Assembly: GCA_964247055.1 (NCBI GenBank)
Contig: OZ176055.1
Coordinates: 3,844,001 to 3,908,000 of the forward strand
From: Paragordius varius
Lineage: Eukaryota; Animalia; Nematomorpha
Length of the DNA: 64,000 bases
Direction: 5' to 3'
Below are positions 1-64,000 of this stretch, piece after piece. The notes under the pieces are model-generated. The model was not told where the DNA came from, made no database searches, and saw only the letters and a list, made by a program, of their open reading frames with translations. A program made the translations under genes and the position numbers. Numbering within the stretch: position 1 is the first letter of the stretch; every line of letters starts with the position of its first letter.

Positions 1-135
1 CAACAACCAAACTATAATAGATACAATGCATCTTTTGATTTTTATTAACGCACACAAGAGTAATTTATTATTATAGGGTTTTTCAAGAATTATATCATTA
101 ATGAAATATATTTTTGAATTTATACATTATTTTAG

Positions 136-2515
136 ATTCAAACTTAAAATCTAAATTATCGAAGAATCACGGAGATTGGATTCAGGAAGTGGTTTTAGTA
201 GGAGGTTCTGTCAAAGTACCGCTTGTGTATGAGCGCATTAACCAATATTTTGAGAAAGCATGGCTACACTATAAGGATCTAGGTATTAATTGTATTATAT
301 TTAAAAAAAATTAAAAATACATTTATATGAATTTTTATAATAGAGAAACTAATAATGAATTTTATATGTTTCAATCAGAATTTCTCAATCATTCAAATCG
401 TAAATGTTTTAAAGTTATACAAAAGTTTTATTTTTTGTTAGCATATGATACATTTTAGAGCAGGGGTACTTAAACCGCGACCCTTGGGCCTCAAACGGCC
501 TTAAAAGTGTTTATTTATGGCTTTAAATTATTTAAATTATTTAACACACTCATTTAGATAATAATTATCTGCAAATTCAAGCAGGTATTAGATTTTTATC
601 AAATTATATGGTGCAAATTTTTGCGGCCCTTTCAAATGTTTTGCTAACATATCATAATTAGAAATTGTAAATATCGAAAACACAGGATATATAGCATATT
701 TATTTTATTATATTACTAGCGTAAATCTCGTGCTGCTACGCAGCACGAGAAAGTGCTTCGGACTTCTGGGGGGGGGGGGGGGGGTTTCGAAGTTTGGCTT
801 TGAATGGGTCTACCGGTTTTCCGGTACCACATCAAAAAGTTACATGAGGAATCAGTTTTTAGCGGGTAGATCCTTACCCAGCAGCTATCATCAAAAAAAC
901 GACTGACTTTAACAGGGAATACGTGGAATCCATATTGAATTTTTACGGTCTCATACCTAGGGTGAAAAATAGATTTAAAAAATTATTTTTGTGGACTTTG
1001 TTTTTTTTTGAAAAAATGGCATTTTACGGGGGGAGCGGGTAAAAAGAGGTCCTAAATCAAAAAAGTGAGACGACTATGTTCGGCGCGATCAAAGATAGGT
1101 AAACAAAAATCATATTTGAAATTGAATGGTCCTACACGTTCTCCAAAAAATTGACTTAACCCATTTTTCACACGGGGTAGGACCGAACTGGGGACCTAAT
1201 TCCAAACAGGGGGCGAAGCTATTGTCGGGGCATTCATTAATGATTAAATTTTTTCGATATTTGGATTTGATTGGGTTCACCGATTTTCCGGAGACAGATC
1301 ACAAAGTTACATGAGGAATCAGTTTTTAGCGGGTAGCTCCTTACCCAGCAGCTATCATCAAAGGAAGGCCTGACTAAAATTTTTGCCTTTTAACAGGGAA
1401 TACGTGGAATCCATATTGAAATTTTACGGTCTCATACCTAGGGCGAAAAATAGATTTAAAAAATTATTTTTGTGGACTTTTTTTTGAAAAAAATGGCATT
1501 TTACGGGGGGAGCGGGTAAAAAGAGGGCTTAAATTAAAAAAGTGACCCGACTATGTTCGGCGCAATCGAAAATAAGTAAATAAAAATCATATTTGAAATA
1601 GAATGGACCAACACGTTCTCCATAAAATTGTCTCAAAGACACGATTTTTGTGGACTTCTCTTTTCAAAAAAACCGTTTTTCACACGGGGTGGGCCCGAAC
1701 TGGGGGCCTATTTCAAAAAAGGGCGAAGCTATTGTCGGGGCATTCATTAATGATTATATTTTTTCGAAGTTTGGATTTGAATGGGTCTACCCGTTTTCCT
1801 GTACCAGATGACAAAGCCAGCATTTTCCTAAAAATATATAGATTAACAATGATTTACAATTGATCATAACGACCTTTTGTTAACACTAATTGACATAGCG
1901 TTCTTTGATTGTTTTGTAATGATGTGATTTAAGAATAGAGTCTTTTTAAAAAAATTATAAAATTTCGAAATCTCCTTTTAGTCCATTAATCAATCCTATA
2001 ATGGCTTCATAAAAAGGTATTAGCTCATCACCTCTGATTTCTACAAATCGAATCATATAAATGTTTATAAGTAATCACATACATATATTGTCGTTTATAT
2101 TATTGTACCAATTCAGATTCCCTTTTATAATGTAATTATATTTTAAAAATTAACATACGTTTACCCCATTATATATATTTAATTATATGTTCAAGATAAT
2201 AAAACACAACAAACCATTGAAAATGATTGGACCTATGAAGATTACAATAATAATGAGCATAATGAAGAAATAATGAATAATTCCAATACTCAACAAGCTC
2301 ATCCTTTGCACCAAACTCACATAAATTTACCGAAAGATCCTGAATTAGCGGTTTCAAAGGGCGTTTCTGTCATGGCTGGAATCTTGGGTGGGGCTTGGCC
2401 CTTGTCTGTTAGTGCGACAGAACCTTACCCTCGAAGGAACAAAAAACATCAAAATATTGACCATCTCCCTAAAATAAATAACAATATCAGAAGGTTAAAC
2501 TCGTCGGAACTGTAA
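136..2515 (+). CDS. HSPA13: Hsp70-family protein HSPA13/STCH, last two exons (136-282, 2196-2515); 5' part not resolved or outside window
   Basis: Exon 136-282 encodes IQEVVLVGGSVKVPLVYERINQYFEK (Hsp70 ATPase VLVGG motif). A phase-1 splice to 2196 gives DPELAVSKGVSVMAGILGGAWPLSVSATE, matching the recalled STCH C-terminus (DPDLAV..GVAIQAGI.GGSWPLQVSALE). No substrate-binding domain follows, as in STCH. Confidence 0.8.
716..1842 (-). mobile_element. Non-autonomous Helitron with internal ~470-510 bp tandem duplication
   Basis: Minus strand starts TCTATATATTTTTAGGAAAATGCTGG at 1842 and ends in an 11-bp hairpin (TCTCGTGCTGC-gta-GCAGCACGAGA) followed by TTTACG-CTAG at 716. Inserted between A and T. 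Unit restarts at ~796, ~1263, ~1773. Lies in the HSPA13 intron. Confidence 0.85.
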
Positions 2516-3802
2516 CACTCTGGAACATACTAGGCGATATTTATATAACAGAAAACACATAATTTATTGACTGATTAAGGTTCTATGTTGTAGATAAATG
2601 ATTGCAATGCAATTAATCGAATTACGGTGCATATATTAGCGAATAAATTATTATATATATAACATAAAATGAGTTTTGACTATGGTGGTTTTTAAGATTG
2701 AGTTTACTTTTTTGTTTAAAAATAACCAACCATTTTTGAAATTTATATTTTAGGCATAGGGATTTTAATAGGAAATTATATATAAATAAACATGTTAATA
2801 TATCCCCATAGTTTTTATCGAAGCTGTAGGCAGTTTAAAACTGAAAAATTAAATGTTAGATTAATCATTTTACCTCGGGTAATCTTCAACACATATCATA
2901 ATATTTGTCATAAAAATTAATGATTAATATTTTACCTATTATTTTTATTGTATCGTAAAAGAATTACTAAATGAAGATTTTCAAGGATTTTTAAATATTA
3001 TAATTCAAAAAAAGCGGTTACTGGACAAAATTATGATATAATACAAATTAAACTCTATTTCCCACTTTAACAAACATTTACAATAAAAGTGTTTTAAATA
3101 TAGCTTTTTAGGTTATAAAAACAAAAAACGTGATATTTGGACTTTACAAAAGCAATATTTTATCAAATCTAAAACGGAAATAACCATTAAAATCTATATG
3201 ATAATAGCCTCTCAAAAGATCGTACATTGACATCAAAGGTATATTAGAAAATATAATGAAATTATTATTTTTTGGCTAATGACTTAGCTGATGATATTTA
3301 TTAAAGCATATGTTAATTGTTTTTTTAATAAAATAAAGGCTATGTTAATTGTTTTTTTAATAAAATAAAGGCTAAGAAAATATTTTTTATGCAATTTTTA
3401 AATGGATATAGGAAAAAATATAAAGCTAAGTATTGCTTGCTATTCGTTAAGGATTATTGTTAAAATAAGTTTGCGAAAGCATTAAATTACGGAATATTAA
3501 TGTAAATTTGTTTTTATTCCTATAAAAATTTAAATACCTTTTGAATATAACCATTATAAATGTATAATTTTAATCTTTTATCATATTATAATTAAATAAA
3601 TTCAATTATCAGTAAAATTATTCTTTCGTCACCACACTATTGGTTAAGCAATTTATAAAATCAAAATAATACAGCATTTCTTTTAATTAAAATGTTATTA
3701 TTTATAAAGTTATGTTTAAAATTATTTTGGAAAATAAAAATTAAATTTTTAGGATAAATTTTAAACAATATCAAAATATTTATTTATTAGCATAAAAATC
3801 AA

Positions 3803-3850
3803 TGTTCAATCGTCTTTAGTATCATCAGCATACAACTTTAAATGGTGAAT
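3803..3850 (-). pseudogene. Tiny non-LTR reverse transcriptase remnant
   Basis: Minus strand reads HLKLYADDTK (YADD RT motif), then a stop; lies just 3' of the MetAP stop codon. Confidence 0.35.
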
Positions 3851-3863
3851 GTACTCTATCATT

Positions 3864-6800
3864 CTAATCTGTAAGTATTTGAGCGCCCGTATCTGTTATA
3901 AGAATAGTTCGTTCAAATTTTGCTAGGCGAGATGTGTCTTTGGTTGAAAAAGTAACCATATTTGGCCATCTTTTAAGTTTAGGAGAACCTTCAACAATTA
4001 AGGGCTCTGGAATAAAAATGAAATTTTTAAAAGTACATTTTTAAAAAAATATATTTTTTTTTCTTTATAACAAAAAGCGTAATAGTTAAATACAGATGTG
4101 AAAAGGCCTAAATACAGTATGCATTTTTGTGGTGTGCTTATTTCACACTATAGGGGGGAAATTTGCAACACGAGTGTATGGAAAAAATAAAGGAAATAAT
4201 TGTCAACATTTTGTTGTTTTTTCCATACACTACTGAGTTGCGAATTGCCCTACCACAGTGTAAGATAAGCAAACATTAAAATTCACACTGTAAATGACAG
4301 GATTCCTTAAAAGAGTATATATTATATTTCTTTCGCGCATTTATCAATCAAAAATGTTAATTTTTCCGATGATGGCAAAAAATCTAAGGTGATAACACTG
4401 TTGTAATTAATGTCATATGATATCAGTCGTATGGAATTAAACGAAAAATCATGAAGTGGCAATTAAGAAAAAGGTTGCACATATTTGACACATGTCAGAA
4501 TCGCTTCGTCGAAAATTTTAATATCACCATATATTACTATGTAATAGGTTATAAAAAATAGCTGTTTTTAAATTCCCAACATTCATAATAATTTTCCCAC
4601 GCACTGTAACAACGACATCTCAATTAACACTAATGTCAAAAATAAAAAAGTAATATCAAACTTATGATTGCCTAACTTCAATGAACAAATTAAAAAGGCT
4701 TAATCTACTTAAATATTTTGCATATAATTAGAATACAGTTCATTTAAAAAAGTACCATGCTTCATAATGTGTCCATATCATATATTTTATAATTATAATA
4801 AACAAATTATATGATTTGCATATCACTTTACTCATTTTATAATTGATATATTGACACCAAGTAACTTTATTAAATGTTTTTTAACAGATTTATTTGGTAT
4901 GCCACAAACTTAGATGGCCGACTGTATATTGTATGAGGGAAAATTTAAACCAACCAATATATTAAAATTAAATATACTTACCGATTGTAAAGACCATACC
5001 GGGTTCCATAATTCCTTCCATATGAGTACCTAAATGCATAAATACATACATAAAATTATAAGTTTATTTGGATCTTTTCAATAAAAAATTTAAACATCCA
5101 TTTTTTAAGTTAATCCATTGTAAAAAACAAAAATGGTTAAAATTACAAAAAACATATACTAAGAAATTGTATAAAAACACCTTAATTTGCTTCATGAATC
5201 TATTGGTATATCTATGAATCACTGTATACCTTAGAATTAATTTAATTATTTTTCAATATTATAAGAATTTTTAAAGCTTATTTTAAAATTAAAATACGAA
5301 TGATTTAAAAATGTTTATGCACAAATTTAAATTAAATTTAACATTAATAAAAATTTGTAAAAAATTAATGGTTCAAAATTTTGCTAATTTCAAACAAAGA
5401 GTTACCACTTGAATGAAAAAAAGGTAAAGTTTAAGAACGTTTATATATGGATAATGTTACCTAAATTATCAACTTTAATTAATACCAAAAAAAACAAATG
5501 AGACTTTGATTGTAGTCTATCTAATTTTAACAATTATAAAATTTAAGTTTAAAGCTCATTATAAATTAATAAAAAAATTTACGAATCAACTATTTATTTA
5601 TTCGTTTGTATAATATATTTTTTAATTTTTGCATTCATATTTCAAATAATTATAAAAAAAGTTATAATATACCATCATAATAGATTTCAGGAGCTTGGTA
5701 TAATTGCCTACCAATACCATGACCTGAAAACTGAGGAATGACTGAGAATGGCGTTCCCCGTAAAACACTCCTAAAAATTAATATCGAAATTTTTTAACAT
5801 ATATTTTTTGATATATAATCAATTATGCAATAAATAATTCGGAACCGTAAATTTCTAAACATTTACCATGAAAATACATCATTATTAAAGAATAAACTAA
5901 CTAATTATAACTAATAAATATGAAACATGAGATTAAAGTTTTAAGATCACCAACATACCATAAAAAATGTTATGTTAAATAAATTTTTAACCTTACGATT
6001 TTGTTGATTGCATTAAAATTTTGTCCAGGTTTACAATGTTCAATGATGGCATATGTACAATTTTGAGCAGTTTCCGACAAAGCTTTGACGTTTTTATCGC
6101 AATCACCAATTAAAAAGGTATCCGAAATATCAATATGAAATCCTTGGTAAAAAATCTACACATAAATTGCGAATAAAATATTAAGAAACTATGGACATAA
6201 AATATAAATGTTGTTAAGCTTGTAGTCGGTTATCGACCATTAGCGATTTTGTAGGAAAACCTCCTCCATTCGGTTCTGTCGTGAGCTTTTTGAGATAGTT
6301 TTTGCAGTGACAATTTGGAAAGTGATAAGATTTCGTCGTCTACCCAGCGAATACGTCTGCGTCCTCTTCCTCTCTTACCATTTACTTTTCCTAACATAAT
6401 ACCCTTTTCCAAAGAATTGCCCCGAATAATGTGTCCAAAGTAACCGAATTTTTGTTTTATTATTTTACCCCGAAGCGTTGTTTGTGCGTTAATTTTATTT
6501 ACAATGTCGATATTCTTTATTTTGTCCTTCCATGTTATACCAAGTATTTTTCTCCAGCAAAACATTTCAAACGCGTTTATTCTTTTTTCGTCTTTACTTT
6601 TGATAGTCCAGCTTTCACATCCGTATAACATGATAGGAAAGATTAATGCATTTACTAGTCGGATTTTTGTTTTAAGGGTTATGTCATGAGATTTCCATAA
6701 CTTGTAGTGCGAGGCTAGAGCGCATTTGGCGATAGCTATGCGTCTTCTTATTTCTTGGGAACTGGAGCTTAAGTTGTTGATAATGCTTCCAAGGTATGTG

Positions 6801-7173
6801 TATTCATTGACTACTTGAATTGTTTCGCCATTAATCCGAAGCGAGTCATAGGAATGAGGGGAGTTGATATGTAAAATTTTAATTTTGTTGGGGTTTAATG
6901 TAAGATTGTATTTTTTGCACACATTTATAAAAGTTCGGAGACTGTTTTCGAGGTTTGTTTGTGAATTTGCTAAGATAACCGTGTCGTCTGCGTAGTGGAG
7001 AGTCGTCAGATTGTGACCCTACATAAAAAATAGAGGCCAAACTTGCTTTTCAAAAAGAGCTGTTGGAGTATAAATAATATATCAATGGATGTTTATGGGA
7101 AAGAAATATTGCAAAAATTAGTATTTCATAGATTCCTATTAAAGGAAATGCTTAATTTATTATCTTTCGCTCA

Positions 7174-7204
<31 letters not shown>

Positions 7205-9741
7205 CGACATCTACTCGAATAGTTTGCTTAAATTTCATTATAAAAAAGAATTATAAGCTTATATTAATTTTGAGTGCCGGAAATTTACTATGAATTTCCT
7301 TAAAGCATGATTAGAAGGTAATATCATTAGAAATACAATTTGTAAAAATCTGAATAGGGGTATAAAGATTGTTTTTGGAACAAATATTGGTTAAAATTAA
7401 TTGCTATGCGCAGAGCTCATGGCTACCCTTATCCATACACTTTTCCTATTTATAACACTAGCAACAAATTTTGACTTGTTTAAGTGCCAATTTTTTGATA
7501 GAAATTTATATCAACCTAAAGGTGGGAAAAAGATAAGTTCAAATAGATTTAAAAGTTTACAGCTGTTTAAATGAACTATCAAAAGTACGTACACAATTAG
7601 TATATCTGAAAAAAAATTGGTCTTCCACCTTAGAAATTTTTATTATCAGGGTTCATCGAAAATTTTTGGCCCCGATTTGACATTAAACTCATATTTTCCA
7701 AAATTAAAAGTTATAGATATATAGCCATGTATTATATATCAATTGAAAGAGGACAAAAGGCTAAAATTTTTGAATGGTAATTAGTCAATTAAATAAATCT
7801 GGACTAAATATTTGGGTTTATATGGTCAATTTCAACCATTAAAAAGGTCAAAAATTTTCACCGACAAACTGATTTAAAAATCATATAAATTATTTTAATT
7901 TAAGTATTAGGCTTACAATAATAAATAATCTATATATTTATAAAAATGGAAAATGCTGGCTTTGTGTTACGAAAAACCGGTATTCCCTTTCAAATCCAAA
8001 TATCGAAAAAATATAATCATTAATGAATGCCCCGACAATAGCTTCGCCCTTTTTTGAATTAGGCCCCCAGATCGGGCCCACCCTGCGTGAAAAAAGGGTT
8101 TTTTTGAAAAGAAAAGTCCGCAAAAATCGTGTCTTTGAGACAATTTTTTGAAGAACGTGTTGGACCATTCAATTTCAAATATGATTTTTGTTTACTTATT
8201 TTCGATTGCGCCGAACATAGTCGTTTCGCTTTTTCAATTTAAGCCCTCTTTTACCCTCTCCCCCCGTAATATGCCATTTTTTTCAAAAAAAAAATCTACA
8301 AAAATAATTTTTTGAATCTATTTTACCCAAGTAAACAATATATTACCAATGCACCGTTTTAAAATTCCTAAGATGATAACTATTAAAAAATGTTTAGTAA
8401 TCCACATATGTGGATCATTTTATTGTCCCTTTTTTCAAATAGCCCGCCCTAGAAGGCCGAAGGACTTCCTCGGGCTGTGTAGAAGCACGAGATTTACACT
8501 AGTTTTAGATATCTTTGAGAAAGCGGTTTGCTTTTTTAATAAAAATCATTATTTACAAAATTATTTTATCTATGGATTGCATCGCTGTAAATTTATTACA
8601 TAATGGTTGTCGATTTCTAGTTTTTAGGATTTTAAAATTCGTACTGAAATACCTAATATTGAATAGACAGTAATTTTTAAAAATTAAAAAACTAAAAATG
8701 GCTGTTTTGAATGACATAAAAGCAATAAATAAATGTTTTAATCAAAAAAAATCTTTTATTATGTTTTTAAGACAATCATTGCCATATACAAAATTTGAGC
8801 TATTTTCATACACTAGTTTTAAAAATATATTAATTAAGAAAAAAGTTCTCACTTCGCGCGCTTGTTGCTTCCTATGTCCAATAATAAATATCGATGTAAA
8901 ACATATTAGTATGCATTTTATAGACTTTTCATTCTCTTTCGAATGATATATTACGAATGGGGATTTGTTGTGTATATCAAGGAAAAACATTATTCAATAA
9001 ATTTTTAATAAAGAGGGCCCATAATCATAAAAATCAAATTTTACAAAAATGCAATTAGAATTTTAATTTCAGTAATGATAGTAAATATGAGAATTGCAAA
9101 CTTCAGTGGCAGAAAAATTTGTCTAGTGTAATATTTCTAAAATTTTTACCTTAATGTAGTATTGATTTAACCGTTTCATAATATTAATATAAAATAAAAA
9201 CTATTTTAATTGACAAATGAATAATTAGAAAATAAATTTTACAAAGTTTAATAAAATCATACAGCGAAATCCAAGGTAAAAATATCACCATCATATAAAG
9301 TTTCCTCTCCGGGTATGCCGTGTGTAACATTGTTTATAGATGTAAAGGATGATCTACAATAGCATCTATAATCCAACAAAGATGGATATGCAAAATTTTG
9401 GATAATTTTTTGAAAAAGCTGATAATCTATATTATTTGTGGTCATTCCAATCTACTAAAATTTAAATTTCATATGAATACTGCTATTTTATTATGCATAT
9501 AATTCATTATTTTGTTAGCCAATTTTCCAGCAGATTTAATTGTTTCCAAATCATAGGGTTTGTATTTTATGTCAATAGGTAAATCCATGTTTTCAACCTT
9601 TTCAAGGTTAATTTTTCCAAGATAATTTGGAGTTGGTATAGTTATTGGTGTTTTATAAATCATTCTTCTGAACTCGGGAGCATTTTTAGGCTCATAAACT
9701 GGGTACTTTTCGGAAAAAAAGCGTCGGCAAGCTTTGTTCAT
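3864..9741 (-). CDS. METAP1D: Methionine aminopeptidase type 1, probably mitochondrial MetAP1D; exons 9741-9481, 9451-9263, 6155-5992, 5770-5673, 5029-4982, 4006-3864 (300 aa)
   Basis: Spliced frame is continuous (903 nt). Motifs THGIP, GDIFTLD, GFHID, SGHGIG, EPGMVFTIEP, KFERTILIT carry all five metal ligands. N-terminus MNKACRRFFS resembles a mitochondrial presequence, and there is no MetAP1 zinc finger. Confidence 0.85.
4115..4290. mobile_element. TA-flanked foldback MITE (related copy ~18288-18500)
   Basis: TA|CAGTATGCATTTT...TTAAAATTCACACTG|TA with long imperfect inverted arms (GTGTATGGAAAAAA / TTTTCCATACAC). Confidence 0.6.
6203..7020 (-). mobile_element. 5'-truncated RTE-clade LINE with uninterrupted ORF2 C-terminal part
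   Basis: Open frame 7018-6230: GHNLTTLHYADDTVILA...EYTYLGS...RLVNALIFPIMLYGCESW...YFGHIIR...GKRGRGRRRIRWVD. 8-bp TSD ACATAAAA at 6195-6202 and 7021-7028. Sense orientation in MetAP intron 2. Confidence 0.9.
7177..7204. repeat. (TA)n microsatellite
   Basis: Direct inspection. Similar tracts at ~20462, ~37568, ~42694, ~43247, ~44730 and ~59845. Confidence 0.95.
7929..8502 (+). mobile_element. Non-autonomous Helitron, short form (~574 bp)
   Basis: A|TCTATATATTTATAAAAATGGAAAATGCTGG ... imperfect hairpin CTCGGGCTGTGTAGAAGCACGAG-ATTTACA-CTAG|T; homologous to the copies at 716, 25781 and 54471. Confidence 0.85.
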
Positions 9742-10092
9742 AAAATTTACTCAATGATATAATCTGCTGATTATAAAACACATTTGATAAAAGTTTATTT
9801 AACGTGGCTAATAGGAAATAAATATAATTAAACTTGAAAATAATTGCTTATTTTCCAAAATCTGATATAATATTTTTTAAATTATAGTACTATATATCCT
9901 TTTAATAATGAGAAAAGTATATTTTGAGATCTTAGAACTTTTCGTAAGAAAATATATTAGTTTAGATATATAGCCTGAAATATAATTGTTAAACATTATA
10001 TAAAATGAAACATAAAAAATATTTTTTGCATTTTTGTAACCACTACAGCTCAAAATTTGGTTAGTTTTTCATTTTTCAACACTTTATTTTAA

Positions 10093-10545
10093 CACTTGGA
10101 TACAACACATTCTTTTCAGTCCTTCGATTACAATTGGGGTAGTTGGGTAACCCAGGCTTGTTAAATATTATATATTTCAAAAGATTTGGAAATATTTTAA
10201 TCCACGGTAATTTGACTTATATAACATTAAAAAACCGAAATTTAATATATTCATAAATACTTGATATTACTTATTCATGGGCAAAACCCAAAGGTAAAAT
10301 TTTAGCCGACATGGCATGTGAGCACATGCTAAATATAAAAATAATGTAAGTTATACTTTTTCTACTTATATTAATGTTAATTCTAATTTTAATAATAAAT
10401 CAAATAACGGCGTCGAATTCGTTTGATGTGAAATCTTTTTTTCTCTAGATATTTTGGCTTATTTATATAATTTTTAACAAGATACAAGAATTAATTAAAG
10501 TTGATCCGTTTTTTCTGTAGTTTTTTAAAAATATCATTTTTAGGT
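10093..10545. mobile_element. Truncated copy of the TTAA-flanked (piggyBac-like) MITE
   Basis: Begins TTAA|CACTTGGATACAACACATTC...CAATTGGGGTAG, colinear with the copies at 31908 and 38782; the right end was not found. Confidence 0.6.
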
Positions 10546-12545
10546 GGTTTATCTTAAATCCATTTTATTCAAATACATTTTAAAGGGAACAATATTATGC
10601 AATTTTAAAATTTTTGGTCTTTTTGATGCACGAATCAGTATTTTTAAAAACAATTATATTTAAAACATTGTTGTCTCCATTTTTTTAAGATTTTTATGGT
10701 TAATACAAGAGAAAAATTACATAATGGTAGATTTAAATAACATTCCATGATATTTGGGGTTATTTTTTTCTTAGAATTCGAAATTAATTATATTGAAATT
10801 AGTTAAGGCATTAAACCAAACTTAACATTAAGTTTTTTAGCCTTTTGAGCGCATTATACAATTTTTTGTAAACCAATCCTTATCTCAAATTTTTCACTGC
10901 CATTTTTTTTAAATTTTTAGAATGACTTATACTATGGGTATATTGATATAAAGTAATAATTGACTATAAAATGCCTTTTGGCTACATTTTCCTGAAAATA
11001 ATATATTTTTTTCATATCAGCTGTTCTCTTTAATAGTTTGATGCTTTCCCATAGGCCCTTGAAGTATTAAAAATGTATAAGCTTTTTTTAATATGAGGTA
11101 CAAAACACCTCTTAACTTCGTTTACAAAAAATTAAAGGATAGTTAGTGTTATGTATTTATCTATTTCAAATTTTTATTCATTTATTATTTTTTACTGAAT
11201 ATATCTCAGAAACAGCCGACTGAAAAAATCAGTTTTAGACTTTATTCTACACATATTCAACGCTAACTTTTTAAAAGTGGAGCTGGCGAATACGTAAGTT
11301 TAAGCTTATTTATTATTTTTTAGATGTGACCATTAAAGTATATTTGTGCCCCTCAAATTGCGCGATATATGCTAGATTTTAACATTAAAATAAATTTTAT
11401 TGACACTGCAGAGAAGATTTCCATCATATCAGGATTTTAATTTGATATTATTAGCATTAGGTAAATTATTCATAGTGCAATCCATGTAAAACGTCAATTT
11501 GAAGAACAACCAATCTTTGTTAAGGTAATTAAAAATCTTGAGCAGTATTGAATTGGATAAAAAAGGTGTTTGTGTTTTTCATAATATCTTAAAGGGGTAT
11601 ATCGCTTTTATTATGTTTAACAATAGCATAGATGCGCTTTAACAAATCTTTTGCAAAGTACACATTTTATTATAGTAATTTAGTGGTGTCATATCTAGCA
11701 ATAAAAGACCCTTTAGAGTTTTTTAATAAAACAGGCCCATTTTATCCGAATCAAAACGTTTGATTTAAAGCCCCCATCTAAAATTTAAATTCATTACGAA
11801 TATATTGCTATATAAATATATTTTATAATATATGTTTGCAAATTTAAAAACCTATTTAGGCAAAAAATTATACATTGTGCAATGCTGCTATTATCAAAAG
11901 AGTGGAATAATTCGTATAACTCAAAACTTAGAGCACCGTGAGAATCTTGATATATTATATAAATACGTTTTTACATATATAAAATAATAATCTACAAACT
12001 TATGTTAAAATGCTAAATTTACGATTTAACCACCAAAACTATACAAAATATCGATTTATAATTTCATTATATCTATGGCCTTCAGATATATTACAAAAAC
12101 CATATATATATTCTTAAAACGCATATGAAGGATCCGAATATCTCCTTTAACTATCATTAAATTCTACAAAAGAAAAGTTATGGCTATATAAGCGTAAACA
12201 TATATGTTGCTTTGGCGTAACCAATCAAGAATTTTATGACGTAAAACAAAAAATCGATGATCCTATTTACACATTTTATATACATTGGATGAATTTTATG
12301 ATTTTATCATAAAAATATACAATGTGGTCTTTTAAGGTTTTTTTGTTTCGTATAAACCACAAGGTTGGTCATCAAACATATAAATAAAAAATTTGTATCA
12401 TTAAAGGGATTGTCACGACTTTTTTTCGATAATGCCATTATTTCTGTTTAATTTTGTATAAAAATATGATTCTAATTATTGTGATCAATCATCATGAAAA
12501 CAAAAGCGAATATTACGAAATCGTATAATCATGCTATGATAAACT

Positions 12546-15500
12546 ATGAATCCCTTCAAATTCTATGGCAATGCAGCCGGATCTTCCCAAAGTTCTGTGA
12601 TTAGCTGCTTATTTCCAACACGTCTTTTTTCGGGTTTTAGTCAATATTATACGGCAAACCAAAAACAAAAAATGTTTAACCACATCTTGCAACAACTGAG
12701 ACTTCAACGAAAAAATTTATTATTCCTTATTAGGTATATGTGTGTTTAATATAATCTTTTCATCATTAACTTTGAAACGTATTCAAACAAATTATTTTAA
12801 AACTATATAAAATTCCAGATGTTTTTTTGGTCAAATCGTTTCAATGTTGCCTAATTTTTTCAATCATATATTTTAATGATATTAATACCATGTGAATGAA
12901 TTACAAAGTTAAATAAAAGATACTGAAAAAATTTATTTGTTCTTTAATAAAATAACTTCCTAATTTAATTCGAGATAATAATGTAAATAATTGTCAGTTT
13001 TGATAAGGCAAGCGTTTAATATCATACCCTTTTAAAAACGGAAAAAATAAGTCTAAGCTGCATATCTCTTTATTGTGTCGTAAGAGTTAATGAAAATATG
13101 AATGAATTTTTGAACTCGATGAAAGATTCTCGTAGCTACTCTACAAAATCGATACTGACATCAATACCTTGTAAAAATTATTGTAGCATTTTTAATTTTT
13201 TTAAAAAACAAAGTTTTATCAATTGTTTGTGTTTAAATGACAATTTTAGCCTTGCAGTCGAAAAAATAATGGAGTTGAAAAAAGAAAACATAAATGATGC
13301 AGATCCTGAATTTCAAAATCTATTAGCGGTGTTGCAACATATTGTTGGACATCAAATGGCCTTTACAAGTATTTTTCATACTTTATTATATTGATAGATT
13401 TTTTTCATAAATGAAAATACCAATACTGGTATTAGCATATTAAGGCACTCACTTCGATTGTAATAGCTAAATTTAGGTCAGACCGATTATAAATATAATT
13501 AACGCTTGCAATAATAAGCAGTAAACTTCGATCATAATTTACATACAATTTATGAAAAACAATGGATTTACATTTTTTTTATCTTTTGTGTGAATGACTA
13601 ATGCATTTGTGACCTGCAGATCAGTTAATTTTGACCGGTGAGAAATTTCCTTCTAGCTTTACAAATGACTTGAGTCAGTGATGATATAAATAAAGCCCCG
13701 GTTCAAAAACAAAGCGTGTCGATTTCTGTTATTTTTGATAGTACCCAGATATTGCAGGAAGAGCGCATAAAAAATAGTTTCAATCTTTTCAATTTTCGAT
13801 TTCCAAAAATTAATTAATCAAACTAACGCGGAAAAATCCCTCAATGTCAAACAGGAACAGAATTTAGTTTATTATATATACATTCGACATTTCTATGATT
13901 TGTTTATAAATTATTTTAACACCCTTTTTCAATATATATTTATATCAGTAAAAGCGCTTATTACCTTACTCTTTCTTACATAAAAAAATTACCAGGTCCT
14001 GACTTTAATAATGTGCATTCAAGGATCATTTTATATTCCTTTGTTGTAGATGATATCTCTATCTTATCCAAACAATTCTAAATTTCACTCATATCTAAAC
14101 AGAAAAAAAATAAAAATTATATGTATATAGAATATAAAATATGGTGGCTGGATGAAAAACGCATGTTATGGGATTTCATTGTAAATATCTGTCACAATAC
14201 GGACACAAGGATGGCCTTGCTCAATACACATTTTATAGCCTGCGTTCAAATGATTGAATCCATGAATTATCAGAATACACAAGCCAAAGTATTATTCAAA
14301 TGAATTATAAAATATTTGCATAATATATAATTACAGTAGCATACGGTGTAAAAAAACTTGCCATATTCAATAATTGCAACATTTGTAGTTTTTTATCAAA
14401 CGTTACTGTATATTTTAAGAGTAATCATATTGGCATATGTATCAATTTTATACTTAGATAAAATCATGGTTGGCTATTATGTTGTGTGACAAAAAGTTAC
14501 CAATGTTTATTGAAGAACTTCTGAACAATCCAAACCTTTTGCAGTTAAATTTTTTTCAACATATATTTTCCCAAAAATATAATTATAGCCAAAATGTCAT
14601 CTTACATGATTGTTAATTACATTTTAGGGATTATTATTATGATGGTGCCTTCCTCCTAAGCTGGGAAGCCAAATCCCTTGTGCATTATCTTAAAAAATTA
14701 ACCTTTTTGGACATTACGTAAGTATTATATAATTAGTTTTTCTACCGTCAAATTTTCTGTAATTAACACTTTTTAAGTCATTGCCCTTTAATAGGTGCTA
14801 AATAACTATTTGAAATTAAGAAAATATAATTTGTTAATTGCATAATAACATGTTTTATTTATATACATTTAGAATATGTTTGAAGGATTCTATCTGTGAT
14901 ATTGATGAGACACCATCCATAGATATTACGCCATTCATAAATCCACTCTTGGTGTAATTCCTTGTATTAATTTTTTTTTCGTAACTAAAACCATTTTTAT
15001 AACTATAAAGGGGTACTCATGTTATGTATGCGTTCAGGCCGTGAATACAAGCGGGAAACAAAACTAGTTAAAAAAAAATTTAAGCATTTTACACAAATGC
15101 AATCAATCGCCTTGGCATAGTTGTTTAGTTCCAATACAAATTTAGCTATCAAAAATTTAATTCCTTCCATTTAACAAGATGGGTTTAATTAAAGCATTGA
15201 TAAAGATTTCTTTCGATGTATATTGTGCGAAATCAAAAAAATATATCTGATAAAAATATTTTAATCTTGATATAAATTTTCTGTGAATTGGATATTTATT
15301 TACTTTATAGCCTATATCAATATACCATAGTAGAGTTATAAAAAATTGTTGATTAAATTTGAGGACAATCCTTAATTTTGTTTTTCCGCTTGTTTCAATT
15401 AACGATAAACTATCTAAATGGTTTAGTTTTTAACTTCTTATTTTTGTCAACTAAAAATGACTTGCGTACCTTTTCAATAATAAAGCATGTGATTCGGTCG

Positions 15501-18500
15501 ATAAATTTGCCTGTTTTTTTTTAAAAAAAATTCATGAGTCTATGCATGCTCAATTAATCATGATTAGTAGATATTTGGTAACGTGTTCCATCATATTCCT
15601 ATCGATCTTAATAAATTTATCGCTTAAACTCATAGAGTAAAAAATGAGATTATACGGACAAAACGTTAAAATATAAAGACAAATATTGTTTTTAGAGACA
15701 ACCAAACGTTTTTAATCCTCATTATAAATATACCTCATTGTTTTAAACTGGTGTGTATGAAGATGTAAATTCGTAACTCAATCAATTGTGTATTTTATGA
15801 TTGTAATTAGATTTTTATAGTATAAAATAAGGTTTAAAAAAGTATGGTTGTTTTTTTAAAAAAACTTTTGACTTTACATTTTCACGTTTTGTCCGTATAA
15901 TTTCAATTACTGTAAGTGGTGAATAGGTAATATAGATTTAGGAAAAGCGAGCGTTTGAGGCAATCAATGCACCTTTGATAGCACCCCCTTTTGGTGTCGA
16001 ACGTGCCAAAAAGTCAGGCATAAGCTAGAATGCAATTTTAAAAAAATTAATTCACTGGTTCCTTAAATTATGGCGCCGTGAACTTACCCCTTAGCCCCTA
16101 CCCCCTGAATGAGCCCCTGAAGTAACCGGAATATTAGGAGCAGGATATAAATATGAGCATGTTTAAATGACGAATTTGGTTTGCGCTTTCATTATTTCTT
16201 TTACAATCCGGTGACATTTTCCTCATTTTTACATTTTATTGTCCATAAACAGACTCCTGTCATCTTTTTTATGGTGTTTCCATGTATAATTTCTGATTCC
16301 ATCGCAATTTAGATGCCTAAATTATGGGTATTTATTTCTTTAAACGAATAAACTAACCTAAACTTTTTGGCGGTTGTTGATTAGAGACTTATTTTAAAGA
16401 GTTGCGTCATATGTGAAATATGGCAACATTATATGTATATTACATAACATTTTTAGATATACGAATTTTATTATGGAATTACATTTCAAAAAAATGATTA
16501 GCTCAAAAATTGGATAAACGTAAAAAGATAAAGAAAAAAACTTTTATCTAGAGTTTTAAACTTAATTCATCTTATAAAATCATTAAATTACAACCGTAAA
16601 AATAATTTATAGTGTTACCAATTTACATTCTGTTAAATACTTTTCAGTTTAAAACTATCAGATATATTTATAATAATCAAGATTCAAAAAAGTATGGTTG
16701 AATTTTCGAAAATTTTATATGTCTTTTTATTTTTACATTTTGTCCGTATAATTTCAATTTTACAGTATTTTACATATATTATTAATACAGTAATAAAGTA
16801 CAACTGGAGTTAATGGGCCTATATGATGATATCCATTTACGATCAAGTACTTTACCAATCGAACATCAATTCAATTTGCCAACTTTGAGTGCGGATAAAA
16901 GTGACTTTCTGTTGCGCTACTTTAAACAACAACAAGCTTATACCAATTTTGACACGTTACGACATTTGCTGGAAAATGACAAATCGGTCGTCCCGGATGT
17001 AGTAGGAGTACGAAAAACGACAATTAAACTGAGTAATGAACAATCTTGCCCAATAAACAATATTTGTAATGATGAAAATACCTACCCTTCATCCTGTGCC
17101 CAAAACTATGCTGAAGTCGAAAGTGGGTTTGGGTCTGAAAGTTGTGGAACAGGAGTCACTTTGCTAACTAATGGATCAAATGGAAAAAATTTCAAAGGAG
17201 ATGAGGGCGGTTCCGCCCCCATGCTCGTAGATGGGGACACCAATCCGTGGAAAGTCCTATTCTACCAAATGCAAAACATGTACAAATCAATGTCACAACA
17301 AAAGGTAATCAACTCTGAATCAAATAATTCACATAATACTGCTAGAGTGTATAGATATTTACCATTGTTTATACCTAATCAGATGGGATTTAATTTCTTT
17401 TCACAAAAAATGGCACACGATTTGACGCTTATAAAATTGTTGAAATTTGTATTAACTGCAATCTTTGTCATTCTTAATGGCTTCATTATTATAATTTCGT
17501 GCTAATGTGACAAGTAAATAAATTTTTCTGAATTGTATTTTTTACATATTATAAAAATAGATCGTAAAGTAATTACTAAATGATGAAATAAATTAAATAA
17601 TGCCAAGTATATAATCGAGAATAAAAAAATACCTGCTCAAATGGGCAATACGCATGAATTAGGGGGAAAATATGGGAAGGCGGTTAAAAAAATAGGTGGC
17701 CCTATAGATGTCTTTGATGCGCCTTATTTCGACATTGTTTAGGGCTCTCTATACTGGTCTCAAACATTTATAAAAGGGTTAATAAAACAAGTCCCATTTA
17801 GAGTTGTCAATAGATTTAGTCATAATTGCTCAAAGCCTTATAATGGCGTCTTCTAATTAAGAGTTTCTAATTATACAAATTAAATAAAAAGTATTTATAC
17901 ATTCCCAGAAAACGCTGGAAGGTTTATTAAATGAACGAGATAAAGAAATGTCAACCCTATTGCGACAAAATGACATATTAACATGTGCGCTAAAAAATTA
18001 TGGGATTCGGAATTCTTTGGAAAGAGATCGCATTGATGGCGTAATAAATGGATTGGAAAATTTATTGTAAGTTTCATAACGATTTTAAATGGTGTCAAGT
18101 TTTTACATTATCTACCATATATTTTGATATTAAATTAGGTTGGTAATAATTAAAAATTCTATTGAAATAAGCAGAGCTTTATAGGCCATATCTGTATTTT
18201 GGTAAAAAGTATTTTATTTACAACATGTATGAAATTTTTTGTTTTTATTAGTTATATTTTAAATTAAGGGAAAAAATATAGTGTTTACAGTATGCATTTT
18301 AATGGTTGCTCATTTCACACTCTAGTTGGGCAATTTGCCACACAGTACTGTAATAAACAAACAACAAAATATTAAGTAAAATAAACAAAATAATTTAAAA
18401 GGTTGATCATTGAACATTTTGTTTATGGAACATTTTGTTGTTTTTCACTAGTGTGCAAATCGCCCAACTATAATAAGAAATAAGCAACTAATAAAATATA

Positions 18501-20459
18501 TAATTTAATTAAATATGTACTAAATTTCATACCTGGCAACAATGTAAATTAAATACACTTTTAGCCAATTAAAATAGATATATGGCCTATAATAACTCTC
18601 GATACTGTATTGTAATTATTTACTTTAAAATTTGACATAAATTACAAGATTGCTTGTTTGTTTGCTATACAGAATAGATATTGCAGAGAAAAAGAGAGAT
18701 ATTTGTTTTGAAAACCATTATTCCCCATCTCAAATTCAACCTTCACCCCTGTCAGCCAGGTCTGGTAAACAATTTGTTGAACAAGCCATTGAAGAAAATT
18801 ATATTTTACCCAACTCGAAAACATTCATGAACCTTACAGAGTATGAAAACGTGAATGGTAAACCTAATGATGATAAAATACCTAAAAACATGGTTATTTC
18901 TGACATATTGCCATACTGTAAACATGATAATAACTTCAATTTTGATGATTATGAGATGTCGCAATCTAAAAAGGAAATCACCTTATATGACCCAAAGCAA
19001 ATACATGCAAAAGAAGGAGGTGTTAAAGACACAAAAAACAGGTAGTGTAAATTTTTGATGTAAATTCTTTTTATACCTGTATAAATATGATATTTTACAT
19101 TATTATTATTATATGATATTGTAAAAATATATAACTCTATTTTTATTAGGGGAGAAATGATGAATTTTTATGGATTAGTTAATGAAAGACATCCCATAAG
19201 CACTTCATTTTATAATGAATTAGGTGCGCCTTCCTATAGTTCGAAGACGAGTAATATAACTATCCAAAACTATGGTAATACATAATTTATTATTTAAAAA
19301 ATGGTCTCACTGTGAAAATTAATCAGTTTCGAATTAGGACTTTTTTTGGTTTTTATGTGGCATTTGTGGTTATTTTAAAAATCTAAACTAGGTCGGGTAA
19401 GAAATTTTAATATCGAATAAGATAATTAACGGTTACAATATCATTATTATTTTGTATGTGTTTATGATAATATATAATAAATATATGGAAAAGCAGATCG
19501 GAATATAATTTACCCAATCTTTTCAGAAGTGTAATGAAAATTCGAAATAATTTCAACAATCAGGTGATTTTAATGGGCAGACTGGTTTTGTTATATTAAC
19601 CAATTCTGTTTTTTATATTAATTGGTAAATCAATTTCAATCGGTCTAATATTTTAAAGGATTCAAATTAAATTTGAAATCATAACTCGGTTTTAAACCGT
19701 TAATATCTTAATTGATTAGGTATAAAATAACTTCCGCTGGAGAGTTTCATTTTATCGAATAATCAAATTAGAATGCATGCGAGTTTCATAATGTATTTAA
19801 CATTTTATTTTTGAATTGACTTGCTGTTAATTGGTTCAAAAGTGCTAAAAACTTTAAGTAAAGCGAAATTTATTTGTATTTTTTTGTTTCATATAATTGA
19901 ATTTATATGTAACAGAGAAAGACCAATTTTTAATTTTAATAGAAAAAGCCATACAATTAATGCTTAAATTTTAAGACGTTTTTTGTGCAAACCGACAGCG
20001 TTGGCTGTTGATAATGTTGGAGTTTCCCTCAAGTGTTTAAGAACTAGTCTTATGTGATTAGGAAAAATTTTAAAGCTAGTTTATGGTTCCAAGCCAATTC
20101 AATCTTTTAATTATGTATAATATTTTGATCTTAATATAATATTGAATATTGATAATATTCCAGTAACATTTTTTTAAGCGTGTAATCAAACTGGCAAAGT
20201 TTTGAAGAAATCCAATTCATTTTGGGATGGATCATATCAATTATGCTGTACCGGATCAGCCTTAGCCTATGGAACTATCAGTTTTGATGAGCCCGAAAAT
20301 CAAAATATTACTAGCCAACAAAAGAATGAAGAATTGAATTTGGTCGTTGAAAATAAAGAGAAAAATTTTACGTATGATATACCGTATTATCAAGCATCCT
20401 CTTTCTTAGACCGCAAATTGCAAGACGTTAAAAATTTATATGCTTCCCACAGTATTTAA
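12546..20459 (+). CDS. RUNDC3: RUN domain-containing protein 3-like (RUNDC3/RPIP8-like); exons 12546-12733, 13250-13368, 14131-14288, 14458-14543, 14628-14717, 16791-17304, 17909-18066, 18673-19041, 19150-19274, 20179-20459 (~695 aa)
   Basis: All splice phases are compatible. The N-terminal part (QRKNLLFLISLAVEKIM..INDADPEFQNLLAVLQHIVGH..LWDFIVNIC..CVQMIESM..AKIKSWLAIMLCDKKL..YYDGAFLL..LDIT) aligns by eye with the recalled RUNDC3A RUN domain, and QKKTLEGLLNERDKEM with its coiled coil. The last three exons are supported by phase and openness only. Confidence 0.7.
15635..15912. mobile_element. Tc1/mariner-type MITE (CAGTAAAAATTGAAATTATACGGACAAAAC TIR family)
   Basis: Degenerate left TIR; right TIR GTTTTGTCCGTATAATTTCAATTACTG|TA; same family as 29988, 39861 and 44371. 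Confidence 0.7.
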
Positions 20460-20518
20460 TTATACATATATATATATATATATATATATTGTAGTATTGA
20501 ATGCAATTAAATTATTCG

Positions 20519-20520
<2 letters not shown>

Positions 20521-20556
<36 letters not shown>
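20521..20556. repeat. (AT)n microsatellite between convergent gene 3' ends
   Basis: Direct inspection. Confidence 0.95.
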
Positions 20557-20559
<3 letters not shown>

Positions 20560-20789
20560 AACAGATTGATTAGCTTTTAACCATTCCAAAATTTTGAATA
20601 ATATGGAATATATTATTATATATGTATGATATTTATTTATTGAGATAATTTTAGCGTAACGACTGTTACACGCAAAATTAATGTTGTGTTTATTATATAT
20701 TTGTGCCCCTAACACAATATATGACATTTTAAAAATTAATTAAATTATTATTATATGGTAATAATATAAATTGTATAAATTGAAGCTAG

Positions 20790-22199
20790 CTATGTCATTT
20801 TATGTTGGTGAACTTTTATATGACGATCATAACTTTTTTGCATATCATTTTTCAAACTTTCAGGATCACCGACCTCAATAGTTTCAACCAAATCATTTTC
20901 TCCACAGGCCAAACGTTGAGGCGTGTCATGATGACGTTCCTTTCCCCCAATGACAAATTTAAAGACTTTCAAATTGATGTCCTCTATAACATAATGAAAG
21001 AAAATATTTAGAAGTCCAAATAATAATTAATAATTTCGTAATAGCACTTAATTTTTCTCAAACTTAACATAACGATCAAATATCTAAGTCACATTTCTGA
21101 GTCACATTGGAGAACCTCAAAAAAATCATAAATTATGTTAAATTATTCGTTTTAAAAAACGGGTATTTGCAAACGAAACTTATACTTTGTTGTTTAAGAG
21201 GAGGCAAACATTCATTAACATTAGTTATGATTAGGATGAGTTGTTTAGAGCCATGTCCCGACAAATCTATTTTGGATGTATAATGGACATCTTTTGCCAG
21301 TTTTTCAAAACCAAAATGTGTTAAATCCATGTGCCCTAATCCCTTCTTATAATCTAACAATTGATTTTTGGTATCTTCCAACCACGTTTTAGCTTCTGTT
21401 TTATTTAATACGTGTGATGTTTTAATTAATTGTGCTTCATTCACATTAATTAAAACGATTGAAAGTTTGGAGTGCCATTGCATAATCTAAAAATGTATAA
21501 TATTTTTTGAGTTAAAACAACATTAAAACACAAGTGGCGTTTTTTGTTAATTAATTATTTCGCATCCTATTTATAATTTACAGGATAGGAACTGCGGAAC
21601 TGTTTTATTTGAAATATTATTTTATTCCGGTTCCGTGTTTTTGCGGATTTATTTATCCGATTGCCAAAAATTGACGTTTCTTTTGGTTTCACGATTAAGC
21701 CATATGGTTTTTTTGGAAAAATCTTTTATGATATAATAATAATAATAATAATAACAATACTAAATTAATATTTTAATAAAATACCAAAAATGATAAAATT
21801 TATTTTTTGGTGCCGTTAGGAACTACAATTCTGGTCAAAAAACAGTTACAAAACCGTTTTCTACTTTTTGGATCCAAAATAAAAAAAGGTAATGGCCCGA
21901 TTGCCTTTTATTTAAAATTTGTGAATTTATGATCTATGGATTAAAAATTAGTTTAAAGTTTGCCCAATTATATATGTTATACCCTTATTGTGTCTAGGGT
22001 ATGCTTTATATCCATGGGATTCATTTCCTTTAAATCCAATACGTAATGGATTATATCAGGTTGGTGACGAGTATGAAAATAATTTCCAAAAGAAGCATAT
22101 TTGCTTGATGGGCGTCCTAATAATATATTAACAGAAAAATTAAATTTCCAGAAAGAATATTCAGGTTTACACACTAGGCGCTTCAAAGCAAGAATTGTC
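20790..22199 (-). CDS. Unidentified multi-exon gene, 3' exons 22199-21983, 21486-21186, 20983-20790; degenerate vWA-like domain suspected
   Basis: Three GT-AG exons with compatible phases form one frame ending at the stop at 20790. The pattern DIIHYVLD..GFEKL..KQLILIITN..LKVFKFVIG..QRLAC resembles vWA (alpha2delta-type) secondary-structure motifs. 5' exons not resolved. Confidence 0.55.
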
Positions 22200-23849
22200 C
22201 TTATTCAATACAAATTTAACTACCTCGCAGATGGTTTAGGTTAATTAGGTAAAAATATCATGGATTAGCTGGAAGATGAAAAACTTATAATTTTGAAAAC
22301 ATAATTGGCGTTCAAAAGTGTGTAATTTTTCGAAAGGGTAATATTTTTGTTCAATTATCCCATTTTGTTATCAAAGTGTTATCTTTATTATTTTTTTAAA
22401 AAATTAACATGGCCTCCATTATCAACATTACGATAAATGTTTCCACAGATTTAATTACTCCAAAATTAATACAAAGTCGACACAACTATTTCCTTTCAAT
22501 TATAAACGTATTTGTGGTATAAATAATTTCAATTTTTAATCATTCCTAAACTTCATTTTCAAATCCAATATTAATTTTAAAAGTTTAAAATTAAATTACC
22601 TTCTCCTCCAATGAAACAGGCGCAGTACAGGGCTATTGAAAAAATGTATTTCATGATGTGTGACATAATGCGACAATTGCAAAAAAAATTACACATATGA
22701 AAATATTTTCTTTTTATAGAGAAAACATGTGCATTTTTATTTAGATATAAACAAGAATCCTAAAAATGTATTTGGCTACAAGCACTCATTAGTTAAACAA
22801 TAAATTATTATCAAATATATGTCGTTGGTTTTATGTTAAAAAAACATTTTTTTCAAATAACAAATATATTGAGTAGTCTGTGGCATAAGACAATCTATTT
22901 CAATTAAATAACTTGAATGAAGATAAACAAAAGATTTACATATCATTAAATGTGGACGGTTTTTATGTAAATTTAGGATAACACATCCATATTCTGATTT
23001 ATTGTAGAGTATTAATATAAAATATTTAAAACAATTGGGAAATTTTTTTAGGCAAAATTGAAATTTAACTGCGCGGCAAAAAATATAAAAAATAATTAAC
23101 TTAATAAAAAACATTTATTTAGATTGCGTATTGATCAGCATCAAATCAATTCGTTGATATATATAAACATACATATAAAAATCACTACCAAAATTGTTAT
23201 ACATCTGTTGGAATAAAACGTTTGATTGGAAGATTGATGTTTCCCCACCGTAAAACTATATTAGTAATTTAAAATGAATTGGCTTAATTTTCATAAAATT
23301 AAGAGCACTGTTTACTTATTCAAGTATAAAATTTAAATATGTATCAACATTTAAGGGCCTAAAAAACTGTTGTGTCAACCTTCTCTAATATGGGTGCCGA
23401 GGAATTAAGGTGGCATTTTCATTATATTTTTTAATATTTACATATAAACTCTCATCTCCGGACAGTTGAACTGTCGAAATATGTTGCTCAATGCCCATTT
23501 ACATGGCTTTTAATATTGAATAATTGTTAATTGATGGATAAAATATATCTTGACAAAAAACCAATCATCGTTATTACTAATCGAAATTTTTCTCCTAATC
23601 ATAAAAGGACAATACATCTTAGATTACATTAATTGTTAATCAGAAATTTCAAAAAGAAGGAAAAAATATTAATGGCATTATATACCAGCTGTATAGTTTT
23701 TAACAATTTACTAAAGGAAAAGGTCAGCGAAAAGCAGGAAGATTAATTTGATACATAATCCATTTAATTCATCCAATATTGAAATACAAAGACCTACAAT
23801 TTGAGTTTACCAAAAATTAGTGTTCACTTTTATAATTCAATTATGTGAT

Positions 23850-24700
23850 ATGTGCACGAAATAGAAAATTTGCGGCACCCGTTGCTATCAGTGGAAAAGG
23901 CTGCTGAAACTTATTATTTGTTAATAGAAACATATGCTGAAGATGGTTTCGAATATCAAAATTTGTAATTTTATGTGAAAGAATATGGGTGTTCTGTTGG
24001 ACTGAGCTGAGAAAACGATCAAATGCAAGATTTGATGATGAACCAACTGAAACAAAGGCATTTGACTGAAGCATTATAATATTACAAAAAACCAATATAT
24101 GTCTATTAATAGGTGAAGTTAATAAACTCAGTAAATGCGTTCCACACAATTTAAATTAACGTCAAATCGAAAATTGATTGTAAAATCTTGCTACATTGTG
24201 TTGAAGGGGAATCATTTTTGCATCGTATTTTGATGAGTGCTGAATAAGAGCCTTTAATTTGTGAATCCAAAACGGAAAAATCGAGACTTCCACCTTGTCA
24301 AGCCGTTCCATCTACATTATGGTCAAACGTTTCGGCAATAAATCTATTCTCTGTGTCTAAGGGGGGGTACGTTCTATATAATTTTAATATACAACACTAT
24401 CAAAATTTCTAAAGACCATGGATTAGTCGAAAACCAACCAGAATGTGCCAGATAACATGGCAATAAACCAACGAAAGACACTTTAAAATCACTTATAGGA
24501 ACTTCTGCATCCGCCAAACTTTCCTGATCTGGCACCATCTGATTAATGCAGCTCTGCATCAATGGAATACACCCTCGCAAAGCAGCACTTCAATAATTAG
24601 ACGTTGGAATGATAGGATGATTGGTTATCCGCATAAGACAACCAATTTTTATTGCACAAGATTCATATAATATCTGAAAGATGAGCGAAATTTGTTTTAC
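23850..24700 (+). pseudogene. Degraded mariner (DD34D-type) transposase relic
   Basis: KLSKCVPHNL (WVPHEL motif, 24124-24153), ESFLHRILMSAE (FLHRIVTGDE-like) and LLHPPNFPDLAPSD (HPPYSPDLAPSD motif, 24502-24543), with many stops and frameshifts. Boundaries approximate. Confidence 0.75.
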
Positions 24701-25780
24701 GAAGATAATTAACTCGCTAAGTCAGAGCTGATAGTGATAGGAAAATTGTGCCGAACCTCATAGGCTTAAAGAAGACGTCTTACAAACAAAAAAAATAGTT
24801 TTATATATACAAATTAAAATTTGAGGTAATAGGATATCTATTTGTCTGAAAATGGGTTTTGCATATAAAATAGTTATGATAAATACATAATATAAATCGC
24901 AAGCTGAAAACCAAAACAATGTGCAAATATTGATACATGATTTAAGCTGCCTTTTATGATTAATTTTCGTATTAGCAGTTGATTTTCAAAATTTTATATT
25001 ACCTACAATACGACCTTAGGCCTATAATATGAATCATGATGCAGCATCGATCCACAATATGAAAAATGATTATCAAACAACCTGTAAAAAAAGCGCACAA
25101 TTAGTTTGAAACAATTTTTAACGCAACGTTTCTCTGCACACACAATTTAGTACTTGAAATACGATCCTAAAATCATAGAAAATATTTAATATAAAATAAA
25201 CTACAGGTATACAACTTATCTTATATCATATTTAAAATATGGTGGTAATGTGATACCAATAATATGAGTGCTTTACTGTATATCATATTTTAAAAAATGT
25301 ATTTTAGCAAAATATGCTGGATTCGTTCCAACGATGATCTTTTACCCAAAATTCTGCGTTTTGCTTTCGATTCTGGTAACTTCAAGTATTCAATTTTATA
25401 GATACTTGAAACATTAATGCTTTTATTACATATCCAAGTTTCAAAATATTGAAGTTGATAATTAAACAGTAATTAATTGAAATTCTACAGACAAAAGTGA
25501 AAATAAATAAAAAAATTTTTAAAAAGAAATCACATTTTTAAAACCGTCTTTTTTTCAGTAATTACATATTTTTTGCAGGAAAAGGTTTCATTATATTCTT
25601 TCAGAAATGTGTTTGTCGTTTAAGATACATTTTGGGTATAAATATATTTTTACTGTATTATAAGATTTTTTTAATAAAAAATTATTGTTATGATATTGGC
25701 ACCGATTAATATGCTGGTTGGGTGGACAATAAGGAAAACATATAAAGTATGGACATTTATGCTGGCTTATTTACTCATTA

Positions 25781-27448
25781 CTAGGGTAAATCTCGGGCTG
25801 CGGGGAAGGGGGGGGGATATTTGAAAAAAGGGATGAACAAAATTGTGATCCAAATAAATAGATTATTTCGAAACATTATTTAATAGATATGATCTCATAG
25901 GATTTTCAAAACTGTGCATTCATACTAATATATTGTTTACTGGTGTGAAAACCCCAAATTGACGGCTGACGGAAAAAACCGCTATACTCTAATTTTTACT
26001 TTTGTATGGGTATTATTTAAGGCTTTTATTGAACTCGTATGGCTTCTTAAGTTTTTTGAAAATCAGCTCCAAAACCTCACCATATTTATATGGCTCTCAG
26101 TTTTAAACCGGTAGAACGCTACCCATAGACCTATATGGAAAAGCGCTGAGTAAAATTATTAGTCTTTATAGGCCAAATATTTGGAATCATTTCTTATACT
26201 ATCATCACATGGGTTATTCGAAAAAATACCTTAACACTAAATAATCGTTATATGATGGCGTATTTTTACGGCATAAAGGCCCCAAATTAACGGCTATTAA
26301 TAAAAACGCCTGACCTTAATTAATATCTAATTACGGGTAATATTTCAAGCCTTTGCTCAAATTTTCTGTAAATTAGCTCCCAAACAACGCAATTTCTTTA
26401 TAGTGGCGCAGTTTTTGGCGGATAGCTTCTTACCCAGGGGCAGGTATAAAAAAAGCGTTGGGCAAAATTTTTGCCTTTATATGGGTATCTGAATTATCAT
26501 GGATTTTATGTGTTTCTATAAACTTTTGAAAATATTACTTCAAACTAAAAAATTGTTCCTTAGCGGCGCATTTCTCAGGGCGTAAACTTTACTTAGCGAC
26601 TCATTGAAATCCTTTATACTAAAATATTTGTTTTTTAAGGGGTAATAAATATTTTAGGCCCTTATTGAACTCACATAGTCTCATAAGTTTTCTGAAATTT
26701 GCTTCAAAGACATGCTCTATCGATATGGTGAGGCAGCTTTACGCGGGTACTCCTCTAACTCGGGGCAAAACAAAAAAACATTCGATTCAAATTTTTGCCT
26801 TAATTCGGAGAATACCTGGAATTATGATTGATTCCATATGCTCTCGTGGGATTTTCGAAAAATTGCCTCAAAACTAAAAAATCATTCTATGGTGGCGCTT
26901 TTTTCAGAGCGTGAAGTGCCTAATAAACGGCTAATTTTAAAAAACCGAACGACATAAATTTTTGCCTTGTTACGGGTAATATTTTAAGCACCTATTGAAC
27001 TCATATGGCCTGATAGGTTCTGTGAAATTTAGCCCCAAAGGCACGCCTTTCGATAGGATGAGGCAGGTTTTAGCGGGTATCTCCTTACCCAGCAGCTAAT
27101 ATAAAAAACCACGACTAAAATTTTTGCCTTTAGGGAATATCTGGAATCCTCATTGAATTTTTACGGTCTCATACCTTGGGCGAAAAATAGATTCAAAAAA
27201 TTATTTTTGTGGACTTTGTTTTTTTTGAAAAAATGGCATTTTATGGAGGGAGCGGGTAAGAGGGCTTATGTTAAAAAAGCGAGCCGACTATGTTCGGCGC
27301 AAACAAAACTAAATAAAAAAAATCATATTTGAAATCGGGGGCATTTATTAATGATTATATTTTTTCGACATTTGGATTTGAATAGGTCTACCGGTTTTCC
27401 GGAAACAGATCACAAAGTCAGCATTTTCCATTTTTATAAATATATAGA
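25781..27448 (-). mobile_element. Non-autonomous Helitron, long form containing about four diverged ~320-bp tandem units
   Basis: 5' TCTATATATTTATAAAAATGGAAAATGC at 27448; 3' CCCGAGATTTACC-CTAG|T at 25781. Recurring anchor (CAGTTTT..CGGGTA..TTACCCA) at ~26098, ~26410, ~26733, ~27065. Confidence 0.75.
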
Positions 27449-28594
27449 TTATTATTATTATTATATTCAATCAATTGGCAACACAGTAGTTATATGGAAA
27501 AATTTTATAAAGTTGAAATTAAACATTTGCCTATGTTACATTACACTGTTTATTTGATTGTGGACAAAATTTGTTTAATCGCACACTACTGTATTACAAA
27601 TTGACTAATAATAATGTGAATAAGCCAGAATAAATGTGCATACTGTCAATTGTAAACATATATTATTAATTTTTCTAATATTATATTTAGCATATTGTAA
27701 CATAGCCATCCCCATAAACCATGGCAAAAGTTTTTTGGCAAACTATGCAAAGAGTATTTATTTCAATCTGCGTTATGATTATTAATTTTTTTTGTGAAAT
27801 GTCAATATTTTAAAATAGGCATCGATAAATCTGGTTTGATGTCTCTCATCCAAAACAGTTATGTAATTGAATTGGCAGTTTTCGTTCATTTAACAAACGG
27901 ACAAACTTACTCCCAATATTACGAAATTCTTTCAATCATTAATCAGGTACATGTTTGATTATGAAATCCCTAATAAATTCAAAAGCACGGCGTCTTAACA
28001 AACTTGCCGAAAATACTATATGTTTTAAATATCTAGAAGTTTTATCTAATCTTCATCAGGTGTCATCCAACACATGGCAGTTAATGATTGTTTATTCGCC
28101 CCACAAAAGATTTTTAAAGAGTGTTAAAAATTTAAAAAGATGTGAATTCTTATTAAAATTTTACGATGATTTCGGAATACTTTATTTTTATTGCTTAAAA
28201 CTAATTAATAAATAGATTAAAACTATTGATGCTGCCCCCGAGGCGATTTATGTTGGAGACGCCCTTCCATTTTTTTAAAAATACCTTTTTAATAAAATTT
28301 GGTAGCTTTGTAATCAATCAATGGCCGTTAGCGATTCTATAGGAAATTTTTCCATTCGGTTCTTTCATAGGCTCTTGGGGATAAAATTTGTAGGGCCAAC
28401 TTCGTGTGCTCCCCCTTCTTCTCTTTCTGTTTATTTTTTCTAGCATTTTATATTTTTCCAAAGAGTTTTCTCGTATTAATATTAATTTTAAAAAGGCTCT
28501 TTCGATTATACCCTGTACAAACCTTAAACAAAATTCGGTTATTTTTTTTATCGTAATTATATTTTATTTTAAATATTTATATCTTTATTTTTAG

Positions 28595-31255
28595 GCGAAT
28601 ACCTATTTACGTAATCCTGCTTTGGGTTTAAATATATCTATTACCATAGTACGATTCGAATATATGGATGCCATCGGCAACGTGAGTTAATCCTTTATAG
28701 ATTGTTTTATACACCTAATGGCAGATAATATTTAGTTCGCTATTATATATGTATAATGATATATTTTTAGTATATTCCAATAAATACATGGGATTTGACT
28801 TACATATTACAAAGATTTAACCGTTACCTTTTCAGAGTGCGCAAGAACAATAAAATTGAGAATGCCTATGCATGGGATGCTGCAGTTCTGTTCACATCGT
28901 GCGTATATTTATATAATTCCTATTTTAAAATATTTTGAGAAAAAATAGGAAAATATAATTTCGAATTCTAAATTTTATATTTTGATATATTTTTATGTAT
29001 TTTCTCTTTAGATCGCTATCGATTCCAGGATCTCCTTCAGGTAGGACTATTTTTAAAATCAGAGTTTAATTCTTTCCATCCTAACAAATTTTAGAATTGA
29101 TTAGTTATTTTATCAGGAAAAATTATTTAAATAAGATTTTTTTATACATGTCAATCCATGCCTTTTTATTGGAGGTTTGGCTAATACCCCTTCAGTATGT
29201 GATCTCAGCAAACATGGTTTTATCGTTAAAATGGAAGGGGTCCAAACAATCCGGACTTTCATGCATGAATTGGGACATGTGTAAATACTTTTTTTATATA
29301 TTTACTTTTCCATCTTAATAAAACTAAAGAAAAACGATTAAAGGGTTCCAAACATTTTTTTAATAATCATTTATCGTATTGTTAACTATAAAAATTCAAC
29401 GCTTTTCTTAAATACCAAACGAAAACGCCCATAATTTTTAGAATTTAATGTACAGTCCTTAACCATTTTGCATCCTTCTTATCTTTTATAGTTATTGAAT
29501 AATAACCATTTTTTATATGTATGCGATCCTTACAGTAAAAAAAGATGCTCCATCCTTGGGCATAAATAGCAATATAAATAATATGCCTATACTTTAAAAT
29601 TAATTATATAATTCAAAGTTTTTGTGGCAAAATTAATTAATGTCAAGGAAATAAAATAAAAATTTATAGTATATTTTGTACCTAACAATTTACCCCTAAT
29701 ATATATAATAATATATTAAAGATAAAATCATATAAAACAGTTTTATTCGCAATATATTTTTTTATTGCTTTAAATTATGCCCAGCAGTTATACAAAGAGT
29801 CACTCATCCATAAATCACCTATTTAAATATAAATTATGCTAAAATATTGCTAATATAATAGCTAAATTAATTTCCAACAAGTATCTTAATAGGATGCATG
29901 ATTATGATGAATTACGTTATTCGTGCTTTATATAATATATATACTGCGTACGAAATTGCGGGTAAAAAAATTATCCGGTGAAATATACAGTAAAAATTGA
30001 AATTATACGGACAAAACGTAAAAATATAAAGACAAATATTTTTTTAAAAGACAACCATACTTTTATTGAGCTTAATTTTTCTCATATAAATTATGTAATT
30101 ACAATTGTAAAATATTAATTGATTATGTAACCAATATACATATCATTTTTATAATTTGCAGTTTATAACAAAACAGGATTTTAAAATTATGATTACCTTT
30201 TAGAAAAGAATGTTATATTTATACGTTTTGTTTGTATAATTTCAATTTTTACTGTAATATACATCGATAAAATCAAGATTATTAGGTGCTTTTGCTTTTA
30301 AATATATGAGTGATATAAGAATGTTTTTGCCTTTTTGCACCTCCTTCATTGTAAAATCGCAAAATAGGCGCATATATGTTTAATGGAATTTTTTTGTCCA
30401 AAAAATTATTAAAAAAACCTTATTTTCATAACCTTGATTTAGATCTGGGCGCCAAAAGTCCCAGGTTCCCAGCTGTAAATGAGCTAATTATCTTAAAATA
30501 AACTCAAGGCTGAGATGGCGCTTTATTGCAAATTAAATTATGGAAAAACCTATTTTTCAAAAAATGAAAACTTAGCTCAAAAAATCATTTTTCCAAATTT
30601 TTCGAAGCGTACTGGCATGATTGAAACAGTATAAGTCCGCCTTGATTGGTTTAAGGATTGTAGTCTGTTAACGATCGTTAGCTATTTCATTGGAAAACTT
30701 CCTCCGTTTGTATCTGTTGTGGGCTTTTAAATTTAAGGACATTTTAAAAAAGGATAATATTTCACCTATCAAAGGGGTACGTCTTGGGCCTCTTCTCTCT
30801 CTCTTGCCATTTACATTTCTTAACATTATACCGTTTTCCATAGAATTTCCTCGAATTAAACCAAAGTGTAAATTTTTTCTTGGTTATTTTACGACGTAGT
30901 AGTAGTGTATGTTTGGAATATCTGTGTTTTTAACTTTGTCCTTCCATTTTACACGAAGATATATCCTCTTACAGCATTTGCCTATTTCAGACGGGTCTGA
31001 AAATTTGGGATATTTGTACACGTCTAAAATTTAAAATAGCAAATATTGTTTACTTTTGTTGTATATAGTTTATGATAGATTAATATTTTAGAATGAATAA
31101 TTTAGCTTTCACAAAAAAAATTGATTTAGCAAAATATACGAAAATTTTGTTATTTTCTAATATGGAACGTCAAGAATCAAAATCCAAAACACCATCAGTA
31201 TCTTGATGCAATGATTAATCAAAATATATATATATTTCATTAGGTTATTTTTTAT

Positions 31256-31297
<42 letters not shown>

Positions 31298-34200
31298 TTA
31301 GGAGCTTATCATGACCCTATACCAGGTGCCGATGTAGATTTATCACTACAAACCTTTACCTGCATACCAAACTTACAATCACCGTATAGCATTATGAACC
31401 CTAACGTCACGGATCGCAAAAAATACAACAAAATGGAGTGGTCGGATTGCACTGTTTTTTATATCCAATATAATTTGAAGTATATTTATGATTAAACTGG
31501 GTGAGATTCGTTATTGGCCCAAGTTATGAATTCAAGTCATTTTACCTTTTGGGTACACAAATGGGTTTTTTCGTTAAATATTGCTAAAACTGGTTCCGGT
31601 TCCATTATTTTTCGTCAGATTAGAATGAGTTTCGTTTATTATTCATAATTTACAACAGAAAGGTTATAATGCAATATGCCTTTTTTCCCAAATTAAATTT
31701 AAAAATTAATGGAATTAAGTTTTGGTAATTTATGTAGTAAAATATATATCACAAAACAATTTTTTGAAAACAGTCTTTGGCCATTTATTACCTTAAATGA
31801 TTGCAAAAAAGTTAATGATTTGGTCATAAAATTCTGTTTTAAACTAGATAAAATTAATTATATTCTTACACCAATTACGGTGATTGTATAATACTAGACA
31901 TATTTAACACTTGGGTACACATTCATTTCAGTCCTTCAATTCAAATTGAGGTAGATAGGCTTGAATATTTCAAAAAATATGGAAGGAGTTAAAACGATGG
32001 CAAAAGTTTGCTCTTATATAACATTGATAAAGCTAAATATAAAAAAATTATTTAAAAATACTTGATACTTTTTCCGAGGTAAATCTTAAGGTAATTTAGC
32101 CAGCATGACATGTGTGCATAAGCTAAAATGCAAAATAACCACTATTTCTGTTTATATCAATGTTAAATAGGATGTTATTAAAAAAAGAAAACTTGAATAA
32201 GGGCTAGAATCAAATAAACACGATAATTTGCAAAAATTTTATAAAAATGGTTTCAAGTAGTTGATACGAAACTTTTTTTTTAAAACTAAATTTTATTTAA
32301 TGTTTTAGCTTATTTATATAATTTGTATTATAGCATAAATTTAAATTGGAACCGTTTCTTTCAGTGGTTTTTTAAAAATATTAACTTAAATATTGTCTGG
32401 GATATTAATATCAGTTGGGTATAATTTATTATAACACAATAATGGGAAAACACAGTAATGCAATGGACTTAAAAAAGTTGTTGTTTATATAGGTTATATT
32501 TAATTCCGAAAAATGTATACGGATCTTATTATATATTTTTATCGTGCATTATATACAAATTTCTGAGAATGATGAGTGTGCATTTATAAAACTTGTCACG
32601 TAGTATATAACATGTCACGTAAAATATTATTAACAGAAAAGTATTATAAGTATGCATTGAATAGCAAAGTAATATATAAAATAGAGTTATGTTTTGTTGC
32701 ATATTATATAACATCATATCATATCTCCCACCTTTAATAAGAAAGACGATCCGGAGCTTTTCGTTCCCGACGAGGATAACGGCATTGTACTTCTGTCAAG
32801 TTACACTCCGACTCCACAGCTTCCGTAACTGGGATCTCTGGTACAATGTCAAGGGCGGGTTGTGACATAACAGACTTCTGTAGCTGATCGGCGTGTTTTC
32901 GCTGAATTTTCCTACCGTCATCAGTCTTGTAAGATAATAATCCTGTTCTTTCAATTACTTTTCCTTTCTGCCACCCCTCTGCTGTTTCATTTTTAATCAG
33001 AATAGCATAATCAACGTCAAATTCTCGTAAGGGGGCTCTAGTATTATCCATAAAATCTGATGGTATTGTCTTTAACCATGACAAGGGACCTAACAATTCT
33101 CTTTTTAGGAATAATGAGCATGGTGTTGCTCTCGTTGCACTATGAATTGTTTGCCGATAGCTCCACAAAATGGTATTCATTGCTTCTTGCGGAGAGATGT
33201 CAGCCCTCTTCGTAGCTTTATATTTAGTTTTCAATGTGTAAATAGATCTTTCAACCAACCCATTCGTTCGTGGGTGATACGGACTCGACGTAACATGTTT
33301 GATGTTTAAGTGTTTAAGCCTTTCATCAAAATCGTGCGATACAAAATAAGATGCATTATCACTTACTATTATAGGAAAACCATATCTCGCAAACAATTGT
33401 TCTAAAGAATTTAAAACAGACCTGCTCGTAACTTGTTTCAATATATTAACTTCCAGCCATTTGGACGAGCTGTCAATTGTTACCAGCCAGTAGAAATTAT
33501 CAATGGGACCAGCAATATCTATGTGTATTCTTTCCCAGACGGCGGTGTTGAAATTCCATTTGTATGTTGGGTTTTCCTGGACATTGGGCTTGTATCTTTG
33601 ACATGAGTCACATGTCTTCGCAAGCAATTCAATACTTTGGTCCAAGTGTGGCCAATATACACTGTGGCGCGCAAGGGACTTCATGGTACTTATCCCTGGG
33701 TGTCCAGTGTGAAAGTAGTTTAGGACTTCATTTTGCATGGATCTAAGAACAATGAGTCTATCCTCCAAATAAACTAAACCATACGATGCTTGGATAGCGT
33801 TGCGATGTGATTGATAATTTTTTAGATCTGGATCATCCCAATTGTTGGAATTTAATGCAATTTTTAATTTTTTTATCACCGGGTCCTTATTGGATTGAAC
33901 TAATACATTTTTTTATTAATGTTCAAATCGTTCATAGATAAGAACCGAATTTTTTCAGCTACATCATGATCATCATCCATTTCAGGATCGTCAATTGCTA
34001 ATCTTGATAGGGGATCAGCTAAATTTTGAACCCCTTTATTGAAATGAATGGTATAATCATACCCCGATATTTTATAAATCCAACGTAATGATTTTATATT
34101 AGTGACTCCGGTTAAGTTCCGGTCTTCCCCAAATAATTTAATCAGTGGTTTATGATCAGTAAATATTTTAAAAGATCTCCCATATATGAAAGGGTGAAAT

Positions 34201-37200
34201 TTGTTTACCGCGAACAAAATCGCCTTGGCCTCTCTTTCGATCGTCGAATAATGTTTTTCAGAATTTAAACATTTCCTGGATGCGAAAGAGATTGGCCGCT
34301 TGCCATCTTCGGTTACATGGAAAAGGATGGCACCCAAACCTTCGTTTGGAGCATCGGTCTCAATCAATAATGGCAATTGCGGATTGTACGGAATCAGTTC
34401 CGCAAAATTTGCTATTAGTTGTTTTGACAGTGCAAATTGTTTATCATGAATATTCTCCCATTTCCATGGCATTTTGTTTCCAGTTAAAGTGTGCAGATCA
34501 CTTATGACTGAATGTAATCTTGGAATAAATTTTTCATGAAAGTTCAATAGTCCTAAAAAGAACGTATGTTGTTTTGTCCTTTGGAACAGGACATTTCTAA
34601 ATAGCCTTGATTTTTTCATCCGTTGGCTTAATACCTCTTTTAGATATTTCGTATCCCATGTAGGATACTTTTTCCTGGAAGAATTTCATTTTATCCGGTT
34701 GCAAACGGAATCCGGCCTGTTCAAGTTTCTCCAACACATGCTCAAGATTTGCTTTGTGTTGAGTGTCTGTATTGCCGGTTACCAGAACATCATCCAGATA
34801 AGCACAAACGCCTGTGCAATCATCCAGAATTTAATCCATAACTCGTTGAAATATCATTGGAGCATTTGTGAGCCCGAAAGGTAATCGTTTATACGTAAAG
34901 TAACCTCTGTGTGTTGTAATTGCAGAATATTAGAGCATTCTTTATCAACCGGTAGTTGTAAGTAGGCATCCTTGAGATCCAAAACTGAAAATGAATGTCC
35001 ATTTCCGATTTTACCCAATAATTGATCAAATGTCGGAATGATATGAGAATCTTTTGATAGATAAGGATTGATTGTGACACGAAAATCGGCGCAAATACGA
35101 GCCTCCCCATTGGATTTTAACACGTTGACCGTTGGGGTTGCCCAAGATATCTCAGTTGTTGTTGGGTCTATTGGTTCTATAATCCCCAAATCTAACAATC
35201 TATTCAATTAATTTTCTACCAATGGTTGCAATGGTAGAGGAACTCTACGGCATGGAAAAGCTTTTGGTTTTGCATCCGTTGTCAAAAAAATTTTGATCGG
35301 ATTGCCGTTGTAACAACCAAGTTCCTTTGAGAATAGTTTTGGAAATATTTTGGTCAGCTCCATCTTCTCATTAGAATTTATATTATTGATTACACCTTTT
35401 GGAAAAGGTAGCTTGTACGCTTTTATCCAATCAAAATTGCTTTTAGTTACGATACATGGTAACGTTTTCTTTTCATTGTACAACGTCACAGTGACCATAG
35501 TTTTCCCTAAGATTGTTATCTTATTATTATCATACCTGGTTATTTGATCGGACCACGTTAACTTAGGGCTACCGATCTGCTTCCATATTTGTTGACTTAT
35601 GAGACAGCAGTCAGCACCGGTATCGAAAATCATATCTATCATATTATTGTTTCACTTTTATTTTAGGGGTAGTGCCCGCTTTTATAGATCTAATTTGATC
35701 TAAATTTCTCACCAACTTTGTTTTGCACATTGAACTAAAGTGGTTATTTTTGTTGCAATTGTAGCACGTTTTGCCCCAAGCCGGACACTTGTTTCTCACA
35801 TGCAGTAATCCAGAATTTCGGCAATTTACTTTAGTATCATTAATATCCCGGACATCATTATTCTTATTGTTTTTATAATTATTATTGTTATAATGGCCCT
35901 TGTTAAAACTTCCATGAGGTTTCAAATTTCTGGATCTATCCACTTTAAACTTATTGATTTGCGAGGGAAGATTATCGGCTTCCTCAAAACTTAAAGCCAT
36001 ATCGACCAACATTTGTAGTGTCAGTGGTTTGTCATCTAACTTACCGAGCGGATATTTTATGTGGAGTTCTCTTTCTAATCTGGGTTGATTTAATCCAATC
36101 AAAAATATATCCCTGATTTTGTTAGAAATGTCCGAATCAAATCCAGAGTTGTCGGCCAAAATTTTCAAACGTTCTAAATACGAAAGAATAGACTCATTAT
36201 CACCACGACGAATACGATAAAATGCACATCTAATCACCCATAGACTTTTGTCTGGGGCATAGATTTGAACTGCAATTTTATAGATTTCCGGCCATTCCAA
36301 ATCTTCGATGGTATCAGGATATAGAATATTTTCAATTTTATTCAAAATTTTAATACCACCGAAAGCTAAAAATAATTTTTTTATATTGGAATCCGTGACA
36401 GGAATATCCCTGGCCGCGAGTACCCTTTCTATGTGCTTGACATAATTTTTGAAATTGTAACATTCGTCAAATGGTTCAAGAATTATTCGATTTAGAGGAT
36501 TTTGTGCATTACTAAATGATGTATCTCCGGGATTTTCCATTAGGCAGAATAAATTTTTTTCTCGTCGCCAAATAATATCAGTTGGGTATAATTTATTATA
36601 ACACAATAATGGTAAAACACAGTAATGCAATGGACTTAAAGAAGTTGTTGTTTATATAGGTTATATTTAATTCCTAGAAATGTATACGGATCTTATTATA
36701 TATTTTTATCGTGCATTAACATATACAAATTTCTGAGAATGATGAGTGTGCATTTATAAAACTTGTCACGTAGTATATAACATGTCACGTAAAATATTAA
36801 TAACAGAAAAGTATTATAAGTATGCATTGAATAGCAAAGTAATATATAAAATAGAGTTATGTTTTGTTGCATATTATATAACATCATATCAGATATGTAG
36901 ATACCCCAATTTGAATCTAAGTGTTAAATATATATTTTAATCATTACAAACTTTCCGTAATTTTAATAAAATTTCTTTTAAAACATGTAGTTTAAATGGG
37001 GCATGTTTGATGAAATCTATTCCACTTTTTACACCAACCCCGCCTACCGCAAATTATATGTATTATTATGCACCAAATCAAATGTGCAAAACTTACCATG
37101 GGAAGGGTTATTTAGCAGATTTTGCGAAGGTAAACTTTTCTATAAGTTGTTTAATTACTCTTTTCTTTCAATATAGTTTTAATAACTAAATAATTTTAAG

Positions 37201-39779
37201 AGTCATGGAATAAGTTTTATATTCACAATTTAGACTAAAATAAGCTTTGTAAACTTTAATATTTTTTGATAAGAACGTCCAAAATTCGTCCCTAAAGCCA
37301 TAATAATATGATTAATAAATAGATGCGGGGCTTGACCATTTTTAAAAATTACGATAAGCATCTGAATAAAAGTTGGGCAAATATATTTATATATGTATTA
37401 AATTGTAATCATTTAACATTTTATATTTCCACTGCATCTATGCATCCTACGCTTATCAAAACTTAACATATTACAAAAATTATTTATAACGAGACAACAA
37501 TTTAATTTTATTGATGCAACGAAATCTGGCTGGTACCTATTTTAAGTGTTAGAAAGAGTGCAAGAAATATATATATATATATATATAACTCAATAATATA
37601 AAAAAAGGGTTATAAAAATTACCTTGTACCCAAAATGATAATCGTATAAACTCGACATAAATAATTTATAAGGTGCAAAACTTTGGAATCGAGGTTATTG
37701 CGATCCTGAGAAAACTATTGCTCATAAAATATTTATTTGTGAGACAAAACGGTATGGGTATCGTTTAATCTAAAATTAATAAAATCAATAATGGGCTTTC
37801 AGAATAAATAAATTATTATTTAGACATTAATAAGCAAATAGATATAGTTTTATGTTTCTTTACAAGTATAGCAACCAAAAGCAAACTAATTTATTGTCAA
37901 TTTTAACCTTCCAGAATTTTAACCATTTCACCCTAATATTTTTTGTGATGAGTGTTAACACCGGAAAATCTAATATATCATTATTATTTCAAGAGTGTCC
38001 TTGAAACACTTTAAGTTGGTCCTAAGTTTGGATTTAGACACAATTTTTGCATATATATTTATATTTTATTATTATTTAAGTTAATTTTCTTTATTTAAAA
38101 TATATTTATTATTAATATTTTTTTATTTAAAACTGTTTTCGTTCGAAATAATTATTTTAAATTCAATAATTATATTGAGATATAAATGTTTTTGACAAAA
38201 AATTTAAATTGATAATTCAATATATATTTATCTGATATTAATATATTTGTTAAGAAATTATTTAAGATACGGTTTCTGAATGGATAAAAATATTCTAAAA
38301 AAGTGGTTAAATTAAAAAAATAGGACTTAAAAATGATAAAAAAATAACGATACAGGGAGAGATTAAAGTTAAAAACAAAAGAAAAATGTTGAAATATCAA
38401 CTTAAAGTTAAAGGCACTTGAAGTGTTCAAGACGCTCTTGAAAGGCAGGGCAAGTGGTATTATTACTAATGGTTTGCGATAACGCGTTCATAAAATTGGC
38501 GTGTTACAAAACAACAGGTTCTACCAAATTAATTCAAAAGGTTTGATTAAATTTTAACATTGTAAAAAATATCGTTTAAAAACTTTAATGAATAAATAAG
38601 TTTTAACTAATCTAAAATTATTTGTATATATTTATCACCTTAGTCTACATGTTATTTGTTGTACTGCTATTTGGGAAAAGGAAAAAGTGAAAGAATTATA
38701 TTTTCACCCGATTATGCTTATTGTTCGAACAAACATCTGTCGCCATTTCCCACAGGACATGTAATCTTAACATTTATTTAACACTTGACAACACATTCAT
38801 TTTAGTCCTATTCAAATTGGGGTAGTTAAATACCCTAGGCCTGTTTAAAATTAAATTCTTAAAAAAGTATGGAAGGAATCGAAACCATGGCAAAATTTTG
38901 CACTTATATAACATTATAAACCCAAATGTATAAAAAATTCTATTCAAAAATACATGATATTATTTATTTTGAGCTAAAACCGAAAGGATAAAATTTAGTC
39001 AACGTAACATGTGTCCAATAATCAAATTGAAAAATAATACAGAATACGCTTTTTTTATTTCTATCAATGTTAGATGTAATTTAAATAAAAATATAGCTTC
39101 AATTTTACCCTTAAAATTAAATAAAAATGATATTTTGTAAAATAATGGCGTCGATGTAGTTTGACATGGAAACTTTTTTTTAAACAAAATTTTATCAAGA
39201 TTTTGGCATATTTATATAATTTTTATTAGAATTGAAGCATAAATAATTGGGACCTTTTCTTTCAGTAGTTTTTATAAATACTAACTTAAATTTAGTCTGG
39301 GGTATTTAGAGACCCCAATTTGAATCGAAGTGTTAATAAATAATTTTTTTAAATAAATCCGAAATTTTTCTGATATGGGGATCTATTTACAAAACGTTTT
39401 ATTTAAAGTATTTTTACAGGTTTTTCCGAATATTTACAGGTTCAAGACTACCGTCTCATTGTTCAATTAATAAATAACTTGATATAATTATATGCTAATA
39501 TGATCAAATTATATTCACATAAAATGTTTTGTAAATATTGGCCCTTTCATTCAATACACTTTTATATATTTTTGTTTAAAAATAATTATTTTTATATAGG
39601 CTTGTAAAGATGGGAAGTGCTTGAGTATAATGGTTAAATCATCGTCATCATTAACAGCTCGGACATATATTCAAACCTATAATTTAATTTATGCATTATT
39701 TTTATATTTGTACATTAGTACTATTTCCTGTTTTAGTGTAAAAAGTCTACTTGTAAATGCAAATTCACGATTTAGATAA
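28595..39779 (+). CDS. ADAMTS-like M12B (reprolysin) zinc metalloprotease, 5' partial; exons 28595-28681, 28771-28898, 29012-29040, 29136-29280, 31297-31479, 36991-37129, 38644-38760, 39600-39779
   Basis: Spliced frame: ANTYLRNPALGLNISITIV..WDAAVLFT..CLFIGGLA..VCD..TFMHELGHVLGAYHD (HExxHxxGxxH)..SIMNP (Met-turn)..WSDCT..GACL..NQMC..TCYLLYC..YC..ACKDGKC. This matches an ADAMTS catalytic plus disintegrin-like layout. Signal peptide and prodomain exons not resolved. Confidence 0.75.
29988..30254. mobile_element. Tc1/mariner-type MITE, full copy
   Basis: TA|CAGTAAAAATTGAAATTATACGGACAAAACG ... CGTTTTGTTTGTATAATTTCAATTTTTACTG|TA. Confidence 0.85.
30660..30985 (-). mobile_element. Degraded 3' fragment of the RTE family seen at 6203-7020
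   Basis: Minus strand GLIRGNSMENGIML..VNGKRERRRP and AHNRYKRRKFSNEIANDR parallel the C-terminus of the 6230 ORF. Confidence 0.7.
31258..31294. repeat. (AT)n microsatellite abutting a splice acceptor
   Basis: The tract runs directly into the AG preceding the exon at 31297. Confidence 0.9.
32406..32721 (-). repeat. 3' LTR of the Gypsy element
   Basis: Near-identical to 36573-36891 (about five substitutions and one 3-bp indel by manual comparison); preceded on the minus strand by PPT AAAGGTGGGAGA (~32722-32736). Confidence 0.92.
32734..33879 (-). pseudogene. Gypsy integrase segment
   Basis: HTGHPG..CDSC zinc finger; WERIHIDIAGP, VSDNA and NGLVERS (D,D35E). Confidence 0.9.
33900..35642 (-). 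pseudogene. Gypsy protease-RT-RNase H region, interrupted
   Basis: FDTGAD protease; LDLKDAYLQLP, RLPFGLTNAP and CAYLDDV RT motifs in shifting frames; IETDAPNEGLGA..YSTIEREA..FTDHKPL RNase H. Confidence 0.9.
35644..36630 (-). pseudogene. Gypsy gag
   Basis: CYNCNKNNHFSSMC CCHC knuckle, preceded by a degenerate second Cys-His motif. The real start is probably the ATG just downstream of the PBS. Confidence 0.85.
36561..36570 (-). promoter_or_regulatory. Primer-binding site TGGCGACGAG
   Basis: Lies 2 nt inside the 5' LTR; complementary to a tRNA 3' end CUCGUCGCCA (recalled as tRNA-Ser GCU type; not verified). Confidence 0.8.
36573..36891 (-). repeat. 5' LTR of the Gypsy element
   Basis: TGATATGATG...CAACTGATATTA, followed by the PBS. 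Confidence 0.92.
38782..39332. mobile_element. TTAA-flanked piggyBac-like MITE, intact copy (~551 bp)
   Basis: TTAA|CACTT-spacer-ATTCAAATTGGGGT..TAAATACCC ... GGGTATTTA..ACCCCAATTTGAAT-CG-AAGTG|TTAA. A right-end fragment also occurs at ~55300-55380. Confidence 0.8.
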
Positions 39780-39860
39780 ATCATAATTTTTTGTGTTTCC
39801 TATTAATAAATGTGATTTTCATTGTTTTAAATGATAATTTATTAATTATATTATAATATA

Positions 39861-40091
39861 CGGTAAAAATTGAAATACGGACAAAAAGCAAAAATATAAA
39901 ATAAAAAAATGTTTTATAAAGGCAAATATATTTTTTGAATCTTATATTATCTTATAAAAATTATATTACAATCGTAAAATACATAATTGATTGTATTACC
40001 AACTTTTAAATCTGTTATATACTTTGCAGTTCAAAACAATCAATTATATTTAAAAAAATCAAGATTTTTCGTATAATTTCAATTTTTACTG
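39861..40091. mobile_element. Tc1/mariner-type MITE copy
   Basis: TA|CGGTAAAAATTGAAATACGGAC ... CGTATAATTTCAATTTTTACTG|TA. Confidence 0.75.
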
Positions 40092-40565
40092 TAATATTGG
40101 AATTATTCTATACATTAGCCATGTTCACGCCCCACCAAATCGAAAAAAATTCTTGCGCTCTCCTGTCCCAAAAAAACAATAATAATATGTAAAATTTATT
40201 GTGTAAAAATCATAATCAATGCGATCCCTGTATCTACAATTGTTGAAATATTTTTTTCATATCGGGGACAAATTATGAAAATTTGCACCTGAGATCCTGA
40301 TTAACCTACAATTTGTTTCTAGTTTTATTTTTTGGTTTAACCAATAACGTTATAGAAAAAATATATAAAATGTACCAATTATCAAATAATGGCAAATGTT
40401 TAATGTTATAAATTTAAGGTCGTTTCTCCGAAATTTTAACTCCCCCCTTACATTTTTCTACGTTTTGGGAACACGGCTATTTATTTTTACTATTACCTGT
40501 TATTATATACCAAGACTGTAGTGTACAATCCGATATACCAATAGCAACATATAAATATTCATAAA

Positions 40566-41759
40566 TTATTTATTATGTGATGATAAAATTTTGCAATTAC
40601 AAAAACTTTTTGGTAATCGATACTTTCTGCGTAGTGACAGGAATTGTTGTTTTAATCTATTACGTGCTTTTAGATGAAGGAAAAAATACAAAATGGGATT
40701 TATTAATGAGTTTATATAAGCTATCCAGAGAAAAAAAGTAGGTACCCAAACAGGCTGATTAATTTCCCGATGTGCAAAATACGGTTTTAGCACCAAATCT
40801 AAGAAAAAGGGTGCCCAACAGATCAAAAAAATTATGACCATAACTAAAACAAACCTTATGGCGCCCCTATTTTGTCGTTCTAGGGCACATAGCATAGGGG
40901 TACTAAGTGCTTCCCGAGCAAATTTTGATTTCTTAGCTCTAACAATGATGTATATGAGAAGAGCACACAATATGACATCTAGAATAGCAAAAACGAAGAA
41001 AGAACTTGCAAAAATAATTATATGTGTATCGGTCACAAAAAAGGGACAGCTTTTCACCATAGTTTGATCATTGGGGCGGGGATGGTAATTGGTATTGTTA
41101 GGTGTTGAAGATATATTAGAGTAGCGTGAAGAATCTTTAACATTGCTGTTAAACAGATTGTATGATGCTGTTAGAACGGTCAATAGGTTTATTTTATCCT
41201 TTTGAGTTACAAACATAATGTGAGGCATTGCCTTTTTTTGTCCCTCCTCCACCCCATCATAATAATGATGATTTGGTATAACAATTTTGTTTACGTTTGT
41301 GTTTGTAGTCAATGCGATTGAACTGTATGCAAACGAATAAATCCAAACACCAGCTAAAAGACAATTGTAAAGTAATTCACGGCGTTCATGTGTTCTATGT
41401 CCGTTAAACGATGTCAGCGGTTTATATATAGAAAATAACTGATCAAAAGCTAAAACTGTGACATGGATGTAACTTACGGTTGAGAGGGCGACATCCAATA
41501 TTCTCCAAATCACGCAATACCACAGACCAAACCACCATACCTGCCAAAGAGTGTACACAATATCTATGCCCATAACTAAAATTGCATACAGTATATCAGC
41601 GATGGCCAAAGATAAAATGATTTTGAATCGAATAATGTGGGCGAATTCATGCCAACGCAAAATGGAGAATATGACGCCCGTGTTTAAAACTATGATACCA
41701 ACCCATAGAATGATAGCAAGCGATAATACAAAGTATAAGGGAAACCCTATTAGAACCAT
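40566..41759 (-). CDS. Intronless class A GPCR, biogenic-amine-receptor-like (paralogue A, 397 aa)
   Basis: Seven hydrophobic segments; LAIAD (D2.50), C3.25, D3.32, W4.50, CWAPFF, W7.40/Y7.43 and NPILY; DRY replaced by DQL. Confidence 0.9.
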   Translation of the reverse strand: MVLIGFPLYFVLSLAIILWVGIIVLNTGVIFSILRWHEFAHIIRFKIILSLAIADILYAILVMGIDIVYTLWQVWWFGLWYCVIWRILDVALSTVSYIHVTVLAFDQLFSIYKPLTSFNGHRTHERRELLYNCLLAGVWIYSFAYSSIALTTNTNVNKIVIPNHHYYDGVEEGQKKAMPHIMFVTQKDKINLLTVLTASYNLFNSNVKDSSRYSNISSTPNNTNYHPRPNDQTMVKSCPFFVTDTHIIIFASSFFVFAILDVILCALLIYIIVRAKKSKFAREALSTPMLCALERQNRGAIRFVLVMVIIFLICWAPFFLDLVLKPYFAHREINQPVWVPTFFLWIAYINSLINPILYFFLHLKARNRLKQQFLSLRRKYRLPKSFCNCKILSSHNK

Positions 41760-42692
41760 TAATGTGAAATATATTATAATTCTTATATCCCAGTTTCACT
41801 AATTGGTTAAAAAGTGTAAAGGATAGTATTAACACACAATAAATAATATAATATGTTTAATTGTAGTTAATAAACTAAAAAAATCGTTTTTAGGAGATAT
41901 ATAGCATTGCTAACCAAGCATAATATTTTATTAAATATTTATACTTTTTTTAGTATGTGTATGACAAAGCGAAGACGAAACAAGTATTTTTTGGATAAAC
42001 AGTCGTATATTTTTTTACCAGACACGTTAAATTAATTATTTATTAATCACACAATCCCTTTAAAAATCTATCCTTTTGTGTATATGCTATGCTATTCTAG
42101 TATTTTTAAACTAATAAAAAAAATTAATCATGATTCTCATTGTGCAATTTCGTATAAACTTGATATCAAAATATCGCAAATTTTGCGCATACTAGGTTAT
42201 ATTATAATATAATGGTAGGTAAATGCTTTTTGAAATTAAATTATTTTGATATTTATAAATCCCAAAAAACAATACAATGTTTGGTTTAATATTTCGTGAA
42301 TTAATTAACAAGTATCATTATTGTGATAAATATTATAATTAATAAATTATCTGATCAAAATTATTAGCTGTAAAATCATTTTAACAAATATTATTTCAAA
42401 TAATCATCTATGAGTATTTGAATTTTTTTTTATATATTTTGAGGTGAGAAACCTTAATGAAATTCAATTAAAAAACTGCTTTACCGTACCAGTTAGCTGC
42501 ATATTTGCAAACGTATCATAAAATATTGCTGTTTGAAAATCGGATTGCACCGTATATATAATACTAAATATTTTTTAATACTCTTAAAATGGGTTTGTTT
42601 GCGTTTGATTATAGCAATCAAACAACTTTATTTCATCATTACTAATGTAACTTAACTAAGAGCTAATAATAAGAGCTAAATCATTTAAGCAA

Positions 42693-42724
<32 letters not shown>

Positions 42725-43538
42725 TGGGTAAATAAATAATATGTTACTGTTAATCTTATTTATTATTATAATGATGAATCATGCATGCACAATATATGTA
42801 AATGCCGTAAACTCCATAGCAACTACATTACTAAATAGTCTTTCTCTAAATATAAAAATTAAATTACATGAAGACATTTTGTGTGTTTGATTAAAATTTT
42901 TTAAGGATTAAAAAAGTTATATTAATTATTGTACTATAATAATTCAATATAAAAATATGATAATACACACGATTTGTAGAAAATAGGATATATATATATA
43001 TATATAGATAGCTATAATTATATACAATGATTTGGAAGTAAGCATTCATTTTAAACACAATAATGGTGTCAATATAACATATATAAATGGCTATTTTGTA
43101 ATACCGATGAAAAGACATTTGGCAACGCCTCCAAAAACCAAATTCGTTACGATTCTATTGATTGATTTTCAATAATCAGAATTCGCATAAAAAAAGTTAA
43201 AAAATTCTGCCTAAAATAAATAAAATTACGTGTAAAAGTAACAAGAATATATATATATATATATATATATATAGAGGCCATTAAAATATAAAAAATATTA
43301 TCTAACGAGTATACAATGTTGATTGTTTATCAAAACCCTATCTGTGATACCGCTGCAGCACACCTATAACCAATTTTTTGATGTGAATGAGGTGTGATTT
43401 CGCTAAAATGCGTATTGGTTATTTAATTTTTTTAGAGGAGTACCACATTGCTTATTAATCTTCATTGTGCTAAAGATAAGTATGTAGTTTGAATAATTTT
43501 TTCGATTAACTAAACTTAAAACAAACATGGGCACTGTT

Positions 43539-50519
<6,981 letters not shown>

Positions 50520-51849
50520 TCCTTGAAAATTTATTGCGGTTAGCTAGCTATTATGTCCAAAACATGTGTTATATGATCAATAAATTAGGCTTAAAAATGT
50601 TACAAAAAGGTGTTTATAGACGTTGTGTAAAATTAATTTATTACTCTGAATTTCCAAATGTTATTTAAAATGGATAATAATACTTTAAAACGTAATTTTG
50701 TTCTATTAAATTAATAAATTAATGAAATAAGGAAAAAATAGAAATATCTGTGAAAGTAACATTCTTAATAATACATTATAAGCGTTAAAATCTTATCATG
50801 TATTTATTTTCTGCTTTAATACTCCTTTGAAACAATTTACCCTAATTTTTAATAATCGTGTGAGGTTTATATGTAGGTCAATTATAGATAGGTGAATTAT
50901 AATGCGTTGGGTTCTTTACTATAAAAAAAATACATTATTATTTTTAAAGATTTCCAAATTTAGTTTCATATGTTTTTATATTAGAGTTTTTTATATATTT
51001 TTAGAATGCTCGTTATTCAATTGATATTCAGTAATAATATATATTATATACTGTTGTATAAAAAAAATATCCTGATAAATAAATATACTAATTTTACAAA
51101 AGTTGTAAGAAAATTATTTTTTATTTTCTGGTAATTGCTACAATAGGTAAATTCGGAAAATTTATTGCACATTACATGGTGCCCACAAAAAATATCCTGA
51201 TATATATTATATATATATATATAATCTGATAAAAATTCAGAATTATTATGGTTTTTTGGATTTTATCTTCTTGACCAGGAAAGTTATTCATACTCTTGTT
51301 AAGCCATACCAAAAAATGGCAAAATTTGAGCACATTTTTTTGGATACATTTTGCTGGAAAACTACGAATAAAAAAACAATATACTTTTAAAATTTAATTT
51401 TGAGCCCGAACGTCCCAAATATTTTAATTTTTTTAAAACGGGCCTCTTTTCTATTGTTTCAAATATAAATTTGAATATTCGACTTTTAAATTTCGGTGAA
51501 TTTTTGTAAAAATAACATAATTTGAAGACGAACGAATTTTTTAATTAAAATTCTTGGTGATAGAGATGTTCAGCATTATGGAATTATATAGAAAAATATA
51601 TAGTAACGTTTTATATTCTTTAATCATGCCTTAAATTTGTATGACTAGAATTTAAAAAAGTATCCAATTTGTGAAAATATTTTTAGTTTTTATACTAATT
51701 TTACATATTTTAAAATTTCGCGGATAAAAAAAACTATATTTTAAAGTTTTCGTAAACTAAAAAAATATTATATGATCAATTTTTCGGGGGTCTTCGGTTG
51801 TAACCAACAGGGGATTAGTTTCTGCGTTTTAAAATTTTTTCCAGTTTTT

Positions 51850-52480
51850 AATTAATATGGGATGAAATCTTTTAAATATTATTTAGGGGAATCAATTGGG
51901 ATTAAGAAGTGGCTTTAGCTATTTTATGATTTTGATATATTATTAAATTTTATACATATTGAATCAAATAGGATGTTTTAAATATTTATTGGGTATCGAT
52001 TAGAGATTTTCCTATATTTTAAGCTTTTTTTATAAATATAGGATGAAATAGGATATTTTTAATATTTGAGGGTCATTGTTAAATCCAATATCTAATTGAT
52101 TGATTTTGATAATTTTTATATATTATTAAAAAATGTCATACATATAGGATGAAATGGGTTGTTTTAATTATTTTTTGGGGGTAATCGATTTAAACGATTA
52201 TAGTTTTTATTTCGCTACTTTTGATATGTTTAAGTTTTTATATATAAATATGAGATGAAATAGCTCACTTATTTTAAAAATGCGTTTTGATATATATTAA
52301 TTGCATCAAGGAAAAATATTTTTTGGGCATTAACCAGCAACTGTAGGTTTTTGAAATAGATGATTTATTTATATATATATTTAAGTGTAATTTATAAACA
52401 TATGAATCAGTATGATTAAAATATTTTTTGGGGGTCGCTTACCTATAATAATAAAAGATTAGTTTTTATGATTTTGATAT
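51850..52480. repeat. Degenerate ~100-bp tandem repeat
   Basis: Anchor GATGAAAT recurs at 51861, 52042, 52148 and 52254 (variant at ~51961), with similar downstream AT-rich and GGG motifs. Confidence 0.5.
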
Positions 52481-52689
52481 ATTTTTGTTTTGATTATAAT
52501 TATAAGATGTGTTAATATATTATAAATATATGGGGTTATCAGTATTGATTGATAAATTATTTAATAATTAATATAAAAGTTTTTCTTTTATGTTTATTGA
52601 ATATCTAGTAATTTATGAATAGAGATTCTTTTATTGTAATGTTAGTTGAGTTGGATCGTTGACTGACGATATTAATTTAAAAATTAAGA

Positions 52690-53196
52690 GAGGTGAGAGT
52701 AAATTGGAAGAAAATTCAAGCGTGTATGTGTGATCGAAATATTAATGTTAGAGTGAAAGGTAAGATATACAGCTCAGTTGTTCAACCCACAATGATGTAT
52801 AAATCACAGACGTGGGGCGTCAAAAAATCCGAAGAAAGACATTTTAATGTTACGGAAATAAAAATGCTTAGATGATATTAGATAAGGATCAAAGTTAGGA
52901 ATAGATATATTTGTGGGAGTACAGCTGTTACAATAGAGGAGAAAGTATGACAAAAAATAGGCGACATTGGTTTAGGCAGCTATACTGTAATTATATTGCA
53001 AAAACAATACGGAGTCATTGAGTTAAAGGAAAGCGAGGACATGGGCGGCCCAAAACCTGATGGATGGAAAAAAGGGAGCTTGCGGAATTGAGCTAAAAGC
53101 AGACGCTAATAGATAGATTTTTATTGAAAGATAGGTTGTATCACGTGACCGCTCTCACAAGTGGAAACATATAATGTAACAATAATAATAATAATA
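52690..53196 (+). mobile_element. Degraded 3' end of an RTE-like LINE with (AAT)n tail
   Basis: WKKIQACMCDRNINVRVKGKIYSSVVQPTMMYKSQTW..EIKMLR is typical of the RTE ORF2 C-terminal region; ends in AATAATAATAATAATA. Confidence 0.7.
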
Positions 53197-53410
53197 ACGT
53201 GAGACAACCTATCTTTCAATAAAAATCTATCTATTAGCGTCTGCTTTTAGCTCAATTCCGCAGGCTCTCTTTTTTCCATCCATCAGGTTTTGGGCCGCCC
53301 ATGTCCTCGCTTTCCTTTAACTCAATGACTCCGTATTGTTTTTGCAATATAATTACAGTATAGCTGCCTAAACCAATGTCGCCTATTTTTTGTCATACTT
53401 TCTCGTCTAT
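52933..53410. repeat. Near-perfect long inverted repeat (arms 52933-53146 and 53197-53410, 50-nt spacer)
   Basis: The right arm is the reverse complement of the left, with about four mismatches on manual reading. Confidence 0.92.
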
Positions 53411-54470
53411 ATTTTAGAATAAATTGAAATAAATATTTATGAAAAATATAATAGTTTAATAAAAAAATATTAAAGAGAACCGATAATAATTACCATTTAT
53501 TGTATTAACTATATCAGTATGAACAACATGCTAAAACATAAATCTAAAAATTTGATTTATAAAATATATATGTATTAAATTTAGCAATTTATGATTCTGT
53601 TAATATCAAAATACTTACGGCTTAATTTTAATTAAACAATTATTTAACAAATAAAAATGGGACCGGCTTAGTATTTTTTATGGCTGCCAAAAAATATTAC
53701 ATAAAAGTTAGGTTTGGTGGTTTCCTTGGTTTTTTTAAAAATATTCCATATGATTTTTACTATTTGTGTTACTTTCTTTCTGGTTTACAACAAAACTTTG
53801 CATAAAATTTTTAGGTTGGCCATAAAATAATAAGTGTTTTTTCATATGATTTGCTAAAAATCGTTTAATATAAATAATTCAGCCGTATTTAATATGATAA
53901 CAACAAAATCATGAGTAGTTTCTATATTTAATACATATATTTATATATTAAAAATTTAAAATTTATGTATTTATCACTATTTTATATTTTAGCTTTTTGT
54001 GCAGAATACAAAGATATTTACCATAGTAACCAGTGATTATCGGCTTTTATTGGCCCTCTCATAGATATCCTTTAAACCCTCTTTTATCGATTTTAGGAAG
54101 AATATAATAAATGCAATTATATTGCTTGTCGCATTCATAATCACAAGTGTACTTTTTAGAGACAATTTGAATTTCAATAAATTATTTGATAATTTTTATT
54201 ATAATATTATTGTATCTTTACTGTTTTGTATATCAAAAAATATCATCAGCATTTTCTTATGTTTACGATAAAAACTTTATATTTTTAAATTATCAAATTT
54301 TTCTTTCAAAGTAACCAAATTTTTCACTATACTAATTTTAGCATATTTAACATTACATTTGCTATAACTTTAAAAAAGTATGAAATCCTGACCCATAAAA
54401 CAGCTGTGTAACCTAAAAATAATTTTCTTTACCAGCATTTTAAACTTGCAATTAATATGCTATCTGGTAA

Positions 54471-55056
54471 TCTATATATTTATAAAAATAAAAAGTGGTG
54501 TTGTGGTCTGTTTCCGGAAAATAGGTAGATCCATTCAAATCCAATAATCGAAAAAATATGGGCATAAATGATGCCCCGACAATAACTTCGCACTTTTTTG
54601 AATTAGGCCCTCAGTTCGGGCCCACCCCGTGTAAAAAACGGGTTTTTTTCAAAAGAGAAGTCGACAAAAATCTGTCTTTGAGACTCTTTTCAGGAGAACG
54701 TGTTGGACCATTCAATTTCAAATATGATTTTTGTTTACTTATTTTCGATTGCGCCGAACACAGTCCTCGCTTTTTTAATTTAGGCCCTCTTTTTACCCGT
54801 TCCCCCCGTAATATGCCATTTTTTTCAAAAAAACAAAATCCACAAAAATAATTTTTTAAAACTATTTTTCCTCCAAGTAAACAATATATTAGTATGAATG
54901 CGCCGTTTTAAAATTCCTATGAGATCATTGCTATTAAATAATGCTTCGAAATAATCCAGAAATGTGGATCATTTTATTGTCCCTTTTTTCAAATGCCCTC
55001 CTTCAGAGGTCCGAAGGACATCCTCGGGCTGCGTAGCAGCACGAGAGTTACGCTAG
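54471..55056 (+). mobile_element. Non-autonomous Helitron, short form (~586 bp)
   Basis: A|TCTATATATTTATAAAAAT ... CTCGGGCTGCGTAGCAGCACGAG-AGTTACG-CTAG|T; colinear with 7929-8502. Confidence 0.85.
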
Positions 55057-55565
55057 TATTTAATAAAAAGCTGACCATGAATTTTACTCATACTGTATAT
55101 ATTTCATCAAATTTTTTATATCCCCGAGTTCATAAGCATATTCAATGTAATATGCGCAAAATTTGTGTTGATTTTAAGTTTGTATGAAATTATACAATGA
55201 GAATCCTGATTTATAATTTTCTGTGGATTTTTTGTTATTTTGGTACATTATTGTTATATAAATGCAAACTTTTGTCAGGGATTTTTTAAAATATTTAATT
55301 ATAAACGAACCTGGGCTATATAACTACCCCAAATTGAATCTAAGGTCTGAAATGAATATATTGTATTCAAGTGTTAATAAATAATTAATCTAATGTGTAT
55401 TAATAATTACGATTAGTTTATCCAAAAAATAATTGTTTTATTTTCGTTTTCTCATAGGCACAAAAAAGTATCAATATTTAAATTATTTTGTTTTATTTCG
55501 TTGGCAATGCGATATTTCTCCTAAACTATTTTTAGGCGTATTGATTATATGTATACATATTTACG

Positions 55566-56747
55566 ATGGATTTCAAAGGATTTCCTTTGTACTTTGTGTT
55601 ATCGCTTGCTCTCATCGTATGGATTGGCATCATAGTATTAAACACAGGAGTCATATTCTCCATTTTGCGTTGGCATGAATTCGCCCACATTATTCGATTC
55701 AAAATCATTTTATCATTGGCCATCGCTGATATCCTGTGGGCGATTCTAGTCAGAGGCATAGATATTGTATACACTCTTTTGCACGTTTGGTGGTTTCGTC
55801 CTTGGTATTGTGTGATTTGGAGAATATTGGATGTCGCCCTCTCAACCGTAAGTTATATCCATGTCACAGTTTTGGCTTTTGACCAATTATTTTCCATATA
55901 TAAACCGCTGACAACATTTAACGGACATAGAACACATGAGCGCCGTAAATTACTTTACAATTGTCTTCTAGCCGGTGTTTGGATTTACTCATTTGCCTAC
56001 AGTTCAATCGCATGGACTACCAACACAAACGTAAATGAAATTGTTACATCTCATCATTATCATGATGGGGTGGGGATAGGACAAAAAAGGATAATACCTC
56101 ATATAATTTTTTTAACTAAGAAAAATAAATCTACCATATGGACTATTCCAACAGCATCATACAGAATGCTTAACAATTTAACCTATTCGTCTCGCTACTT
56201 TAATTTGTCTTTAAGATTTAACAATATCAGCATCTATTCCGGCCCCGACGAAAATATGGAAAAAAGTTGTCCCATTTTTGTGACCAATACTCATATAATT
56301 ATTTTTGCAAGTTCTTTCTTCGTTTTTGCTATTCTGGATGTCATCTTGTGTGCTCTTCTCATATACATCATAATTAGAGCTAAGAGATCAAAATTTGCTC
56401 GGGAAGCACTTAGTACTTCTATGATTTGTGCCCTAGAACGACAAAATAGAGGCGCCATAAGGTTTGTTTTAGTTATGGTCATAATTTTTTTGGTTTGCTG
56501 GGCACCTTTTTTCTTAGATCTAGCTCTAAAACCGTATTTTGAATTTAATCAACCTGTTTGGGTGCCTACTTTTCTGCTCTGGATAGCTTACCTGAACTCA
56601 TTAATAAATCCAATATTATATTTTTTCCTTCACGTAAAAGCACGTAATAGATTGAAACAACAATTCCAGTCTTTTAGAAGAAAATATCAGTTTAATGGAT
56701 GGAAGAGTTTTTTATATTGCGAAACTATCTCAGCACATAATAAATAA
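55566..56747 (+). CDS. Intronless class A GPCR, biogenic-amine-receptor-like (paralogue B, 393 aa)
   Basis: Same motifs as 40566-41759, including D3.32, DQL, CWAPFF and NPILY; long runs of identical sequence across the TM1-TM4 region. Confidence 0.9.
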   Translation: MDFKGFPLYFVLSLALIVWIGIIVLNTGVIFSILRWHEFAHIIRFKIILSLAIADILWAILVRGIDIVYTLLHVWWFRPWYCVIWRILDVALSTVSYIHVTVLAFDQLFSIYKPLTTFNGHRTHERRKLLYNCLLAGVWIYSFAYSSIAWTTNTNVNEIVTSHHYHDGVGIGQKRIIPHIIFLTKKNKSTIWTIPTASYRMLNNLTYSSRYFNLSLRFNNISIYSGPDENMEKSCPIFVTNTHIIIFASSFFVFAILDVILCALLIYIIIRAKRSKFAREALSTSMICALERQNRGAIRFVLVMVIIFLVCWAPFFLDLALKPYFEFNQPVWVPTFLLWIAYLNSLINPILYFFLHVKARNRLKQQFQSFRRKYQFNGWKSFLYCETISAHNK

Positions 56748-56984
56748 TTTATTGATATTTTTATTTTCTGTTTGTTTTTCGGGATGATTTCAAAGAAAAC
56801 TCTTTCGTTAAAATGAATCTTTTGATAAATATTTATTTATAAGTAAATTATAACGTACATATTGCGTTAGCTCAATTACCATTACACAGCGTACAAAATC
56901 CGGGGGTACAAAAACCATCATGATTATTATTCTGAAAAGGCTATCAAGATGCTTATGCTTTTGGTTTTGGGACTTGCATAAGAG

Positions 56985-57780
56985 GTGGCAAAATTTGCGC
57001 ATATTTTGCTAAATAATATTTTTTTGTAGAATGTTAAAGGCTTCCTAAAAGTATCACTAAAAATATCTTAAATTATATTTTAAAAGCAAATTAATATTTG
57101 TCTAATATAAATTTTAAGATGTTGGCTACGGAAGTTTCAAATTTTTGGCTCCGTCTAAAATGGGCGACTTTTCTTAAAATAAACCCAAAAATGCCGATGC
57201 GTAATAAATAGCTAATTTTTGACATCAAAAAAAGTTTTTTTAAATGGATATTTTGCTTGAAAATTTAGTTTATAGCAAAATTTTAGAATGGCAATTTTGA
57301 CTTTTTGAAGCATAGTGGAAACGGACACTTTAAAATATAAGAAGACTTTTTATTAATAATTCGATGATGGTGAACATTTTTATTACTAATTTTTGATTAA
57401 AAATGTGTATGACTTCGATTTTTTTTATTAAAGACACAGTTTTTATATATTTTTATTTGTTGACAAACATGTCTTTTGATCAAAAATCTCAAGTGATAGA
57501 AATTTGCATCAAATTTTTTATAAAATCTTAAATTGTTTATACAATTTTCATCATGCTTTAAAATACATTCTTGCTTCAACAAAATTTTGTTATAAATTAA
57601 AATTTAAGCGAAAATCCATTTTTTCGAAATTCTTTTTTTGATGTCAAAATTTAGCACATCAAATTTTTTTTGTGCTATATCGGCATTCTTGCGTTTAGTG
57701 AAGAGCTTGCTCATTATAGACGGAAAAATTTTGAGACTTGAACTAAAAATTTTATTTAGCAAATTGTGAGCGACTTTCGC
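56985..57780. mobile_element. Old foldback element with long imperfect inverted arms
   Basis: Inverted pairs TTTTGCTAAAT/ATTTAGCAAA, CCGTCTAAAATG/CATTATAGACGG, AATGCCGAT/ATCGGCATT and TTTGACATCAAAAAAAG/CTTTTTTTGATGTCAAAA occur in nested order. Confidence 0.6.
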
Positions 57781-58426
57781 CATTTACTAATCTGGAGCAG
57801 TTACAAAAAGGTTATATCAATCGTTAGGCCCAAAAAATCACCATGGGAATCATAATATATTTATTGATCAGATTATTTAATTAAGATTTTTTTGTTGCGC
57901 AGTGTTTTCAAAAAGATAGAGATCATAAGCTATAAATTTTTTTGGTTATAAAAAATATAGACTAATCAAATTATTCCGTAAAATTGTAATTACACAAAAC
58001 TTCCAAAGCATAAAGACACATATTTTTTTCAAAGACTACCATATTTTTTGCACCTATTTTTTCAATATTCATCATTGAATAGCAAATTAGATAAATTTGT
58101 AAATTAGTAATACACTCAATTATGATATAATTTTAACCATATGTAGGAAAAATTAGGGATTGAAAAGTATATTTGTCTTTTTTAAAAAATAATATTTGTC
58201 TTTATCATGTTTTGTAATAACAGTTGTTAAATGAAATAATGATAAATTGAACTAAAAATTTTATGAAAATTTTTTTTTTTGAAAATACTAAATGATGTTC
58301 GAATCCCTTTCAAATTTGTTTAATTTTCATAAGTGTCAATTAAATTTAAATTAGTATAACGGACTGCTTTTATACAAAAATTGCAATGTTGAATATATAT
58401 ACGAAATTGATATGCGAAAACCCCAA

Positions 58427-58490
58427 GTCAAATAGTTGTCGTACTGATGAGTGCTAACAAGCACGAGGCTAGTCTGCGATTACTATTGAC
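58427..58490 (+). ncRNA. Minimal type I hammerhead ribozyme motif with mutated core (probably inactive)
   Basis: Stem I 58427-58443/58475-58490; CTGATGA 58444-58450; stem II GTGCT-aaca-AGCAC; GAGG in place of GAAA; palindromic stem III CTAG; GTC cleavage triplet 58472-58474. Confidence 0.7.
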
Positions 58491-59064
58491 GAAGATTTGC
58501 ACATATTATTTAGTATGTAAAATTCCTGAAATTTTCAGTTTAATTTTGGTTATCATTATTTCAGGATTTAACATCTCTTATTTGTCTTGTTTTTACTTTT
58601 TCTATATTTATATTTATAATGTTAATTTCGATTACAAATAGATTATTTATATACTATAATAAAATTAATTGTTTTTTTGCAGAATACATTTATAAAAAAG
58701 GAATAATCCATAAAAAATGAAATATGTTTTAATTATAAGTGTCCATCTAAGATATCGCTAATGATTAAACTATAAATACTCAACTACTTGCAATCATCAC
58801 AAGTCTGTATAATTTCCATAGAAAGATTTTGTTAAAAATGAAAGGGCCAATATTTACAAAGTCTCATTTTAAATTATGAAAATTAACTTGTTCTGCAACT
58901 GTTTCAACAGTAGCATATTTAATATATGTAATTTTTTATACTTTATTATGATTGTTTGAAAAATGCGAATGGTATTCTTGAAACAGTAAATAATCTCTAA
59001 CACAGTATTAAAAAAATTCATGATGTTGTTGTTTAACAATTAGTTTTGATGATGCACTACCTTA

Positions 59065-59600
59065 AACCCAGCTTTTTATGAAATAGTTCTTTATCAATAC
59101 ATCTGTTTTTAGCAGTAGTTGTTGGAAATCCAGATCAATGTTTTTAGCCCATAAACGAGGACTACCGGGTTTATTGTTTCCGGGTGGAATGATGTCGAAT
59201 GAGGTTCTGATTGGATTATCAGGATTCATACAGTCTAGGTGACCGTAGTATCTCATTCTTTTGAATTGGATGAAATTGTCTATTGAGTCCATTTGTATGT
59301 GATTGCGGAAATCTTGGGGATTTAGTTGCGTTGACAGGCGTAGCATGTAATTTTAAGCGCTGATGAAACGTTTTTCTGTTTGTGTTAATACCATGGTTTC
59401 TATGGCATATGTCAAAACTGGTCTCACACCCATTTTATAAATTAAGTTTGTGTATAATGTATTTTAGCTATTGGTATTTTTCCCATGTACGATTTATTCT
59501 GGCATTAAATGCGCTATTGTTTGAGGAATCTGATGTTTTGTCACAAAGATAGGTAAATTCGTTTACAACTTCAAAGCTTGATTTATTAAGGGCGATGCAT
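59065..59600 (-). mobile_element. Degraded RTE-like LINE ORF2 3' fragment
   Basis: EVVNEFTYL, IYKMGVRPVLTYAIETM, KRMRYYGHL and GNNKPGSPRLW, interrupted by stops and frameshifts. Confidence 0.7.
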
Positions 59601-61097
59601 TAATTGGTAAAAGCGTTGCATGATGCCCGCATGAGTCGCATTTAAAATTATACGGAGAGTTTGCCGGTAATGTTTGTACATTTGTGGCACCATTTTTGCA
59701 AAGCAGAAAATATAATTAAATTTAACATATAACCCGTAATCTCCGCATGGGTATTTAATTTTATTGTGGGGTTCGCCCGTTATCAGAATTTTTCTTTTAT
59801 TTTCATTTATTTTGAATTCAAATTTGGTTAGCTGTTGTTACCAATATATATATATATATATATATTATGACAAGAAAATGTATCCGGATTATCATGGTGC
59901 TTTGGGTTTCGATCGTTATGAGTGATTTGAGAAATTTTCGGGTTATATTATAAGTGTTTTCTTAAATTGATTTTTATCGAACTGTTTTAACTATATATCC
60001 AAATAACCTTCTTCTTTCGGATCTATCACGATTTTGAACAACTATTATGTAATTTTATCATTTGCGCTTCAATAGTGTCATTAAACACTTCAAGCTAATC
60101 CTTTAACACTTCGAATTGGTATTTATTTTTGATGTATATAACCGTAAATGTAACATTTTTTATTTTACCCTAATATCTTTATTTATAAGTATTTTATTAT
60201 TTAAAATTAACCATTTTTTATTTAAAATAACTTCTTTTGTTTCGAATTTTTTCCAATTCAACAATATTATTTGGAAAAAATTAAATTATATCGATATTAA
60301 ACTACACGGTTTTTATATGCAAAAAAGAATAATTAAATAAAAATTATGATAAATAATATTAGGTTCAATTATAAAATAGATGAATTATACTAGGTTTGAT
60401 TTATGGCAAAAATTTCAAAAACCAAATTAAAATGTTAAAAAACCAACATGAAATGTTTAAGAGCCGAAACGTAGAAGGACTAACTTGTGTTTCAGGACAC
60501 TCGTAAAGTACAAATGGCATATAATTTTTAATATAGTAGTATATGTTATTTTTTCTATATATAAATATAAAAATGAATGATAATGTGGTATATGCCTGTA
60601 TTATTTTGCGGTACACTACACTTTCTAACAAACATAAAAAAAATATATTTTACCTAAATAATATCATCTAACAAATATATATATAAATTTAACAACGATA
60701 TAAACATTTTCCAGAAGTGAAAACTTAGCTAAATTTAAATACCATTCTATGAAAAATAGCATTCCTAAAAACGAGTTTATAAATTATTTATGCATGTTAT
60801 TCCTTTTATTGCCAAACATATACTGGTTCAAAAATAGACAATTTTTGTTCATTCTAGGGTATATATTTTTTAATGTGGGATGGAATAGAGTATTTTCACG
60901 CAAATAAATCATTGTAATTCTTGACCAAAAGTTAAAATACTCTAATTAGTATAAAAAACAATTTTATAAATCTTAGTAATCTATTAAATGTATTCTTTTA
61001 AAAATGAAAAATTTCTAATATCAAAACCAATTATAACAGCAAATTTCAAATCAAATTTATTAGTAATATAATTCGGCAAAACGGATGCATATTTTTA

Positions 61098-61381
61098 TCA
61101 ACTTTCATTTCGTGGAAGAGAACGTTTAAATAATAATATATGTGGTTCTATATGTTAAATTAAATGTACCTGGTAAATGTATCATATAATGAATCCAACC
61201 TGGTGATTGTTGAATTCCCATATTACGCCATTCTGTTTCGGTCATAAGATGATTTCGTGGTACTAACTTTGCTAGCTCTTCTGGTAATGTTACATGCCTT
61301 ATTTAAGAATAAACGTACAAACCTGTATTCGAAATTATCATCGGCATATTTCTCAGAGTAGGAAATCTGTACTTCTAACAT
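61098..61381 (-). CDS. CKS1: Cyclin-dependent kinase regulatory subunit Cks1; exons 61381-61323, 61297-61170, 61147-61098 (78 aa); missed by the ORF track
   Basis: Spliced product [78 protein letters not shown] aligns without gaps to recalled human CKS1. Confidence 0.95.
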
Positions 61382-62057
61382 TTAAATAATTAAAATATGT
61401 GCCACATGATATAAAGGCTGAACACTCTGGCATGCTTTTTAACCGTCGGCCGTATTCAAGTTGATAGTTTATAAATGGTAAAATATATTTTAACTTTTAG
61501 CCAAAACGTAAAACTGATCAAGTTTTAGTGGGAAAACCGCATCATGTTGCAACTCGACAAATATCACGTAAAACATTTCATTCAGGTTATAGATATTTTT
61601 CTTTCATAGTTTTAAATTTTTTTTTAACATTTTTTTAGGTAGTTTCAAAATTCCGTTAGGCCTTTAATATATAATTGTCTACATAAATTAGATGAGAATT
61701 TTATCATTCCAACCTCTTAAATATCCCAAAAAATTATAAAAGCATAACATCAATTAATATATATCGCCAAATTAACAATATAAAATCCTCCATAGAAATG
61801 GTTTAGCTATATTTTTTAATACCACATAATGTACAAATGCAAAATAATAGACCAGTAGTGCACATCAAAATATTTAAAGCTCCTTCACCATATAATATCG
61901 ATTATATCATAGCTGCTTGACTTATTTGCAGATATTTTTACTCAAAATAAACATCAAAAACTTAAAAAATAATTTAGGGCTATAAAAAAGTAATTTTGGG
62001 GGATGCGGGGTTTTTAATACCACTGGTATAGAGAATAAAATTACCCTTTTGAAATAG

Positions 62058-63182
62058 AAAATTTACCAAAAGAAATCCAAAATACTTCCAAGCCAAAATC
62101 TATTGCTGGTCGAAAAAGAAAAACCACAACAACGGCTCAATTGGATCTCACAAACATGAATCATATTGAACAACCAAGTTTTACATCATCTCACGTATTA
62201 TGTTTGGGTGAAGGGGACGCTGGACAATTAGGGTTAGGCGAAGATATTTTATCTACACGGTTCCCTAAATTATTACCTCTGTTTCAGCAAGAAGTATCGA
62301 ATATTAAAGATCCAATATGTCAAATTAGTGCAGGAGGCATGCATTCTGTCTGTTGTTCGCGAGATAATAAAGTAAGTATTTCTGGTTTGAGTAAAAAAAG
62401 GTTATTATTCAACCATTATAATTTTAATTTTCTAACCTTTCACTCTAAATAAATATCAAGACAAAGCGTAAAAACGAAATGACAAATATTCTTTTATTAA
62501 GTAAACTATACTCTTAATTTTTCTATGTATCTTCTTTTGTGATACATAATATATCGAAATACCAATTTACATCGTCATTTTCTATTTTGCTAATATATAT
62601 GATAAGTTACAACTAAAAAATTAGGGTTTAAAAATATGGTTGTCTTTTTTAAAAGGTGCCCCTTTTAATTGTTACGTTTAGTGTTTAAAGTTTAATTTAC
62701 AGTATTAAATTTTGGGTTTATTTTATTAGAGAAATATTTGTTCTAAAATGCAATGTATGTGTTTTAAGCAAATTTTTTTAAATTAGGTAGGTAGGTTGCT
62801 AGTTAGCCAAGCAGGTTGGATTTTTATGCGATCGTTTTATTGTCTGTATAAAATTCAATGTGATGTCCAATAATATTTTATACTGTATAATTTGAATATT
62901 TGGTTGTAATTATAGTTCAAAATCCACTAATTTTTGTCAATATTTTATACATATGTAATGTAAAATTTAAAAAATATTTTATTACACTTTTAGATTTACA
63001 CATTCGGTTGTAATGATGATGGTGCGTTAGGCCGTATTTGTGAGGATGATTCAGATGAAAAAATACCTCAATCAGTTGCTTTCGATTTCGAAGGCGGTCA
63101 AATTTTGCAAATTACAACAGGAGATTCGCACACAGCTGTTCTTACAAAACAAGGCATGGTGTTTGGTTGGGGATCATTTAGG
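62058..63182 (+). CDS. RCC1: Regulator of chromosome condensation 1, 5' exons (62058-62371, 62994-63182); start exon uncertain, gene continues downstream
   Basis: VLCLGEGDAGQLGLGED..QISAGGMHSVC | IYTFGCNDDGALGR..QITTGDSHTAVLT..VFGWGSFR matches RCC1 repeats 1-2; the N-tail carries basic GRKRK. Confidence 0.9.
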
Positions 63183-64000
63183 GTTTTTTAATGTTATATA
63201 TTGCGTTTTGAAATTTGGTTGTCTTTATAGTTATTTTGGGTTTTTGAAATCAAATATACCTTGGTCGAAAATTAAAATACTGGTCTGACTACTTATAAAT
63301 GTCCTTTATTATTACAAACGTAAAAAGTATAATAAATTACTACTAAACCAAACAAAATAGGATTTGTGTTTTAGCATATCTTTAAATTATTTAATTCATT
63401 CTTAAAGTTATGAATTCTCATTTATTCGGAATTATTGCGATATCAACTATTCTTTTAATCGGATTTTGTTGCTGTTTCATATTTTTGGTATGAAATGGTT
63501 CTATTTTTGTTTTAACTTTAAATTTATAGTGATGATAAATATTTGAATACAGTCTATAATATAAAATGGTTCAAAGTTAGGAGAAAATCATTTTATTTTC
63601 CTTTGTATAACTGGGAAGACCCGTGGTTTCCTAATAGCTGACAGTACTCGTTTAATTCTATGGGAATATTGTTTGTGTTAGTTTAAATGCCAACATTTTT
63701 ATGTTTATTACATTTAGCAACATAATATGTGTTTAAATTTACATAATTATTTCATTATAACCCTTTTTTGGCAACTTTGGTTTTTATTATGAGGACAATT
63801 TTATAACCATAATTGTATTATATTATAAAACTGTAAAAAATTTACGAACCCAATATGAAAACTCTTTATTTCACACTTTTAGTTCGTTACCGAAATTAAA
63901 AGATTTATTGTTAAAAAACATTAATTTGATTAAGGTTATTTTTATAATAGCCAAATTTCTTTTTTTTTCTGATAGCTTTTTTGCACATTTATGTTGATCA

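Follow-up and report, generated by a model that had tools for sequence, protein, structure and literature searches.

Is a coding sequence that opens only when two segments of 25 and 22 nt are taken out of it a working gene with extremely short introns, or a locus that only resembles one? This question is raised by the minus strand of the 64,000-nt stretch of hairworm DNA analysed here (the window, C6:3844001-3908000), which belongs to a genome assembly of 110.5 Mb in 44 contigs with about 27% G+C. We conclude that the locus is very probably a functional CKS/Suc1 gene of a gordiid hairworm, predicted to encode a CDK regulatory subunit, whose ancestral introns appear to have shrunk to these sizes.

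The CKS gene and its two short segments

A three-exon CKS/Suc1 gene occupies 61098-61381 on the minus strand (Table 1). Removal of the two GT-AG segments of 25 and 22 nt yields a stop-free CKS protein of 78 residues, whereas no such protein is obtained without it. This agrees in coordinates and sequences with the preliminary description of this DNA, according to which an ungapped Cks1 protein requires the loss of 61322-61298 and 61169-61148. The junctions had been given there as EYR/H and HxP/E; these sites stand, but they do not lie between codons, as intron 1 interrupts the Arg20 codon in phase 2 (AG/G) and intron 2 the Glu63 codon of the HxPEPH hinge in phase 1 (G/AA). Both codons arise only through intron removal. 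In the spliced translation, an alignment finds Lys11, Arg20, Ser51, Trp54 and Arg71 (human CKS1 numbering), which form the anion-binding pocket of human CKS1, as well as the HxPEPH hinge.

The ATG (61381-61379) directly follows an in-frame TAA, and exon 1 matches positions 1-20 of the Pfam CKS profile. Exon 2 alone reaches 71.7 bits against this profile (PF01111; 5.6e-20, profile positions 16-56), the curated cut-off of which is 27 bits, and aligns without gaps with residues 21-62 of the human CKS1 chain 1buh_B (E about 1e-18); in the truncated human CKS1 chain 2ass_C, the gapless match covers residues 17-58. These profile and structure searches were run exon by exon, while the joined translation was used for local alignment and substitution counts. 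Upon translation, either intron, if kept, leads to a premature stop: with both introns in place the frame stops after 52 residues, and with only intron 1 removed it stops after 76 residues and lacks the C-terminal strand. An AATAAA downstream of the stop is a possible polyadenylation signal, although such a motif says little in DNA so rich in A and T.

The choice of these two segments is not arbitrary. The 284-nt CKS span contains 44 GT..AG segments of 15-80 nt, and 34 of the 573 possible removals of zero, one or two of them keep the frame open. Among these alternatives, the proposed pair obtains the top score against the Gordionus protein (374, with the runner-up at 338), and it alone brings both junctions to the sites of the orthologues. 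A search of the protein collection found none identical to the CKS product.

Table 1. Positions of the features discussed; numbers without a prefix are window positions
Feature	Position	Strand	Details
CKS exon 1	61323..61381	-	59 nt; 19 residues and first two bases of the Arg20 codon
CKS intron 1	61298..61322	-	25 nt, GT..AG, phase 2, 24% G+C
CKS exon 2	61170..61297	-	128 nt; encodes HVTLPEEL...HYMIHLP
CKS intron 2	61148..61169	-	22 nt, GT..AG, phase 1, 18% G+C
CKS exon 3, coding part	61098..61147	-	completes Glu63, then 15 residues; TGA stop 61100-61098
AATAAA, possible polyadenylation signal	61056..61061	-	36 nt past the CKS stop
RCC1-like gene intron	62372..62993	+	622 nt, ordinary GT-AG; flanking exons match RCC1 repeats
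CKS paralogue	C1:10468127-10468405 (L002:1434-1712)	+	77 residues, 61% identical
CKS paralogue introns	L002:1490-1511, 1640-1662	+	22 nt and 23 nt, GT-AG, at both sites of the window CKS
Gordionus sp. CKS gene	GCA_954871325.2, L006:3001-3328		exons 59 + 128 nt, introns 40 + 42 nt
XPD/ERCC2	C6:3913349-3922265 (L017:1431-1761, L042)	-	about 14 kb beyond the window
LINE-type reverse-transcriptase ORF, remnant in XPD intron 5	L042:6983-7720	same as XPD	
WDR3 intron	L018:1923-1945, C6		23 nt; its removal brings Pfam profile positions 90 and 92 together; about 14.5 kb before the window
WDR3 intron candidate	L018:1686-1706		21 nt; ends in in-frame TAG
PLK-like kinase tiny introns	L046:380-541		21 + 24 nt; protein-kinase profile sweep
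CHK1-like kinase tiny intron	L049:203-226		24 nt; protein-kinase profile sweep
CDK1-like kinase tiny introns	L047:205-336		29 + 25 nt; protein-kinase profile sweep
Another kinase, tiny intron	L052:332-353		22 nt; protein-kinase profile sweep

Six public DNA sequencing runs under three organism labels contain the region 59000-64000 of the window, with sampled-word shares from 0.93 to 0.23; mislabelled hairworm data in Chordodes are reported in a 2026 preprint (10.64898/2026.02.03.703548). A DNA contig of run X6 extends across CKS intron 1, with 37 letters to one side of it and 89 to the other. Intron 2 is read through without a difference by contigs of runs X3 (61120-61330) and X6 (61044-61194), the shorter sides of which, at 28 and 25 letters, fall below our 31-letter rule. 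Run X3 shows zero differences over 61120-61330, as against 9 in the 184 nt just upstream. As contigs of other DNA runs retain both segments, these are real DNA, and an assembly error was rejected as their origin. In X7 and X9, two of five small runs that we guessed to be RNA, nothing matched over 59000-64000, and joints of 22 or 25 nt were not seen over this region among runs X7, X9, X3 and X6, the latter two being DNA. That both segments are cut out of RNA, where the branch point lies and how efficiently splicing proceeds are our inferences.

Intron positions in other animals and a second CKS copy

The best relative of the CKS product in the protein collection is a Gordionus sp. protein (P0001, 81 residues), with which it is identical at 68 of 78 residues and which, among the matches, is the only one to have its N- and C-terminal residues in common. 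The Gordionus gene likewise has three exons, the first two of them equal in length to those of the window gene, and its introns match both tiny introns in nucleotide position and phase. The annotation of the Gordionus gene records them as introns; at 40 and 42 nt they are within the normal animal range, unlike the 25 and 22 nt found here. The intron sequences cannot be aligned between the two species, and the 6.3-kb locus gave no match with Gordionus other than CKS itself. Between the two coding sequences, pN is 0.125 and pS 0.77, a saturated value, which gives a pN/pS of about 0.16. With silent sites saturated, Gordionus is therefore not a close relative of this worm. The window CKS is, judging by these substitution counts, under purifying selection.

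Both intron sites extend far beyond hairworms. The sea cucumber Apostichopus carries introns of 643 and 91 nt at the two sites and the hydroid Hydractinia introns of 6058 and 4606 nt, while CKS2 of the bird Sula has both junctions in common, with an intron of about 1070 nt at site 2. The nematode Ditylenchus has only site 1 in common (a 394-nt intron), and the CKS gene of the copepod Tigriopus is intronless. The proposal of the preliminary description that ancestral introns have shrunk is supported by the site and phase common to Gordionus, sea cucumber, hydroid and bird CKS2, and the vertebrate intron positions that it had named are indeed seen as both junctions of the bird gene. The comparison supports the view that both tiny CKS introns are ancestral metazoan introns in shrunken form.

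A second CKS copy lies on another contig and carries tiny introns at the same two sites, the sequences of which are unrelated to those in the window gene. Its exon 2 has 128 nt, as in the window CKS and in Gordionus, reaches 71 bits against the Pfam CKS profile and is most like vertebrate CKS2 (81% to a frog protein). A word search revealed no Gordionus counterpart of this paralogue. The dN/dS between the two paralogues is 0.23.

The vertebrate CKS1/CKS2 pair is a vertebrate duplication. No correspondence of the two hairworm copies to its members emerged; both intron sites are common to hairworm CKS and bird CKS2. The Pfam match upholds the assignment to the CKS family made in the preliminary description, but its name CKS1 can serve only as a loose family label, since the division into CKS1 and CKS2 known from vertebrates does not hold for the hairworm copies. 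With human CKS1 and CKS2 (PDB 1buh, 1cks) and yeast Suc1/Cks1, the hairworm protein has the exon 2 alignment, the anion pocket and HxPEPH in common.

Further tiny introns and possible signals for their removal

Tiny introns are also found in other genes. Together with those of CKS, seven genes yielded fifteen introns that are 21-29 nt long; for 11 of them an orthologue, a Pfam profile or the chain of a solved structure served as a check, and for the remaining four only reading and frame. In XPD/ERCC2, the first four introns measure 22, 23, 22 and 23 nt, so that the tiny ones cluster 5', and exons 2-5 align without gaps with residues 3-35, 36-61, 62-82 and 83-120 of human XPD chains. They are followed by intron 5 of 2975 nt, which contains a reverse-transcriptase ORF (RVT_1, 2.2e-28), and by intron 6 of 324 nt. 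The preliminary description had tiny introns coexisting with multi-kb introns laden with transposable elements (TEs), and this is true even inside one gene. As the same gene has 22-nt and 3-kb introns, one spliceosome would have to handle both extremes. The window itself harbours a Ty3/gypsy-type retrotransposon (32734-36630, minus strand) with integrase, RNase H and zinc-knuckle Gag in consecutive ORFs.

WDR3 contributes a 23-nt intron and a 21-nt candidate, for which the upstream exon gave no structure match. The RCC1-like gene, which starts 760 nt from CKS, has an intron of ordinary size. The spacing of the other exon pairs in the protein-kinase profile sweep, mostly 54-340 nt, shows that ordinary introns are common in this genome and suggests that the tiny ones form one class, not the bulk. 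The 29- and 34-nt introns named in the preliminary description were not located in the window.

A de novo census of tiny introns over 264 kb (the window and a further 200 kb), in which open frames were joined across GT..AG with and without a splice-motif filter, did no better for GT..AG than for the controls CT..AC and GA..TG. Codon usage, scored after training on 25 long ORFs, distinguished coding from non-coding DNA too weakly.

Lengths divisible by three were absent from the four tiny introns known to the preliminary description, but kinase genes do contain introns of 21, 24 and 24 nt, and the earlier absence reflects a small sample. All three of these introns contain in-frame stops. They were selected from profile matches in which one frame contains stops, and because this choice favours stop-bearing introns, no ratio can be derived from the kinase set. 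The nine tiny introns that we accept as real in CKS, XPD and WDR3 include no multiple of three, but the peak at 22-23 nt alone would leave few such lengths. Every tiny intron examined leads to a premature stop if retained, and the idea that lengths other than multiples of three keep retention visible to nonsense-mediated decay is compatible with the data. Jaillon et al. are said to have linked, in 2008, a deficit of stop-less introns with lengths divisible by three in Paramecium to this decay pathway.

When pooled, the fifteen tiny introns have a mean G+C of 16.5%. After GT, position +3 is A or T in all fifteen, T stands at +4 in 12 and at +6 in 11, and 4 of 15 end in AAG instead of the usual YAG. 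An A at -7 occurs in 11 of 15, before a T-rich stretch from -5 to -3, in a small sample from DNA with about 73% A+T. This A is the only recurrent internal signal; no UNAY motif was found at a fixed place in the tiny introns, and a clear branch-point consensus is not visible.

An inventory of U1, U2, U2AF and SF1, as suggested in the preliminary description, located all of these parts in the genome: a U1 snRNA (124 bits) with the canonical 5' end ACUUACCUG, a U2 snRNA (178 bits) with the canonical GUAGUA branch-site box, SF1 (SF1-HH, 74.9 bits) and a U2AF65-like gene with collinear U2AF large-subunit exon matches on contig C8. The U12 snRNA gave no match at E <= 0.001 genome-wide; the minor spliceosome may be absent, which such a search cannot establish. 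The U1 genes are clustered together with many decayed copies (C6:565331-633363), and U2 genes and fragments form a long array (C3:257436-527000) and smaller groups on C2 and C5.

An ordinary U2-type spliceosome would then remove both tiny CKS introns. U1 would pair with the reduced 5' site, GT[A/T]T..., and an adenosine that lies about 7 nt from the 3' end would act as the branch point, with a short run rich in T and then the AG behind it. The Arg20 codon and the Glu63 codon of the hinge would be assembled by splicing, and keeping either intron would cause a frameshift and a truncated protein.

Alternative readings and the meaning of ultra-short introns

The locus could also be an unexpressed CKS pseudogene, in which two short insertions begin with GT and end with AG by chance. 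Such a reading would account for the lack of any match at the locus in the two runs guessed to be RNA, and for the fact that an annotated protein for the window CKS was not found in the protein collection. But both insertions must then have hit exactly the sites that hold introns in hairworm, echinoderm, cnidarian and bird genes. The chance of this is roughly 1 in 28,000 even if the GT..AG ends are left out of the count, and the coincidence would be needed a second time in the paralogue. The exons are free of stops and frameshifts, the functional residues are kept, and the excess of pS over pN against Gordionus, even with silent sites saturated, argues that the locus is not a pseudogene. With two copies that both require removal of the segments and both evolve as proteins, we regard this explanation as highly improbable and, for practical purposes, as ruled out. 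Least probable in our view, and deserving hardly any weight, is that the segments belong to germline DNA and are eliminated at the DNA level, like ciliate IES, or are bypassed in translation. Nothing speaks for it directly, except that RNA splicing was unobserved. Against it stand the GT..AG ends, the fact that ordinary spliceosomal introns elsewhere among animals are homologous to them in site and phase, the annotation of the longer Gordionus versions as introns, the retention of the segments in contigs from further DNA runs that apparently sampled whole animals, and the canonical spliceosome parts in the genome. A ciliate or nucleomorph origin of the DNA was considered because the gene ends in TGA, the DNA is AT-rich and an intron measures only 25 nt; it was rejected in view of the hairworm orthologue, animal GPCRs, sparse gene spacing and long introns.

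It is unlikely, too, that the CKS introns are real but poorly spliced, so that most transcripts would retain them, be frame-shifted and be degraded, and their small size, far from neutral, would hold expression back. The premature stop caused by either retained intron would suit such a role, as would the in-frame stops in all tiny introns seen with lengths divisible by three, though the filter favoured these; for microsporidian short introns, a median splicing efficiency of about 25% is cited in PMC13644364. Strong purifying selection on CKS speaks against poor splicing. Moreover, both CKS copies and the housekeeping gene XPD keep several tiny introns, which argues for good enough removal. A functional CKS gene with shrunken introns that are efficiently enough removed is the reading we prefer.

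A study of 51 animal genomes (PMC13644364; Mol Biol Evol, Sept 2026) reports introns below 30 bp from two groups, the myxobolid myxozoans and Dicyema, and from no other, and it does not mention hairworms. The hairworm genome papers that we searched do not discuss introns. The resemblance to Dicyema japonicum and the myxobolids (Henneguya, Thelohanellus, Myxobolus) is close (PMC13644364): in these parasitic animals, too, the genome is AT-rich, and GT-AG introns, about 20-30 nt long, occupy conserved positions between conserved exons. Their 5' site is reduced (GTa), a few A residues shortly ahead of the 3' AG are all that resembles a branch-point signal, and a canonical U2 snRNA and U2AF are retained. 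Their median intron, however, is 22-27 nt long, whereas the hairworm belongs to another phylum, Nematomorpha, within Ecdysozoa, and has its tiny class beside introns of 54-340 nt and kilobase introns with TEs in a 110.5-Mb genome. Splicing in Dicyema and the myxobolids was checked with Iso-Seq (PMC13644364), while the hairworm introns are predicted from DNA. Paramecium (about 25 nt), Stentor (15-16 nt), nucleomorphs and microsporidia are similar in intron size and AT-richness, but ciliates, nucleomorphs and microsporidia are unicellular lineages with nearly uniform intron sizes.

We consider it probable that a gordiid lineage independently evolved a discrete class of 21-29-nt introns through the shrinkage of ancestral introns that in Gordionus still measure about 40 nt. 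The hairworm would be the third independent animal case of introns below 30 nt, and the first in Ecdysozoa. The occurrence of 22-nt introns beside a 3-kb LINE-bearing intron in XPD, in a TE-rich genome of 110 Mb, would mean, if true, that intron miniaturisation is uncoupled from genome compaction. The minimal requirements of animal splicing would become testable within one organism. Annotation pipelines that by default accept no intron shorter than about 30-40 nt would break or miss genes like CKS, and, if our reading is true, a part of the 'gene loss' and of the low BUSCO scores of Nematomorpha would be an annotation artefact.
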